A stretch of 61,992 bases of DNA, counting the filler, from Candidatus Zapsychrus exili (GTDB lineage Bacteria; Omnitrophota; Gorgyraeia; Zapsychrales; Zapsychraceae), in the NCBI GenBank assembly GCA_030765585.1. It is 6 parts of 6 records of this genome, joined end to end, with 100 filler letters (N's around TTAATTAATTAA, not from the genome) between each part and the next. Parts side by side here need not be neighbours in the genome. Positions count along the whole stretch, not along the records: positions 29,866 to 43,663 come from JAVCCJ010000067.1; 5 more parts are not named here. One strand, 5' to 3'. The translations under genes were made by a program, and so were the position numbers. The notes beneath the pieces are model-generated. The model did not search any database and was not told where the DNA came from. It worked only from the letters and a program-made list of their open reading frames with translations. Position 1 is the stretch's first letter. The number at the start of each line of letters is the position of its first letter. Positions 1 through 61,992 of the stretch are shown piece after piece.

Positions 1-3000
1 CCACAAGGATTTCCACACTTTTATTAGATTTTGTATTAACTTTTAAATAAACTGGAACATTCCCAGGATACTTAAGCAATCTTTTCTTTAAATCATCAAC
101 CGGGGGAACATCTCCACCCAACGATAAGTCCACATTAATGGCTTTTATAGAACCATATACATCACCAATATGTTTTATATCGCCAATAACTATCTTAGCT
201 TGGTCATCTCGCAAAGTAATTCTACCACTTACAAACACAACTTCGCCTTCTTGAAGATAATTTGAAAGCTTTTCGTAAGAAGAAGGAAAAACAACAGCTT
301 CAACTTCTCCCTCCATATCCGCTATCTTTAAAATAGCCATACGTTCATTGGTTTTTCTAGTATTTGTCAATTTAACTTTCTCAATTAACCCAACAAGCTT
401 TATTTCTTCTCCATCAAACGATTCACTTAAATCTTTTATCGATATATCTGTAAACTCTTTTATTTCAACCTGATAATACGCTAATGGATGTCCACTTATG
501 TAAAAACCTAACAACTCTCTTTCATATGTTAATATCTGATTCTTATGCCATTCAGCAATATCAGGTAAGTCATCATAATTATCTTGAAATCCCGATTTAT
601 CTCCAAACATGTCAAAAAACGTTGTTTGCCCAGATGCTTTCTCTTTTTGAGACCTTGATCCTCCATCAATAGCTCTTTCTAATGTCATCATTAACTTTGA
701 CCTAAAAACACCAAGGCTATCCAAAGCTCCACATTTAATCAAACTTTCCATTACCTTATGATTAACCAAGCGAAGATCAACTCGCTGACAAATATCATAA
801 AGAGACTCATATGACCCATCTTTTTTTCTTTGTGCCACTAAAGAATCGATGGCTGTCTCTCCTACATTTTTTACAGCCAACAGTCCAAAACGAATAGTAT
901 GTCCATCAATAACAGCAAAACCTTTAAAACTTTGATTTATGTCTGGCGGCAATATCTTAATTCCCATTGCCTCTGACTCTTTTACATACTCAACTATTTT
1001 ATCAGTATTGTTTCTTTCAGAATTCAAAAGCGCACACATAAATTCAACAGGATAATTGGCCTTTAAATATGCGGTTCTATAAGTTATCATCGCATAAGCC
1101 GCTGAATGGCTTCGATTAAAACCATAACCTGAAAAATAATCAATCAAATCAAAAATCTTATTAGCTAGCGACTCATCAATCTTGCTTACTTTTTTACATC
1201 CCTTAACAAAATCCTTTCGCATCTTGTCCATAACAGATGAAATCTTTTTACTCATAGCACGTCTTAAATGATCCGCTTGAATAAGAGAGAATCCGGCCAA
1301 TACAACAGGTACTTGCATAACTTGTTCTTGATAAACAATAATCCCATACGTCGTTTTAAGTATCTCTTCTAATTTTGGATGATCATATCTGAATTTAACT
1401 TCACCCCGTTTTCTTTTAATAAAATCATCTAACATACCACTTCCCATAGGACCTGGTCGATAAAGTGCTAAAATTGAAATAAGATCTTCAAATTCCGTTG
1501 GTTTAATCTTTCTTAAAAGCTCGCGCATACCAGAACTTTCAAGCTGAAAAACTCCAAAACTATTTGCTTTGCCTAAATTCTCATAAGTTTTCTTATCATC
1601 AAGCGTGACTTTACTTATATCAATATCAAGATTATGTATTCTTTTAATAAGCTTTACTGTTTCGCTTATTACAGTTAATGTGCGAAGCCCAAGAAAGTCC
1701 ATCTTAAGCAAACCAATCTTTGCAATATCATTCATTGAAAAACCAGTAGTTATTTGGTCATCGCTTGTCTTAAACAAAGGGACGTGTTCATTTAAAGGCC
1801 TATCACCTATAACGACGCCAGCAGCATGAGTTGATGCATGTCTATTTAGGCCTTCTAAAACTTGCGCTGTCTCAATAATATCTTTTGCCATCTTATCTTC
1901 ATCACACAACTTCTTTAGTTGTGGCTCTTTTATAAGCGCATCTTTTATTGTAATACCTAATTCTGTTGGAATAAGCTTTGCTATTTTATCAACGTCAGCA
2001 TAAGGAGCATCCATAACACGGCCAACATCTCTTATCGCAGCACGAGCCTGCATTGTTCCAAACGTTATAATCTGTGCAACTTTATCTTTTCCATATTTCT
2101 TAGTTACATAATCTATTACCTCGGCACGTCTTTCATAACAAAAATCAATATCAATATCAGGCATTCCAGCTCTATCTGCATTTAGAAATCTTTCAAAAAG
2201 CAAACCATATTTTAAAGGATCAAGATCTGTAATACCTAGAAGATAGCTTACTAAACTACCTGCAGCAGAACCTCTTCCAGGACCAACAGGAATATTCTTC
2301 TCTTTTGAGAAATTAATAAAATCCCAAACAATCAGAAAATAACTATCAAATTTCATCTTATGAATTATTTCAAGCTCTGAATCTAGTCTTTGCTGTATCT
2401 CTTCGGTTACTTCACTAAAACGCGTTTTAAGTCCTTCAACGCAAAGCTGTTTTAAATAAGCACGATTATCTTTGCCTTTAGGCGGATCAAAGCGAGGTAA
2501 ATGTATTTCATCAAAATTAAATTTAACATCACATTTCTCAGCTAATTGAACAGTATTCATTATGGATTCAGGTGCCCAACTAAATAGCTCTCTCATCTCA
2601 TCAGGGCTCTTAAAATAAAATTGATCAGTACTTAACTGCATCCTTTTAGGGTCACTAAGAGTCGTCTGCGTCTGAATACAAAGAAGAGCCTCGTGCGCTT
2701 TTGACTGATATTGTTCTAGGTAATGAACATCATTTGTTGCAATTAGAGGGATATTCAATTCTTTTGATATTTTAGCAAGTCCTTCATTAGCTATTTTCTG
2801 TTCTTTAATGCCATGATCCATAATCTCTAAATAAAAATCATCTTTACCAAAAATCTGTCTTAAATCATCTGCAACTTTTAACGCAGAATTATAATTTCCA
2901 GCTAAAATGTTTTGAGCAACTTCTCCCTTAAGGCAAGCTGATGAAGCTATTAAGCCTTCTGAATATTGTGCAAGAATTTCTTTATCTATTCTAGGACTAT

Positions 3001-3355
3001 AATAAAACCCTTCTACGTATCCAGCTGAAACAAGCTTAAGCAAGTTTTGATATCCAATATTATTTTTTGCTATTAATACAAGGTGTGACACATCCCACCT
3101 ATGTTGAGGAGATTTATCAAAACGACTCGTATTCTTTTTTAAATATATTTCACATCCTATGATAGGCTTAATTCCTGCGGAAGTTGCTTTTTGGTAGAAA
3201 TCTACAGCACCAAACATATTACCATGATCCGTCATAGTAACGGCTGACATATTAAGATCGACGGCCTTTTGAACTAAATCTTTAGTTCTGCAGGCTCCAT
3301 CGAGAAGACTATACTGAGTATGTACATGAAGATGAACAAAATCTGATTGATTCAT
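1..3355 (-). CDS. dnaE: DNA polymerase III alpha subunit (3' end runs off the window)
   Basis: Not in the ORF track. Read manually from ATG at 3355: MNQSDFVHLHVHTQYSLLDG (PHP domain), later GPGRGSAAGS, MPDIDIDF and YGFNRSHS motifs; still open at position 1. Confidence 0.97.
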   Translation of the reverse strand, partial: MNQSDFVHLHVHTQYSLLDGACRTKDLVQKAVDLNMSAVTMTDHGNMFGAVDFYQKATSAGIKPIIGCEIYLKKNTSRFDKSPQHRWDVSHLVLIAKNNIGYQNLLKLVSAGYVEGFYYSPRIDKEILAQYSEGLIASSACLKGEVAQNILAGNYNSALKVADDLRQIFGKDDFYLEIMDHGIKEQKIANEGLAKISKELNIPLIATNDVHYLEQYQSKAHEALLCIQTQTTLSDPKRMQLSTDQFYFKSPDEMRELFSWAPESIMNTVQLAEKCDVKFNFDEIHLPRFDPPKGKDNRAYLKQLCVEGLKTRFSEVTEEIQQRLDSELEIIHKMKFDSYFLIVWDFINFSKEKNIPVGPGRGSAAGSLVSYLLGITDLDPLKYGLLFERFLNADRAGMPDIDIDFCYERRAEVIDYVTKKYGKDKVAQIITFGTMQARAAIRDVGRVMDAPYADVDKIAKLIPTELGITIKDALIKEPQLKKLCDEDKMAKDIIETAQVLEGLNRHASTHAAGVVIGDRPLNEHVPLFKTSDDQITTGFSMNDIAKIGLLKMDFLGLRTLTVISETVKLIKRIHNLDIDISKVTLDDKKTYENLGKANSFGVFQLESSGMRELLRKIKPTEFEDLISILALYRPGPMGSGMLDDFIKRKRGEVKFRYDHPKLEEILKTTYGIIVYQEQVMQVPVVLAGFSLIQADHLRRAMSKKISSVMDKMRKDFVKGCKKVSKIDESLANKIFDLIDYFSGYGFNRSHSAAYAMITYRTAYLKANYPVEFMCALLNSERNNTDKIVEYVKESEAMGIKILPPDINQSFKGFAVIDGHTIRFGLLAVKNVGETAIDSLVAQRKKDGSYESLYDICQRVDLRLVNHKVMESLIKCGALDSLGVFRSKLMMTLERAIDGGSRSQKEKASGQTTFFDMFGDKSGFQDNYDDLPDIAEWHKNQILTYERELLGFYISGHPLAYYQVEIKEFTDISIKDLSESFDGEEIKLVGLIEKVKLTNTRKTNERMAILKIADMEGEVEAVVFPSSYEKLSNYLQEGEVVFVSGRITLRDDQAKIVIGDIKHIGDVYGSIKAINVDLSLGGDVPPVDDLKKRLLKYPGNVPVYLKVNTKSNKSVEILV

Positions 3356-3360
3356 TATAT

Positions 3361-3530
3361 CAAGGATTAAGGTTTAAGGATTAAGGTTTAAGTCAAAGGA
3401 ATATAAGGCTGTTTAAAACAAATATTCTTTTAAAAATATTTATTTCAATATATCATAAAATTTTAAATGTATTTTCTATAAATACATTGTAAGGTTTTAT
3501 TTTTCCCTTCAGCCTTTATCCTTTATCCTT
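3361..3530. repeat. Heptamer tandem repeats in inverted arrangement in the guaA-dnaE spacer
   Basis: AAGGATT/AAGGTTT units at about 3362-3392 and complementary-type CCTTCAG-CCTTTAT-CCTTTAT-CCTT at about 3506-3530. Confidence 0.55.
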
Positions 3531-3534
3531 ACTT

Positions 3535-5349
3535 TTACTCCCATTCAATTGTGGCAGGAGGTTTGGAGCTTACGTCATAAACAACACGATTAACTCCTTG
3601 TACTTCATTAATTATACGATTTGAAATCTTTCCTAAAAGCTCATATGGCATCTGTGCCCAATCAGCAGTCATACCATCAACGCTGGTTACACATCTTATA
3701 GCTATAACATCCTCGTAAGTTCTTTGATCTCCCATAACACCTACTGTCTTAACAGGCAGAAGAACTGCAAAAGATTGCCATATGTCATTATATAATCCTT
3801 CTTTTTTTATTTCGTCTAAAACTATTTCATCTGCATCTCTTAAAACATCTAATCTTTCTTTTGTTACATCACCAATTATCCTGATACCAAGACCTGGTCC
3901 AGGGAAAGGCTGACGCTTTAATACTGTATCTGGAAGTCCTAGATGTTTTCCTAAAACGCGAACCTCATCCTTAAAAAGCTCACTTAGTGGCTCAACAAGT
4001 TTAAATTTCAAATTCTTTGGCAAGCCTCCAACATTATGATGGCTCTTTATTACTGCAGATGGTCCACCTATAGGAGAATGCGATTCTATTACATCAGGAT
4101 AAAGCGTTCCCTGAGCTAAGAAATCAGCGTCTTTTATTCTTTTAGCTTTTTCAGTAAAAACTTTAATAAATTCATCTCCAATAATCTTTCTTTTTTCTTC
4201 TGGATCTGTAATACCTTTTAATCTTTTTAAGAATCCTTTTTCAGCATTAACGCAAGATAAATTCATCTTAAAAGAACCTTTAAAAGCTTTCTGAACTGCT
4301 GCAACTTCATTCTTGCGAAGCAATCCATTGTCTACAAAAATACAATATAACTTTTTTCCAACCGCTTTACTTATTATCGCAGCTGCTACCGCAGAATCTA
4401 CTCCACCGCTTAAACCTAATACTACTTTCTTACTTCCTATGGTCTCTTTTATTTGATTAACAGAAGCATCGATAAATTTATCCATTGTCCAACGAGGCAA
4501 ACATCCACAAATGCCAAACAAGAAATTATTTAATATTTGAGAACCGCGTTGAGTATGAATAACTTCTGGATGGAACTGAACTCCATATATTTTTTTAGCT
4601 CTATTAGCAAAAGCAGCTACATCAGCATTTAGCGTATGTGCAATTCTAACAAAACCTTTCGGAAGCTTTTTAATCTCATCGCTATGACTCATCCAACAAG
4701 TCAAATTAGATGGCATGTTAGCAAATAAATCTTTATTACTATCAATAAACAACTCAGCTCGGCCAAACTCTCTTTCATTACTTGATTTAACCTTGCCTTC
4801 AAACTGTTCTGTAATTATTTGCATTCCATAACAAACACCTAAAATAGGAATATCTAGCTTATAAATTTCCTTTATTGGCGCTGGAGCTTTTTTATCAAAA
4901 ACGCTTAAAGGACCTCCTGAGAAAATAATACCTTTTGGTTTAATCTGTCTAATTTCTTCAGCAGTAATATTATAAGGAACTATTTTGCTATAGACTTTAC
5001 TTTCTCTTGTGCGACGAGCTATAAGTTGTGTATATTGAGAGCCAAAATCAAGAACTAAAATAACATCTTTACTTTTTATCTTACGTACTTTAATCGATGC
5101 TGCTATTCTACTTCTAACTTTCTTTAGCTTAGGAAATCCGCCAATTCTTTTTTTAGGCTTAACCTTTATTCTTGTCTTAAGTTTATATACTATCTTTTTT
5201 TTCTTAACTGGTGTTTTCAAGGGCTTCTTAACTGGCTTTTTAACTGACTTCTTAACCACTTTTTTAATTGGCTTCTTTATAACTTTCTTTTTTGTTTCTT
5301 TTTTTGCTTTTGGTGTTGCTTTTTTGGTTTTTTTAATCACTTTTGCCAT
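3535..5349 (-). CDS. guaA: GMP synthase (glutamine-hydrolysing) with a ~93-aa Lys-rich N-terminal extension
   Basis: [34 protein letters not shown] and terminal KPPATIEWE motifs. Confidence 0.97.
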
Positions 5350-5406
5350 TTAATGCCACCCTATTTATTTTTATTAAATTGAAATTATAAAATTTATTTT
5401 TATAAT

Positions 5407-6567
5407 CTATTTACCCATTCCAACACGTTGTCCTACCTGAAATACTTTTCCTTCAGTTTGTATAGATGGGGCTATAATAATTTCTACATCGTGCATTTCT
5501 TTTAAATTTTGAGCTCCTAAAGAACCCATTGAAGTTTTAAGTGCTCCAACTAAATTCTGTGAACCATCATCAACTTTTGCAGGACCTATTAAAATCTGCT
5601 CTAGCGTACCTGATGTACCTACATTAATTCTTGTTCCGCGAGGTAAATTAGCATGAGATGTTGCCATACCCCAATGATATCCATGTCCAGGAGCTTCTTC
5701 TGCTTTTGCAAAAGCAGATCCAACCATAACAGCATCAGCGCCTACAGCAAACGCCTTACAAATCTCTCCACCTATTCTCATTCCGCCATCAGTAATAATA
5801 GTTACATATTTGCCAGTCTTTTTATAAAAATGATCCCTTGCTGCTGATGCATCAACAGTTGCTGTAATTTGCGGAACTCCTATTCCTAAAACTCCTCTTG
5901 TAGTACATGCTGCTCCAGGTCCAACCCCTATAAAAACTCCACTAGCGCCAAGCTCCATAAGCTCTAGTACCATTTTATAAGTTACAGCATTACCTATAAT
6001 AACGGGAATTTTAAACTCGCTACACAACTTGCCATAATCGCAAACTTTATATTCAGTTGAGATATGTTTTGCAGAAGATACTTGCGATTGAACAACAAAA
6101 CTATCAGCACCTGCTTCTTGTGCAATTTCACCAAATTTCCTAGCATTCTGAGGAATACAACTTACAAATGCAGGTACGCCTCCATCTCTTATCTCTTGAA
6201 CTCTTTTACTTATTAACTCTTCTTTTATTTTTGGCTGGTATAATTTTTGAAGTAATTCTGTAGCTTTTTCGGGGGTTGCTTCAGCTATTTCATTTATAAT
6301 TTCATTAGGATCATCATATCTTGTTTGAACACCGTCTAAATTTAATACCGCAATTCCACCAAGCTTTCCCATAGCAATTGCAAATTTAACATCGACAACA
6401 CCATCCATAGCTGCCGCCATAATTGGAATGTCTATTGTCTTTCCTGCTATATTACTTGATATATCAACTTCATTTGGATTAACCGTCTGCATTCCAGGAA
6501 CCATCGCAACTTCATCAAATCCATAACAACGTCTTGCTCTTTTACCTATCCCAATCCATTCTGCCAT
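5407..6567 (-). CDS. guaB: IMP dehydrogenase, CBS-less GuaB3-type
   Basis: Catalytic loop GVGPGAACTTR, DGGMR, GADAVMVGS; 386 aa with no CBS pair; adjacent to guaA. Confidence 0.88.
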   Translation of the reverse strand: MAEWIGIGKRARRCYGFDEVAMVPGMQTVNPNEVDISSNIAGKTIDIPIMAAAMDGVVDVKFAIAMGKLGGIAVLNLDGVQTRYDDPNEIINEIAEATPEKATELLQKLYQPKIKEELISKRVQEIRDGGVPAFVSCIPQNARKFGEIAQEAGADSFVVQSQVSSAKHISTEYKVCDYGKLCSEFKIPVIIGNAVTYKMVLELMELGASGVFIGVGPGAACTTRGVLGIGVPQITATVDASAARDHFYKKTGKYVTIITDGGMRIGGEICKAFAVGADAVMVGSAFAKAEEAPGHGYHWGMATSHANLPRGTRINVGTSGTLEQILIGPAKVDDGSQNLVGALKTSMGSLGAQNLKEMHDVEIIIAPSIQTEGKVFQVGQRVGMGK

Positions 6568-6688
6568 ATTAAATTACCTCCTATAATTTTAAACTTAAAA
6601 ATCCTAAGCTATGTTTTGTATATAAAGTAATATAAGTCTATATAGTATATAGACTTTCAGCCCTGTTTCAGCTGTCAATTAAGGATAT

Positions 6689-6717
6689 AATATAGTCTTT
6701 TTAATGCTAATTGTCAA
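6689..6717 (-). promoter_or_regulatory. sigma70-type promoter of guaB-guaA
   Basis: TTGACA (6717-6712), 17 nt, TATATT (6694-6689). Confidence 0.65.
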
Positions 6718-6818
6718 ATAATAAAATAAAACTAACTTATATTGTACTCTTTAAGAAAAAGCTTTATTCTTGATATATTTTTAAACAAATAAATACAAAA
6801 ACAAGGACCTCTAAAACA

Positions 6819-6851
6819 AAAGGCCGAGCTTTATTCAAGCCCGGCCTTTTT
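6819..6851. terminator. Intrinsic terminator downstream of groEL, probably bidirectional
   Basis: AAAGGCCGAGCTT...AAGCCCGGCCTTTTT hairpin with A/T tracts on both sides. Confidence 0.65.
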
Positions 6852-7015
6852 CTATGTAAATTGCTGTCAAATCAATAAAAATCTGCAGCAAACTCTGCCA
6901 AAATTGACAGCTACATTAATTTGATGAGATCCCTGCCTGCGCAGGGCTAAATTCGCAGACGACCTAAAGGCCTATAATTTATGTCGCCTTTCGGCTCCAG
7001 AAATTGTCTGCTTAT

Positions 7016-8677
<1,662 letters not shown>

Positions 8678-8692
8678 TTAAAATTAAAACTT

Positions 8693-8983
8693 TTATTTAA
8701 CTACTGTCGCTAATATATCCTCTTCTTTCATAATAAGAAGATCTTCGCCATCTGATACAATTTCTGTTCCACTATACTTACCATAAAGAACATGATCTCC
8801 AACCTTAAGTTCAAGCGCTTGAACCTTACCGTCATCTGTTGTTTTACCTTTTCCAACAGCAATAATTTTACCTTCTTGTGGTTTTTCTTTTGCAGTATCA
8901 GGTAAGACGATACCACCCTTTGTTTTTTCTTCAGCTTCTAAAGGTTTAACTATAACTCTGTCAGCTAATGGTTGTAATGCCAC
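8693..8983 (-). CDS. groS: Co-chaperonin GroES
   Basis: [24 protein letters not shown]; upstream of groEL. Confidence 0.99.
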
Positions 8984-9049
8984 TTCTACACCTCCTTGTT
9001 TTTAAAAAAATTCCACCAATTCTATTATTAAAATTTTTCCCAAATAGTC

Positions 9050-9076
9050 TTAGCACTGTTCCAGTAAGAGTGCTAA
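9050..9076. promoter_or_regulatory. CIRCE element (HrcA operator), proximal
   Basis: TTAGCACTG-N9-GAGTGCTAA, 1 mismatch to consensus; abuts a minus-strand promoter TTGACA (9102-9097)...TAAATT (9080-9075). Confidence 0.92.
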
Positions 9077-9159
9077 TTTATCAAAATTTCTGTTTTTGTC
9101 AAGTTTTTTTTATTATACGTTTTTTATCGACGAGTATTTACAACGAAGAGTTAGCGAGA

Positions 9160-9186
9160 CTAACACTCATTACAACTGAGTGCTAT
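9160..9186. promoter_or_regulatory. CIRCE element, distal
   Basis: CTAACACTC-N9-GAGTGCTAT, 3 mismatches to consensus with correct spacing. Confidence 0.75.
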
Positions 9187-9191
9187 TGATT

Positions 9192-9953
9192 TTAACTAGA
9201 AATAAGAAGCCTTATTCCTTTAAAAATAAGATCATTATCTATTTTATCAATCTTAACTTTAAGATATTTTTTCATTAACTTTGTATATCCGCCAGTTACA
9301 ACAACTTTTGGACTTGCTTTAATCTGGGTTGAAATCGATCTTATTAAACAAGAGCACATAGCGCCATATCCAAAAAAGATTCCACTTAATATGCTTTCTT
9401 CAGTATTTTTACCAATCAATCTTTTAGGAGTTTTTATTGCCTCCACATTCGGTAACAGCGCAGCTTTATTAAATAGCGATTCTGCCGACAATCTAATACC
9501 AGGAATAATCAATCCTCCCTCATATTCTCCTTTTTTAGAAACAACATCAATTGTTATTGCAGTTCCAAAATCAATAATTACAACTGGACTTCCCAATAAT
9601 TCTTTAGCTATATAAGCACAAACTAATCTATCTTGACCCACTTGTGCTTTATTATAGTATTTATTCTTAACAGGAACTTTAATATCTGCTCCTATTACTT
9701 TAGCATTTATGTTTAAAATCTTTTTTATAGCAATTTTAACCACTTTTAAAGTTTTTGGAACAACACTACAAATATATACATTATCTATATCAGAATATTT
9801 ATTGTTTAACTTACATATCATCTTCTCAATATCTTTTTGTTTAAGAGAAGAATCCACCGAAAATATACGCACTATTCTTTTTGTTGTTATGTCTGCAAAA
9901 GAGATGCTAGTGTTTCCTATATCAATTGCTATTTTTGTCTGTTGTTTTTTCAT
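9192..9953 (-). CDS. coaX: Type III pantothenate kinase
   Basis: DIGNT, GQDR, IDFGTAITID, GGLIIPG and TGG motifs. Confidence 0.95.
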   Translation of the reverse strand: MKKQQTKIAIDIGNTSISFADITTKRIVRIFSVDSSLKQKDIEKMICKLNNKYSDIDNVYICSVVPKTLKVVKIAIKKILNINAKVIGADIKVPVKNKYYNKAQVGQDRLVCAYIAKELLGSPVVIIDFGTAITIDVVSKKGEYEGGLIIPGIRLSAESLFNKAALLPNVEAIKTPKRLIGKNTEESILSGIFFGYGAMCSCLIRSISTQIKASPKVVVTGGYTKLMKKYLKVKIDKIDNDLIFKGIRLLISS

Positions 9954-11929
9954 TTTATTGGTCTTTTTAATTCCTTTATCTTATCTCTTATCTTAGCTGC
10001 ACGCTCAAATTGAAGATTGCGCGCTGCTGCCTCCATCTGACCTTCCAATTCTGATATAAAATTAGCTAAAGTATACTCTTCCTCTGTCTTTCCTATTGCA
10101 CCTAAAATCACTTCTCCTGCTTTTTCTTCTGCCAACTCAGCAATACCTTCTGCTGACACCGCCTTCTTTATTGTTTGCGGCGTTATATTATGTGTCTTGT
10201 TATATTCTATCTGAATTTCTCTTCTTCTGTCACATTCGCCAATCGTACCTGCCATTGCTTTACTTATACTATCAGCATACATTATAACAAGTCCATCAAT
10301 ATTTCTAGCGGCACGTCCAGCTGTCTGAATCAAAGATGTTTGACTTCTTAAAAATCCTTGTTTATCTGCATCAAATATAGCGACGAGAGATACCTCTGGC
10401 AAATCAAGACCTTCGCGAAGCAAATTAACTCCAACTAAACAATCAAATTTCTTTAAACGTAAATCTTTTAATATTTTAGATCTATCAATTGTCTTTATAT
10501 CTGAATGAAGATATTTAACCTTTATGCCTTGTTCTTCTAAATACTGAGATAAATCCTCTGACATACGCTTTGTTAAAGTAGTTACCAACGCGCGTCTGTT
10601 TTTAAGAGCACATCTATTTATCTCTACGACTAAGTCATCTATCTGTCCTTTTGTAGGTCTTACCTCAATCGGCGAATCAATAATACCAGTAGGCCTAACT
10701 ATTTGCTCAATTATATTCACACCACTTTCTTCTCTTTCAAACAAACTAGGTGTCGCTGACACATAAATTCTTTTTCCTATTGTTTTTGTAAATTCACTAA
10801 ATTTTAAAGGACGATTATCAAGGCACGATGGCAGACGAAAACCATGCTCGACAAGAGTTTCTTTGCGCGCACGATCCCCTTGATACATTCCGTTTAATTG
10901 CGGGATTGTTACATGAGACTCATCAATTAAAGTTATAAAATCGTCAGGAAAATAATCAATAAGACAAAATGGTCTACTATCTACAGGTCTACCTGATAAA
11001 TGTCTTGAATAATTTTCTACTCCATTACAATAACCCATTTCTTTCAACATTTCTAAATCATATCGTGTACGAGATTCGAGACGTTGGGCTTCTAGCTCTT
11101 TGCCCTTGCCTTTCAATTCATTTAATCTCAAATGCAGCTCATCTAAAATATCTTTTTCTGCTCTATCTATTTTTTTCTGAGAGATTATAAAATGTTTAGC
11201 AGGATAAATAGCTGCTTTATCTAAAGACTGTATTATGTCACCCGTTAAAGGATCAATCTGGCTTATTTTTTCAATTTCATCTCCAAAAAATTGTATCCTA
11301 ATCGCATCTTGCCTATACGCAGGAAAGATCTCAACTGTTTCTCCTCTTACTCTAAACTTCCCACGAGAAAAAGAAAAATCATTTCGCTCATATTGAATAT
11401 CAATAAGCTGCCTTAAAACCTCATCACGATCAATGTTTTGACCCTTGTTTAAATAAAGTAAAAATTCTTTGTAGTCTTTAGGCGACCCCAAATTATAAAT
11501 ACAAGATACGCTTGCAACAATAATAACATCACGCCTGCTCATCAAAGAAGTAGTGGCAGAAAGTCGCAATCTATCTAACCTATCATTAATTGATGCGTCT
11601 TTCTCTATATAAACATCTGTGTGGGGAATATACGCTTCTGGCTGATAATAATCATAGTAGCTCACAAAGAATTCAACAGCATTCTGCGGAAAGAATTCCT
11701 TAAATTCGCTATAAAGTTGCGCAGCTAAAGTTTTGTTATGAGATATAACTAAGGTAGGGCGATTAATTTCTTTTATTACGTTAGCGAGAGTAAAAGTTTT
11801 ACCAGAACCTGTTACACCAAGCAATGTCTGAGCTTGATCTTTTGAACTTATTCCCTCAACTAATTTCTTTGCCGCATCAATCTGTTCTAGAACAGGTTTA
11901 AATTTACTTTTCAGAACAAATTCGTTCAT
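9950..11929 (-). CDS. uvrB: Excinuclease ABC subunit B
   Basis: GVTGSGKT, YYDYYQPEAY, DESH, C-terminal UVR domain. Confidence 0.99.
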   Translation of the reverse strand: MNEFVLKSKFKPVLEQIDAAKKLVEGISSKDQAQTLLGVTGSGKTFTLANVIKEINRPTLVISHNKTLAAQLYSEFKEFFPQNAVEFFVSYYDYYQPEAYIPHTDVYIEKDASINDRLDRLRLSATTSLMSRRDVIIVASVSCIYNLGSPKDYKEFLLYLNKGQNIDRDEVLRQLIDIQYERNDFSFSRGKFRVRGETVEIFPAYRQDAIRIQFFGDEIEKISQIDPLTGDIIQSLDKAAIYPAKHFIISQKKIDRAEKDILDELHLRLNELKGKGKELEAQRLESRTRYDLEMLKEMGYCNGVENYSRHLSGRPVDSRPFCLIDYFPDDFITLIDESHVTIPQLNGMYQGDRARKETLVEHGFRLPSCLDNRPLKFSEFTKTIGKRIYVSATPSLFEREESGVNIIEQIVRPTGIIDSPIEVRPTKGQIDDLVVEINRCALKNRRALVTTLTKRMSEDLSQYLEEQGIKVKYLHSDIKTIDRSKILKDLRLKKFDCLVGVNLLREGLDLPEVSLVAIFDADKQGFLRSQTSLIQTAGRAARNIDGLVIMYADSISKAMAGTIGECDRRREIQIEYNKTHNITPQTIKKAVSAEGIAELAEEKAGEVILGAIGKTEEEYTLANFISELEGQMEAAARNLQFERAAKIRDKIKELKRPIK

Positions 11930-11932
11930 ATA

Positions 11933-12403
11933 TTACTTCGCAGGGCTTTTATAATCTAAATAATTTTTTATACGCTCAAACAACTTAGAGACAAGGCCAT
12001 CTTTTCTGTAGCCACTAAAATTCTTAAATGGAACCGCTGTTAAAGAAAAGTACCTTACTTCTACCCCTGTTGTATTGTTTTCTCCACTTCTTAAATAAAC
12101 ATTTACTCTCGAATAACGAGTACCTATAAACATCAATGTTTCTTTAGTCTCTGTAAAAAGCAAAATTTGTTTATGATTTGAGTCTTGCAGCTCTTTTGCT
12201 TTCTCAAAAATAGTCGGTTCGACTTTATCTGTTATCTCCCACCCAAGATCTCTTAATGATTGCTCTGTAACATTTAGAGTTGTATCAAAATCACTATAGA
12301 ACACTTTCTTATAAGGATAATCATCTTTTATATAGTTTGGAACACTTACACTCATACAGCCAACAAGAACAAAACACAAAAACAACAATATAATTTTCTT
12401 CAT
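11933..12403 (-). CDS. Hypothetical lipoprotein
   Basis: Signal peptide with lipobox LVGC; AGGAG RBS; in operon. Confidence 0.75.
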   Translation of the reverse strand: MKKIILLFLCFVLVGCMSVSVPNYIKDDYPYKKVFYSDFDTTLNVTEQSLRDLGWEITDKVEPTIFEKAKELQDSNHKQILLFTETKETLMFIGTRYSRVNVYLRSGENNTTGVEVRYFSLTAVPFKNFSGYRKDGLVSKLFERIKNYLDYKSPAK

Positions 12404-12415
12404 CTGTTTTCTCCT

Positions 12416-12730
12416 CTAGCAAATCTTTCCATGCTTATAAGGTCTTTTTTTATTCTTTAATGTTTTATTATGTATTTCTTCTTCAATATCAATTGAAAGA
12501 CCACCGCATAAATCTAGAAGTCTTATAAAAGTATCTGCTAATTCTTCCTTAAATTCCTCATTGTCTTCCTTGCGATATGCCTCCATCGCCTCAGCAAGTT
12601 CTGTCACAACAAGCATTAACGCTTCACCAATATTTCTTTCCTCGTCCCAAAAGCCTTTTTCGCGAGCGACACTATGACAAAGATTCGACAATTCATTTAA
12701 CGACTTCCCTTTAACTTGAATTTCTGGCAA
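12416..12730 (-). CDS. MazG-like nucleotide pyrophosphohydrolase
   Basis: TELAEAMEAYRK...EELADTFIRLLD; C-terminal NKKRPYKHGK. Confidence 0.82.
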   Translation of the reverse strand: MPEIQVKGKSLNELSNLCHSVAREKGFWDEERNIGEALMLVVTELAEAMEAYRKEDNEEFKEELADTFIRLLDLCGGLSIDIEEEIHNKTLKNKKRPYKHGKIC

Positions 12731-13478
12731 GAAACACCTCCATATCTTTTGGTAATTTTGATTTAACTTTTATTCGGTTCTTTGTTATAGGATTTCTAAA
12801 TTCTAAGCTTGCAGCATGCAACGCTGTACGTTTAAATTTCAATGTATAATCTTTTCTGAAAGAATATTTATAATCTCCAACCAATGGATGACCTATTTGT
12901 TTAAAATGAATTCGTATCTGATTAGATCTTCCAGTAATTGGAGCTACCTCCACTACTGTAAATGCGTCTCTTACTTCAAGTGTTCTATAACTAGTAATTG
13001 CATCTTTTTCTTTAGAGCTTTTATTGAATTTTCTTTTGTCAAAAGACTTAACCTTGGCCCTTATAACATCCTTTTTTGCCTCTAAAGTTCCGTGTACAAA
13101 AGCGATATATTTTTTCAATACTTGCCCCTGTTTAAACTCTTCCATCATTAATTGTTGAGGACGTTTGCCTTTAGAAAATATAATCGCGCCAGATGTTTCC
13201 TTGTCCAATCTATGGCAAGGATGCAAATTAAAAGCATTTGCATTAAAGCGGCTATCCTGATTAACAATATTAACTAATGTTTTAAGCCTTTCTTGTTCTG
13301 TAGGAATAACTAGGAGGCCTGACGGTTTATCAAAAACCACGTAATTAGTATCTTCGAATAAAACATTTATGCCAGATTTTTCCTTATCAGATGTAGTCTG
13401 GCAAGAGCTACCACTTTTCTTATTAATATTCTTAAATGAAACGGACGATTTCTTAAAATCTTGTTTTATGGGATTCAT
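12711..13478 (-). CDS. RluA-family pseudouridine synthase
   Basis: DKPSGL, HRLDKETSG, TGRSNQIRIH, GHPLVGD, LHA motifs. Start uncertain. Confidence 0.93.
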   Translation of the reverse strand: MNPIKQDFKKSSVSFKNINKKSGSSCQTTSDKEKSGINVLFEDTNYVVFDKPSGLLVIPTEQERLKTLVNIVNQDSRFNANAFNLHPCHRLDKETSGAIIFSKGKRPQQLMMEEFKQGQVLKKYIAFVHGTLEAKKDVIRAKVKSFDKRKFNKSSKEKDAITSYRTLEVRDAFTVVEVAPITGRSNQIRIHFKQIGHPLVGDYKYSFRKDYTLKFKRTALHAASLEFRNPITKNRIKVKSKLPKDMEVFLARNSS

Positions 13479-13542
13479 TAAAGGAGGACTTAAAGATCAG
13501 GTTCTATCTAATCTTTTATCTGATAATCTGATTAAAAAAGAC

Positions 13543-13567
13543 AAAACCCACTTAAGTTAAAGCGGGT
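13543..13567 (-). terminator. Intrinsic terminator after the PilZ genes
   Basis: Minus strand AACCCGCTT-TAACTT-AAGTGGGTT followed by a T-rich tract. Confidence 0.6.
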
Positions 13568-13574
13568 TATCTTT

Positions 13575-13928
13575 TTAGCATTCGTTGTCTAAACAAGAGC
13601 TAACATAGTCAGAAATATTTTCAGAATCTCTTTGAGAAATATCATTAAAAAATATCGCAATATTATAGCTATCTTTTTCTGCTCTTGATTCTGTACGAAC
13701 AACTACTCCATTGCACGATATTTTCTTAGTAACCTCTTTACCACTTTTTCTAATAGGCACAATAAGGCTGACTTTAAGTTTTGTCATAGGCTCAATATAT
13801 TTATTGACCCTACAATAAGCTCCTGAACGACTTATATTGCCCGTCTCAGTTACAACATCCCCATCTTCCTGAGAAAGTTTAATAGGGATATTGTCATCTA
13901 AACGAGGATCTCTTCTACGTTCATTCAT
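13575..13928 (-). CDS. PilZ domain protein
   Basis: ERRRDPR (RxxxR) and NISRSG ((D/N)xSxxG). Confidence 0.9.
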   Translation of the reverse strand: MNERRRDPRLDDNIPIKLSQEDGDVVTETGNISRSGAYCRVNKYIEPMTKLKVSLIVPIRKSGKEVTKKISCNGVVVRTESRAEKDSYNIAIFFNDISQRDSENISDYVSSCLDNEC

Positions 13929-13930
13929 AA

Positions 13931-14086
13931 TTATTCTTCTGGGTTGGCCTTTAGGCTTTCCATTTTTTTCTCATAACAATTACTATTGCAATAATAATCA
14001 TTGTTACGATAATAACGTTTAGCTCTACTTAATGCTTTTTTACAAGCACCACAATTTTTACCAATTTCTTTTTGTTCTTCTGCCAT
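13931..14086 (-). CDS. 51-aa Cys-rich protein, probable treble-clef/TRASH-like metal binder (below the ORF-track cutoff)
   Basis: Manual translation MAEEQKEIGKNCGACKKALSRAKRYYRNNDYYCNSNCYEKKMESLKANPEE; fills the gap between the two PilZ genes. Confidence 0.75.
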   Translation of the reverse strand: MAEEQKEIGKNCGACKKALSRAKRYYRNNDYYCNSNCYEKKMESLKANPEE

Positions 14087-14112
14087 TTTTTGAACTCTTT
14101 CTACTTTTACAT

Positions 14113-14460
14113 TTAAGATTTAATAAAATGATGTATTTCTGCTTTAGGATTTAACAAAGAATCGTCTCTTGAAAACTCTAATCCTGCTAGATATCTATCT
14201 GAAACAGGTAACTTTCTAATCCAAACGACTTTCCCTGCGCATTCAACGGTTCTTTTTGCATCTAATTGAATATTTAACGTTAGCTCTGTATTAAGCGGCA
14301 AGAAATCATTTAAATTTATTTGAATACCACTTTCACTTATATCTTTTGCAATGCAACCAGTCAAAGGACCAGAATCTTTAGAAAAAAATTGAATAGGCGC
14401 TTTATGAGCCATTCTTTCTGAAATTCTCTTTTCTCTTGATTTATCTATAACAAAAGACAC
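14113..14460 (-). CDS. PilZ domain protein
   Basis: EKRISER, DISESG, GKVVW, AGLEF. Confidence 0.9.
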   Translation of the reverse strand: MSFVIDKSREKRISERMAHKAPIQFFSKDSGPLTGCIAKDISESGIQINLNDFLPLNTELTLNIQLDAKRTVECAGKVVWIRKLPVSDRYLAGLEFSRDDSLLNPKAEIHHFIKS

Positions 14461-14615
14461 TTTTTATTCCTCCATACTCGTTTACCGTCTTATTTGTATG
14501 CATTATATCAGAATATGAGCGCCTTACAATTGTTTTTTATAAGTTATAATAATACTATTCTTATTAAATAAAAACAGAGTTTACCAAAGCCCAACAAACT
14601 GATATAATTGACCCA

Positions 14616-15428
14616 ATGTATAAAGAATTCTATAATTTAAAAGAAAATCCTTTTAGCGTGACGGCTGACCCTGATTTCTTTTTCTCAAGCTCACGTCACC
14701 AAGAAGCCTTTTCACATCTTATATATGGAATTGAAGAAAGAAAAGGAATTCTTGCGATAACAGGAGAAATAGGAACAGGGAAAACAACACTTTGCAAGAC
14801 ACTCCTAAGTCGTTTAGATGAAAGCACTAAGACCGCTTTAATCCTCTATCCAAACTTTTCAAATACTCAACTTCTTAAGCTTATAATAAAAGACCTTGGC
14901 ATTGAAGAAAGATTAAGCAATAAATTTTCATTAATAAGTGCTTTAAATGAATTTTTGCTCTCACAAACAAGCCAAGGCAACAACGTAGTATTGATAGTTG
15001 ATGAGGCTCAAAATTTAAAACCAAGCCAATTAGAACAAATACGTCTTTTATCAAATCTAGAAACAGAAAAAGAAAAGCTTCTTCAAATCATATTGGTTGG
15101 TCAACCTGAACTGTACGAAAAACTTAAACTTACCTCTCTTAGACAATTAAACCAAAGAATCGCAGTAAGATATCATGTTATGCCACTGGAAAGAAATGAA
15201 ATTAAGCCATACATCAACCATAGACTCAAAATTGCCAGTATACAAAAAAGTGGTCGAAAATCACCAACATTCAATGAAAATGCAATCAGTGCGATTTACG
15301 AATATTCAAAAGGAACGCCAAGAATAATAAATATATTATGCGACCGAGCTCTTTTATCAGGCTTTATTAAAGAAACCTATACAATAGACGCACAATTAAT
15401 TCATAAATGCGCTACGGAGATTAGTTAA
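14616..15428 (+). CDS. ExeA/GspA-family AAA ATPase (type II secretion accessory)
   Basis: LKENPFS, GEIGTGKTT, IVDEAQNL, LVGQPEL, GTPRIINILCDRALL. Confidence 0.93.
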   Translation: MYKEFYNLKENPFSVTADPDFFFSSSRHQEAFSHLIYGIEERKGILAITGEIGTGKTTLCKTLLSRLDESTKTALILYPNFSNTQLLKLIIKDLGIEERLSNKFSLISALNEFLLSQTSQGNNVVLIVDEAQNLKPSQLEQIRLLSNLETEKEKLLQIILVGQPELYEKLKLTSLRQLNQRIAVRYHVMPLERNEIKPYINHRLKIASIQKSGRKSPTFNENAISAIYEYSKGTPRIINILCDRALLSGFIKETYTIDAQLIHKCATEIS

Positions 15429-15962
15429 ATGAGTATTATCCACGATGCCCTCAAAAAAGTTCAACATAATTTAAAGAAAAAACAAGACGAATATCCTATT
15501 AAGAATGAGCATATGGCATCTCAAATAGACGGCATATCTCAGACTACCGAGCCCCCGGAAATTGACACGAACCCAAAAAATGAACAAAAGAAAACAAACA
15601 CATCCAAAAGAACAACAATGCTTTTAGTCCTACTTATAATTACTATTGTATATTTTTCTAAAGAACTAAAACTTATGCCAAATAATAATATTTTTCAGAA
15701 ACCTATCGATATCATTCAAAAAGCTGTAATTATTAATAACGATATCCCTGTAGCAGAGCAAATACAAAAAGATTTACAACCGGAACTCAAGCTAACAGGA
15801 ACTATGTTAATAGAGGAAAAGGTTGTTGCATTAATTAATGGTGAGATTTATAACATTGGAGATGCTATTGAAAACGGCAATATTATAAATATTACGCTTG
15901 ATAAAGTTGATATTGACTACAGCGGCAAAACAACTACTCTTTACGTGGGGAAAAACTACTAA
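15429..15962 (+). CDS. GspB/ExeB-like membrane protein
   Basis: N-terminal MSIIHDALKK, one TM segment, C-terminal LTG...ALING...GD domain; directly after ExeA. Confidence 0.75.
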   Translation: MSIIHDALKKVQHNLKKKQDEYPIKNEHMASQIDGISQTTEPPEIDTNPKNEQKKTNTSKRTTMLLVLLIITIVYFSKELKLMPNNNIFQKPIDIIQKAVIINNDIPVAEQIQKDLQPELKLTGTMLIEEKVVALINGEIYNIGDAIENGNIINITLDKVDIDYSGKTTTLYVGKNY

Positions 15963-17056
15963 ACATTCTTATTTAGAAACTTTCTAACAGCTTGTTTTAT
16001 AACGTCTTCAGGAATTCCTACTTCAACTTTCACCTTACCTATTTTAGTTGCCAAGACAAATCTATTCTTCTTTGAAATAAATTTCTTATCATGCTTCATT
16101 ATTTGAATAATACTACCTAAACTTACATTCTTTATTTTCTGCGGAAGCCCAACCTTTGACAATAAATCATTTATTAAAAGCTCCTGCTCGCTTTTAAGCA
16201 TTCCGAGATTAACTGATATATTTACAGCAACACGCATTCCTAAAGCAACAGCTTCTCCGTGATTATAGTAATCATACTTACACCCTGCCTCAATTGCGTG
16301 CCCTACTGTATGCCCAAAATTTAAAATTGTTCTTAACCCTTTGGTTTCTTTTTCATCAGATGAAACAACCTTAGCTTTTATTTTGCTACAATTTAAAACA
16401 ACTTCAGTTAATGCTTTTGAATTTACACCAATAAGTTTTTTATAATTCTTTTCTATATAATAAAAAAGATTTTTATCATAAATAATGCCATACTTAATTG
16501 CCTCAGAAAGGCCATTTAACATTTGCCTTTTACTGAGCGTAGAAAGAGTCGACACATCGCTAAAAACAACTTTTGGCTGATAAAATGCACCTATTAAATT
16601 TTTGCCAACAGGTAAGTCAATTGCAACCTTACCTCCTATTGCAGAATCAAGCTGAGCTAAGAGCGTAGTCGGCACCTGCACATACGGTATTCCTCTTTTA
16701 TAAGATGCTGCTAAATATCCCGCTAAATCTCCTACAACACCTCCACCTAAAGCAATAATAAACGGTTTCTTTAGAACATCATAGTTAGCGATTTTACCCA
16801 TCAAATCAAAAGCTACTTTCGCAGATTTACTTTTTTCTCCAGAAGGAATGCTAAAAACTTTAGACGTAAATCCGTGTTTCTTTAAAGATAATAAGACGGT
16901 TTTTCCATAATGCTTATATATAACAGGGTTAGTTACAATAATAGCGTCTTGCCCTATGTTTAGACTCTTAAGGACACATCCTAGTTTAGATAAGATTTTA
17001 CTTCCTATAATTATATCGTAGCTATTTTCTTTTAAAGCAAGTCTGACTTTTTCCAT
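15959..17056 (-). CDS. aroB: 3-dehydroquinate synthase
   Basis: GEKSKS, GGGVVGDLAG, PTTLLAQ, GKNLIGAFYQP, LNFGHTVGHAIE. Confidence 0.98.
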   Translation of the reverse strand: MEKVRLALKENSYDIIIGSKILSKLGCVLKSLNIGQDAIIVTNPVIYKHYGKTVLLSLKKHGFTSKVFSIPSGEKSKSAKVAFDLMGKIANYDVLKKPFIIALGGGVVGDLAGYLAASYKRGIPYVQVPTTLLAQLDSAIGGKVAIDLPVGKNLIGAFYQPKVVFSDVSTLSTLSKRQMLNGLSEAIKYGIIYDKNLFYYIEKNYKKLIGVNSKALTEVVLNCSKIKAKVVSSDEKETKGLRTILNFGHTVGHAIEAGCKYDYYNHGEAVALGMRVAVNISVNLGMLKSEQELLINDLLSKVGLPQKIKNVSLGSIIQIMKHDKKFISKKNRFVLATKIGKVKVEVGIPEDVIKQAVRKFLNKNV

Positions 17057-17087
17057 GAAATAGGTCTCACTTTATTCAACACTATTT

Positions 17088-17180
17088 GATTACGGTGATT
17101 ATAAAAACAGATTACAGAGATTTAATCGCCGTAATCCCTGTCTGCCTATCGGCAGGCAGGCTTGCTAATCGTTGTAATCA
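17088..17180. repeat. GATTAC/GTAATC inverted-repeat element carrying a CCTG...CAGG mini-hairpin
   Basis: GATTAC-type units on the left, GTAATC units on the right; CCTGTCTGCC-TATC-GGCAGGCAGG at 17137-17160. Confidence 0.7.
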
Positions 17181-17216
17181 GCATCGGAATAATCAAATAT
17201 TAAAAATCCGATGCAG

Positions 17217-17837
17217 TTAAAACGTAACTCCCAAAAATTTACCTGCAGATTCTATAATGGGCATAAGTATTTTTCTAAATGCCCCCAAATATATTAACCC
17301 AAAAACAATTAAAATCCCATATCTTTCTAACTTTGCATAAAGCAAGTCCAAGCCCCTTGGCAACAATCCCATAACAACACGAGATCCATCAAGTGGCGGT
17401 ATTGGTATAAGATTAAACGTAGCTAACAATAAATTAATAAATACTGCCAACTCAAGCATCTGATGATTCGACGCAGAAATATCTAGTTTTAATAGTTGGC
17501 TAAAAAACACAGCTAAAATTATATTTGTTAAAGGCCCTGATAAACCAACCCACATCATATCTCTTTTAGGATTATTTAAAGCTCTAAAATTGACAGGAAC
17601 AGGTTTCGCCCAACCAAAAACAAAAACATTATATCCCATAAAACGCATAGTAAGAAGAGCCCCGGGAAGTAAAATTGTTCCTATGATATCTATATGTTTA
17701 AGTGGATTTAACGTAAGACGTCCTGCTAATTTTGCAGTGGAATCGCCCAACTTATAAGCTGAGAAACCATGTGCACATTCATGCAAAATAATTGATGAGA
17801 ATAAAATAAGGATTATTTTTATTATTTCTATGGCCAT
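17217..17837 (-). CDS. Site-2 protease (peptidase M50)
   Basis: HECAH and FNLIPIPPLDG motifs, hydrophobic. Confidence 0.95.
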   Translation of the reverse strand: MAIEIIKIILILFSSIILHECAHGFSAYKLGDSTAKLAGRLTLNPLKHIDIIGTILLPGALLTMRFMGYNVFVFGWAKPVPVNFRALNNPKRDMMWVGLSGPLTNIILAVFFSQLLKLDISASNHQMLELAVFINLLLATFNLIPIPPLDGSRVVMGLLPRGLDLLYAKLERYGILIVFGLIYLGAFRKILMPIIESAGKFLGVTF

Positions 17838-17847
17838 TTAAGAAAGC

Positions 17848-18711
17848 CTACAATACTAATTTAATTGAAGAAATAATTAATACTGGATAAGAATGTTGAT
17901 TCTTCTTGTTATGATTAATTTTGCCTTGAGCCTCTACAACACTGCTTATAAAATCACGAAAAATATGTTCTGGTCCTTCCAAATAATACACTTCGCCTAA
18001 ATCAGTTATAACTTGATGCTTAATATTATCTGCATCAGATTGATCACGTAATTCTAATACGCCCTTTATTTTGATAATTCTATTTAACTCTTCTTGCCTT
18101 GCCTTCTCTTCTTCAATTACGCGCAATCTTGCCTTTTCCTGATTCTGTTCTCTCAATAAAACCTTTTTCTCTAATTCTTCTATCTTGCCTATAAGTGCAC
18201 GCTGTTGATATTTAGTTGTGTCATTTGTCTTGAAAACAAGATAATCCTCTGTTATCCAACCATAACTATTATCTATTGGTTCTATTTTATACCATTTTTC
18301 TTGGCTTTCTAAAATATATACCTTATCGTTAATATTTAAACTACCTATTATAGAAGAGTTAATTGATGCACCTGCACGAACATTTACTTTGTTCGCCACA
18401 ACTTCTCCAATATCATTTTCTAACTAATTTATATATTTTTTACTAACAAAGCTTATCGCTCTATTCGGAAGTTTTATTTTATACCAACTATACTGACTGC
18501 CAACAACAAACACTTCCTCACCAATAGAAACTTTACAAAGTTTCTCAAAGTTTACGCTTTGACCAGCTCTGACATTTACGCTATCTTTCGTAGGCTCAGC
18601 TACGAAAGGGAAAATGTTTTGGCCTGATGCAGATAAACTAGCGTCAGCTCCATATGCTCCAGAGCATAGAAATAAAATTATTATGGATAAAATTATACGA
18701 CGTAAAATCAT
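17848..18711 (-). pseudogene. Secreted tandem bacterial SH3-domain protein interrupted by one in-frame TAG at 18424-18426
   Basis: ORFs 18424-18711 and 17848-18399 are in the same frame, read ...KKYIN*LENDIGEVVANKVNVRAG...; both halves have VNVRAG...WYKI SH3b repeats. Confidence 0.75.
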
Positions 18712-18734
18712 CTTAAAATGAAGACCTAATAATT

Positions 18735-18786
18735 TGGGGACATATACCTAATTTATAAAAAATTATTAATTAGATGCATGTCCCCA
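18735..18786. repeat. Long intergenic hairpin (REP-like or terminator)
   Basis: TGGGGACATATACCTAATT...AATTAGATGCATGTCCCCA. Confidence 0.6.
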
Positions 18787-18798
18787 TTTAAATTTAAA

Positions 18799-19053
18799 TT
18801 ACTTTTTAGGTGATTCTTCTGCTTTCGCTTCAGTTGCGGCCACACCATCTTTAGGGGCATCTTCAGTATCTTCAGCTTTTTCTTTTTTCTGAGCTTTTAT
18901 TTTTACTATTTTAGTTTTTGGTAAATTTGTAACTAGTTGATCATCAGACCAAAGTCCTTTTTTCATTAAGTCCTTTATTCTCTCTATACGAGATAGAACC
19001 GTTCTTTGCTGTGCTCCAGCTGTATCAACTTTAAGTGATGGATGTAACGACAT
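18799..19053 (-). CDS. PVC-superphylum small basic protein
   Basis: MSLHPSLK...RTVLSRIERIKDL...GLW...LPKTK resembles the Chlamydiae/Verrucomicrobia/Planctomycetes small basic protein family. Confidence 0.85.
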   Translation of the reverse strand: MSLHPSLKVDTAGAQQRTVLSRIERIKDLMKKGLWSDDQLVTNLPKTKIVKIKAQKKEKAEDTEDAPKDGVAATEAKAEESPKK

Positions 19054-19661
19054 TATAATCTCCTTATCAAAAAATCTGAATATTTGTGTTTTAGTCTACC
19101 AGAAAATTCCTCAGCATCTTCTCGCCTTATAAATTTTCCAACACAAACAATTGAATAACTTCCCTTTGGTACAACAAAGGTGTCATGACCTGTTTCTTTA
19201 AGCCCAAAAGCCTCTCTCTGGGCATTCTTTTCTAACTTAAAAGATGCTACCTGTATTGTATACAAATCATCTAAAACATTTTTCTGCACAGGTACAATCT
19301 CTTTAACTTTATTGTTTTTACCAGTATTTTCCTGGCCCTTATTAACTTCAGAAATTTGTCCTCCATTAGACTTTTCAGCCTTAAGATTGACTGGTCTTAC
19401 AATAATATCATTTTCTATATCAAGTGCCTCTTTTTGTTGCGAAGTTTCTATGGGAAGCGCAGCTAGTTTTTTGCCTTTTTCAACTCCAAAAGCAAAGAAT
19501 AAAACTAGTATCATAGCGAAAATAATACACAACACAATACTGTTTTCGGCTGAAAGTGTCAAGTCTTTTAATAAGGACGGACTCTTGCCTGAATCGCTAA
19601 AAGAATCAGAAGAACTAGAAAAAAGCTCAAATTGTGCATGTTCCTTATAATTACTATTCAT
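19053..19661 (-). CDS. SPOR domain membrane protein
   Basis: One TM segment; C-terminal YTIQVASF...VCVGKF...A. Confidence 0.88.
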   Translation of the reverse strand: MNSNYKEHAQFELFSSSSDSFSDSGKSPSLLKDLTLSAENSIVLCIIFAMILVLFFAFGVEKGKKLAALPIETSQQKEALDIENDIIVRPVNLKAEKSNGGQISEVNKGQENTGKNNKVKEIVPVQKNVLDDLYTIQVASFKLEKNAQREAFGLKETGHDTFVVPKGSYSIVCVGKFIRREDAEEFSGRLKHKYSDFLIRRL

Positions 19662-19677
19662 AATAAGTATTATATGT

Positions 19678-20751
19678 TTATTTACCGCTTGTACTCAAGA
19701 ATTTTTTGAATTTTTTTTGTTTTGTAAGCCTAGTGAATACATCAACAACTTTTGGATCAAATTGCGTGCCGCTATTTTCCTTGATTTCTTCGATTGCCGC
19801 TTTAACAGATAACCTCTTATTATAAACTCGACCCCTTGTCATCGCTTCAAAAGCGTCGACAACAGACATGATTCTTGCGCCTAAAGGAATCTGTTCTTTT
19901 TTGAGTCCATATGGATAGCCTGTTCCATCATATTTTTCGTTACGATGCAAAATAATAGGCAAAACAGGTTTTAGAAATTCGATGGGCTTAATTAACTCTG
20001 CTGAACGAGCTGGCTGATTCTTTATTACCTTAAACTCTTCTGGAGTAAGCTTTCCTGATTTTAAGACAATATTATAAGGAACATCAATCGCGCCAGTATC
20101 TCTTAAAACGCTTGCATAATATAAATTATTTATACTTTCTGTCGGCATATTCAGCTTTTCACCAATAGCTTTTATCATCTTAAAATAGGCAGGCGTATGA
20201 ATACTTGTATCAATATGCTCTTGTTGTTCTAAAAGTTTTCCAATAAACTTTACGCTTCCTAGAATAATTTCTTGATGCTCTTGATAATATTGCAGATTCT
20301 TAACTGCTGTAACTGATTGCTCAACTATAACTGACAGCATATCTTTATCAAATTCACTAAAAGCCACATCTTTTTTATTTCTTCTTGCTATAATAGCGCC
20401 TACTGTTTCGTCTGCCACCATTGGGATTCCAATAATATGCTTTTCAAAAACAGTGAATCCAGACAATACCTTCTCTTCATCTTTTGTTATTTTAGAAAGA
20501 TCACTCTTCTTTTTTAATAATATATTTATCTTATTATTAAAAATAGCTTTTAATATAAGCTTATTTTTCTTCGCATCTAAGATATATACCGTTGCAGCCT
20601 CTGCTTTTATAAATTGACAAAGTAGACGCGCAAGTCGTAAAGACAATTCCTCAACGTTGTAAGTTGAATTCACCAACCTATAAACCATATGTACTGCTGA
20701 TAAAACCAGCTTATACTTTTTGATATGGGTCAAAGAGTTTTTTGTGCTCAT
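19678..20751 (-). CDS. GAF + degenerate HD-GYP domain protein
   Basis: EKYDGTGYP, IPLGARIMSVVDAF, SGTQFDP present; the HD dyad reads LRDTG. Confidence 0.88.
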   Translation of the reverse strand: MSTKNSLTHIKKYKLVLSAVHMVYRLVNSTYNVEELSLRLARLLCQFIKAEAATVYILDAKKNKLILKAIFNNKINILLKKKSDLSKITKDEEKVLSGFTVFEKHIIGIPMVADETVGAIIARRNKKDVAFSEFDKDMLSVIVEQSVTAVKNLQYYQEHQEIILGSVKFIGKLLEQQEHIDTSIHTPAYFKMIKAIGEKLNMPTESINNLYYASVLRDTGAIDVPYNIVLKSGKLTPEEFKVIKNQPARSAELIKPIEFLKPVLPIILHRNEKYDGTGYPYGLKKEQIPLGARIMSVVDAFEAMTRGRVYNKRLSVKAAIEEIKENSGTQFDPKVVDVFTRLTKQKKFKKFLSTSGK

Positions 20752-21880
20752 CTAATACAAACCTATCTGTCATTGATGCAATATAATTGCAAATTATTGT
20801 ATATTTCTCGCTCCTAGAATACTTCTGATTTCTGTCATAAATCAAATACGGCAATTGCTCAGGTCTTTCCCTGTAAACATTAAACAAATCATTAATTACA
20901 CGACGAGCTTTCTGTGCCATTCGCAAAACCCTATAATGCTCATAAAATTTCTTATGCAAAGTTTTTTGAAGCTGTCCTCTTTCTTTCCTCATAAGAGGAC
21001 TAAAAGAGATTACATCTCCTTTTGTAGGATTTAAATTATACTTCTTTGCATCTTTCGAAGTTTTAAAACCACGACTTTTTAAATTCTTTTCTGATTGTGC
21101 TAAAAGGTCTTTTATTTGTAAATCTATTAACGATCTCACTACATGATATTTAAACATATCTTTATCGTCTATTTTAACACTTAAGGACGCCTTCTCCCAC
21201 AATTTGCTATCCATCAAATCTTTCGACTCAACACATCCTGATGTTAGACCATCATCAATATCATGAGATAAATATGCAAGAGCATCAGCGATATCAACTA
21301 CCTTTGCCTCAAGAGTCGCTCCCTTATTTCTATACTTTGGCACAACCATTCTCTTGTCATAATCTGTTTGATGCTTTAAAAGTCCTACTAAAACTTCTTC
21401 AGTTAGATTTAATCCATTAAAATCAGGATATCTTTTCTCACATTCTGATACAATTTCATAACTATGAAAATTATGATTAAAGCTACCTACTTTAGCTGTT
21501 TTCATAATCTCTTCTAAAACTTTTTCTCCAGCATGCCCAAAAGGAGGATGTCCCAAATCATGAGCTAATGCTATTGCCTCTATGAGATCTTCATTTAATT
21601 GTAAATTACGACCAATCGTTCTTGCTATCTGAGCGACTTCTATAGTATGAGTCAATCTCGTCCTATAATAATCACCTTCAGACACAGCAAAAACTTGTGT
21701 TTTATGCTCTAACTTACGAAAAGCCTCAGAATGAACAATACGATCCCTGTCTCTCTGATAGCAAGTCCTAGTCACATGACTTAATTCCTTATATATTCTG
21801 CCAGAAGAGTCTTTACTCTTCATTGCATAAGGAGCTAAAATGCTTTCTTCTAATTTTTCAATATTTTCTCTTTTTTGCAT
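20711..21880 (-). CDS. dgt: Deoxyguanosinetriphosphate triphosphohydrolase
   Basis: RDRDRIVHS, RTRLTHT, AHDLGHPPFGHAGE, YIASMTD. Confidence 0.96.
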   Translation of the reverse strand: MQKRENIEKLEESILAPYAMKSKDSSGRIYKELSHVTRTCYQRDRDRIVHSEAFRKLEHKTQVFAVSEGDYYRTRLTHTIEVAQIARTIGRNLQLNEDLIEAIALAHDLGHPPFGHAGEKVLEEIMKTAKVGSFNHNFHSYEIVSECEKRYPDFNGLNLTEEVLVGLLKHQTDYDKRMVVPKYRNKGATLEAKVVDIADALAYLSHDIDDGLTSGCVESKDLMDSKLWEKASLSVKIDDKDMFKYHVVRSLIDLQIKDLLAQSEKNLKSRGFKTSKDAKKYNLNPTKGDVISFSPLMRKERGQLQKTLHKKFYEHYRVLRMAQKARRVINDLFNVYRERPEQLPYLIYDRNQKYSRSEKYTIICNYIASMTDRFVLDEHKKLFDPYQKV

Positions 21881-22349
21881 CAGATAATCTATCGTATAAA
21901 GTTTTCAGCGACTGAGAGATTACTTTTGTGTCTGCAGTTACTGGCATAAAGTTTACATCGCCTCTAAAACGAGGAACTAAATGGATATGTAGATGTCCCG
22001 GAAAACCTGCTCCAGCTACTTTACCTAAATTTATTCCAACATTATATCCACCAGGCTTAAGCGTTTGATCAATTAATGACTTGGCCTCACCAAGCAAATC
22101 AAACAAATCTTCTCTTTCATCTTTCTTTAATTTACTCAAATCGCTCACATGACGATTTGGAATAATCAAAACATGTCCATTGTTATACGGAAAAATATTT
22201 AACACTGCAAAACTATTTTTACTACGAAGAAAAATGTAGTTCTTCTTATCTTTTTTTTCTTTTAAAATATTACAAAAGACACAGCCCTTCTTGTCCTTTT
22301 TATCGTCTGTTATGTAGGCTAGTCGCCAAGGCGCCCAAAGCTTATCCAT
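21858..22349 (-). CDS. HIT-family hydrolase
   Basis: LWAPWR, CVFC, HLHIHLVPR. Confidence 0.95.
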   Translation of the reverse strand: MDKLWAPWRLAYITDDKKDKKGCVFCNILKEKKDKKNYIFLRSKNSFAVLNIFPYNNGHVLIIPNRHVSDLSKLKKDEREDLFDLLGEAKSLIDQTLKPGGYNVGINLGKVAGAGFPGHLHIHLVPRFRGDVNFMPVTADTKVISQSLKTLYDRLSDAKKRKY

Positions 22350-22832
22350 TTAATTTTTAACCTTTATAATTTTTGCCGTAATTTTTTTATTCTTTATTTC
22401 CATAATACCGTAAGAACAATACGGGGATCTTACAATATCGGTAAGACTTCCTGGATTAAAATACAAAACTCCATCAATTGTTTCATTAAACGGTAAATGC
22501 GAGTGTCCGAATATAGCAACATCTACTTTTTTGCCTTGAAACTCTTTTGTAACAAAATTTATAACCTTAAGAGGTTGACCAAAACCATGCCATATCCCCA
22601 CAGAAACACCTTCTACATCAAAAATAATTGTCTCCGGCAATATTTTTCTAAGTTCTCCACTATCAACATTACCAAAAACAGCTTTCATTTCTTTAAAACT
22701 TTTAAAAAAATTATAATCTTCTATCGAAAAAATATCATATACATGAATTATCAAATCTACACTCTTAAAATCCTCAAGCATTTGCTTTGGGGCTTTTCTA
22801 GAATGTGTATCTGAAATAATTCCTATTTTCAT
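22350..22832 (-). CDS. YfcE-like metallophosphoesterase
   Basis: ISDTH, GNVD, GHSH, NPGS; the usual HAGD reads HVYD. Confidence 0.9.
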   Translation of the reverse strand: MKIGIISDTHSRKAPKQMLEDFKSVDLIIHVYDIFSIEDYNFFKSFKEMKAVFGNVDSGELRKILPETIIFDVEGVSVGIWHGFGQPLKVINFVTKEFQGKKVDVAIFGHSHLPFNETIDGVLYFNPGSLTDIVRSPYCSYGIMEIKNKKITAKIIKVKN

Positions 22833-24466
22833 CTCAATATATAGGGCTTATCAAAAACAGTTAGTAGGGCTCTTAGCTCTTTCTCATTCCAAATCCAGCA
22901 CTTTTCCTGCAAGGCACGAAGACGCGCATTTTCATCTAAATCCGTCAAAGATATAATTAAGCGACAATCTAATCGTTCTTTCATTTTCTTAGATTCATTC
23001 AATATAGAACTTATATCATTCTCGCAAAAGTTATCCTTTTTCATAATTATAAACCAAGTAGACTCTTCTGATTTGGCTTTTATTACATCAAAATAAATAC
23101 CATTCTCATTTTTTATTTTAGATGGATAAACCTCTCTAAAAGAAGGTAACTTGTATTTACGCCCATTTAAATTAAACGATTCATTGTCAAAACAATGCAA
23201 CAATTCTACGATTCTAGATGAAAAATCCTTGTTAGAGTTTGCTTTAAGCGTATCTACAGAACGATTAAATTCTTCTTTAAATTCTTTTTTCTGTTTATCT
23301 GGAGAGAATTCAACGTCACAAAGCCTCTTTTGGTGAACATATTTAATCCAATATTTAAAAAGTTTATCTGCAAAATAATGAAAATTTCCATTTTTTACAA
23401 CTACGCCTTGCTCGATAAGTCTATTTATCCTTTGTCTAGTTTGATTCTTACTTACAGATATGTCTAAGACAATGTCATCTATTTTATTTTTTCCATTAGA
23501 CAATGAAATCAAAATAGACGAAACAACCTTATTTTCCTTACCGCTACATAAATTATTTACAATAAGTTCAAAATGTCTGCTTATTACTCCCCATCTATTA
23601 AAAATCGTATTCTCTACTGCCTGAGATAATAAAGGAATATAAATTTCATTCTGTTTATAAACAGAGCTTAGGTTTATCAACTCTTTACAAATTAAATTAA
23701 GATAAAGTGGATGACCTCCAGTAAAATCTGTTAAAAAATGTTTTAGCTGAACGCCTGCTTGTACATCTTGTAAATTATATTCAATAAAATCTTGGCTAGT
23801 CTTAAGATCAAAAGGCTCAATATGCACAACCTCAAAATTTCCAAAGAGCAAGGATAGCTTTTCTGATAAAATTCTCTGGGCAAGTACTTTTTGAGAACTT
23901 GATACAATATAAAGACATTTTTTCTGAGTCATTATCTTCTTGCCCAAATCTTTAAAAATATTAGGTCCTAACAATTCTTCAAGATTCTGAAATTCGTCTA
24001 TAACCAGCGTGCAAAAACTACCTGTTTCATTTGAGAATATTTCTGGCAGAGCTAATAAACCTAGAGTAAAGTCCTTTATTTTTCCTTCCAAAAGATTTGA
24101 TTGTATTTTTTTGATTACCTGAACTGTGTGAGGAACATGACTTTTCGCAGTTTCTAATAGTAAATTAAAATCATCATGCAGAGGAAGCTTCTGACTTTTT
24201 GCAAAATTATAAAGCAAACTCCCGGTAAATTTAGAGAATAAATAATTAAAATCTTTATTTTCTAAATCAAGATATATAGATATGACATTCTCATGATCTA
24301 AATTAAGAATAAAATTCTTTAAAATAGAACTTTTGCCAACGTATTGATTACCTAAAAGAGCAATATTCTGACGATATCCCTCTTTTAAATCAATCACTCT
24401 TCGTTTGAGCAAATTAATTGCTTCTTCCCTACCAAAAAAGTTTTGTTCTAAGTCGATATATCTCAT
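22829..24466 (-). CDS. P-loop ATPase of the archaeal-ATPase type with winged helix
   Basis: FFGREE, GNQYVGKS, LVIDEFQ, TGGHPLYL. Confidence 0.8.
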   Translation of the reverse strand: MRYIDLEQNFFGREEAINLLKRRVIDLKEGYRQNIALLGNQYVGKSSILKNFILNLDHENVISIYLDLENKDFNYLFSKFTGSLLYNFAKSQKLPLHDDFNLLLETAKSHVPHTVQVIKKIQSNLLEGKIKDFTLGLLALPEIFSNETGSFCTLVIDEFQNLEELLGPNIFKDLGKKIMTQKKCLYIVSSSQKVLAQRILSEKLSLLFGNFEVVHIEPFDLKTSQDFIEYNLQDVQAGVQLKHFLTDFTGGHPLYLNLICKELINLSSVYKQNEIYIPLLSQAVENTIFNRWGVISRHFELIVNNLCSGKENKVVSSILISLSNGKNKIDDIVLDISVSKNQTRQRINRLIEQGVVVKNGNFHYFADKLFKYWIKYVHQKRLCDVEFSPDKQKKEFKEEFNRSVDTLKANSNKDFSSRIVELLHCFDNESFNLNGRKYKLPSFREVYPSKIKNENGIYFDVIKAKSEESTWFIIMKKDNFCENDISSILNESKKMKERLDCRLIISLTDLDENARLRALQEKCWIWNEKELRALLTVFDKPYILR

Positions 24467-24489
24467 AGCGAGTAATGTGAATATTTACC

Positions 24490-25119
24490 TTATAAAGTGT
24501 TTCTAAAATTTTCTATCAACTTCTTAATATCTTTTGTACAACAAATTTCTCTGCATATGGCGACTCTGTCTATTCCACAAGCCTTAACACAAGAAACATT
24601 CTTTAAATTTATTCCTCCAATAGCAAAAACAGGAATTTTAATGTTCTTGGCCACTCTAGACAATAATTTCAAAGACATCTGGTCGCGCTCTGGCTTTGTT
24701 AAAGTCTTAAAGACCGATCCAAAACCGATATAGTCAGCACCATTTCTTTCAGCTTCCTTTGCTGCCTTAAAAGTCTGACAAGAAATACCAATAATCTTAG
24801 ACTTTCCTATCATCTTTCTTGCTTTCTTTAAAGGAATATCATCTTGTCCTAAATGAACTCCGTCAGAAAAAGTAAGTAAACTTAAATCAATGCGATCGTT
24901 TATTATAAAAAGAGCTCTTCGATTTATAATTTTAATAGCCTTCTTAGAAAATTCTAAAATATCACGAGCTGAACCTTTTTTATCTCTAAGCTGTACTATG
25001 TCTACTCCTGCGCTAACTGATTTCTTAACTATATCAATAAGCTCAAGATAAGTATTAACTTGTGTATCAAGAATCAAATATATCTTAGACTTTTTTAATA
25101 GCCTTCTTTTCAAGAGCAT
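24490..25119 (-). CDS. thiE: Thiamine-phosphate synthase
   Basis: VQLRDK, INDRID, GVHLGQDD, ADYIGFG, AIGGI. Confidence 0.95.
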   Translation of the reverse strand: MLLKRRLLKKSKIYLILDTQVNTYLELIDIVKKSVSAGVDIVQLRDKKGSARDILEFSKKAIKIINRRALFIINDRIDLSLLTFSDGVHLGQDDIPLKKARKMIGKSKIIGISCQTFKAAKEAERNGADYIGFGSVFKTLTKPERDQMSLKLLSRVAKNIKIPVFAIGGINLKNVSCVKACGIDRVAICREICCTKDIKKLIENFRNTL

Positions 25120-25501
25120 AAAATTTATAACGTAGCGCCTTAAGATCTTGCGCTTTATTCTTATTAAGTAACTTTGTAAACTCCTCTAATACCCTTATTG
25201 ATTCTTTTACTCTCTGAGTATTTGCATAAAATATGTCAGCTATTTCTTTTCTCTTAAACTCAGATGCTGAAGACCCGGTTCCAATATCGCCTTCAATGTT
25301 TCTTGACTGTATGATTTCTTTAAAATTAAAACTTAAAATAACATCTGTTAACTTATGTCTTAAATTCTTTAGCTCTCTGGTTAAATATTTCTCGTCTAAA
25401 AGAAACCTACAAATATCCTCGCAAACTCTCAAGCCCTCTTTAGCTCTATTAAAATTAGCATCAACAATACGATATAATTTTTTATTATCTACTTTTTGCA
25501 C
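25085..25501 (-). CDS. ThiE-associated helical domain (ThiD2-like) as a separate gene
   Basis: RIVDANFNRAKEGLRVCED...RVKESIRVLEE, like the N-terminal extension of cyanobacterial ThiE. Confidence 0.82.
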   Translation of the reverse strand: MQKVDNKKLYRIVDANFNRAKEGLRVCEDICRFLLDEKYLTRELKNLRHKLTDVILSFNFKEIIQSRNIEGDIGTGSSASEFKRKEIADIFYANTQRVKESIRVLEEFTKLLNKNKAQDLKALRYKFYALEKKAIKKV

Positions 25502-25977
25502 TTGTTTTTAATCTTGTCAATAATATTACTAGTTGAAAAATTTGAAACATACTTTATATATTCAACCTTACCGCCATATTCATTAACTAAATCTGCGCCA
25601 ACAGCCCCCTTACCTTTCCAATCAGCTCCCTTTACTAAAATATCTGGCTTAAGAGACTTAATAAGCTTAAAAGGAGTTTCGTCGTTAAAAAGCACGACAT
25701 AGTCTATACATTCTAAAGCTGCTATTACAGCAGAACGAGAATTTTGCGGAGCAATCGGACGTGATGGTCCTTTGATTTTTTTTATAGAGACATCGCTATT
25801 TAAAGCTAAAATAACAATGCGGTCAGGCTTCTTAATGGACTCTAAATAACTTATATGACCAAGATGTAAAATATCAAAACAACCATTTGTAAAAGCTATT
25901 TTCTTACCCTTTTTGCGCAAATTAGAAATTTTGCGCTTAAGAGTATCCAATTTAACTATTTTTTTTCTTGTATTCAC
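25489..25977 (-). CDS. rfaE2: D-glycero-beta-D-manno-heptose 1-phosphate adenylyltransferase
   Basis: FTNGCFDILHLGH, LNSD, KGPSRP, LVKGADW, STS. Confidence 0.93.
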   Translation of the reverse strand: MNTRKKIVKLDTLKRKISNLRKKGKKIAFTNGCFDILHLGHISYLESIKKPDRIVILALNSDVSIKKIKGPSRPIAPQNSRSAVIAALECIDYVVLFNDETPFKLIKSLKPDILVKGADWKGKGAVGADLVNEYGGKVEYIKYVSNFSTSNIIDKIKNKCKK

Positions 25978-26012
25978 TTTAAAATAAAAAAATAGCCCCT
26001 AATACTTGGGGC

Positions 26013-26576
26013 TTAAAATTGATTTTCGACTAATTCGCAAATAGCATGAATAATGCATGAATGCGATTCCTGGACTCTTGCCGTATTCTTTGATGCTGCA
26101 ATAATACATATATCTGTCAATTTTGCTAACTTACCTCCATTACAACCTGTCAAAGAAATAGTTTTTAATCCCAATTTCTTTGCTTTTTTAATCGCTTCAA
26201 TTACATTCTTTGAATTACCACTAGTTGAAATTCCAAAAGCTATGTCTCCTTTTTTTCCCAAACCTTCTATCTGGCGAGAAAATACTATGTCAAAACTATA
26301 ATCATTTCCTAGCGCAGTTAGTATTGATGTATCAGTGGTAAGAGCTATAGCAGCAAGCGCACGTCTTTCTTTCTGAAATCTACCAATAAATTCTGCTGCA
26401 ATATGTTGACTATCTGCTGCTGAACCGCCATTACCAAAGAAAATAATTTTATTCTTTTTCTTAAGTGCTTTTATGATTTCGCTAGACGCTAAAACTATTT
26501 TATCTACATTAGCATCTAAGGTTTTCTTTTTTACCTCTATTGACTCTTGGAATATTTCTCTAACTTTATTTTTCAT
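26013..26576 (-). CDS. gmhA: Phosphoheptose isomerase
   Basis: GNGGSAADSQH, STSGNS, ARVQESH. Confidence 0.96.
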   Translation of the reverse strand: MKNKVREIFQESIEVKKKTLDANVDKIVLASSEIIKALKKKNKIIFFGNGGSAADSQHIAAEFIGRFQKERRALAAIALTTDTSILTALGNDYSFDIVFSRQIEGLGKKGDIAFGISTSGNSKNVIEAIKKAKKLGLKTISLTGCNGGKLAKLTDICIIAASKNTARVQESHSCIIHAICELVENQF

Positions 26577-26587
26577 AATACAATTCC

Positions 26588-27610
26588 TTATGCAGAGAAA
26601 ACCTTTGCAATTTCATAAAGATGTTTATCAATCGTTTTTCTTTTTCTAACGGCTTCTTCAATATTTACATAACGTATTTTATTATTATGCAAGCTTACCA
26701 TCTTGCCAAACTTGTTTTCTTTGACAAGCTCAACTGCTCTTACTCCAAAACGGGTTCCAATAATCCTATCATATGCAGTAGGAGTTCCTCCGCGTTGAAT
26801 ATGTCCAAGTACACTTACTCGAGTTTCATATTCTGTTTTCTCTTCAATAAGCTTTCCTAACAATTCACCTACATTACCAGACCTTTGAGATTTTCTTCTT
26901 TCCTTATCTTTATAAATAGGATGATCCTTTATCTGCGCTCCTTCAGAAACAACAATAACGCTAAATGTCTTTCCTCTTTTATGTCGTGACTTCAACGATT
27001 CACATACCTCGTCAATGTCAATCGGATACTCTGGCACAAGAGTAATATTTGCTCCACCCGCTATTCCAGCCTCAAGCGCAATCCACCCAACATATTGACC
27101 CATAACTTCAATAACCATAATGCGATGATGAGATTCAGCTGTGGTATGAAGTCTATCTATACATTCCGTTGCAATATTAACGGCTGTATCAAATCCAAAA
27201 GCATAATCTGTCCCAAAAAGAGCATTGTCAATAGACTTAGGAACACCAACAACAGGAATAGAATAATGTCTATATAGATCTAAAGCTATTTTTAATGTAT
27301 CCTCGCCTCCTACTGCAATAAGAGCATCCATTCCGCTGCGCTTAAAATTTTCTGCCATTTTCTTGGCAACTTCTTTTTCTACGGGAGGAGAAAATCTACT
27401 CGTACCTAAAACAGTTCCGCCGCGATCTAATATTCCTGAGGTTGCTTTCATATCAAGTATTCGCATATCTCCGTTAACAAGGCCATCCCATCCATTTTTT
27501 ATACCAGTTACAACATAACCTTCCTGAATTGCCTTTCTAACCACAGAACGAATAACAGAATTTAAGCCAGGGCAATCAGCTCCACCTGTCAAAATACCGA
27601 TTTTTTTCAT
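26588..27610 (-). CDS. pfkA: 6-phosphofructokinase family protein
   Basis: GGADCPGLN, GGTVLGTSR, GGEDT, FGFDTA, LGHIQRGG. Confidence 0.9.
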   Translation of the reverse strand: MKKIGILTGGADCPGLNSVIRSVVRKAIQEGYVVTGIKNGWDGLVNGDMRILDMKATSGILDRGGTVLGTSRFSPPVEKEVAKKMAENFKRSGMDALIAVGGEDTLKIALDLYRHYSIPVVGVPKSIDNALFGTDYAFGFDTAVNIATECIDRLHTTAESHHRIMVIEVMGQYVGWIALEAGIAGGANITLVPEYPIDIDEVCESLKSRHKRGKTFSVIVVSEGAQIKDHPIYKDKERRKSQRSGNVGELLGKLIEEKTEYETRVSVLGHIQRGGTPTAYDRIIGTRFGVRAVELVKENKFGKMVSLHNNKIRYVNIEEAVRKRKTIDKHLYEIAKVFSA

Positions 27611-27623
27611 TTATGTCCCCTCT

Positions 27624-28232
27624 CTATGCTCTATATCCCTGAAAAGGAATATTTGCGTCATTCTCGTCTGCATTATCTTCTTTTTTTACTCTTTTTCTTT
27701 CTTTATCAAGAAGAATCTTTCCTACGTATATTGATATATCTACAGCCTCATCTAATCCAATCATATCCTGAATTTTATCCTTAACTAACTCTTGCACCTT
27801 TGACGTTATTTCTGGAATATTTACCTCTGCAGCTAAAACCAAGCTTATCTTAAACTGCAACCCCTTCTTAGATGTTTTTATGCTAGATTTAAGGTCCTTT
27901 ATCTCTTCTAATTTTAAAGCTGTACGCTTTACAGTATCTTCTAGCGCAAGAAGAGAAACACTTACTCTTCCAGATGGATTATCAAAAGCAATAACTTTGT
28001 TTTTGTTAATATTAACGGTAAACATTCTATAAAAAAGAAAGTTCTTAAATAAAATAATCACCGCTATTACTCCAATAGCCATTCTTAAATTAGTATCAAT
28101 ATACGCGGCAGAAAGAAATGCCATGATATAGTTAATATCCAACAACTGAAGAACAAACGCTATTAAAAAACATCCTGCAAACAAAACAAATGTAACATAA
28201 AACAAGACAGCTACTCGTGTAAAAAACTTCAT
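27624..28232 (-). CDS. AmaP-like alkaline shock membrane anchor protein
   Basis: Two TM segments then an Asp23-like domain (GRVSVSLLALED...IPEITSKVQE); next to accC. Confidence 0.72.
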   Translation of the reverse strand: MKFFTRVAVLFYVTFVLFAGCFLIAFVLQLLDINYIMAFLSAAYIDTNLRMAIGVIAVIILFKNFLFYRMFTVNINKNKVIAFDNPSGRVSVSLLALEDTVKRTALKLEEIKDLKSSIKTSKKGLQFKISLVLAAEVNIPEITSKVQELVKDKIQDMIGLDEAVDISIYVGKILLDKERKRVKKEDNADENDANIPFQGYRA

Positions 28233-28269
28233 TTCTGCCCCCTCTATTACTTAAATTTAGTTAATACTA

Positions 28270-29628
28270 TTATTTAGATTCTTTCCCAAAATCCATTGAA
28301 TTCTCTAGAAAATGAGTAGAAATATCACCTTTTAAAAATGTTGAATTCTTCAAAATTTCGCTATGAAGCCCGAGCGTTGTCTTTATAGGACTTACATAAA
28401 ATTCTTGTAGAGCACGAGACATTGTTTGAATTGCTTCCTCTCTTGTATTTCCAAAACAAATCAATTTAGCTACCATAGAATCGTAATATGGACTAATTGT
28501 ATATCCAGGATAAATATGCGTATCGACTCTTACATTGTGTCCTCCGGGAAGATTCAATTGCTCAATTTTCCCTGGGCAAGGCATAAAATTATTATAAGGA
28601 TCTTCGGCATTTATTCTACATTCAATAGCAGCACCTTTTATCTTTACATCAGCTTGTGTTAAACTCAATTTCTCTCCAGAAGCTATTCTAATTTGCTCTT
28701 TAACAAGATCTATTCCCGTGACCATCTCTGTTACAGGATGCTCTACTTGTATGCGCGTATTCATTTCCATAAAATAAAACTCATTATCCTCGTCTAAAAG
28801 AAATTCAACGGTTCCAACACCTCTATAATTAGAAGCTTTTGCGGCCTTAACAGCTGCAGATCCCATTCTCTTTCTTAAGTCTTCATTTAGCGCAGGAGAT
28901 GGCGCTTCTTCTATCAATTTTTGATGACGTCTTTGTATACTACAATCTCTCTCTCCTAAATGAATTGTATTACCATAATTATCTGCAATAATTTGAAACT
29001 CAACATGACGAGGGTCTTCTATATATTTTTCTATATAAACATCTTCATTCCCAAAATTTGCCCCAGCTTCTTTTTGTGCCATAACAAATGAATTAACTAA
29101 AGTCATATCATTATGACAAACTCTCATACCTTTTCCTCCGCCGCCAGAAACAGCCTTTATAATGACTGGGTATTTAATCTTTTTAACTATCTCCAAAGCT
29201 TCTTCTTTTGTTTCTACTACTCCCTCTCCACCTGGCGTTAAAGGAACACCGCTCTTTTTCATTGTTAATTTTGCAACAACTTTATCTCCCATAGATCTTA
29301 TAGTTTCCGGAAGTGGTCCTATAAAAGTAATATTACAGGATTCACATATCTCAGCAAAATGAGCATTTTCAGCTAAAAATCCATATCCAGGATGAACTGC
29401 TGCAACATCTGTAACCTCAGCTGCCGAAATAATTGCGGGTATATTAAGATAACTATCTATGCTTGATGCAGGTCCAATACAAACCGCCTCGTCAGCAAAA
29501 CGAACATGAAGAGACTCTCTATCAGCTTCAGAAAATACAGCAACAGTTTGTATCCCCATTTCCCTACAAGCTCGAATTATTCTTAAGGCTATTTCGCCTC
29601 TATTTGCTATAAGTATTTTTGAAAACAT
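28270..29628 (-). CDS. accC: Acetyl-CoA carboxylase biotin carboxylase subunit
   Basis: [42 protein letters not shown]. Confidence 0.98.
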
Positions 29629-29658
29629 ATCACTCTTTCAATGTTAAATTGTAAAATT

Positions 29659-29765
29659 TTATACAGCTTCAATAATAAAAATTGTTTGTCCAAATTCAAC
29701 AGGTTGAGCATTTTCAACCAATATAGAAACTATTTTTCCACGAACTTCCGACTTTATCTCGTTCA
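29659..29765 (-). CDS. accB: Biotin carboxyl carrier protein, C-terminal fragment at contig end
   Basis: Manual translation ...NEIKSEVRGKIVSILVENAQPVEFGQTIFIIEAV*. Confidence 0.9.
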
Positions 29766-29865
29766 NNNNNNNNNNNNNNNNNNNNNNNNNNNNNNNNNNN
29801 NNNNNNNNNTTAATTAATTAANNNNNNNNNNNNNNNNNNNNNNNNNNNNNNNNNNNNNNNNNNNN
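29766..29865. other. Artificial contig linker
   Basis: N-run with TTAATTAATTAA (stops in all frames); identical linkers at 43664-43763, 47659-47758, 52694-52793 and 59218-59317. Confidence 0.99.
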
Positions 29866-30855
29866 GGAACGACGAGTCCAACTATTCCTTTAGTTGTAGG
29901 TTCAGGTGGAGACCCAGGTAGTGCAACTATTGCAGCATTTATAAATACAAATAATGGTGGTGCAGCTTCTATAATGATACAGAATGATGTGGATAATAGT
30001 GCAGTTGAAACTAATGAAATTATTAGTCGTGCTGCTAATCGTAATAATGGTAAAATTCTTTTTGGAAGAGATGCTGACCAATCAACTGCAGATAATGCAG
30101 ATGGTTTTCTGGCTCTTTATACAGCATTGAATGGTAATAATGTAGAGGCAATGAGGATAGACAGCGACGGCAACGTCGGCATCGGGACGACGAGTCCAGC
30201 TGAATTACTACATATTAATAACTCAACAGTTAATGCAGAAGCAGCAATAATTGTAGAAGGTGGAAATGCTGGAGATGGAGCAATATACCTAACTGAACTT
30301 AACGCTGCTGGAACTCACGGTCACGGTGGAAAAATAGTTTATGACGGTGGAGATAATAAAATGTATATACAGACGGGAATAGAAGGAAGTTTAGCTACAA
30401 GAATGACATTCTTAAGAGATAGTGGCAACGTCGGCATCGGAACGACGAGTCCAGGGGCGAAGTTGGACGTGGCAGGTATAGGGCATTTTGATGACCTTGT
30501 GGAAGTAGCTGCAATTGGAGAAGCTTGGTTCCAAGCGGTTGTAGGTAGTAGCGCTGGTTTATTTGGGAACGATGGAGTACAGACATATATTTATGATGCC
30601 TCAAACCCAATTGGAATATGGGCTGGGGGTACGGAAAAAATGACAGTTCAAGATGACGGCAACGTCGGCATTGGAACCACGAGCCCAAATCAGAAGTTGC
30701 ACGTAAACGCAGTTATGCAATTATCTCCAACAGATTCTCCTGGTACTTGCGATGCTGCGGCTGAAGGCTCAATTTATGCTGATGATTCTTTAAATGAGCC
30801 ATGCTATTGCAATGGAAGTGCTTGGACACAATTTGATGGCGGTGGCGGGTGTTAA
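29866..30855 (+). CDS. GNVGIGTT-repeat fibre/adhesin-like protein, 5'-truncated by the contig start
   Basis: Frame is open from 29866 (GTTSPT...); three full GNVGIGTTSP repeats; Cys-containing C-terminal cap (TCDAAAEG...CYCNGSAW). Confidence 0.85.
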   Translation, partial: GTTSPTIPLVVGSGGDPGSATIAAFINTNNGGAASIMIQNDVDNSAVETNEIISRAANRNNGKILFGRDADQSTADNADGFLALYTALNGNNVEAMRIDSDGNVGIGTTSPAELLHINNSTVNAEAAIIVEGGNAGDGAIYLTELNAAGTHGHGGKIVYDGGDNKMYIQTGIEGSLATRMTFLRDSGNVGIGTTSPGAKLDVAGIGHFDDLVEVAAIGEAWFQAVVGSSAGLFGNDGVQTYIYDASNPIGIWAGGTEKMTVQDDGNVGIGTTSPNQKLHVNAVMQLSPTDSPGTCDAAAEGSIYADDSLNEPCYCNGSAWTQFDGGGGC

Positions 30856-31134
30856 CTTTTTATTCGGTTCCGTAATTTTTAAGTGAACCTTAGGTATTTT
30901 ATTAACATCTGAGGTTAAAAATTACCTCACGTTTTTTGTTTCTCTTAAGCTATTTTGTATAGATTTCGTGAGATTTTTTGTTTTAAATTCGTGAGGTAGT
31001 CCTCAATAAAAAATTGCTATTAAAACAATTTTATTTGACAAATAATCAAAATTATGTTATTCTTTTATCATTCGTCTATGCAAGCGCATAAGCTTGCTAA
31101 CGTATAAACTAGAAAAAACGAGACAGGCTTTATT

Positions 31135-31713
31135 ATGGCTTACCAAAAATCCTATGGAAAATATACTTACGCTGGGTATAACAAAAAAAGCAAAACATCT
31201 GACGCGGGCAATTATCGAGTAAAAAGCCCTGTAAAGTCATTCAGAGATTTGGAAGTTTATAAACAAACTACGTTTCTCTCTTCCGAAGTATATCGCTTAA
31301 GCAAGTATTTTGAGCGTGATTCCTTTGTATCAAATATTATTCAAAGTGAACCTATGGCTTCAAACGCAGCTTCAGAGCGATTGATACAAGTCGATAAATC
31401 TTTTTTAAATGAAGAGTGGCAATACCTAAAAGAAACTTCAAGAAAGATACCTGTTTGGATTACAGAAAGCTATAATGATAAATTCACAGATATCAAATTA
31501 GCTTTAGATAAGCTTGAAGGTGCTGTTAATTCAATATCACTTATGGTCTCACGATTTGATTTTATTTTGGCGTGTTTGAATGACGACTCTACTGACACCA
31601 AAGCTCTTCGTGAAAGAATTTTAAGCGTTATAACAAATTACAATCGCCAAAAGATAAAAATCCTTAATCTAAAGAAAGCATGGGCTCGAGTTTTCTCAAA
31701 AAGCGAAAAATAA
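31135..31713 (+). CDS. Divergent four-helix-bundle protein (23S IVP/bAvd-like fold)
   Basis: VKSFRDLEVYKQ N-terminal signature followed by helical sequence. Confidence 0.65.
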   Translation: MAYQKSYGKYTYAGYNKKSKTSDAGNYRVKSPVKSFRDLEVYKQTTFLSSEVYRLSKYFERDSFVSNIIQSEPMASNAASERLIQVDKSFLNEEWQYLKETSRKIPVWITESYNDKFTDIKLALDKLEGAVNSISLMVSRFDFILACLNDDSTDTKALRERILSVITNYNRQKIKILNLKKAWARVFSKSEK

Positions 31714-31723
31714 ATTTATAGCT

Positions 31724-32875
31724 ATGCAAAAAAAATATGGATTATTAAGTAATAATAAAGATGATTCTGACGATTCTGAAACAAATCTAGCGGTCGCAAC
31801 ACCAAAAGAATGCCCTTATTGCAAAAGTAAAAAGATTACTAAAAGCGGTTTGCGTAAGAATAAATACATTGATGTCCAGTTATACGAATGTAGAGATTGC
31901 CAAAAACGATTCACTCCTGTCATAACAAAATATCGAAGTTATCCCCTTCAAGTTATTATTACCGCACTTACTCTTTACAATGAATTTTATTCTTTTAATG
32001 AGATCGCTAAAGCTGTAAGCGCGGAATTTGGTATAAATATTTCTGATAAGAATATAAAAAATTGGCTTAAAGATTTTAAGGAATATCTACCATTTTTACG
32101 TATGCGAGAATTTGCTAAAGATAAATTTAATCCAAAAGAGGCTATTGAACGTGTTCATATGTTTCATGGGCAGATATATGATTATCAATATCACAGGGCA
32201 AAGCTTCAAATGATATTAGAGGAAGATTTTAGGAATAATAAATTTAAACCTTTGCGAGAATTTCTTGATCTGGTTTCTGCGGAATGCCCACATCAAGTAT
32301 TTAAGGAAAGCTCACAACGCGCCTCTGAATTTAAAAATATTTTTAATATGGATCAAGTACGAATTACTCCAAAGGCCGGTAATATTGCTTGTCGTTCGGC
32401 TGGCTTTGTGCTTCAGGCAGTATCAAATAATAAAAAGCGCCATGAAACGCTTCAGAGATTTATGCTCGCAAACGATTCTGTAACAGTAGCGGTTGAGGTA
32501 CCAGTACTTTTAGATTCCGATGATTTAAGACATTTTCGCGACAGGCTTGGCTTTGATGTTCCACCTAAGCTCAATGACAAAGAGGTTATAACAGGGCATA
32601 TTGATTTATTGCAGATTAGAAATGGCTGTGTTCATATTTTAGATTATAAGCCTTCTGCAAAAAAGGTTAAACCGATAGAGCAATTAACGCTTTACGCACT
32701 CGCATTAAGCAGGCTTACAACACTTAGGTTGTTTCATTTTAAATGCACTTGGTTTGACAAAGAGGATTATTTTGAATTCTTTCCTTTACATGTTGTTTAT
32801 AAGAAAAGGAAGAAGAAGCGACCGGAAAAAATGCGAGGATTACCAGCACCAGATGTTGGTATAAGGCTTGCGTAG
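31724..32875 (+). CDS. Zn-ribbon + HTH + PD-(D/E)xK nuclease protein
   Basis: CPYC...CRDC (IS1/InsA-like ribbon), HTH-like segment, C-terminal EVP...TGHIDLLQ...ILDYKP...QLTLYA (RecB/Cas4-like). Confidence 0.8.
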   Translation: MQKKYGLLSNNKDDSDDSETNLAVATPKECPYCKSKKITKSGLRKNKYIDVQLYECRDCQKRFTPVITKYRSYPLQVIITALTLYNEFYSFNEIAKAVSAEFGINISDKNIKNWLKDFKEYLPFLRMREFAKDKFNPKEAIERVHMFHGQIYDYQYHRAKLQMILEEDFRNNKFKPLREFLDLVSAECPHQVFKESSQRASEFKNIFNMDQVRITPKAGNIACRSAGFVLQAVSNNKKRHETLQRFMLANDSVTVAVEVPVLLDSDDLRHFRDRLGFDVPPKLNDKEVITGHIDLLQIRNGCVHILDYKPSAKKVKPIEQLTLYALALSRLTTLRLFHFKCTWFDKEDYFEFFPLHVVYKKRKKKRPEKMRGLPAPDVGIRLA

Positions 32876-32966
32876 GGGCGGGGTCACCCCGCCCGAATGA
32901 TGCATACACAAATCAAATAAACGGGTTGGGAAACCCTGATAATGGGAGCGGAAACCGCGCCCGTAC
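32872..32966. repeat. GTAG-type REP doublet (REPIN-like)
   Basis: GTAGGGGCGGGGTCACCCCGCCC ... GGGAGCGGAAACCGCGCCCGTAC; its TAG is the stop codon of the upstream gene. Confidence 0.88.
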
Positions 32967-32970
32967 GAAT

Positions 32971-32999
32971 TTGACATTATTGATTAGATATGGTATATT
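32971..32999 (+). promoter_or_regulatory. sigma70 promoter of the ATPase gene
   Basis: TTGACA-N17-TATATT with TG extension. Confidence 0.7.
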
Positions 33000-33041
33000 A
33001 TAGTCATCGTATTGACTTAATTAATATGAATAGGGTTATTT

Positions 33042-34169
33042 ATGTACATAAAGCAAAAACAATTAGAAAATATTAAAAATCGCATTATTCCTTCAAAGGT
33101 ATTTATTATTTACGGTCCAAGAAGATGTGGAAAGACAACACTTCTTAATAAATATTTAAAAAGCGTTGATCAAAAGTATTTGATGGTAAACGGTGACGAC
33201 ATAACTGTTCAGTCTATCTTAAGCAGTCAATCTATTGAAAAATTAAAGAATTTTGTTGGCAATAATAGGCTTTTGGTTATTGATGAAGCGCAAAAAATAG
33301 AAAATATCGGTTTAAATTTAAAACTTATTATTGATAATATTGATAGTATTATTGTACTGGCGACAGGATCTTCGGCATTTGATTTAGCGCAAAAGATCGG
33401 AGAGCCTTTAACCGGCAGAAAATTATCATTTCAGTTGTTTCCTATTTCACAGTTAGAGCTTTCAAATATAGAAAATGTTGCGCAGACAAAATCTTTGATT
33501 GAAAGCAGATTGATTTACGGGTCATATCCGGAAGTAATTTTGCAAAATGATAATACTTGTCGTATTGAATACTTAAAAGAGGTGGTAGGGTCTTATCTTT
33601 ATAAAGATATTTTGGAGTTAGATAGTATTCGTAGCTCGGATAAATTGATACGTTTATTACAATTGCTTGCTTTTCAAATTGGTAAGACAGTTTCTTGCGC
33701 CGAATTAGGAAGTCAGCTTACAATGAGCAAGAATACTGTATCGCGATATTTAGATCTTCTTGAGAAATCTTTTGTGATTTTTAGAATAGGTGGATTTAGT
33801 CGCAATCTTAGAAAAGAGATTGCAAAGATATCTCGGTATTATTTTTATGATGTAGGTATCAGAAATGCTGTTATCAATAATTTTAATACCTTTGATATGC
33901 GAAATGATTTGGGTGAATTGTGGGAGAACTACATTATTGTAGAAAGAATAAAAAAACAGCAGTATACAGGTGTGTTTTCCAATAATTATTTCTGGCGCAC
34001 TTATGATCAAAAAGAAATAGATTGGATTGAGGAGCGTGATGGAAAATTGTATGGATATGAGATAAAGTGGAAAAATAGTTCAAATTGTCCTAAAGAGTTT
34101 AAACAATCTTACCCAAATTCAGAATATGAAACAATAAATCAGGATAATTATTTGTCGTTTATATGTTAA
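33042..34169 (+). CDS. AAA_14 ATPase with DUF4143 domain
   Basis: GPRRCGKTT, IDEAQ, TGSS, LTGR, YFYDVGIRN, GELWEN, EIDWI...EIK. Confidence 0.92.
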   Translation: MYIKQKQLENIKNRIIPSKVFIIYGPRRCGKTTLLNKYLKSVDQKYLMVNGDDITVQSILSSQSIEKLKNFVGNNRLLVIDEAQKIENIGLNLKLIIDNIDSIIVLATGSSAFDLAQKIGEPLTGRKLSFQLFPISQLELSNIENVAQTKSLIESRLIYGSYPEVILQNDNTCRIEYLKEVVGSYLYKDILELDSIRSSDKLIRLLQLLAFQIGKTVSCAELGSQLTMSKNTVSRYLDLLEKSFVIFRIGGFSRNLRKEIAKISRYYFYDVGIRNAVINNFNTFDMRNDLGELWENYIIVERIKKQQYTGVFSNNYFWRTYDQKEIDWIEERDGKLYGYEIKWKNSSNCPKEFKQSYPNSEYETINQDNYLSFIC

Positions 34170-34182
34170 TAAAAAGATTTCC

Positions 34183-34233
34183 GTAGGCCTGCCTGACTGC
34201 CTTTGGTAGAGGCGGGCAGGGGCGATTCACGAA
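34183..34233. repeat. GTAG REP half interrupted by a CCTG...CAGG mini-hairpin
   Basis: GTAGG[CCTGCCTGACTGCCTTTGGTAGAGGCGGGCAGG]GGCGATTCACGAA. Confidence 0.75.
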
Positions 34234-34715
34234 GAAATAAAAAAGAAGATTTTACAAAGTTGGGAGAGGTTAAAGTGCCTGGTATTGACTTAGGTACTTG
34301 GGAGCGCGATGGAATATCAGTTGACGCATTTGTTTATGCAGACATAGGGTCAGACCCTTCAGAATCAGAGGGTCTGACCCTAGATGATGTTGAGCTATTG
34401 CGTCGATTAGAACTTATGCCAATTACACATTGGAACTTTATAGATGATGATGATTACAATGAGCTGTATCCAGACAGACCTGTTTATCATATTGGTCCAG
34501 TAGCGCAAGATTTTTATAAGGCATTTGGATTAGGAAGCGCAGATACGCGCGTCAAATCAACTGATTTAGCTGGCGTGGCGCTTGCAGGAATAAAGGCATT
34601 AATTGCTCAGAACAAAGAATTACGTCAAAAATTAGACGCGCAACAAGAAGAGCTTCAGTTGCAACGAGAAATCAATACTAATTTTGAGTCCCGCTTAAAA
34701 GCGTTAGAGCAGTAG
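34203..34715 (+). CDS. Orphan peptidase S74-like intramolecular chaperone domain, probably a fragment
   Basis: SRRNKKEDF start, PITHWNF, HIGPVAQDFYKAFGLG, DLAGVALAGIKAL, coiled-coil ending ESRLKALE; TTG start lies inside a repeat. Confidence 0.78.
   Translation: MVEAGRGDSRRNKKEDFTKLGEVKVPGIDLGTWERDGISVDAFVYADIGSDPSESEGLTLDDVELLRRLELMPITHWNFIDDDDYNELYPDRPVYHIGPVAQDFYKAFGLGSADTRVKSTDLAGVALAGIKALIAQNKELRQKLDAQQEELQLQREINTNFESRLKALEQ
34345..34382. repeat. GGGTCAGACCC-family palindrome pair, in frame in the S74 ORF
   Basis: TAGGGTCAGACCCT-TCAGAATCAG-AGGGTCTGACCCTA, encoding IGSDPSESEGLTL. Confidence 0.85.
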
Positions 34716-34723
34716 AAATATCC

Positions 34724-34766
34724 AAAGGTACCTGCTTCTTTTTTGAAAAAAGAAGCAGGTACCTTT
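34724..34766. repeat. Perfect 21-bp inverted repeat left of RAYT-1
   Basis: AAAGGTACCTGCTTCTTTTTT-G-AAAAAAGAAGCAGGTACCTTT. Confidence 0.93.
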
Positions 34767-34771
34767 TTTAT

Positions 34772-34865
34772 TTGACATTTTTTGCAGAGTACTTATAATA
34801 TAAGAAATTAATAATTCCCCCAGAGACATATCGATTTCCCTCATAAATATTAGGAGGGATTTTTT
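34772..34865 (+). promoter_or_regulatory. Promoter and conserved leader of RAYT-1
   Basis: TTGACA (34772)-N16-TATAAT (34794), then TCCCCCAGAGA...TCGATTTCCCTC...AATATTAGGAGGGATTTTTT-ATG. Confidence 0.75.
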
Positions 34866-35504
34866 ATGCCTAGAAGGCCTAGACTGCAAGATGCTGGTTT
34901 TATTCATCATGTATTTTCAAGAGGAAATAATAGAGAGAAAATATTTAATTTTCAAGAAGATTTTCAGCGGATGATAGAGTTTATTATTGAAGCTCGAAAA
35001 AAACACGACGTATATCTGTACAATTATGTACTAATGGATAATCATCTACATTTTCTCATAGAACCTAAGAGTTACGGAAGTTTGACTCAATTCATGGAAT
35101 ATGTTTTAAAAAATTATGCAAAATATTTTAATTATCAGAATGATCGCGTTGGACATGTTTTTCAAGGCAGATATAAAGATTTAATTATTCAAACAGAAAC
35201 TTATTTTTTTAGATGTTTGTGCTATATTGATTATAATCCTGTAAAATCTGGATTAGTAAAAAATGCAGCAGAATATACTTTTTCAGGACACAATAGTTTA
35301 GCTTGGGGTAAAGAGAGCCAGATTAAGTTAGATTGTCACGATATATATAAAAAACTTGGCTTTACGGATAAAGAGCAACAACAAGTTTATAGAGAGATAT
35401 TACCTTCTTTTAGATATGATAATCTTAGCATTGAGAAGAAAAGAAGCTCCGTGTTGGGAGATAAAGATTTTAAAGATAAGATAAACAAGAAAATAAAAAG
35501 GTAA
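34866..35504 (+). mobile_element. REP-associated tyrosine transposase (Y1/HUH), RAYT-1
   Basis: MPRRPR, HVFSRGNNREKIF, YVLMDNHLHFL (HUH), GHVFQGRY, YIDYNPVKSG. Confidence 0.93.
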
Positions 35505-35508
35505 AGAG

Positions 35509-35553
35509 TAAAGGTACCTGCTTCTTTTTTAAGAAAAGAAGCAGGTACCTTTA
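35509..35553. repeat. Second copy of the AAAGGTACCTGCTTC inverted repeat, right of RAYT-1
   Basis: TAAAGGTACCTGCTTCTTTT-TTAAG-AAAAGAAGCAGGTACCTTTA. Confidence 0.93.
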
Positions 35554-35568
35554 AAAGGAGATATTATC

Positions 35569-35931
35569 ATGGTAAAAGTATTATTAGTTGGAAGTGGAGG
35601 GTTTATTGGCGCGGTATTGCGATATTTATCAGGAGTGGCAATATATCGATTTGCAAGCGCTGCACAATTTCCATACGCAACGCTTTTTGTAAATGTACTG
35701 GGATGTTTCTTGATTGGGTTTCTTATCAAGTCGCTTGGAGAATCATCATTATATTTATTTATTATAGTTGGAGTGCTTGGAGGATTCACAACATTTTCAT
35801 CTTTTAGCCTAGAAACGCTATCACTTTTAAATAATGGTGAGATAATCAAAGCTGCATCAAACGTTATCTTCAATGTGATTTTATGTCTTTTTGCAGTATG
35901 GCTGGGATATTATTTAAAAATTAAAATGTAA
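35569..35931 (+). CDS. crcB: Fluoride efflux channel
   Basis: GGFIGAVLRY, TLFVNVLG, GVLGGFTTFSSF. Confidence 0.95.
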   Translation: MVKVLLVGSGGFIGAVLRYLSGVAIYRFASAAQFPYATLFVNVLGCFLIGFLIKSLGESSLYLFIIVGVLGGFTTFSSFSLETLSLLNNGEIIKAASNVIFNVILCLFAVWLGYYLKIKM

Positions 35932-35938
35932 TACAGTA

Positions 35939-35971
35939 AGGGGTCGTACCCCCCCCAAGGGTACGACCCCT
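35939..35971. repeat. GGGGTC-type palindrome (variant of the GGGTCAGACCC family)
   Basis: AGGGGTCGTACCC-CCCCCAA-GGGTACGACCCCT. Confidence 0.8.
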
Positions 35972-35977
35972 ATTAAT

Positions 35978-36681
35978 ATGAAAATTAAATCTTACATATT
36001 CGATATGGACGGTGTTATCACAAACACTATGCCAGACCATTACAAATGTTGGCACGATATTTTCTTGCAAGAAGGAATTCGCACAACGCACGCCGAGGTC
36101 TATCTTCGCGAAGGACAGAAGGGAATAGATTCTGTATTAGAAATCTTTGCTGAGCACAATAAGCTATTACAAAACAAAAAGCAAAAGAGATTTTAAATAG
36201 AAAAGAGAAGATGTTTGGTAAACTTTTCGTAGGGGTGATTCCATGTAATCACCCAAATAAAAAAAGGGCGAAAACATGGTTTCGCCCGTACGAAACAAAT
36301 TTTATAGTTGGAGCGAGAACATTCTTAAAAGATTTAAAAAAGCAAGGCTTTAAGCTAGCACTTGTTACAGGGTCGGCACATAGTGAAATAAAAAAGATTC
36401 TTCCAGAAAGAATATATAACCTTTTTGAAGTCATTGTAACAGGGTCTGATGTGAAAAACGGAAAACCACATCCTGAGCCATATTTAAAGGCAATAAAGGC
36501 GCTTAAGATAAAAAAGACGCAAGCAATTGTTATAGAGAACGCACCTTTCGGAATTAAATCTGCAAAAACAGCAGGGCTGAAGTGTTATGCAATAGAAACG
36601 TCATTGCCAAAGAAATATTTAAAACAAGCAGATAAAATTTTTGAGAATATAAAATCTTTGCGTAGGGGCGATTCCGCGTAA
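35978..36681 (+). pseudogene. HAD-family phosphatase (beta-PGM-like), split by a 1-nt frameshift near 36161 and carrying an in-frame REP doublet
   Basis: FDMDGV in ORF 35978-36196; LVTGS, KPHPEPY, IENAPFG in ORF 36211-36681; the -1 frame reads AITKQKAKEILNRKEKMF across the join. Confidence 0.85.
36229..36291. repeat. GTAG REP doublet inside the HAD gene
   Basis: GTAGGGGTGATTCCATGTAATCACCC...GGGCGAAAACATGGTTTCGCCCGTAC; 63 nt encoding VGVIPCNHPNKKRAKTWFRPY. Confidence 0.9.
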
Positions 36682-36721
36682 TCGCCCAGTATAAAGGGCG
36701 AAAACATGGTTTCGCCCTTAC
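36662..36721. repeat. GTAG REP doublet overlapping the HAD stop codon
   Basis: GTAGGGGCGATTCCGCGTAATCGCCC...GGGCGAAAACATGGTTTCGCCCTTAC. Confidence 0.92.
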
Positions 36722-36725
36722 GAAT

Positions 36726-36823
36726 TTGACACAATAACATCTTTGATTTATAATATAATAAATCAATAAGGTCATCCCCCAGAGAAGAGTTCGATTTTCC
36801 CTCTAATATTAGGGGGATTTTTT
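36726..36823 (+). promoter_or_regulatory. Consensus promoter and conserved leader of RAYT-2
   Basis: TTGACA (36726)-N17-TATAAT (36749), then ATCCCCCAGAGA...TCGATTTTCCCTCTAATATTAGGGGGATTTTTT-ATG. Confidence 0.8.
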
Positions 36824-37378
36824 ATGCCTGCAATTTTTCTTCCCAAGCGCAAATCAGTTCGCCTCAAGCATTATGATTATAACCAAAAAGGTACATATTT
36901 TGTCACGATATGTGTATACGAGCATAGGCATTTGTTGTGGAACAAAATAAAGGGCGAAAACATGGTTTCGCCCGTACGATTGAATAAGATCGGTATGATG
37001 ATTGATAAATGGTGGCAAGAAATTTTTGAAAAATATAAAGATGAAATCAAGTTAGATGAATACATTATTATGTCAAATCATATTCATGGAATCATCCACA
37101 TCGTAGGGGCGATTCCGTGTAATCGCCCCAATAAATCAAATATAAAAAACACATACAATGGCATCGGCAAATACATTTCATGGTTTAAAAGAATGTCGAC
37201 AAATGAATATATTAAAAATGTTAAATTGAACAATTGGCCGCCATTTAATACCCGATTTTGGCAACGTAATTATTATGAACACGTAATAAGAGATGAGGAC
37301 GATTTATTGAGAGTGCGAGAATATATTATAAATAATCCTATAAATTGGGACAAAGATGAATATAATATAGAAAAATAA
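36824..37378 (+). mobile_element. REP-associated tyrosine transposase, RAYT-2, with two internal REP units
   Basis: RKSVRLKHYDY, YFVTIC, MSNHIHGII (HUH), FWQRNYYEHVIR, YIINNP; REPs at 36952-36977 and 37103-37128. Confidence 0.93.
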
Positions 37379-37389
37379 AGGAATAAAAT

Positions 37390-38247
37390 TTGAAAATATT
37401 ATTAACAAATGATGACGGGATTGAAGCAGAAGGGCTTTGGGCAATATACAAAGAACTAAAAAAGTTCGCAGACGTTATTGTTGTTGCGCCTGATACACAA
37501 AAAAGCTCTGTAGGTCATGGAATAACATTAGGTAAGCCAATTACACACAAAATCGTAGGGGCGAGGTCATCTCGCCCGAACGATAATAGACGCGGGAACG
37601 ATTTAAACGGGTCGGGAAACCCGACCCCTGCTTGGCATGCCATAGGCGGAACTCCGTCTGACTGTGTTAAATTTGCATTAAACGTTCTTCTTAAAAAAAA
37701 ACCAGACGCAGTTGTATCAGGAATAAACCTAGGCCCTAATGATGGACATAGTGTTTTTTATTCAGGAACTGTTGCAGGCGCGCGTGAAGGATCATTTGCC
37801 AATATACCATCTGTCGCACTTTCTCTTGCAACATTTAGAAAACCAGATTACAGTTATGCTGCAAAAGTTGGAGCAAAAATAGTAAAAATTATCGTAGGGG
37901 AGGGGTCGCCCCGCCCTTTATTCCCGGGCGCAGAAAAGTTAATGGGCGCGGAAACCGCGCCACTACTCAATGTAAACGTTCCAAATCTGCCTAAATCTAA
38001 GATAAAAGGGATAAAGAATACCTGCCAAGGCACAGTTCCGATTGTCGAGGTGTTTAAAAGGGGTCAGACCCCCTTGGGGTCAGACCCGATATATTATCTC
38101 TCCGGTAAACTTCCTAAAAAAAGAAATAATGATAATGAAGATACATATCTACTACAAAAAGGGTATGTTACGATTACACCGCTTCAAAATGATTTGACAG
38201 ACAATGAATTTTTACGTACGGGCATCCCCGCCCCTACCCGTACGTAA
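37390..38247 (+). CDS. surE: 5'/3'-nucleotidase SurE with three in-frame palindromic insertions
   Basis: ILLTNDDG, GTPSDCV, VVSGINLGPN, YSGTVAGA, NVNVP, VTITPL; repeats at 37555-37631, 37894-37966 and 38060-38087. Confidence 0.95.
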   Translation: MKILLTNDDGIEAEGLWAIYKELKKFADVIVVAPDTQKSSVGHGITLGKPITHKIVGARSSRPNDNRRGNDLNGSGNPTPAWHAIGGTPSDCVKFALNVLLKKKPDAVVSGINLGPNDGHSVFYSGTVAGAREGSFANIPSVALSLATFRKPDYSYAAKVGAKIVKIIVGEGSPRPLFPGAEKLMGAETAPLLNVNVPNLPKSKIKGIKNTCQGTVPIVEVFKRGQTPLGSDPIYYLSGKLPKKRNNDNEDTYLLQKGYVTITPLQNDLTDNEFLRTGIPAPTRT

Positions 38248-38322
38248 AAATTAACGAATAATGATATATTGTAGGGCTGGGTTTCCCAGCCTAATTAACG
38301 GGCGCGGAAACCCCGCCCCTAC
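38209..38322. repeat. Hairpin over the surE stop plus a GTAG REP doublet
   Basis: TTTTTACGTACGGG...CCCGTACGTAAAAA (loop contains CCCCGCCCCTAC); GTAGGGCTGGGTTTCCCAGCC (38271)...GGGCGCGGAAACCCCGCCCCTAC (38322). Confidence 0.85.
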
Positions 38323-38401
38323 GAAATTAATCCATTTTCCGCATTACATTTCTTTAATATATGATACAATTAATTTAGTATAAATATTAATATATATATC
38401 A

Positions 38402-41400
38402 ATGTGGCGACAATCCGCAAAGGGACAGCCACCACAATCCACAATGAATAGTCTAAACAAAAAAATAACTTTTATAACAGCGCTAGCTTTCGTAGTATCC
38501 ACCATAAATACAGGATTTTTGTTTGTTGGGACACCTGCCTTTGCAAACGCAGAAGATAAAGATGATTATAGCTATACCGATAAGCTATCAGATCAATATG
38601 GCGAATTAACAGACATAAAAAATAGCATTAAAGACGATATGAACTCAACAGAGGACTTTATTGAATTCTTAAGAAGTTCTATCAAGAAAAAAGATGTATT
38701 AATAGGCGAGCTTACAAAAGAAAAAGAATCTCTTTATAAAAAGATATTAAATATTGATAATCAAAAAAAAGCTCTTGAAGAACAATGTGCTTGTATAGAT
38801 GATAGCGATATAAAGGCCTATGAGAAAGAAATCATAATAGAAGATTTAACCCTCCAGAAAGAATCCTTAATTAATCAAAATACATTCATAAGACAAGAAA
38901 GCATTGCGTTTACAGAAGAGCTAAAGAAATTGCGCGATTTAACTCAAGGCCGTGAACTAGATTTTCAAGTTAGGCTAGAAACAATAAAGGCTCCTTTAAA
39001 TGACAAAATAGCTTTTCTTAATAATAAAATAAAAGAATTAAAGGGCTCTGTATCTAAAGACGAGGGTTTATTTAAGAAAGTGACTCAAGAACAACAAGTA
39101 GCAAAGAGAAACTTATTATTGTTAGAAAAGCAAAATAAAGAGCTTGAATTAAGGCTTGATGTTGCAAAAAAGGTTATAAGAGAGTCTACCAGCAATTTGG
39201 CTGCGCAAGAAGCAGAGCTAAAAAAAGATAAGAGAAAAGAAATAGTTCTGATAGAGAGAAAGTTACAATTTTCTGAAGAAGAAAGAAGAAGAAATCTTAA
39301 AAGTTCGCTTAAAACCCAATTGAAATATGACGCATTAAAACAAAACTTAGAAAATGAAACAAAATTAAAAGAAGAATTTCAAGCAGAGCTAAAAGAAAAC
39401 CAGCAAAAACTCTCAAAGCTAGAGATACTGACTAAAGAAAATGAAGTAAAAGCAAAAAAAGAATTGAGCCTAGAGAAACAAGAGCGACAAAAAGAAACAA
39501 GTTATTTAGAAGGCGAATTATCTAAAGCAGCTGATCAAATAACGACTAATCAAGTTACGATAGATTCTATGAAGGAAGAAGAGCAGGCTCTTACCGCTCG
39601 CATAGGGGAGATAAAGTCAAATTCAAACATTGAACTTAATGCCTACTCAAATGAAGTAAAAGAATTAAGTAGTAAGTTGGTAATACAGGAAAAGGATTTT
39701 AAAGAAAATATTGAAAACCCTCTAAAGGATAAGATTAACTCTTTAGGGAGTGAGATTGATTCTCTTGCAAAAGTAAACTCAAAGAATGAATTCTTAATTA
39801 ATAAATATATCGTCGAACGAAATGAATTAGCAGAAGATTTAAAGACAACAGAGCAAGAGAAAGAAACATTAAATAAATCTCTTGAACTAACTGAAGACTC
39901 TTTAAAAGAAACAGAAAAAAGACTAAATGCAGAAATAGATAGGTTGATTGCGCAAAATAAGAAAGAAATAGATTCTTTAGAAAAAAATATAAAACAATCT
40001 AGAAAAGAAAAAGAACAAACTTTAAATAATTATTTAAACTTAAAGCAGAAGCTTGAAACAACAAATAAAACTTTGCTGCAAGAAAAAAAGACTAAAAAGA
40101 ATTTAGAGGGCGAGGTGCTAGAACTTCAAAGAAAAGTAAGTTCTATAAAATTAAAGACAAAAAAAGAACTAGAAGGCGTGCAAGCTGAATCTAAAAAGAA
40201 TATCGACAGACTAAGAAAAACTATAGAGGAAAAACAGGCGCAGGCGCAAGTGCAATTGGATCAAGAAAAAAGAGTTTGGCAGAAAAAAATAGCAGAACTT
40301 AAAAATGATTTAACTGTTAAGACACAAGAAGCACAAGTGCAAAAGGGCAGAATATTAGAGCTTAAGAGTACAGCTGATGTTCAGATAAATGAAATGGTCG
40401 AATTAAAAACTTTAAACAACACCTTGGTATCTGAGTCTAAAGAAATAAACTTTAAGCTTAGTGAAAAAGAATCACGAATAAACAAGCGAATACTTAAGCT
40501 TAATGGTTCTCTAGAGGGCAAAATAAAATTCTTAGAGAAAGAATTAAAAGCTTTAGGCAGACAAGTTTCTATAAGAGTTGAAGATGAGAGAAGAAAGTTA
40601 GACGAAATATCTCTAATTAAGGATAAAGAAATATACAAAATAAGGACAGATCAAGGCAAAACATCTAATGAACTTGAGAGTACAAAAAAGAATTTAAAGA
40701 CTCTTAAGGAAAATATTACACGCTTGACCGAGTCTAGCAAAAACTTAATAGAGGCTAAAAAGAAAATATTAAAATTAGAAAGTCAGGTAGCTCTTCTTAA
40801 AGATTTAGAAAAAGATCTTGTGGCGAGAAAGCTAACAGAAAAAAGGTTAGGACAAGAAATAGCTTCTTTAAAAGAAAATAATATAACGCTGGAGAATTCA
40901 AATAAAGATTTAAAAGAAAGAAATAAAAAAATTGTTTCACTTCAAAGCGAGCTCAAACTATCTAAAAACGCGCTTAAGAAAATTTCAAATAGTTTTGATG
41001 AGGTATTAGACCAAGAGAAGAAAGTTGTACGACTAGAAAGCGTAGAATTAAGAAAGAGAATTGAAAGTAATAAAAAAATAATGGGGCAAAAAAAAGACGA
41101 GATTAAGAAATATAAGCTAACTATAAAGTCAGCAGAAGCAAAAACAATACAAGCAAACAATAATTATTTTGCGCTTCAAGAAGATTTTGAAGAATTAAAA
41201 AAGAGCTTAGAACAGGAAAAAGGAAATTCAATAAAACAACAAGAAAAAGTAAAAAAGTCTTTAGGAGAAAAAATAGCTCGCCTGCAGCTTCAAATGATAC
41301 AAAACAAAAAAGACACGGATCAAGAGAAAGATAATTTAGTTAAGTCATATGAAAATAGGATAAAAAAATTAAATGCTAATTTTTCAAACATAGAAAAACA

Positions 41401-43663
41401 AATAAAAGAAAAAGAAAAAGTTATAAATAAACTTGAAAAGAACGCAAACTCAGAAAAAATAAAGCTAGATGCGCAAATAGAATCATTAGAGAAAAACAAA
41501 GCTAAGCTCTATGAGGAGTCGCGATACTTAAAAGATAAGCTTAAGAAAACCGAATCTGTTTTATCTAAAAAGTATGCTGATGCCGAAGTTCCTTTAAAGC
41601 TTAAGATAAGAGATCTTAAAGAGCAACTAGCAAATGCAAAAGAACAGATAGAGTTAGATCCTACAGAAGATGTTATTGAGGCTATAATTGCAGACAAAAT
41701 GATATCTGCCAGACTTCCTCTAGAGTCTAAAATATTATCTTTAGAAAAAAACATTGATACCTATAAGAAAAATTTAAAAGATAAAGAAGATAAATTATTA
41801 AGGACTATTTTAGAAAAAGAAAAGATAGATAAAGAATTGGCTGAGTCTCAAAAGCAATATAATCTGATTCAAAAAGAACTTGAAGGAGTTGTGTTGGGAG
41901 ATAATATTTCATCTAAAAGAATAAAACAGATGCGTAAACCTCTTTTAAAAAAGATAGAACGTCTAAAACAAAAGACTAAGGAAAAAGAACAAGCCCTTGA
42001 AATTCGAGAAGAAAAAATAAAACGTCCTCTAGAGAATAGAATTACTTCTCTAGAAGAAAAGCTAGCCTTTAAAGATGAGCTCATACAAAGAAAAACAAAA
42101 GATGTACAAGAGATAACTAAAAAGAGTGCATCATCCTTTAAAAAAATAGCAACACTTGAAGATAAAAATGAAAATTTAGAGAGAAAAATGAAAGTGCTCG
42201 AGGCGAGATTAAAGGATTCTATTGAGTCAACCAAGAATAAAATAATGTCTGCTAAACTTCCGCTAGAAGATAAGATAAAATTATTAAAAGATACATTTGA
42301 GAATAAAAAGAGTGCTATAGAGGAAAAACTTAGCGTTGAGATAGTGGGCTTAAAAGAAAAACTAGATTTGCTAGGCAAGAGATTAAAAGAGTCAGAAAAT
42401 GCAATAAGAGATAAAGAGATGGAAGTGGCAACAAAGGCAAAGAAAGAGAATGAGCTTAAAATAGATATTAAAAATTCTGCTATAGACAAAAGTATGCTTA
42501 AAAATGAAATAGATGCACTTAAATCCGTTTTAAAGAAGCAAGAAGAGTCTTTTAAAGAAAAACAAGATGCCCTAAAGCTATCTTTTGAAGATGATATGGC
42601 TAATCTTAAGGCCAGAAGCACTGATTTGGTTGAGTCGCTTAAACAAAATTTTGAAAATGAGAAATTAATACTCTTAAGAAATTTAGAAGATTTTAAGCTT
42701 CAATTAAAATTAAAAGAACCCAACTTTTTAGAGGACAAAGGAACTCTTAAATCTTTGCAAAGAGATAAAAAAGAGCTGATAAAGCAGTTATCAGAAGAAA
42801 TCTTTAAAAAAGAAAATTTACTTAAGAACATAGAAGAAATTAAAATCGAATTCTCAGAAGAAGAGAGTATATATGATGATAAGATTAACGGCCTTAAAGA
42901 AAAGTTAATTGCTGCTGATAGAAATATTTCAGAAAAACAAAAAATAATAGAATCAATTAAGTCTGAAAAGAACAATATCTTAGCAGGATTTGAATTGATA
43001 ACTAAAGAGCGTGATAATCTTAATACAAAAATAAAGAACAATGAAGAGCTACTTAAACAAAAAGAGCTAGATGCCGAGGAGAACTTAAAGGAAGCAACGA
43101 TGTCTTTTGAAAAACAAACAGAGACATTGAAAGCCGAATTTAAAAAGCTAGAAGAGTCTTTGGCTCATCAATTGCAAGAGAATCAAAAAGAATCTCTAAA
43201 AAACACTAGCGCTTTAAACAAAGATATTGAATCTTTAAATAAAACGATAAAATCTCGTGATAAAAAAATAGTGTCTTTAGAGCAAGATAAAGGAAATTTA
43301 TTGAAGCAAATAGAAGACAAAAGGTCGCAAGTAAGCTTGCTTAATACAGACTTAGTCAATATTAAAGATCGGCTAGCTGATATAGAAAGAAGTATTCCGG
43401 CTAAAATAAAAGAAGCGAAACGACCTTTAGAAGAAAAGCTGGCAGAACTTGTAGAGAGGCAGAAAAGCGATGAATCCAAAATTAAAGAAAAAGATAGTAC
43501 AATCAAATCTGCCAAACGCCATAAAGAAGCTATGGAAAAACAATTGCAGACTATAAAAGAAGAAAAGTCAGATATAATTGTTAAAATGGATAAGTTGAAA
43601 TTAAAATTATCAGACAAAGAAAAGGAAATTAAGCTTAGAGCTTCAAACACAAAAAACAAATTA
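38402..43663 (+). CDS. Giant exported coiled-coil protein (>1700 aa, 3'-truncated by the contig end)
   Basis: Signal-peptide-like N-terminus (likely start ATG 38444, MNSLNKKITF...AFA); K/E/L-rich heptads throughout. Confidence 0.88.
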
Positions 43664-43856
43664 NNNNNNNNNNNNNNNNNNNNNNNNNNNNNNNNNNNNN
43701 NNNNNNNTTAATTAATTAANNNNNNNNNNNNNNNNNNNNNNNNNNNNNNNNNNNNNNNNNNNNCTTCAAAATGTGGTATTCTTTGACCTCTAAGGGTCGT
43801 TTAGGAGTCTTTTCAGGCATGCAACCATTATAACTTAGTATTAAATGGTTATCAAC

Positions 43857-43892
43857 CTTTAGTTGCTATAATGTATATTATAGCAACTAAAG
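43857..43892. other. Palindromic dif-like tyrosine-recombinase site
   Basis: AGTTGCTATAA-TGTATA-TTATAGCAACT (11-6-11), extending to a 16-bp perfect inverted repeat. Confidence 0.65.
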
Positions 43893-44146
43893 AAATTACC
43901 CTTATGTATGCAAATACTTCTTAATAGATCGTAGCTTACTAATTTTATTAATCATTTCTTCGACAGCCACATAAATGCTAAAATGTCCCATAATAAATCC
44001 TTTTTTTAAAAAAAAGAAAATGTTTGACTTCTGAGAATCAAAGAGTATTATAAGATTAATCAATTACAACTGACGTAAGAAATTTTAATATTTATATTCA
44101 GAAATTCGTTTTTTTTGAAAAAATATTGTATACTTTAACTATCTGA

Positions 44147-44220
44147 GTGGTATGGAAACGTATTCCTCCTATCTTGTTGGCGGAGAAGAGGTGCAACGCC
44201 CATACATTACGCCAACAACC
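44147..44220. ncRNA. Candidate structured RNA with a pseudoknot (strand unresolved)
   Basis: GTATGG(44150-55)/CCATAC(44200-05); CCTC(44165-68)/GAGG(44188-91); loop TTGTTGGCG(44174-82) is the perfect complement of CGCCAACAA(44210-18). Confidence 0.5.
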
Positions 44221-44224
44221 TTTT

Positions 44225-44257
44225 AAATGCTCGGGCTATAAATTAGTCCGAGCATTT
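44225..44257. terminator. 14-bp hairpin immediately after the stop codon of 44258-44995
   Basis: AAATGCTCGGGCTA-TAAAT-TAGTCCGAGCATTT. Confidence 0.75.
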
Positions 44258-44995
44258 CTATTTCCCCTCAAAAGGCGACCATCTTTCAATATATTTAAGC
44301 AAATCTAGATAATCAAACATAGGATATATAGTTACTAACTCTAACGTCTTCATATTATATGCCCGCCTGGCAACAACAATGAAATAATTAATATAATATT
44401 TTTCTTCAGCAACCTCTTCTTCATTAAGATCTTCATATGGAATATCAACTTTAGTAACATAAAAAAAATCAATACACTTAAATTTTGGTTTATTAAGCTG
44501 ATAAATCTCTTTGGTTGCTGTTAAAGAAGGAATAATCCAAGGCAATCGACGCGCTCTATAAATCTTATAAAACTCTGGAGAAACAATGTGTCTTCCAGAC
44601 CGATCATCTTTATAATAACAATCGATATGCTCATCTTTGATTTTTATAGTCCTTCCATGAACATCGTTAATATCTAAATTAGTAAGATTATCTATAAAAT
44701 ACAATTCTGCGGTTTCTGTGGTGGTAGTACGAGGCAATAACTTTGTTCTATCGGACACATGAATTTCAGTCATATTCGATATATGATAATGTGCTGTTTT
44801 AGTTAAAAATGTTAAAGTTTTAGCATTAATTGGATTATGAGGATATCTATTTTCACGACATTTAGCAAGTTTTGCTGTTATATAAAATATTATCTGAAGC
44901 AACGGAAGACACTTTAAATTTAATAAAGAAATAGATTCATATATCTCTTTATCTTTTAATTTCGCAATTAAATTAGCATCTATATCTTCTGTCAT
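44258..44995 (-). CDS. Hypothetical protein, probable PBECR-like (BECR-fold) RNase domain
   Basis: DVHGRTI...RARRLPWIIPSL...KEIY...FIVVAR...LVTIYP pattern recalled from PBECR-type domains; not verified by search. Confidence 0.5.
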   Translation of the reverse strand: MTEDIDANLIAKLKDKEIYESISLLNLKCLPLLQIIFYITAKLAKCRENRYPHNPINAKTLTFLTKTAHYHISNMTEIHVSDRTKLLPRTTTTETAELYFIDNLTNLDINDVHGRTIKIKDEHIDCYYKDDRSGRHIVSPEFYKIYRARRLPWIIPSLTATKEIYQLNKPKFKCIDFFYVTKVDIPYEDLNEEEVAEEKYYINYFIVVARRAYNMKTLELVTIYPMFDYLDLLKYIERWSPFEGK

Positions 44996-45104
44996 TCATT
45001 TCCTTTAAATGAAAAATTAATATTATCTAGTACCTTACCACACATACAAGCTTATCTTCAAGCCTATTAATACCTCACTCGATACGTTGGTTTGTTGGAT
45101 GTTA

Positions 45105-45791
45105 TTATATTACATCTTGAAAGTCTTCTTTACGCTTAGTAAGATCAAAGGCTGAGTTATTGGCACTACCAATGTATCTATATTTCTTGTAATCTTCCCA
45201 TAAATTTATTACGGGATAGATATTGTTATTAGCATGTAGTTGGTATTTAAAATTCTCATCGATTATAAATCTCCTCAAAACTACTTTATCTGATCCCAAC
45301 ACGTCAAACAGTAATACATCATTTCTTTTGTATGGAGCTTCAAGTTCAATTGGCACAAGGTCTCCTTTGCCAAATTCTGGAGACATGGCATCATCTTTGA
45401 TTTCAAACATAACAATGCTTGGAACTTGAAAGCTTTTTGCTTCGTTAGCAGAAACAAGGCTTCTTGTATGTGAAGAATGGTAGGTTGTTGATTTGTTTTT
45501 TGCGTAAATATAATCTTTTATTTCTTTGATGGAAAGAATGTGAAATAGACCAGAACCGCTCTCTAGGCATCTGTTGTTTTTTATCATTTTTTCTATATTG
45601 TCTAGAAAAAGTATGGAGGGTGAAATTTCAAAGATATTGCAAAGATTGTTAAGCATATCTTTTCTTGGAATTCGTTTGTTTTTCTCCCAAGCAGAAACTG
45701 CTTTTTGGCTTGCACCAATCTTGTTAGCTAGCTCAGTTTGGTTAAACTTTTTCTTCTTTCGAAGTGTCCTGATGTTTTTGCCTAAGTCCAT
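45105..45791 (-). CDS. CI-like repressor (XRE HTH + S24-like domain)
   Basis: NIRTLRKKKKFNQTELANKIGASQKAVSAWEKNKRIP; DAMSPEF..GD; divergent from the excisionase gene. Confidence 0.88.
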   Translation of the reverse strand: MDLGKNIRTLRKKKKFNQTELANKIGASQKAVSAWEKNKRIPRKDMLNNLCNIFEISPSILFLDNIEKMIKNNRCLESGSGLFHILSIKEIKDYIYAKNKSTTYHSSHTRSLVSANEAKSFQVPSIVMFEIKDDAMSPEFGKGDLVPIELEAPYKRNDVLLFDVLGSDKVVLRRFIIDENFKYQLHANNNIYPVINLWEDYKKYRYIGSANNSAFDLTKRKEDFQDVI

Positions 45792-45952
45792 TTTATTCTC
45801 CTTTTTGAGTAAGTTTAATTTAACTATACCACATTAGAGTAGTAAAATCAAGATATTTACTCGTATATTGTCTGAAAACTTGAATTCTCTAGAAAATGTG
45901 GTATAATTATATTGGCTGATTTGGGATGTATGGAAAGAAAGGAAAGTAAGTT

Positions 45953-46195
45953 ATGATAATAGAACGCAGAGGCTTAGCGAGGCAAGATTTTGGAGATTTA
46001 CATCAAAGAGATTTAAGTATTGTGCAGCAGCGGTTTTTATCGGCAAAAGAAGTAGCTGTCTATCTAGGTCTTAGCATAGGTGCAATACGTAAATGGATAA
46101 GAACAGGCCAGATTCCATTTTCTCGCATGAATGGTAGTATACGTTTTGATGTTGAGAGAATAAATGTATGGGCACAAAAGAATAATGCGCGATAA
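45953..46195 (+). CDS. Excisionase-like HTH protein
   Basis: FLSAKEVAVYLGLSIGAIRKW...IPF...IRF. Confidence 0.88.
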   Translation: MIIERRGLARQDFGDLHQRDLSIVQQRFLSAKEVAVYLGLSIGAIRKWIRTGQIPFSRMNGSIRFDVERINVWAQKNNAR

Positions 46196-46303
46196 CAATT
46201 AATCTTTTTGCGTTTTCTAGTAAATGGACTATACTAATATTAATACTTATAGGTAATAGACCATTTGCAAGAAAGAAAGGAGGCGCAAAGAGGAGGTAAG
46301 CAA

Positions 46304-47434
46304 ATGGGAACTATTTTTAAGCGCCATAAGAAATGGGGCATTAATTATATTGATTCAAACGGCAATCAGGTGCGAAAGATTGTCTCACCATATAAAGAAA
46401 CAGCGTCACGTATTCTTAAGAAAATCGAGACTGATATTGCTGAAGGCAAATATATGGATATCAAAAAGAAGAAGGATATTCTTTTTGAAAATTTTGCTGA
46501 AGAATATATCAATACTTACGTTAAATTAGAGAACAAGAATGTAGGAAAGCAAAGAAATCTAATTAACGGCTTGGTGAGGCATTTTAAAGGAGAGTATCTG
46601 AGCAAAATTAATACTCTTATGGTCAGGCAGTATATGTCAAAAAGATTGGAATCTGTTCGACCTGCTTCTGTAAACAAAGATTATGCTATGCTTAAGTCAA
46701 TGTTTAACAGGGCTATTGAATGGAGCATGTTGCTCGGAACAAATCCAGTAAGCACAATAAAGAAATTGCCAGAGAACAACGAAAGAACTCGTTGGCTAAC
46801 AGAAAATGAACAGGAAAGACTTTTGCTTAATTGCAAAGGTATGACAAAGATCATCGTACTAGTAGCATTAAAGACAGGTTTGCGTTGGGGCGAGATAACT
46901 TCGCTTAAATGGGATCAGTCATCTAATAGCAACTATGTCGATTTTGATAGCAAGACAATCTTAGTTCATGAATCATTAGCTAAAAGCAAGAAATCAAGGC
47001 ACATCCCTTTGTGCAGCTCTGTAGTTACTTTTTTAAAGACAATTCCAAGACAGTCAGATACAGATTATATTTTTTGGAATCCTAAAAAAGAAAAAAGAAT
47101 GCGTTCTATTAGAAAGTCGTTCGACACTGCACTTAAGAAAGCAGACATTATGGATTTTAAGTTTCATGATCTAAGACATACGTTTGCGTCTCAACTTGTT
47201 CGAAACGGAGTGGACTTGTTTGTGGTGCAAAAGTTACTTGGACATTCTAATCCTAAGATGACACAACGATATGCGCATTTGCAGTCTGATCAATTAAGGG
47301 ATGCGATAAGAAAAATTGATAATAGAATAGATTTACAATTTCAAGAAATTATGTATAATACATCTTTGCAAGATAGCACTGTTTTAGCACAATTGCCTTG
47401 CGAAGATAAAACTGAAAATTTCGATATCTTGTAA
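46304..47434 (+). mobile_element. Tyrosine integrase
   Basis: TGLRWGE, KSKKSR, FHDLRHTFAS, LLGH, TQRYAH; AGGAGGT RBS supports ATG 46304 over the track start 46265. Confidence 0.96.
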
Positions 47435-47464
47435 CTCTGTTTATAACATTAATTTACAAATTTT

Positions 47465-47556
47465 GGAGAGGTGCCAGAGTGGTTGAATGGAGCTCACTGC
47501 TAATGAGTTGACCTGGGCAACTGGGTCCTCGGGTTCGAATCCCGGCCTCTCCGCCA
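47465..47556 (+). tRNA. tRNA-Ser(GCT)
   Basis: Acceptor GGAGAGG/CCTCTCC, discriminator G, CCA; anticodon arm GCTCA-CTGCTAA-TGAGT; long variable arm; GGTTCGAATCC T-loop. Confidence 0.96.
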
Positions 47557-47571
47557 TTGTTGACGCTCAGT

Positions 47572-47612
47572 CGAACCCTGTTCCTCATGAAGGAGCGGGG
47601 TTCGCTGTTTTT
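47572..47612 (+). terminator. Terminator after tRNA-Ser
   Basis: CGAACCCTGTTCCT-CATGA-AGGAGCGGGGTTCG followed by CTGTTTTT. Confidence 0.75.
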
Positions 47613-47758
47613 GGGGTTCTTTCAGGGGGAAGTTCTGCACGATCTCGCCGTCCGGTTCNNNNNNNNNNNNNNNNNNNNNNNNNNNNNNNNNNNNNNNNNN
47701 NNTTAATTAATTAANNNNNNNNNNNNNNNNNNNNNNNNNNNNNNNNNNNNNNNNNNNN

Positions 47759-48647
47759 CTACAAAAAGCACTTCTGAACGCTTCGCTTGTACACTAAACC
47801 GTTTATGCGGCCTTATTCCGCCTTTTGGACTCATAAACGGCGGATTTGCTAATATCACATCAAATGTTTCCTGCCATTTTTCCTCCGAAGTTAATGTATC
47901 ATACTCATAGATCTTAGGATTTGTAAATCCATGCAAATACATGTTAACCAGCGACAACCTAACCATATCTGGTGAAATATCATAGCCTGAAAAGTTTTCA
48001 ATAAGCCTTTTCTTTTGAGCTGGGGTTAAATGAACCCTGCCATCTTTTTTATTGCTCTCTAGGATGTGTTTGTACGAAGAAATCAAGAATCCTGCTGTTC
48101 CGCAAGCTGGATCTAGAATAGTCTCGTTCTTCTCAGGATCAACTACATTTACTATAAAATCAATAATATGCCGAGGCGTCCTAAACTGACCAGCATCTCC
48201 TTGTGAACCCATAACAGAAAGTAGATATTCGAAGGCATCACCTAATTTTTCACTATGATCATATTCAAACTCTCCTACAATTTTCAGAAAGCTTTTTAAA
48301 GTTTCAGGATCACGATATGGCAAATAGGCATTTTTAAAAATGTCTCTGAATAATTGTGGGATGTTTGGGTTATGGTTCATTCGTTGAATAGCTTCACCAT
48401 ACAACCCAACAAGCTCATGGCCACTTACACGTGAATCAAATATTTTACTCCAAGTATATTTTGCGTATTCGCCAGTAAAAAATTTCGCTTTGCCGCCAAG
48501 CTCCTCTGATTGCTTATCCATGTCATCCATAAACTTATAGATTAAAGCAATTGTGATTTGTTCAACCTGAGATTTTGGATCAGGCAATTTACCAACAAGT
48601 ATATCCCTTGCTGTATCAATTCGCTTTTTTGTTTCAGTAGTTAGCAT
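47759..48647 (-). CDS. hsdM: Type I restriction-modification methyltransferase (N6-adenine), 3'-truncated
   Basis: GQFRTPRHI, DPACGTAGFL, NPPF. Confidence 0.93.
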
Positions 48648-48661
48648 ATCGCAATTTTCCT

Positions 48662-51184
48662 TTAAGCTGCAAAAGCATTTAACAGTACGTAATCTTTTAT
48701 ATAATCAACAACGGGGTCTTTCCAGCCATCTAATTCTTTTAAGTCCTTCATTGTAAAACCTGGGTTAGTCTCAAGTCTACCATATTCCTTAGAATTCAAA
48801 ATCTCACGTAATTCAACATCTAAAATATACGCCTTCATAAATTGGCGTATACTATGAATAAACTTATTCTCAGGATGATAAAGAGAGATAAATTTCTCTA
48901 TCTCTTCCTCAAGCAGGTCATCCTTTGTTTTAAATTTCTTAATTCGACCAAATATTTTTTCTAATATCTCTCTTAAGCTTAAACGGCGATCAAGTTTAAC
49001 AGACTTACGAAGTTTATCAAGATTGAAATACTCTTCAGGCTTATCGAAAACCTCTCTCTTAATGTAGCTCTCTGCTTCTTCATACTTGCCTTCATCAATC
49101 TTTTGTTTTATATAATCATCTGATTTTATAACCTCTTCAAATTTCTCAAATAATTTTCTATCAATCTTCATTCCCTCATACCCTATGGGTGTCTCGGCAA
49201 ATTCTTTTAAAGGGTCAAGGCGTGTACTTTCATATTCCTCTGATGGTGGAGGCGGCGGTAGTGGCCCTGGCCCCACTCCTGTTTCCGGAGGCAATTCAAT
49301 TATTTCATCATAGTTAAACTTCTCCTCAAAATACTCACAGTTGGCAAAGAAATCAAAAAGTTTAAATCGCTCCTTCTTTACAAACTCCTTTTCTATTTCT
49401 CCTAGCTCATTTTTTTCTGTAAAAACAAAATCATACTTTCGCGTTCCTCTGCCTTTTATTTGAACAAAGTCTGAAGGTGAAAAAATAGGGCGCAGCAAGC
49501 ACAAGTTCAGGATATCCTCGCAATCATATCCTGTAGTCATCATTCCTACTGTAACGCATACTCTAGTTTTACTAGAATTATAGCCATCTCTAAAAATTGT
49601 ATGGCCATTTAGATTGTTGTTTGAAAAGCTGATTGTCATCTGCTGAGAATCATCAATACGAGATGTTACCTGCACTGCAAAATCAGAATTATATTTCCCT
49701 GGATAAAGCTTATGCGAAAATTCATTCAATATCTGCGTTATCTTTGAAGCATGATCTTGGCTTACGCAAAAGATAATACTTTTGCCTATTTCGCCTGTCA
49801 ATGGATCTTTCAAGGAATTTTCCATAAATACTCTACATAGTGTATGATTAGTTTTCTCGGAAAAGAACTTTCTCTCAAAATCTCGTTGAAAATATGTTTT
49901 TTCTTCCTCTTGACCTTCTTCATTTCGAACTAATACAGAATAACCCATTTCTGATAGTAATTCTGTTGTTATATCTGTTCTAGCATCCGCAACAATAGGA
50001 TTCACCAGAAAATTATCTTTCACGCCATCCAGAAGAGTATATCTAAACGTTGGATTACTTAATTCGCAACCAAAGGTTTTATAGGTATCTAATAACTGCC
50101 GCCGCTCTAATTTGCGCGGATCTCTTTCTGACAATTTCTTTTCATCAACCTTTTTCAAATAATTCTTCGGTGTTGCTGTAAGTCCTAATTTATACCCAGT
50201 AAAATACTCAAAAACCGCTCTGCTGTTCCCCCCGATCGATCTATGCGCCTCATCAGATATAACTAAATCAAAGTCTGTCGGAGAAAATAAATCTTTATAT
50301 TTATTATTAAATAGAAAAGATTGCACTGTAGATATAACAATCTCCGCTTTTTTCCAATCACTCCTATTTTCCTTATAGATTACTGATTTGTAATCATTTT
50401 TCAGATACTTAACAAAGCTCTTCCATGCTTGCACTTCTAATTCTAATCTATCAACCAAGAAAAGTACCCTTTTGGCATTTCCGGTCCTTAGGAATAATTT
50501 AATAATGCCTGCTGCAACAAGGGTTTTTCCTGCTCCTGTTGCCATTTCAAACAAAAATCTGTTTTTATTCTCCTGTGCTGCGTCTTGTAAAGACTTAATA
50601 GCGTTTATCTGGTAATCTCTCAAGAATTTGAGGTTATTATCCTTAATAAAATCATCTCTTTTTGACTCATCTATCCATCTGGGATCACTCTTGTAATCTG
50701 GCTTCTGTGAAATAACAATATAATCCTGATCAATATGCTCGCGGACTAAATTATCAGAATTAGGCATGAAAGACTTTTTGTAGGTTAGTGACTCACAAGT
50801 AGGAAAAGCAGTTATAATATGCGGATTCCCTGTTTCGATATCCCAAAAATAATGAAGCGAGCCATTAGACAGAATCACAAAACGAACATTAAGATTCTTT
50901 GCATATTTGCGGGCCTGCTCCTTCCCATCTAAAGGAGCTTTGTCCTCTCGCTTTGCCTCAAGAACAACAAAAGGGAAACCTTTATCATCTAAAAGGATAT
51001 AATCTGTAAATCCATTTTTTGTTTGCTCAAAATCCTCACCGAGATCATTTAATGCCTGTTCAGTAATTTTAACATTCGTCTCCAAACAAATGTTAGCAGG
51101 TCCTGCATCTGTATCAAAAAAACGCCACCCTGCATCTTCAAGATATTTATTTATTCGTATACGTGCTTTTGCTTCTTTTGACAT
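48662..51184 (-). CDS. hsdR: Type I restriction endonuclease subunit R
   Basis: TDYIL...LEAKR, QARKYA, MATGAGKT, DEAHRS, TATP, TTGYD, QIKGRGTR. Confidence 0.93.
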   Translation of the reverse strand: MSKEAKARIRINKYLEDAGWRFFDTDAGPANICLETNVKITEQALNDLGEDFEQTKNGFTDYILLDDKGFPFVVLEAKREDKAPLDGKEQARKYAKNLNVRFVILSNGSLHYFWDIETGNPHIITAFPTCESLTYKKSFMPNSDNLVREHIDQDYIVISQKPDYKSDPRWIDESKRDDFIKDNNLKFLRDYQINAIKSLQDAAQENKNRFLFEMATGAGKTLVAAGIIKLFLRTGNAKRVLFLVDRLELEVQAWKSFVKYLKNDYKSVIYKENRSDWKKAEIVISTVQSFLFNNKYKDLFSPTDFDLVISDEAHRSIGGNSRAVFEYFTGYKLGLTATPKNYLKKVDEKKLSERDPRKLERRQLLDTYKTFGCELSNPTFRYTLLDGVKDNFLVNPIVADARTDITTELLSEMGYSVLVRNEEGQEEEKTYFQRDFERKFFSEKTNHTLCRVFMENSLKDPLTGEIGKSIIFCVSQDHASKITQILNEFSHKLYPGKYNSDFAVQVTSRIDDSQQMTISFSNNNLNGHTIFRDGYNSSKTRVCVTVGMMTTGYDCEDILNLCLLRPIFSPSDFVQIKGRGTRKYDFVFTEKNELGEIEKEFVKKERFKLFDFFANCEYFEEKFNYDEIIELPPETGVGPGPLPPPPPSEEYESTRLDPLKEFAETPIGYEGMKIDRKLFEKFEEVIKSDDYIKQKIDEGKYEEAESYIKREVFDKPEEYFNLDKLRKSVKLDRRLSLREILEKIFGRIKKFKTKDDLLEEEIEKFISLYHPENKFIHSIRQFMKAYILDVELREILNSKEYGRLETNPGFTMKDLKELDGWKDPVVDYIKDYVLLNAFAA

Positions 51185-51215
51185 AATTTAAATTATCTTC
51201 CTATAACACACTTTT

Positions 51216-51419
51216 CTAGTCATCCAAAAAATATCCTGCAGGTTTTTTAAGTTCTTTTGCTATTTTCATCAGTGTTGCTATTGATGGCATTGATGCACCA
51301 GTTTCATAGCGAGTTATGCTTTTTTGTTTTGCATTGATTTTATTGGCAAGCTGAGTCTGGTTTAAGTCCATTTCTATACGGGCGAGTTTAATCTTTTTAC
51401 CTAATTTCTTAATATTCAT
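51216..51419 (-). CDS. XRE-family HTH regulator (controller-like)
   Basis: KIKLARIEMDLNQTQLA...ITRYETG...PS; directly upstream of hsdR. Confidence 0.88.
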   Translation of the reverse strand: MNIKKLGKKIKLARIEMDLNQTQLANKINAKQKSITRYETGASMPSIATLMKIAKELKKPAGYFLDD

Positions 51420-51461
51420 ATTTTCCTCTTCTATAATATATCCTAATAATATCTATTTACA

Positions 51462-52136
51462 TTAAAGCCTTGTTATATCTATACTATATCCTTGTGATAC
51501 CATTTCCTTTGCCAACAAAGGCCCTACCTCCTGCTGCAAATTATCTTTAAATGGTATATATATTAAACCTTGCATATCTGAAGGGCGCTCCATATTTTCC
51601 TGCTCTTTAAGAAGAATAGCAACTTTTCTTCTTCCGAGGAGAGCTAACAGCATTCCTAATTCTAAAACTACATTTTGCCTAGCTCGGAAAGCTTTCTCGT
51701 CTTGCCGGGTAACTCTATGACCTTCATCATCTGGAGTTGCTAAAATAACAGCATAGTTAACTCTTCCGCTGTACTTTTCCAACTTCTCAATTAAGGTCTG
51801 GCCCTCTGAAGGTAATTGGTCTAAAAATAAAGGTTCTAATTTCCATCGCCTTAGCATTGCTTCTAATTCTGTTCTGGCTGTTGAATCATGGCCATATACA
51901 ACAAATATCTCGTTGCTTGTTTTAGCCGAAGGCTCTGCTAATAAACTCTCTCCTTTTAACAAAGCTTCTATTTCTGGCTTGTTCTTACCCTGAATTTGGA
52001 GCGTTCCGTTATCATATATATTAACAATGGCACCATTCTTCAACTTTAATTGATGCCCAGTATCATTTTTAAGTCGGTCCTGTGCCTCAATTTTAACATC
52101 TGCTTTTTCAAAAATAGATACCACTTGTTTCAACAT
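51462..52136 (-). CDS. TIR-like nucleotide-binding domain protein (CAP12/Pycsar-effector-type TIR)
   Basis: IFVVYGHD, TLIEKLE, AVILATPDD, RARQNVVLELG, PSDMQGLIY. Confidence 0.88.
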   Translation of the reverse strand: MLKQVVSIFEKADVKIEAQDRLKNDTGHQLKLKNGAIVNIYDNGTLQIQGKNKPEIEALLKGESLLAEPSAKTSNEIFVVYGHDSTARTELEAMLRRWKLEPLFLDQLPSEGQTLIEKLEKYSGRVNYAVILATPDDEGHRVTRQDEKAFRARQNVVLELGMLLALLGRRKVAILLKEQENMERPSDMQGLIYIPFKDNLQQEVGPLLAKEMVSQGYSIDITRL

Positions 52137-52167
52137 CTTGCACCTCCAAATAAATATTAAAAAACAC

Positions 52168-52196
52168 TTGACATTATATACCTTTTGAGGTATAAT
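52168..52196 (+). promoter_or_regulatory. Consensus sigma70 promoter with an overlapping palindromic operator
   Basis: TTGACA-N17-TATAAT; TATACCT-TTTG-AGGTATA at 52177-52194. Confidence 0.82.
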
Positions 52197-52273
52197 TTAG
52201 TCATCTGATGGGGTAAAGATAGAAGCTATTTTCGTATACCTTAAACAAGTAATATATACCTTTTTGGGGCTAA

Positions 52274-52459
52274 ATGCAAGTAAAAAGTGTAGAAACTAAA
52301 GTGCAAGATAGAATAAAGATTGCCGGGCCTCCTTTGGATGCTCGCAATGACAAAAGCATTAGGAAGCTATTAGATGTAATCTCTTCTATATTAGCTGATG
52401 AGTATATCCAAATTGCAAAAGAAAATCCTGATGTATTTGAAAACGGAGGCACGAAATGA
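52274..52459 (+). CDS. Small hypothetical protein coupled to the recombinase gene
   Basis: ATGA overlap with the next gene; GGAGG RBS for the recombinase lies in its 3' end. Confidence 0.6.
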   Translation: MQVKSVETKVQDRIKIAGPPLDARNDKSIRKLLDVISSILADEYIQIAKENPDVFENGGTK

Positions 52460-52693
52460 GAGTAGCAATATATGCAAGATACTCCTCTGAGAACCAGAGT
52501 GAAAAAAGCATTGATGATCAGATAAGGGTCTGTAAAGAGTACATTAAAACCAATAATATGACTGTTGATGATAGGCATATCTACGTTGATGAGGCAATGT
52601 CAGGATCTATTATTAATAGGCCAGGATTACAAGCTCTAGAAAAGGATGGCGAAAACAAGGAATTTGAAGCTATGGCAGTAGACGATCTATCAA
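52456..52693 (+). mobile_element. Serine recombinase, N-terminal fragment
   Basis: MRVAIYARYSS, SIDDQ, DEAMSG, RPGL, DDLS. Confidence 0.93.
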
Positions 52694-52869
52694 NNNNNNN
52701 NNNNNNNNNNNNNNNNNNNNNNNNNNNNNNNNNNNNNTTAATTAATTAANNNNNNNNNNNNNNNNNNNNNNNNNNNNNNNNNNNNNNNNNNNNCCAAACT
52801 GGTGAGGCGAAACCCTGTTATTATTCATCCTGGGCGGATACATCGCGTCGTAGCGTTAGCGTAGACGGA

Positions 52870-54396
52870 TTAGAAAGAGACTCCTAATTTACCCCAGAAG
52901 GCGTAGTTGCTTAATGCACTGTTACGTGCTGAATATTCGTATGATGTACCTGCACCTAACATTACTGGGTATTTGCATTTATTGAAGCCGTAGCCTAAGG
53001 CTAGGAATGCTTTGTTTGTTATTTGGGTTGGGGTACGGACTGAATCAAAGTCCAAATCGCCCGTATTGATTGTGGCTACAGCTGTACCAACATCATCCAA
53101 ATTAGTAAAAGCATTTGTTGTATCAAAACCAGGTGCTGCTATTGCATAGGCATTATCAGTCCAACTACCTCTTAATGAAACACTTTCACGACCTCTGACA
53201 TAAAGGTTATATCCTAAGTCAATCACAAAGCTCTTATAACTAAAAGCTAAATCAGCCATAGCCTCAAATATTGCACCCGGTGTTACACGAATATCCCTTG
53301 TAGAAATATTTGCCAAAGGAAAGAGAGCTTTATTTGCGTCATCACTCTGTTGGCCAACAAGATAATATGGGAGGAAAGATGGATCATGTGCTTCATCTAC
53401 AAAATTTGATTTACCAAGCTTCAAACTAAGGGTTCTTTTTTCATTATCTCTAAAGAAGTATTTAAAATCACCAACCATCAAAAGATCTAATTTCCAATTA
53501 CCTTCTTTATAAAGATTCATCTTTGAATCTAAACCAGCTCTAATTGCCCAGTGACCAGCATTGCCATAAATTGGTTCAAAGAGGTATTCACCCTTTGGTT
53601 TATTACTTGTAGGTATTATAAAACCGATATTAACGCCAAAGTGTCTGTATTTATCTCTTAAAAGATCATAACCCAATGTCAAATCAATGTCTGCAACACC
53701 TGTTTTGGTTTTGCTAACATTAATTTTTGCATAGTTTAACTTTTCTTGAAGATTTTCACTATCAGTAGTGCTTTCTGCAAAGTTGCCAGTTAATACATCA
53801 TACAAAGAAACAGTCTGGGAATCTCTTGTAGCTTTTGTATTTACACCAACACTCTTAGGATTAAAGTTATCTTTAACCCCAACAATAGGGAGTTTTGCTT
53901 TAAAATATAATTTATTTAAAAATTTATCTAAGTTCTGATAGTAATAAAAACTTGCATCATAGGTTGTTTGTTCTGGTCCAAATTTTATTTTGTCTGCTAT
54001 TTGATGGTCCGCAAAATCATCATAATTGTGGAATATGAATTCAGCAGGAATATCTCCTACCGTTGTATTTGCAGCAGTTTTGTTATCAACCTTTATAAAA
54101 TCCCTATAATCATTATCTTGCTCAACAAGATGTCCAAAATATCTACCAGTAGGAGCTTGGTTGTCTGACTTGTTATAGAAGCCAACAACTTGTAAATTTG
54201 CTCCCCATAATTTGGTTTTATCAAGTTTTAGATAAATTTGATTATGCCATGTAGAATACTCCATAGGCATATTAGCATCCATATGTCTATAGGTCATAAA
54301 TGTTCTGTCTGAATATTTTGGTGTAGCAAAAATAGATACACAAGAAAATATAACCAACGAGAAAAACAAAATAAAATTCAGAGATTTTATCTTCAT
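52870..54396 (-). CDS. Exported, probable outer-membrane beta-barrel protein
   Basis: Signal peptide; alternating aromatic beta pattern; terminal WGKLGVSF; PKGEYLFEPIYGNAGHW motif. Confidence 0.7.
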   Translation of the reverse strand: MKIKSLNFILFFSLVIFSCVSIFATPKYSDRTFMTYRHMDANMPMEYSTWHNQIYLKLDKTKLWGANLQVVGFYNKSDNQAPTGRYFGHLVEQDNDYRDFIKVDNKTAANTTVGDIPAEFIFHNYDDFADHQIADKIKFGPEQTTYDASFYYYQNLDKFLNKLYFKAKLPIVGVKDNFNPKSVGVNTKATRDSQTVSLYDVLTGNFAESTTDSENLQEKLNYAKINVSKTKTGVADIDLTLGYDLLRDKYRHFGVNIGFIIPTSNKPKGEYLFEPIYGNAGHWAIRAGLDSKMNLYKEGNWKLDLLMVGDFKYFFRDNEKRTLSLKLGKSNFVDEAHDPSFLPYYLVGQQSDDANKALFPLANISTRDIRVTPGAIFEAMADLAFSYKSFVIDLGYNLYVRGRESVSLRGSWTDNAYAIAAPGFDTTNAFTNLDDVGTAVATINTGDLDFDSVRTPTQITNKAFLALGYGFNKCKYPVMLGAGTSYEYSARNSALSNYAFWGKLGVSF

Positions 54397-54580
54397 TCCT
54401 AACTCCTTATAAAAACTCCAACAACATAACGCTACTCTATCTCACAGAATATAATGTAAAACAATTCAACCAAAACCGTCAATAATAAACTAAATAATTT
54501 ATAAAAATAAAATGTTCTTTGGGCAGAAATTTCTTATTCACCTACCCAAAGAACAAATTCTATTCTAAATATAAACTCTC

Positions 54581-56863
54581 CTAATATTTACTTAGCATTC
54601 TGTTTATTCCTGCCACATCACCTGACTTTATTTTCGTAATAATACTATTCATTACAGGCTTATTAATCTTATCTTGTTTTGCAGGAAACTTCTCTAAAGC
54701 TTGCGCAAGCGATATATTATTGGATAACTTTTCCTTAATTTCATTTGAATTAACTTTAGAACTTAATCCAAACTTACTTGCAACTCGTCCAATACTGTCC
54801 ACTATCTTGTCTATCTCTCCTAGATTTTCCTTTTTAACATCTTCTTTACGTTCTTCAAATTTATCTTTAATAACAGCAATAGCACCAACTATTCCCTTAA
54901 CAACAGTCTTAAATTTTTGATCTTCAGGACCTGTACCAAATTCAAGTCTTTTTACTAATTCTGAATATAGTCTTTCAGCCGTCACTCCCTTTTCCACTAA
55001 GTCGTCTGATCCCTTATACTTTATAACCTCACCTAAATCTTTTATACGACCAAAGGTATCATCCGTTGGAGTATTCAGTTCATAAATGGCTTTACCGTGT
55101 AAACCCTCTAGAGCATCCTCAACACCAGTATTTACCATTTGAGCGCCTATTTGATCTTCTTGAAAATATTCCTTGTTATCAACTTGCCTTGCCATAAAAT
55201 ATTTAGCCAACTGATTCATACTTCGGATAATATTAGATTTAACCTTTGAATCTCTTAATGGCTTTCCTTTTGTATCTACTTCTTTTTCAAATTCCTCAAA
55301 ACGCTCAAAAGCACTTTGAAATTGATTATTGTCTACCAACTTTAATATATCAGCCTTTTCCGTCCTAAGTTCGGTAGTAAGGACCAAGTCATCAAATTTA
55401 CCTAAGCGTAATTTTTCACGAATCTTTTCTTTTAATTCATTAACTACAGCATTTTCCTTAACATCCTTGTCCTTTAATCCCCAAATCCCTAAATCGAATC
55501 TAATTTTTTCCGCCTCTGGATCACCTATTTTAAGTCCCAGGAGTCTCACTTGCTTATCATACAACTTCAAATTATAATCACTTAAATCAATCTTAAGTTC
55601 CTCTTTCCAACTTTCTCGACCTGTCTTTAATTCATTTATCTTACCTAACTCTTTTTCTAATTCTTCCTTTGCTGCTACTAATTTCGGGTTCTCTGGCTCA
55701 GCCTGTTTTCTAGCTAAATCAGCTGCTTCTTTTTGCTTTTTAGCTTCTTCTAGACGAGCGTCTCTTTCCTTTTTAACTCGCTCAGAAACCACCTCTCTAG
55801 CCTGATAAGCCTTTTTCAGTTGAGCTTTGCGAGCCACAGTTTTTTCATATAATTCTTCTTTAGGTACTTTTTTACTCTTAAGGACCTCAAGTTCTGCCGT
55901 CTTTGCTGTCACAGCTTTAAACTTAGTACGAGCCTCAATAAACTTTTGAATTTTTGCTATATCATCATCAGAGATATCATATATATCTTCTTTTTCACTC
56001 ACTTCCTGGAAAAATTCTTTTACATCTTTTTTAGGAGCTTCTTTTTCAATTTTCGTTAGTTCTGCTTCGTTATCTTTAATAAACTTTTCAGCGGCTTCAA
56101 GTTCTTTAACTAAAGTTTCTAGTTCTTTTTGGCTAGCTTTAATCCGTGGCCCCAATTTATCCAGTTCTGTTTTTACACTCTTATGCAATTTTGCTTTTGC
56201 CCGGCTCCCTTTTACAAACTTTTGAATAGTTGTAGCAGCCATCGCTCTCAACTTCTCGTCAAATGGCCCCCACAAAATTGCATCTTTGGCATACCCGAGT
56301 TTCCATGTAGTTTTATCATTAAGACTTGTTTGGTCCCAAAGAAATCCATACCAAGCCATAAATTTTGTGCCGAGTTCGGTCAAGTTTTTTTCATCTTTGT
56401 CATAAATTTTTTCACGGAACAACTCGCCAGCGCCGTTTCCACCTATAACTCCATTAAAGGGACCCGATTCTCCGGCAAGCTTTGTAAGTGCATCCTGCAC
56501 ATATTTTTCCATGCCATCAAAAAAAAGTTTTTGTTCCTGGTTTTGCACACCGCCAGCATATGCTGCGGCGAGGTCGAAAATGCATGTTGCCGTTGATTTG
56601 TAGAGGAATTGGAATGCAGGAGATAATTTAGCGAAGTCTGGAATCTTATCAGTTTGAGCTTTTAAAGCTTCGTCAAATTGGCCTCTAAAAGTGTTGACGT
56701 CTGTGATCTGGTCGTTTTTTGCTTCAAGTCCATCCAAAACTGCAATGGCGTACGTAACAACATTGGTTTTATATTCTTTGGGCAACTTAGCCTGCAACCC
56801 AAAAGCAACACCTGCAAAAACGAGCGTAAGCAGAAACAGCTTACTAATACGTGAAAAATTCAT
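54581..56863 (-). CDS. Exported helical/coiled-coil hypothetical protein (~760 aa)
   Basis: Likely start MNFSRISKLFLL at 56863 with GGGAG RBS and a signal peptide. Confidence 0.75.
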   Translation of the reverse strand: MNFSRISKLFLLTLVFAGVAFGLQAKLPKEYKTNVVTYAIAVLDGLEAKNDQITDVNTFRGQFDEALKAQTDKIPDFAKLSPAFQFLYKSTATCIFDLAAAYAGGVQNQEQKLFFDGMEKYVQDALTKLAGESGPFNGVIGGNGAGELFREKIYDKDEKNLTELGTKFMAWYGFLWDQTSLNDKTTWKLGYAKDAILWGPFDEKLRAMAATTIQKFVKGSRAKAKLHKSVKTELDKLGPRIKASQKELETLVKELEAAEKFIKDNEAELTKIEKEAPKKDVKEFFQEVSEKEDIYDISDDDIAKIQKFIEARTKFKAVTAKTAELEVLKSKKVPKEELYEKTVARKAQLKKAYQAREVVSERVKKERDARLEEAKKQKEAADLARKQAEPENPKLVAAKEELEKELGKINELKTGRESWKEELKIDLSDYNLKLYDKQVRLLGLKIGDPEAEKIRFDLGIWGLKDKDVKENAVVNELKEKIREKLRLGKFDDLVLTTELRTEKADILKLVDNNQFQSAFERFEEFEKEVDTKGKPLRDSKVKSNIIRSMNQLAKYFMARQVDNKEYFQEDQIGAQMVNTGVEDALEGLHGKAIYELNTPTDDTFGRIKDLGEVIKYKGSDDLVEKGVTAERLYSELVKRLEFGTGPEDQKFKTVVKGIVGAIAVIKDKFEERKEDVKKENLGEIDKIVDSIGRVASKFGLSSKVNSNEIKEKLSNNISLAQALEKFPAKQDKINKPVMNSIITKIKSGDVAGINRMLSKY

Positions 56864-57063
56864 AATCTCTCCCTTTCTCCTAAAAAAAAACTTCATCTCA
56901 AACACTCTAAAAACACTGGATTTCAGGGTAGCTCCTACCCGTATAATTTGTAAACAATTTTTCGTTTTTTTACTTATTGGGCCAACGAACCTTGTACTTA
57001 GCCAGCAAAAAATATGATATACTAAGCCTGTTATCGTTAATATGTATTTACCGGAGATGTGAT

Positions 57064-58737
57064 ATGAAAAATGTACCAGTAGGTCCAAGTAATTTTAAGA
57101 AATTTATAGAAAAAAATTACTATTTTGTGGATAAAAGTCTTTTTATAAAAGATATAATCACAAATTCAGGAATAGAAGTTATTTTAATCCCTAGACCTCG
57201 CCGATTTGGAAAAACCCTAAATCTTTCTACGCTCAAATATTTTTTTGAGAAAACTACAGATAGCCATAAACATCTCTTTAAAGACTTAAAAATCGCTCAA
57301 GAATCTGATTGCATGAAACACCAAGGGCAATATCCTGTAATATTTATAACTTTCAAAGATATAAAAGAATCTAGCTGGGAAACTTGTTTTAAAAAAATAA
57401 ATGGTATTATTTCTAACGAATTTTTTAAACATAAATATTTATTAGAAACTGACCTAATGTCAAAAAGTCATAAAAATACTTTTAATAATATAATTAACAA
57501 AACAGCAGATCAACATGAATACGAAGATAGTCTTAAAAATTTATCTATGTGGTTATCAAAATATCACAATAAAAAAACTATAATTCTTATAGATGAATAT
57601 GATACCCCAGTAAACGCTGGCTATATTAAAGATTATTATGAAGAAGTTATTGAATTCATGCGTGGACTTTTATGCGGTTGCCTGAAAGATAATTCTGACC
57701 TTGAATTTTCTATTATCACCGGAATCCTTAGAGTAGCAAGAGAATCAATCTTTAGTGGGTTAAATAATTTAAAAGTTTATTCTATTTTAGATGAGACCTA
57801 CTCAGACTACTTTGGATTCCTGGAACAGGAAGTAAAAGATGCATTAAAATACTTTGAACTAAAAAGCAAAATCTCACAAGTTAAAGAATGGTATGATGGC
57901 TATAATTTTGGCAACCATAAAATTTATAACCCTTGGTCTATTGTTAATCTCAGAGAAAGTAAGGGAAAATTTTCTCCCTATTGGATTAACACAAGCGATA
58001 ATGAACTCATAAAAAAGCTAATAGCTCATGGTGACCAAGATTTAAAAGAAGATATAGGAAAAATCATTAAAGGCACACAGAAAAACTTTGTTATAAATGA
58101 TAATGTTGCCTTCACAAATATGCACAAAAGCAATAATGCTGTTTTAAATTTGCTGCTTTTTAGTGGTTATCTGACAGTATCTAACTTTACATACAACAAA
58201 GAAAGAAAAGTCGTACTTGGCAAACTAAAAGTTCCCAATGAAGAGATTTCTAGTCTTTATAGCAATATGATAATGGATTGGTTTGAAGAAAGCATTGGAG
58301 ACAATAAATATAACCGAATGCTTACAAGCCTGGTTTCTGACGATATAGAAGATTTTGAGAATCTTTTTAAAGAATTTGTACTTAAAAGTTTTAGCTACTT
58401 TGATGTTTCAGGAAAAGAACCGGAGAAAGTCTATCACGCCTTTGTTTTGGGGTTAATTGTTGGTCTTGATAAAAATTATCATGTTAAATCAAATAGGGAA
58501 TCTGGCTACGGACGATATGATTTAATGCTCATACCACAAGATACGAGCAAATGGGGTGTGATTATCGAATTTAAAAAAGTTGACGAAAATGGCAATTTAG
58601 TTCGTGCAACAAAAGATGCCCTCAAACAAATCAAAGATAAAAAGTACGCCCAAGAATTAAAAGATCTGGGAATTAAAAAGATCAGATCTTTGGTAATTGC
58701 ATTCAAGGGCAAGAAGGTCTTGATCAGGCAAGCATAA
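57064..58737 (+). CDS. AAA-ATPase-like protein with C-terminal PD-(D/E)xK nuclease
   Basis: YFVDKS, RPRRFGKT, LIDEYD, YNPWS, SNRESGYGRYD...IIEFK; GGAG RBS supports ATG 57064. Confidence 0.93.
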   Translation: MKNVPVGPSNFKKFIEKNYYFVDKSLFIKDIITNSGIEVILIPRPRRFGKTLNLSTLKYFFEKTTDSHKHLFKDLKIAQESDCMKHQGQYPVIFITFKDIKESSWETCFKKINGIISNEFFKHKYLLETDLMSKSHKNTFNNIINKTADQHEYEDSLKNLSMWLSKYHNKKTIILIDEYDTPVNAGYIKDYYEEVIEFMRGLLCGCLKDNSDLEFSIITGILRVARESIFSGLNNLKVYSILDETYSDYFGFLEQEVKDALKYFELKSKISQVKEWYDGYNFGNHKIYNPWSIVNLRESKGKFSPYWINTSDNELIKKLIAHGDQDLKEDIGKIIKGTQKNFVINDNVAFTNMHKSNNAVLNLLLFSGYLTVSNFTYNKERKVVLGKLKVPNEEISSLYSNMIMDWFEESIGDNKYNRMLTSLVSDDIEDFENLFKEFVLKSFSYFDVSGKEPEKVYHAFVLGLIVGLDKNYHVKSNRESGYGRYDLMLIPQDTSKWGVIIEFKKVDENGNLVRATKDALKQIKDKKYAQELKDLGIKKIRSLVIAFKGKKVLIRQA

Positions 58738-58884
58738 AATTGAAGACTAGATATTATATTTCTTGAAAGAGCCCCCTCTGTTAGGTTACTATTTGATTAG
58801 CCTACTACGCAATTGAAATTGCTTCGAAGGCCAGGGGAGTAAATTCGAAACCTATGGGGAAGTTGGGTTAAGGGGACAGGAATA

Positions 58885-59217
58885 ATGAAGTATAAAGTAG
58901 TACCGATCATAAAATTAGTTTGTATCGTATATCTAGCCATCTTTGTTCCACGTTTTGTATGGTTCAAAAGCACAAACAAACCAATCCCCAAAAAAGAACC
59001 GCCTGTAACAATGATTGGAATCCAAAATTTAACAAGCAATAAAACTGACAACTTCAACTGGATAAAAAAGCTAAGGCTAGCACTAGTAAGTGATAAGATA
59101 AGTAATAAGAATAATTTAATTAAAAATGGCTTTAAGGTACAAAAGCTATTTCTAGTAAACAAAAAAAATAAAACCCTACAAGATCTCACCCCAGAAAGTC
59201 TGGCAAATACTGATGCA
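58885..59217 (+). CDS. Hypothetical membrane-anchored protein, truncated
   Basis: N-terminal hydrophobic segment; AGGA RBS; runs into the gap. Confidence 0.5.
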
Positions 59218-59439
59218 NNNNNNNNNNNNNNNNNNNNNNNNNNNNNNNNNNNNNNNNNNNNTTAATTAATTAANNNNNNNNNNNNNNNNNNNNNNNNNNN
59301 NNNNNNNNNNNNNNNNNAAGCTTAAATGATGATGAACTATGGAAGCTAATGGAGTTATCTATTAAAAAAGATACAGTTTAAATAAGCTAATCTGGAGTTA
59401 GTCTGGGTTGGCTTTTTGTAGAAAGGCCAAAGGATTGGG

Positions 59440-59682
59440 ATGAGTGAAGAATCGAGAAGATGGTGCCCTATTCATAATATAGAGATGAGGCGTGCAAAAG
59501 TAACATGGTGGGAAGATGCTTTGCAAGGGGTTCACGGAGAAGGCGTTATGGTTGACGGAGCCTTGATTACACATACCTATATTTGCAGAGAATGCATGAG
59601 CAATCAAAATGTTAAAAAAGACGGCAAGTGTGTAAGACCTGCGGATGCAGAGTTAGATAGAACGGAAGAAAACAATGGCTAA
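59440..59682 (+). CDS. Small putative Zn-binding protein
   Basis: CPIH...CREC; overlaps the next start. Confidence 0.5.
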   Translation: MSEESRRWCPIHNIEMRRAKVTWWEDALQGVHGEGVMVDGALITHTYICRECMSNQNVKKDGKCVRPADAELDRTEENNG

Positions 59683-60148
59683 AGTAATACGAGAATTATT
59701 AAAAGATGAATCCTATATTTTATCTTTCGATTATTCTAAAATGTCTTTTAGCAATAGCAAAGATTTATCAGGACATGAATTGGTTTATAAGTTCAGGGAT
59801 TCTTACATTTATTACTATGAGTCCACTTCTGACGATGCTAAAGTTTTCCATGATATAGATATCACCATTAAAACAAAAAATGACATTCCAGTAAAAGTTG
59901 AAACTGTAGAATTGAAAAGATTAAAAACGTCTAAAAATAATATATTTAATAAGCTTGCGTCTTGCAAGAGTCTTGCTATGGAAAATCTAAAAATAAATGA
60001 CATATTTGCTGTAAACAAGGATATTCTTTTAGTTGAAGGTAAAGGTGATTATTCTGGAGGACCTTATGAAGCTCTTTTTATACCTCATATCCATTATATT
60101 ATAAAGCAAATTCTCCGCCCGTTCTCCGCCACACTTCCGCTTGCCTAA
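59675..60148 (+). CDS. Hypothetical protein
   Basis: 157-aa ORF with no motif recognised. Confidence 0.55.
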   Translation: MAKVIRELLKDESYILSFDYSKMSFSNSKDLSGHELVYKFRDSYIYYYESTSDDAKVFHDIDITIKTKNDIPVKVETVELKRLKTSKNNIFNKLASCKSLAMENLKINDIFAVNKDILLVEGKGDYSGGPYEALFIPHIHYIIKQILRPFSATLPLA

Positions 60149-60176
60149 ATCGTCTCGAAAGAGTATAATATACTCA

Positions 60177-60917
60177 ATGAGCAAAGTTAAAGATGCATAC
60201 AAAGATTATTACAAGGAATTAAAGACTGCCATCGGAGGCACTGAGCGGTTTTTTTGGTATAGCGACATTCTAATAGGGCAGATAAAAAATAAAGTTATTT
60301 TGGACATAGGATGCGGGGAAGGAAGTTTTTTAAAGATACTAAAAGATAGAAAAAATAAAGTCTTTGGCGTTGACTTATCTGGAACAGGCTTAAATGCTTG
60401 TAAGGAGAAGGGAATTGAATGTGCTTTAATAGACATCAGCACAGAAGACTTGCCCTATGATGACAATACATTCGATATTGTATTTTTACTTGCAACAATA
60501 GAACATCTTGAAAACCCCTGCCATGCGCTTTTTGAGATAAAAAGAGTATTAAAAGAAAACGGTCTTTTCATTGTAAGCATTCCCAATCCCAAGAGTCTGC
60601 ATCCTTATATATACCCAGGACTGTTTAGTGTTAAGAGCTTCAAGGATTTCTTAGGCTTGACTTCTTTTGAGATTTTAAAGGTTAAAGGGTTAGGCCAGGC
60701 CATAATGCTGAATAGGTTTATCAGGTGGCTAAAGAAGAAGGATCTGCCCTATTTGGCAAATCTTATATATTTCATAGGGAGAAAGAGAAATCTTTTAATG
60801 CGTAAGCATCTTGGCACACCATTAAATTGTTCATTTATGTATGTTTTTGTATGCCTTAATCATAAAAAATCTAAGACATTAGTAGAGGAAGTAGCCGAAG
60901 AAACCACCCCAAAGTAA
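60177..60917 (+). CDS. Class I SAM-dependent methyltransferase
   Basis: ILDIGCGEG, GVDLS, LPYDDNTFD, IEHL, RVLKENG; ATG 60177 preferred because the track's TTG start coincides with a -35 box. Confidence 0.9.
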   Translation: MSKVKDAYKDYYKELKTAIGGTERFFWYSDILIGQIKNKVILDIGCGEGSFLKILKDRKNKVFGVDLSGTGLNACKEKGIECALIDISTEDLPYDDNTFDIVFLLATIEHLENPCHALFEIKRVLKENGLFIVSIPNPKSLHPYIYPGLFSVKSFKDFLGLTSFEILKVKGLGQAIMLNRFIRWLKKKDLPYLANLIYFIGRKRNLLMRKHLGTPLNCSFMYVFVCLNHKKSKTLVEEVAEETTPK

Positions 60918-61177
60918 TAGTAGCCTGATTTTGTTCGACATCATTTCCCTTGCCATAAATACCTATATATAATACCCTAAAAGTTCCTTGTACCGTATTT
61001 GCTGGATGTCAACTATTATTTCCTACCGGTAATTATAATTGTCGCTCATCACGTATTGGAAACTCCTCACCAATTTGTCCCAGAATCACGCTTCAAAGTG
61101 TCCCTAATGCCTCACAGTCATAATTATATGACCCCCAGTCTATGGCCTATTATAAGGCAATGTAGTATCATCATAAT

Positions 61178-61360
61178 ATGCCAGACAACCTCACAGAAAC
61201 CCTATCCTTCAAGATAACAAGAAAGAGGAAGCTTGAGCTTATAAAGATAGCCAAGGACTTGAATATACCCATATCAAGGGCTTGTAGGGCTGCTATAGGC
61301 AATTTCATAGCTTGGCGCAAGAGACATGGGGGAGGCTATCACCTACAGAAAAAGAGATAG
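61178..61360 (+). CDS. Small basic protein, possibly ribbon-helix-helix
   Basis: TLSFKIT...LIKIAKDLNIPISRACRAAI. Confidence 0.5.
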   Translation: MPDNLTETLSFKITRKRKLELIKIAKDLNIPISRACRAAIGNFIAWRKRHGGGYHLQKKR

Positions 61361-61444
61361 ACTATATAAGCCCAGAAGAGTATCATATATATACTAACCA
61401 CAAAGGCGTGGCATATGAGAAAAGATTTAGTATATTTATAATAT

Positions 61445-61478
61445 AAGCCAATCTTAAGTTAGCATAGGTTGGCTTTTT
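61445..61478 (+). terminator. Intrinsic terminator-like hairpin
   Basis: AAGCCAATCT...AGGTTGGCTTTTT. Confidence 0.6.
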
Positions 61479-61504
61479 GTTTATTGACCAGAAAGGGGAT
61501 TTAT

Positions 61505-61992
61505 ATGAAATGCGCTGTTCATTCTGAAAGAGAAGCTATAGGAGCTTGCGTAGAATGTGGCCTTGGTTTTTGTGATGAATGCAGAGTTTCCATGGATAAT
61601 AAAAATTATTGCAAAAAATGTGTAGACAAAGTAGCAAAGAAAGGCAATCTTGCAAACAGAAACCCTATTGTTGCTGCCTTATTGAGTTTTATTATTCCTG
61701 GTACAGGTCAGATATACAATGGTCAGATTGGAAAAGGTTTTTTGGTGTTTTTTACTAGTTGGTTAATATTGCCCTGGATCTATGGGGTTTTTGATGCTTA
61801 TAGTGTTGCAAATAAGATAAATAAGGGTGAAATAGCTATTAAGACTTCTTCGGGTTGCCTGCCTGTTTTTTTATTTATAATAACAGTTCCTGTATGTGTT
61901 TCTATAGTTAGCTTATTAGCTGCAATAGCAATTCCTAATTTACTACGAGCTAGGCATAACGCCAATGAAGCAGGAGCTATAGCTGCATTGAG
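61505..61992 (+). CDS. B-box-like Zn finger + TM2 domain + pilin-like helix fusion, runs off the window
   Basis: Manual translation MKCAVH...CVECGLGFCDEC...YCKKC; NPIVAALLSFIIPGTGQIYNGQIGKG; SLLAAIAIPNLLRARHNANEAGAIAAL. Confidence 0.85.
   Translation, partial: MKCAVHSEREAIGACVECGLGFCDECRVSMDNKNYCKKCVDKVAKKGNLANRNPIVAALLSFIIPGTGQIYNGQIGKGFLVFFTSWLILPWIYGVFDAYSVANKINKGEIAIKTSSGCLPVFLFIITVPVCVSIVSLLAAIAIPNLLRARHNANEAGAIAAL

Follow-up and report, generated by a model that had tools for sequence, protein, structure and literature searches.

The window analysed here, i.e. 61,992 nt of the Candidatus Zapsychrus exili assembly GCA_030765585.1 made of six parts joined with filler, holds on contig JAVCCJ010000067.1 (positions 29,866 to 43,663) a compact segment (34183..38322) where two RAYT genes stand among genes carrying palindromic repeats. 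The five genes or ORFs considered here, all on the plus strand, are an S74 chaperone-domain ORF (34203..34715, 170 aa), RAYT-1 (34866..35504, 212 aa), a HAD-IA phosphatase gene (35978..36681), RAYT-2 (36824..37378, 184 aa) and surE, which encodes a predicted 285-aa 5'/3'-nucleotidase (37390..38247). The initial annotation had reported palindromic elements written in frame into surE, the HAD gene, the S74 ORF and RAYT-2, and all of them were recovered with the same coordinates and frames.

RAYT-1 carries the motifs NHLH and YIDYNP and is flanked by two intergenic family C palindromes, one upstream (34724..34766) and one downstream (35510..35552). These inverted repeats are unrelated to GTAG REPs, as in TIRYT transposases (subclass 2.1), and family C had no intragenic copy. 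As its C-terminus matched no HTH family in Pfam at E 0.001, RAYT-1 is named TIRYT-like only. RAYT-2 displays an HUH motif (NHIH) and a Y..NP motif (YIINNP), and its gene contains two family A2 units, one in the N-terminal loop (36952..36977, minus strand) and one in the loop following HUH (37103..37128, plus strand). The latter, located in frame in the region separating the HUH motif from the Y motif, is found in 24 of 30 clade members, so that the REP units reported inside RAYT-2 are indeed present but reflect a clade trait; the N-terminal unit also occurs in the C65 RAYT, L141 and L161. Judged by traits rather than by a tree, RAYT-2 is probably a subclass 2.4-like TnpA-REP. Both proteins remained under the NF047646 cut-off of 80 bits (72 for RAYT-1, 50 for RAYT-2, more exactly 49.8), and RAYT-2 was also below threshold for Y1_Tnp (19.8, cut-off 23). 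An identical RAYT-2 was retrieved in metagenome contig L059. The leader shared by the RAYT genes had one exact match among genome contigs, in an Acidobacteriaceae record.

Tagged hairpins were counted in the whole genome, giving 92 against 3, 1 and 2 in three shuffles. A search for GC-rich hairpins of 20-40 nt preceded on their 5' side by a GTAG-type tag gave 53 matches, 41 of them with GTAG, and 15 inverted GTAG dimers of 52-95 nt with a variable spacer were spread over 8 contigs. No Rfam family matched this contig at gathering score. Among the intergenic copies are a family A1 dimer downstream of surE (38271..38322) and a family B doublet (35940..35970) in the gap that separates crcB from the HAD gene. 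Overall, 37 of the 50 repeat loci were intergenic or at gene ends and 13 were internal to genes (2 of 15 script-flagged calls having been removed by hand), for a coding share of about 85% (binomial P about 1e-20). The elements are thus mostly extragenic, as GTAG REPs and REPINs are, and the strong depletion inside genes designates the internal copies as tolerated survivors. Pfam detected no REP-broken gene when 86 short frames taken from the 12 widest gaps were searched. Shadow ORFs or N-terminal extensions accounted for the apparent internal copies at C34, C22:9108, C49, C51, C79:5860 and L140, which were discarded, and a lone family B unit of DnaX (C70), lying in a linker that could not be aligned, is retained as tentative only.

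The distribution of these repeats is uneven, with 25 units in 31 kb around four RAYT-like genes and 53 in the other 2.01 Mb; of the 11 loci on this contig 7 are internal, against 6 of the 39 on other contigs (Fisher P 0.003). Around the RAYT-like gene of contig C49, no unit was found within 5 kb. All six family A2 units lie inside RAYT-2 or within about 600 nt of it; A2 flanks RAYT-2 and A3 flanks the C65 RAYT. Family A1, to which the GTAG units of surE belong, is present genome-wide, and neither local RAYT carries or adjoins such units. No cognate RAYT was found in this assembly for A1 or for A4 (the DUF368 family), and A1- and A4-type units are carried by RAYTs of relatives (L162; L138 and L156). 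Likewise, no transposase was found for family B, which was absent within 600 nt of the 30 top RAYT loci of relatives. The attribution of the elements to the REP/TIR type and to the RAYT world is supported; the proposal that the two RAYTs of the locus produced the surE elements is not, since A1 is carried by neither of them and the RAYT-1 palindrome is never intragenic.

The surE gene is intact and present as the single match in the genome. Its product scored 185 bits against TIGR00087 (cut-off 135), retains the motifs TNDDG, S39, SGINxGxN and SGT..E, as initially annotated, and has a predicted fold with a TM of 0.7-0.8 to solved SurEs; its sequence and model are those expected of the nucleotidase family (profile score, N-terminal DD, Ser/Asn/Thr motifs and fold). 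The best homologue by BLASTP was 55% identical, with nothing closer in the protein search, and five of the six clusters obtained when searching for close relatives were singletons. No RNA dataset was among the runs listed as containing the locus, and a literature search on SurE structure gave no relevant paper.

Three elements, all on the plus strand, interrupt this gene. Sites 1 (37555..37631, 77 nt) and 2 (37894..37966, 73 nt) are GTAG family A1 composites with net gains of 18 and 14 aa, and site 3 (38060..38087, 28 nt) is a family B doublet of the GGGGTCAG type with a net gain of 1 aa. Within 119 homologues, the spacing at site 1 (39 aa here) was 21 aa in 111/111, that at site 2 (59 aa) was 44-47 aa in 116/116 and that at site 3 (36 aa) was 35 aa in 117/117 measurable sequences, 8, 3 and 2 homologues respectively being unmeasurable; the orthologue alignment proposed earlier thus reveals empty sites in SurE, as it does in the HAD protein. 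Site 1 comprises a left unit, an eroded partial right unit and a right unit. Its NRRGN spacer could be read as a host loop left between two single insertions, which fits the protein count; the DNA speaks against this, being identical at 15/18 positions to the right-hand unit of a copy in the relative genome G033, and the spacer was taken as a REP remnant. Surface loops had been expected for the inserts, and the predicted models bear this out for the larger ones, which lie in low-confidence loops (pLDDT blocks of 54 and 59 at site 1, 53 and 64 at site 2), but not for site 3, which takes the place of the tip of the structured C-terminal beta-hairpin between strands 219-226 and 233-240 (blocks of about 85 and 81) and retains the P-x-G turn known from solved SurEs.

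The HAD gene contains a 63-nt family A2 dimer (36229..36291, plus strand) placed after the last cap helix, a clean addition of 21 aa relative to 21/21 extracted orthologues (model residues 18-47 have a pLDDT below 50) and the sole host-gene insert of RAYT-2's own REP family. A second A2 dimer (36662..36721, plus strand) overlaps the stop codon of HAD and lies immediately upstream of the RAYT-2 promoter. Upstream of the insert, the assembly has a one-base frameshift at 36160 that the initial annotation overlooked. One contig from each of two runs (two studies) has an extra A that opens the frame, at a depth under 5 and with X1 possibly the source sample; the frameshift is probably an assembly error. 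The S74 ORF, for its part, is a 5'-truncated relic corresponding to the C-terminal portion of proteins of 403-3376 aa, another point overlooked initially. The REP announced there is in frame (a 38-nt family B doublet at 34345..34382, plus strand, which lengthens a variable loop by 7 aa net), yet it sits in a relic, whose broken 5' end falls within a REP remnant (34183..34229, plus strand; a CCTGCC..GGCAGG hairpin nested in the left arm of an A2-like REP). No S74 orthologue was found in 60 relatives with the query used. KVPGIDLGTW in this ORF was considered as an eroded family C palindrome and ruled out, homologues having identical residues.

The Val-Gly reading proposed for four units (36229, 37103, 37555 and 37894) is correct, yet both remaining frames are used in the window as well: the HAD gene ends in RRGDSA*, read from the unit at 36662, and an A1 composite (32872..32966) provides with its TAG the stop of the upstream PD-(D/E)XK gene. 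In 12 non-coding dimers, the Val-Gly frame was open in 18/24 readings, the TAG frame in 2/24 and the third frame in 9/24; the tag's TAG closes one frame and the second is usually closed, hence the Val-Gly reading is mostly inherent to the element. The 18 open readings nevertheless exceed the 12.7 +/- 2.2 obtained with shuffled spacers (reached in 1% of shuffles), an excess that plain survival of tolerated copies does not predict, although the copies are related.

In-frame copies are not confined to the neighbourhood of RAYT genes. Contigs without RAYT have three more, shared between one gene for a DUF368 protein and one for a carbamoyltransferase, and relatives show in-frame family A1 copies too, within leuS and a TPR gene in G007 and within giant genes in G033 and G019. 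Conversely, none of 28 RAYT-2-like loci of relatives had a convincing intragenic copy in neighbours within 1.5 kb, and in G004 and G007 none was seen around surE or HAD. The genome-wide count against RAYT distance confirms a hot spot around the two RAYTs, but the three copies on RAYT-less contigs and the relatives' loci do not fit a local property of RAYT neighbours.

We consider it likely that non-autonomous GTAG-tagged REPs and TIR-type palindromes were spread by RAYT/TnpA-REP transposases of the HUH tyrosine type, and that copies breaking needed genes were purged, leaving those seen today either between genes or in frame at surface sites that tolerate them. Palindromes would insert into transcribed DNA, with catalysis presumably by RAYTs. 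Resident REPs may draw further events nearby, which would account for the hot spot and the three-part composites; passages of PMC3333891 propose that the E. coli TnpA-REP inserts next to resident BIMEs. The inserted peptides are most likely near-neutral passengers. A reading in which the two RAYTs repeatedly write loops into neighbouring enzymes to the host's benefit appears very unlikely. It could draw on the three of nine host-internal events in one 858-bp gene, surE (about 2e-5 under uniform placement), on the HAD insert of RAYT-2's family and on the structured hairpin tip exchanged at site 3 with its turn kept. Internal copies are however strongly depleted, as purifying selection predicts, the surE GTAG family belongs to neither RAYT, the relatives' loci lack copies, and covered sites had no variation among the matches listed from four runs, contigs being prone to drop rare variants; gain of function, and with it the diversification process initially suggested, is without support.

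The hot spot might also reflect weak purging rather than more insertion, surE and HAD being dispensable and slowly decaying, which we regard as unlikely. SurE retains 81/93 conserved columns (76/84 away from the elements), lower than 28/29 relatives, and this could indicate relaxed selection; values as low or lower were found in 1/29 relatives for SurE, 1/21 for HAD and 2/14 for DUF368, surE was not found in 13/61 genomes searched (some incomplete), and the adjoining S74 gene is already a relic. Against this, all three surE events are in frame with catalytic motifs intact, the insert-bearing carbamoyltransferase is within the range of its relatives (4/11 as low), and this genome has no congener, so that branch length by itself may depress the score; among genes free of inserts, none had enough orthologues to serve as a control. 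Misassembly of hairpin repeats into genes is hardly credible: coverage is about 4-5x, site 1 of surE is unbridged among the contigs listed and a probable error lies nearby at 36160, but X1 contigs run unchanged across surE sites 2 and 3, the S74 element and the post-HUH unit, L059 agrees at every position along 1041 nt, and every copy has its own sequence, with frames kept and similar events in relatives.

That the elements add loops holds for HAD, with its clean 21-aa insert, but several appear from sequence comparison to replace host codons. Net gains are often below element length, a further point overlooked initially, so that the elements are partly replacements. Under the explanation favoured above, a cut made at some distance from the hairpin, with strand transfer as the next step, would drop some host DNA and keep the net gain below element size; the E. 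coli enzyme cleaves at CT away from the hairpin and performs strand transfer, according to parts of PMC3333891. We further suggest, as a rather doubtful extension, that REP/TIR integration in this lineage is often replacement, the transposase exchanging about 5-30 host bases for a hairpin in a single step; structured residues could then give way to a palindrome. The clearest case would be surE site 3, with a conserved beta-hairpin whose P-x-G turn is rebuilt from 28 nt of palindrome for a net gain of 1 aa. A possible alternative, departing from the preferred explanation in this step only, is that all insertions were clean and that later small deletions or ancestral loop-length differences shortened the net gain. 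It agrees with the clean insertions in HAD (an element of 63 nt for a net gain of 63 nt) and at DUF368 site 1 (62 nt for 63 nt), with the erosion visible in composites and with orthologues merely about 47-70% identical. It accords less well with the full-length elements at surE sites 2 and 3 and DUF368 site 2, where the lost bases are host codons, with spacings almost invariant in over 110 homologues, and with two near-identical DUF368 copies that gained 21 and 12 aa. For base-level empty sites, no close relative was available and a metagenome scan gave one identical contig; no joint across the elements was seen among the matches listed from four runs.

Among known palindromic elements, RPE-1 of Rickettsia is longer than the 28-77 nt units found here. 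Rickettsia palindromic elements are likewise translated within housekeeping genes (passages of PMC3733652), but here transposases of the expected kind are present in the genome. The closest precedent, and the reason why novelty cannot be claimed for REPs in genes, is found in passages of Di Nocera, De Gregorio and Rocco (2013, PMC3733652), which describe tagged hairpins in frame in known genes as singles and dimers (20-30 aa per dimer), sometimes twice per ORF and most numerous in Opitutus terrae, as well as TAG tags serving as stop codons; its Additional file 3 includes a dimer in an O. terrae HAD hydrolase of the beta-phosphoglucomutase family. The present case differs by its sequence families and lineage and by the presence of three elements, belonging to two kinds, within a single small enzyme, while net length against orthologues, host-codon replacement and, in the supplement, SurE were not met in the parts of that source consulted. 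REPs inside the transposase gene are likewise published, being described for TnpA-REP subclass 2.4 in parts of Quentin et al. (10.1101/279083), which RAYT-2 and 24 of 30 clade members match, RAYT-2 differing by its second, N-terminal unit; the supplementary figures of that work may bear on family assignments. As in TIRtrons and their TIRYT (passages of PMC3733652; subclass 2.1 in 10.1101/279083), family B holds the GGGGWSAS motif and RAYT-1 is flanked by self-complementary repeats, although its immediate flanks are family C and not GGGGWSAS, and the C-terminal HTH is missing in Pfam. With E. coli REP/BIME and TnpA-REP, as presented in parts of PMC3333891 and PMC8266576, our elements share the GTAG guide and hairpin, inverted dimers with variable spacers, composites and clustering, but amount to about 50 loci, divided among several families and with one quarter of them inside genes, against hundreds of copies there, and are known here from sequence only.

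The stretch is densely populated by selfish DNA of a known kind, and adaptive diversification is unsupported. Our literature search, which covered listed titles and openly readable papers, showed no title on replacement-type intragenic REPs or on REPs in Omnitrophota, and parts of PMC3333891 and PMC8266576 describe RAYT integration of REPs in vivo as still unknown. Annotators should note that the HAD gene of the window seems broken solely by a probable one-base assembly error. REPs tolerated in genes being known and modest, the value of this locus is as study material: one small soluble enzyme bearing three elements is easy bench material on peptide neutrality, and the near-fixed loop lengths in relatives make surE, HAD, DUF368 and carbamoyltransferase rulers for the host DNA lost per event. 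If replacement is real, its junctions would reveal the in vivo integration step of RAYTs, and frame-adapted elements combined with REP-rich hot spots would provide a recurrent route for selfish DNA to rewrite core enzymes.

The in-frame elements described here are real and unusually dense, and the phenomenon is already known. In Di Nocera et al. (PMC3733652), many genes are reported to carry in-frame GTAG REPs, double insertions and a HAD hydrolase included.

Several separate contigs are joined in the window, and the elements around the two RAYTs lie on one of them, of 13,798 nt (window 29866-43663), from a genome of 2.04 Mb (34 % G+C, 96 % complete) that has no congener among the relatives compared. 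SurE homologues with a named source are from Omnitrophota. On the + strand, the order is AAA ATPase, S74 ORF (34203..34715), RAYT-1 (34866..35504), crcB, HAD phosphatase (35978..36681), RAYT-2 (36824..37378) and surE (37390..38247). A 383-aa ORF (31724-32875) was also found, with an IS1-like zinc-binding N-terminus and a PD-(D/E)XK nuclease domain.

Every element placed by the initial annotation was recovered, and tagged hairpins numbered 92 genome-wide versus 1-3 in three shuffles. The elements are of three kinds, i.e. GTAG-tagged REPs (whose sequence families we labelled A1-A5), family B doublets of the GGGGTCAG type, and family C, which comprises AAAGGTACCTG palindromes on both sides of RAYT-1. 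Some elements (surE sites 1 and 2; 32872) are composites of three parts, the middle one a truncated unit. Four single family B units, with other long palindromes, were observed in a 2.2-kb stretch lacking ORFs >110 aa, upstream of a giant ORF of 9,925 aa (L069:2243-4488, on contig C24 of this genome).

The three surE elements (37555..37631, 37894..37966 and 38060..38087) measure 77, 73 and 28 nt, and the protein exceeds 29 relatives and 119 database homologues by 18, 14 and 1 residues at the corresponding sites. None of the measurable homologues has the three segments, and their spacings are 21 aa (111/111), 44-47 aa (116/116) and 35 aa (117/117). Set against the element lengths, these net gains imply that ~23, 31 and 25 bases of the host gene are absent. 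The gene is single-copy; its motifs are intact, in line with the initial reading, and the AlphaFold model retains the SurE fold (TM 0.7-0.8 against solved SurEs). Surface loops had been expected; in the model, sites 1 and 2 agree with this (pLDDT 53-64), and site 3 sits at the tip of a confident beta-hairpin. There the palindrome gives TPLG where solved SurEs have SPFG or DPYG, and thus substitutes for native residues. The final codons of surE (RTGIPAPTRT) consist of a further hairpin, with a GTAC foot (38216-38243); the C-termini of relatives are unrelated.

The HAD insert, a family A2 dimer (36229..36291), is clean: its 63 nt add 21 aa relative to 21 orthologues (extracted from 24 loci). It follows a long helix with pLDDT <50 in a model of the C-terminal frame only, at what we take, from HAD-IA enzymes in general, to be the cap-core linker. 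The gene is frameshifted in the window at 36160, and single contigs from two runs, one from each, have an extra A there (low depth; metagenome run X1 may be the source sample); the one-base difference that splits the gene is probably an assembly error.

The S74 ORF, counted by the initial annotation among the decorated genes, stands apart. Its best homologues are portions of 403-3376 aa proteins, its start falls within a nested hairpin remnant, and its family B doublet (net +7 aa) sits in a naturally variable loop. We read it as a relic, hence as no evidence of a decorated enzyme. At its broken 5' end (34183-34229), a CCTGCC..GGCAGG hairpin, whose sole exact copy genome-wide is this one, lies within the left arm of an A2-like REP.

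A genome-wide count, as had been proposed, was carried out on 50 loci (5 scan hits removed, 4 units added by hand). Thirteen are internal (7 loci in intact host genes, supported by orthologues, 1 in the relic, 1 tentatively in DnaX and 4 in RAYT genes), and 37 are not; random placement would put ~85 % within genes. A Pfam search of the 12 widest gaps found no gene broken by a REP. Few internal copies and no detected broken genes form a pattern of purging. In 12 non-coding dimers, the Val-Gly frame was open in 18/24 readings, the TAG frame in 2/24 and the third in 9/24, so that the Val-Gly reading is largely set by the element itself. The 18 open readings outnumber those in spacer shuffles (12.7 +/- 2.2), which faintly suggests that the copies that spread derive from translated ones.

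Locality to RAYTs, as initially claimed, stood in part. Up to 5 kb from the four RAYT-like genes there are 8.1 units per 10 kb, versus 0.26 elsewhere, and 7/11 loci on this contig are internal versus 6/39 elsewhere (P 0.003). Of the 25 RAYT-proximal units, 20 are on this contig and none is near the C49 gene, which has short tandem GCGTAAGACA repeats before it and TTCTGGCTTA repeats after it (L109, G000:C49:21330-21390). As all six A2 units lie in or beside RAYT-2, the HAD insert is plausibly a RAYT-2 product. The same could not be upheld for the GTAG units of surE: they belong to A1 (17 units, 6 contigs), which neither neighbouring RAYT carries. Family C has no internal copies.

Other decorated genes lie away from any RAYT. 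In a DUF368 gene (L060:1939-2988, contig C22; undecaprenyl-phosphate translocase-like), two dimers of near-identical sequence lengthen the protein by a net 21 and 12 aa relative to 14 orthologues, and a carbamoyltransferase gene has a family B doublet (+9 aa versus 11 orthologues). A distance of 250 nt separates the DUF368 dimers; one is inserted cleanly, and the other takes the place of ~nine residues. The DUF368 gene is close to the HAD and surE genes in several relatives. Two genes of the relative G007 have A1 in frame, leuS (55 nt, net +9 aa) and a TPR gene, and so do linkers of giant genes in the relatives G033 (5 loci) and G019 (30 loci examined among 45 matches listed). An A1 dimer occupies the same linker in paralogous giant genes L173, L181, L187, L192 and L196 (G033) and L171 (G019); three paralogues checked in our genome have this linker without it. 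No convincing internal copy was found in neighbours within 1.5 kb at 28 RAYT-2-like loci of relatives, nor any REP in 17.5 kb of the relative G004, in which ~3.5 kb separate surE and a weak RAYT match.

RAYT-2 itself is tagged: 24/30 members of its clade, the two of this genome included, carry a REP in the post-HUH loop, which in five members with an empty loop spans 17-19 aa. In 10.1101/279083, such an in-frame REP is given as unique to TnpA-REP subclass 2.4. Both RAYT genes, barely related, have a similar 50-nt leader (CCCCCAGAGA..CGATTT..CCCTC..ATATTAGG.GGGATTTTTTATGCC; 34772-34868 and 36726-36826), downstream of 12/12 sigma-70 promoters and with a hairpin covering the ribosome-binding site. 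No other place in the genome or in the loci retrieved has this leader; in a database of genome contigs the exact pattern had one match, in an Acidobacteriaceae record. At 32966, 34766 and 36721, palindromic elements end a few bases from a TTGACA hexamer and so adjoin the promoter of the next gene; among 53 units genome-wide, only the GTAG dimers at 32966 and 36721 do so.

Relaxed selection would fit the position of SurE, HAD and DUF368 at the low end of the conservation range among relatives, as would a long branch. As to how elements arrive, a RAYT would most likely cut a single strand, with strand transfer to follow, and resident REPs would favour more events close by, as proposed for E. coli (PMC3333891). 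The composites with their truncated middle units (surE sites 1 and 2; 32872) are consistent with several events at the same spot. Cleavage at a distance from the hairpin could take out host bases during integration, or these may have been lost by later deletion. Integration itself may replace host codons.
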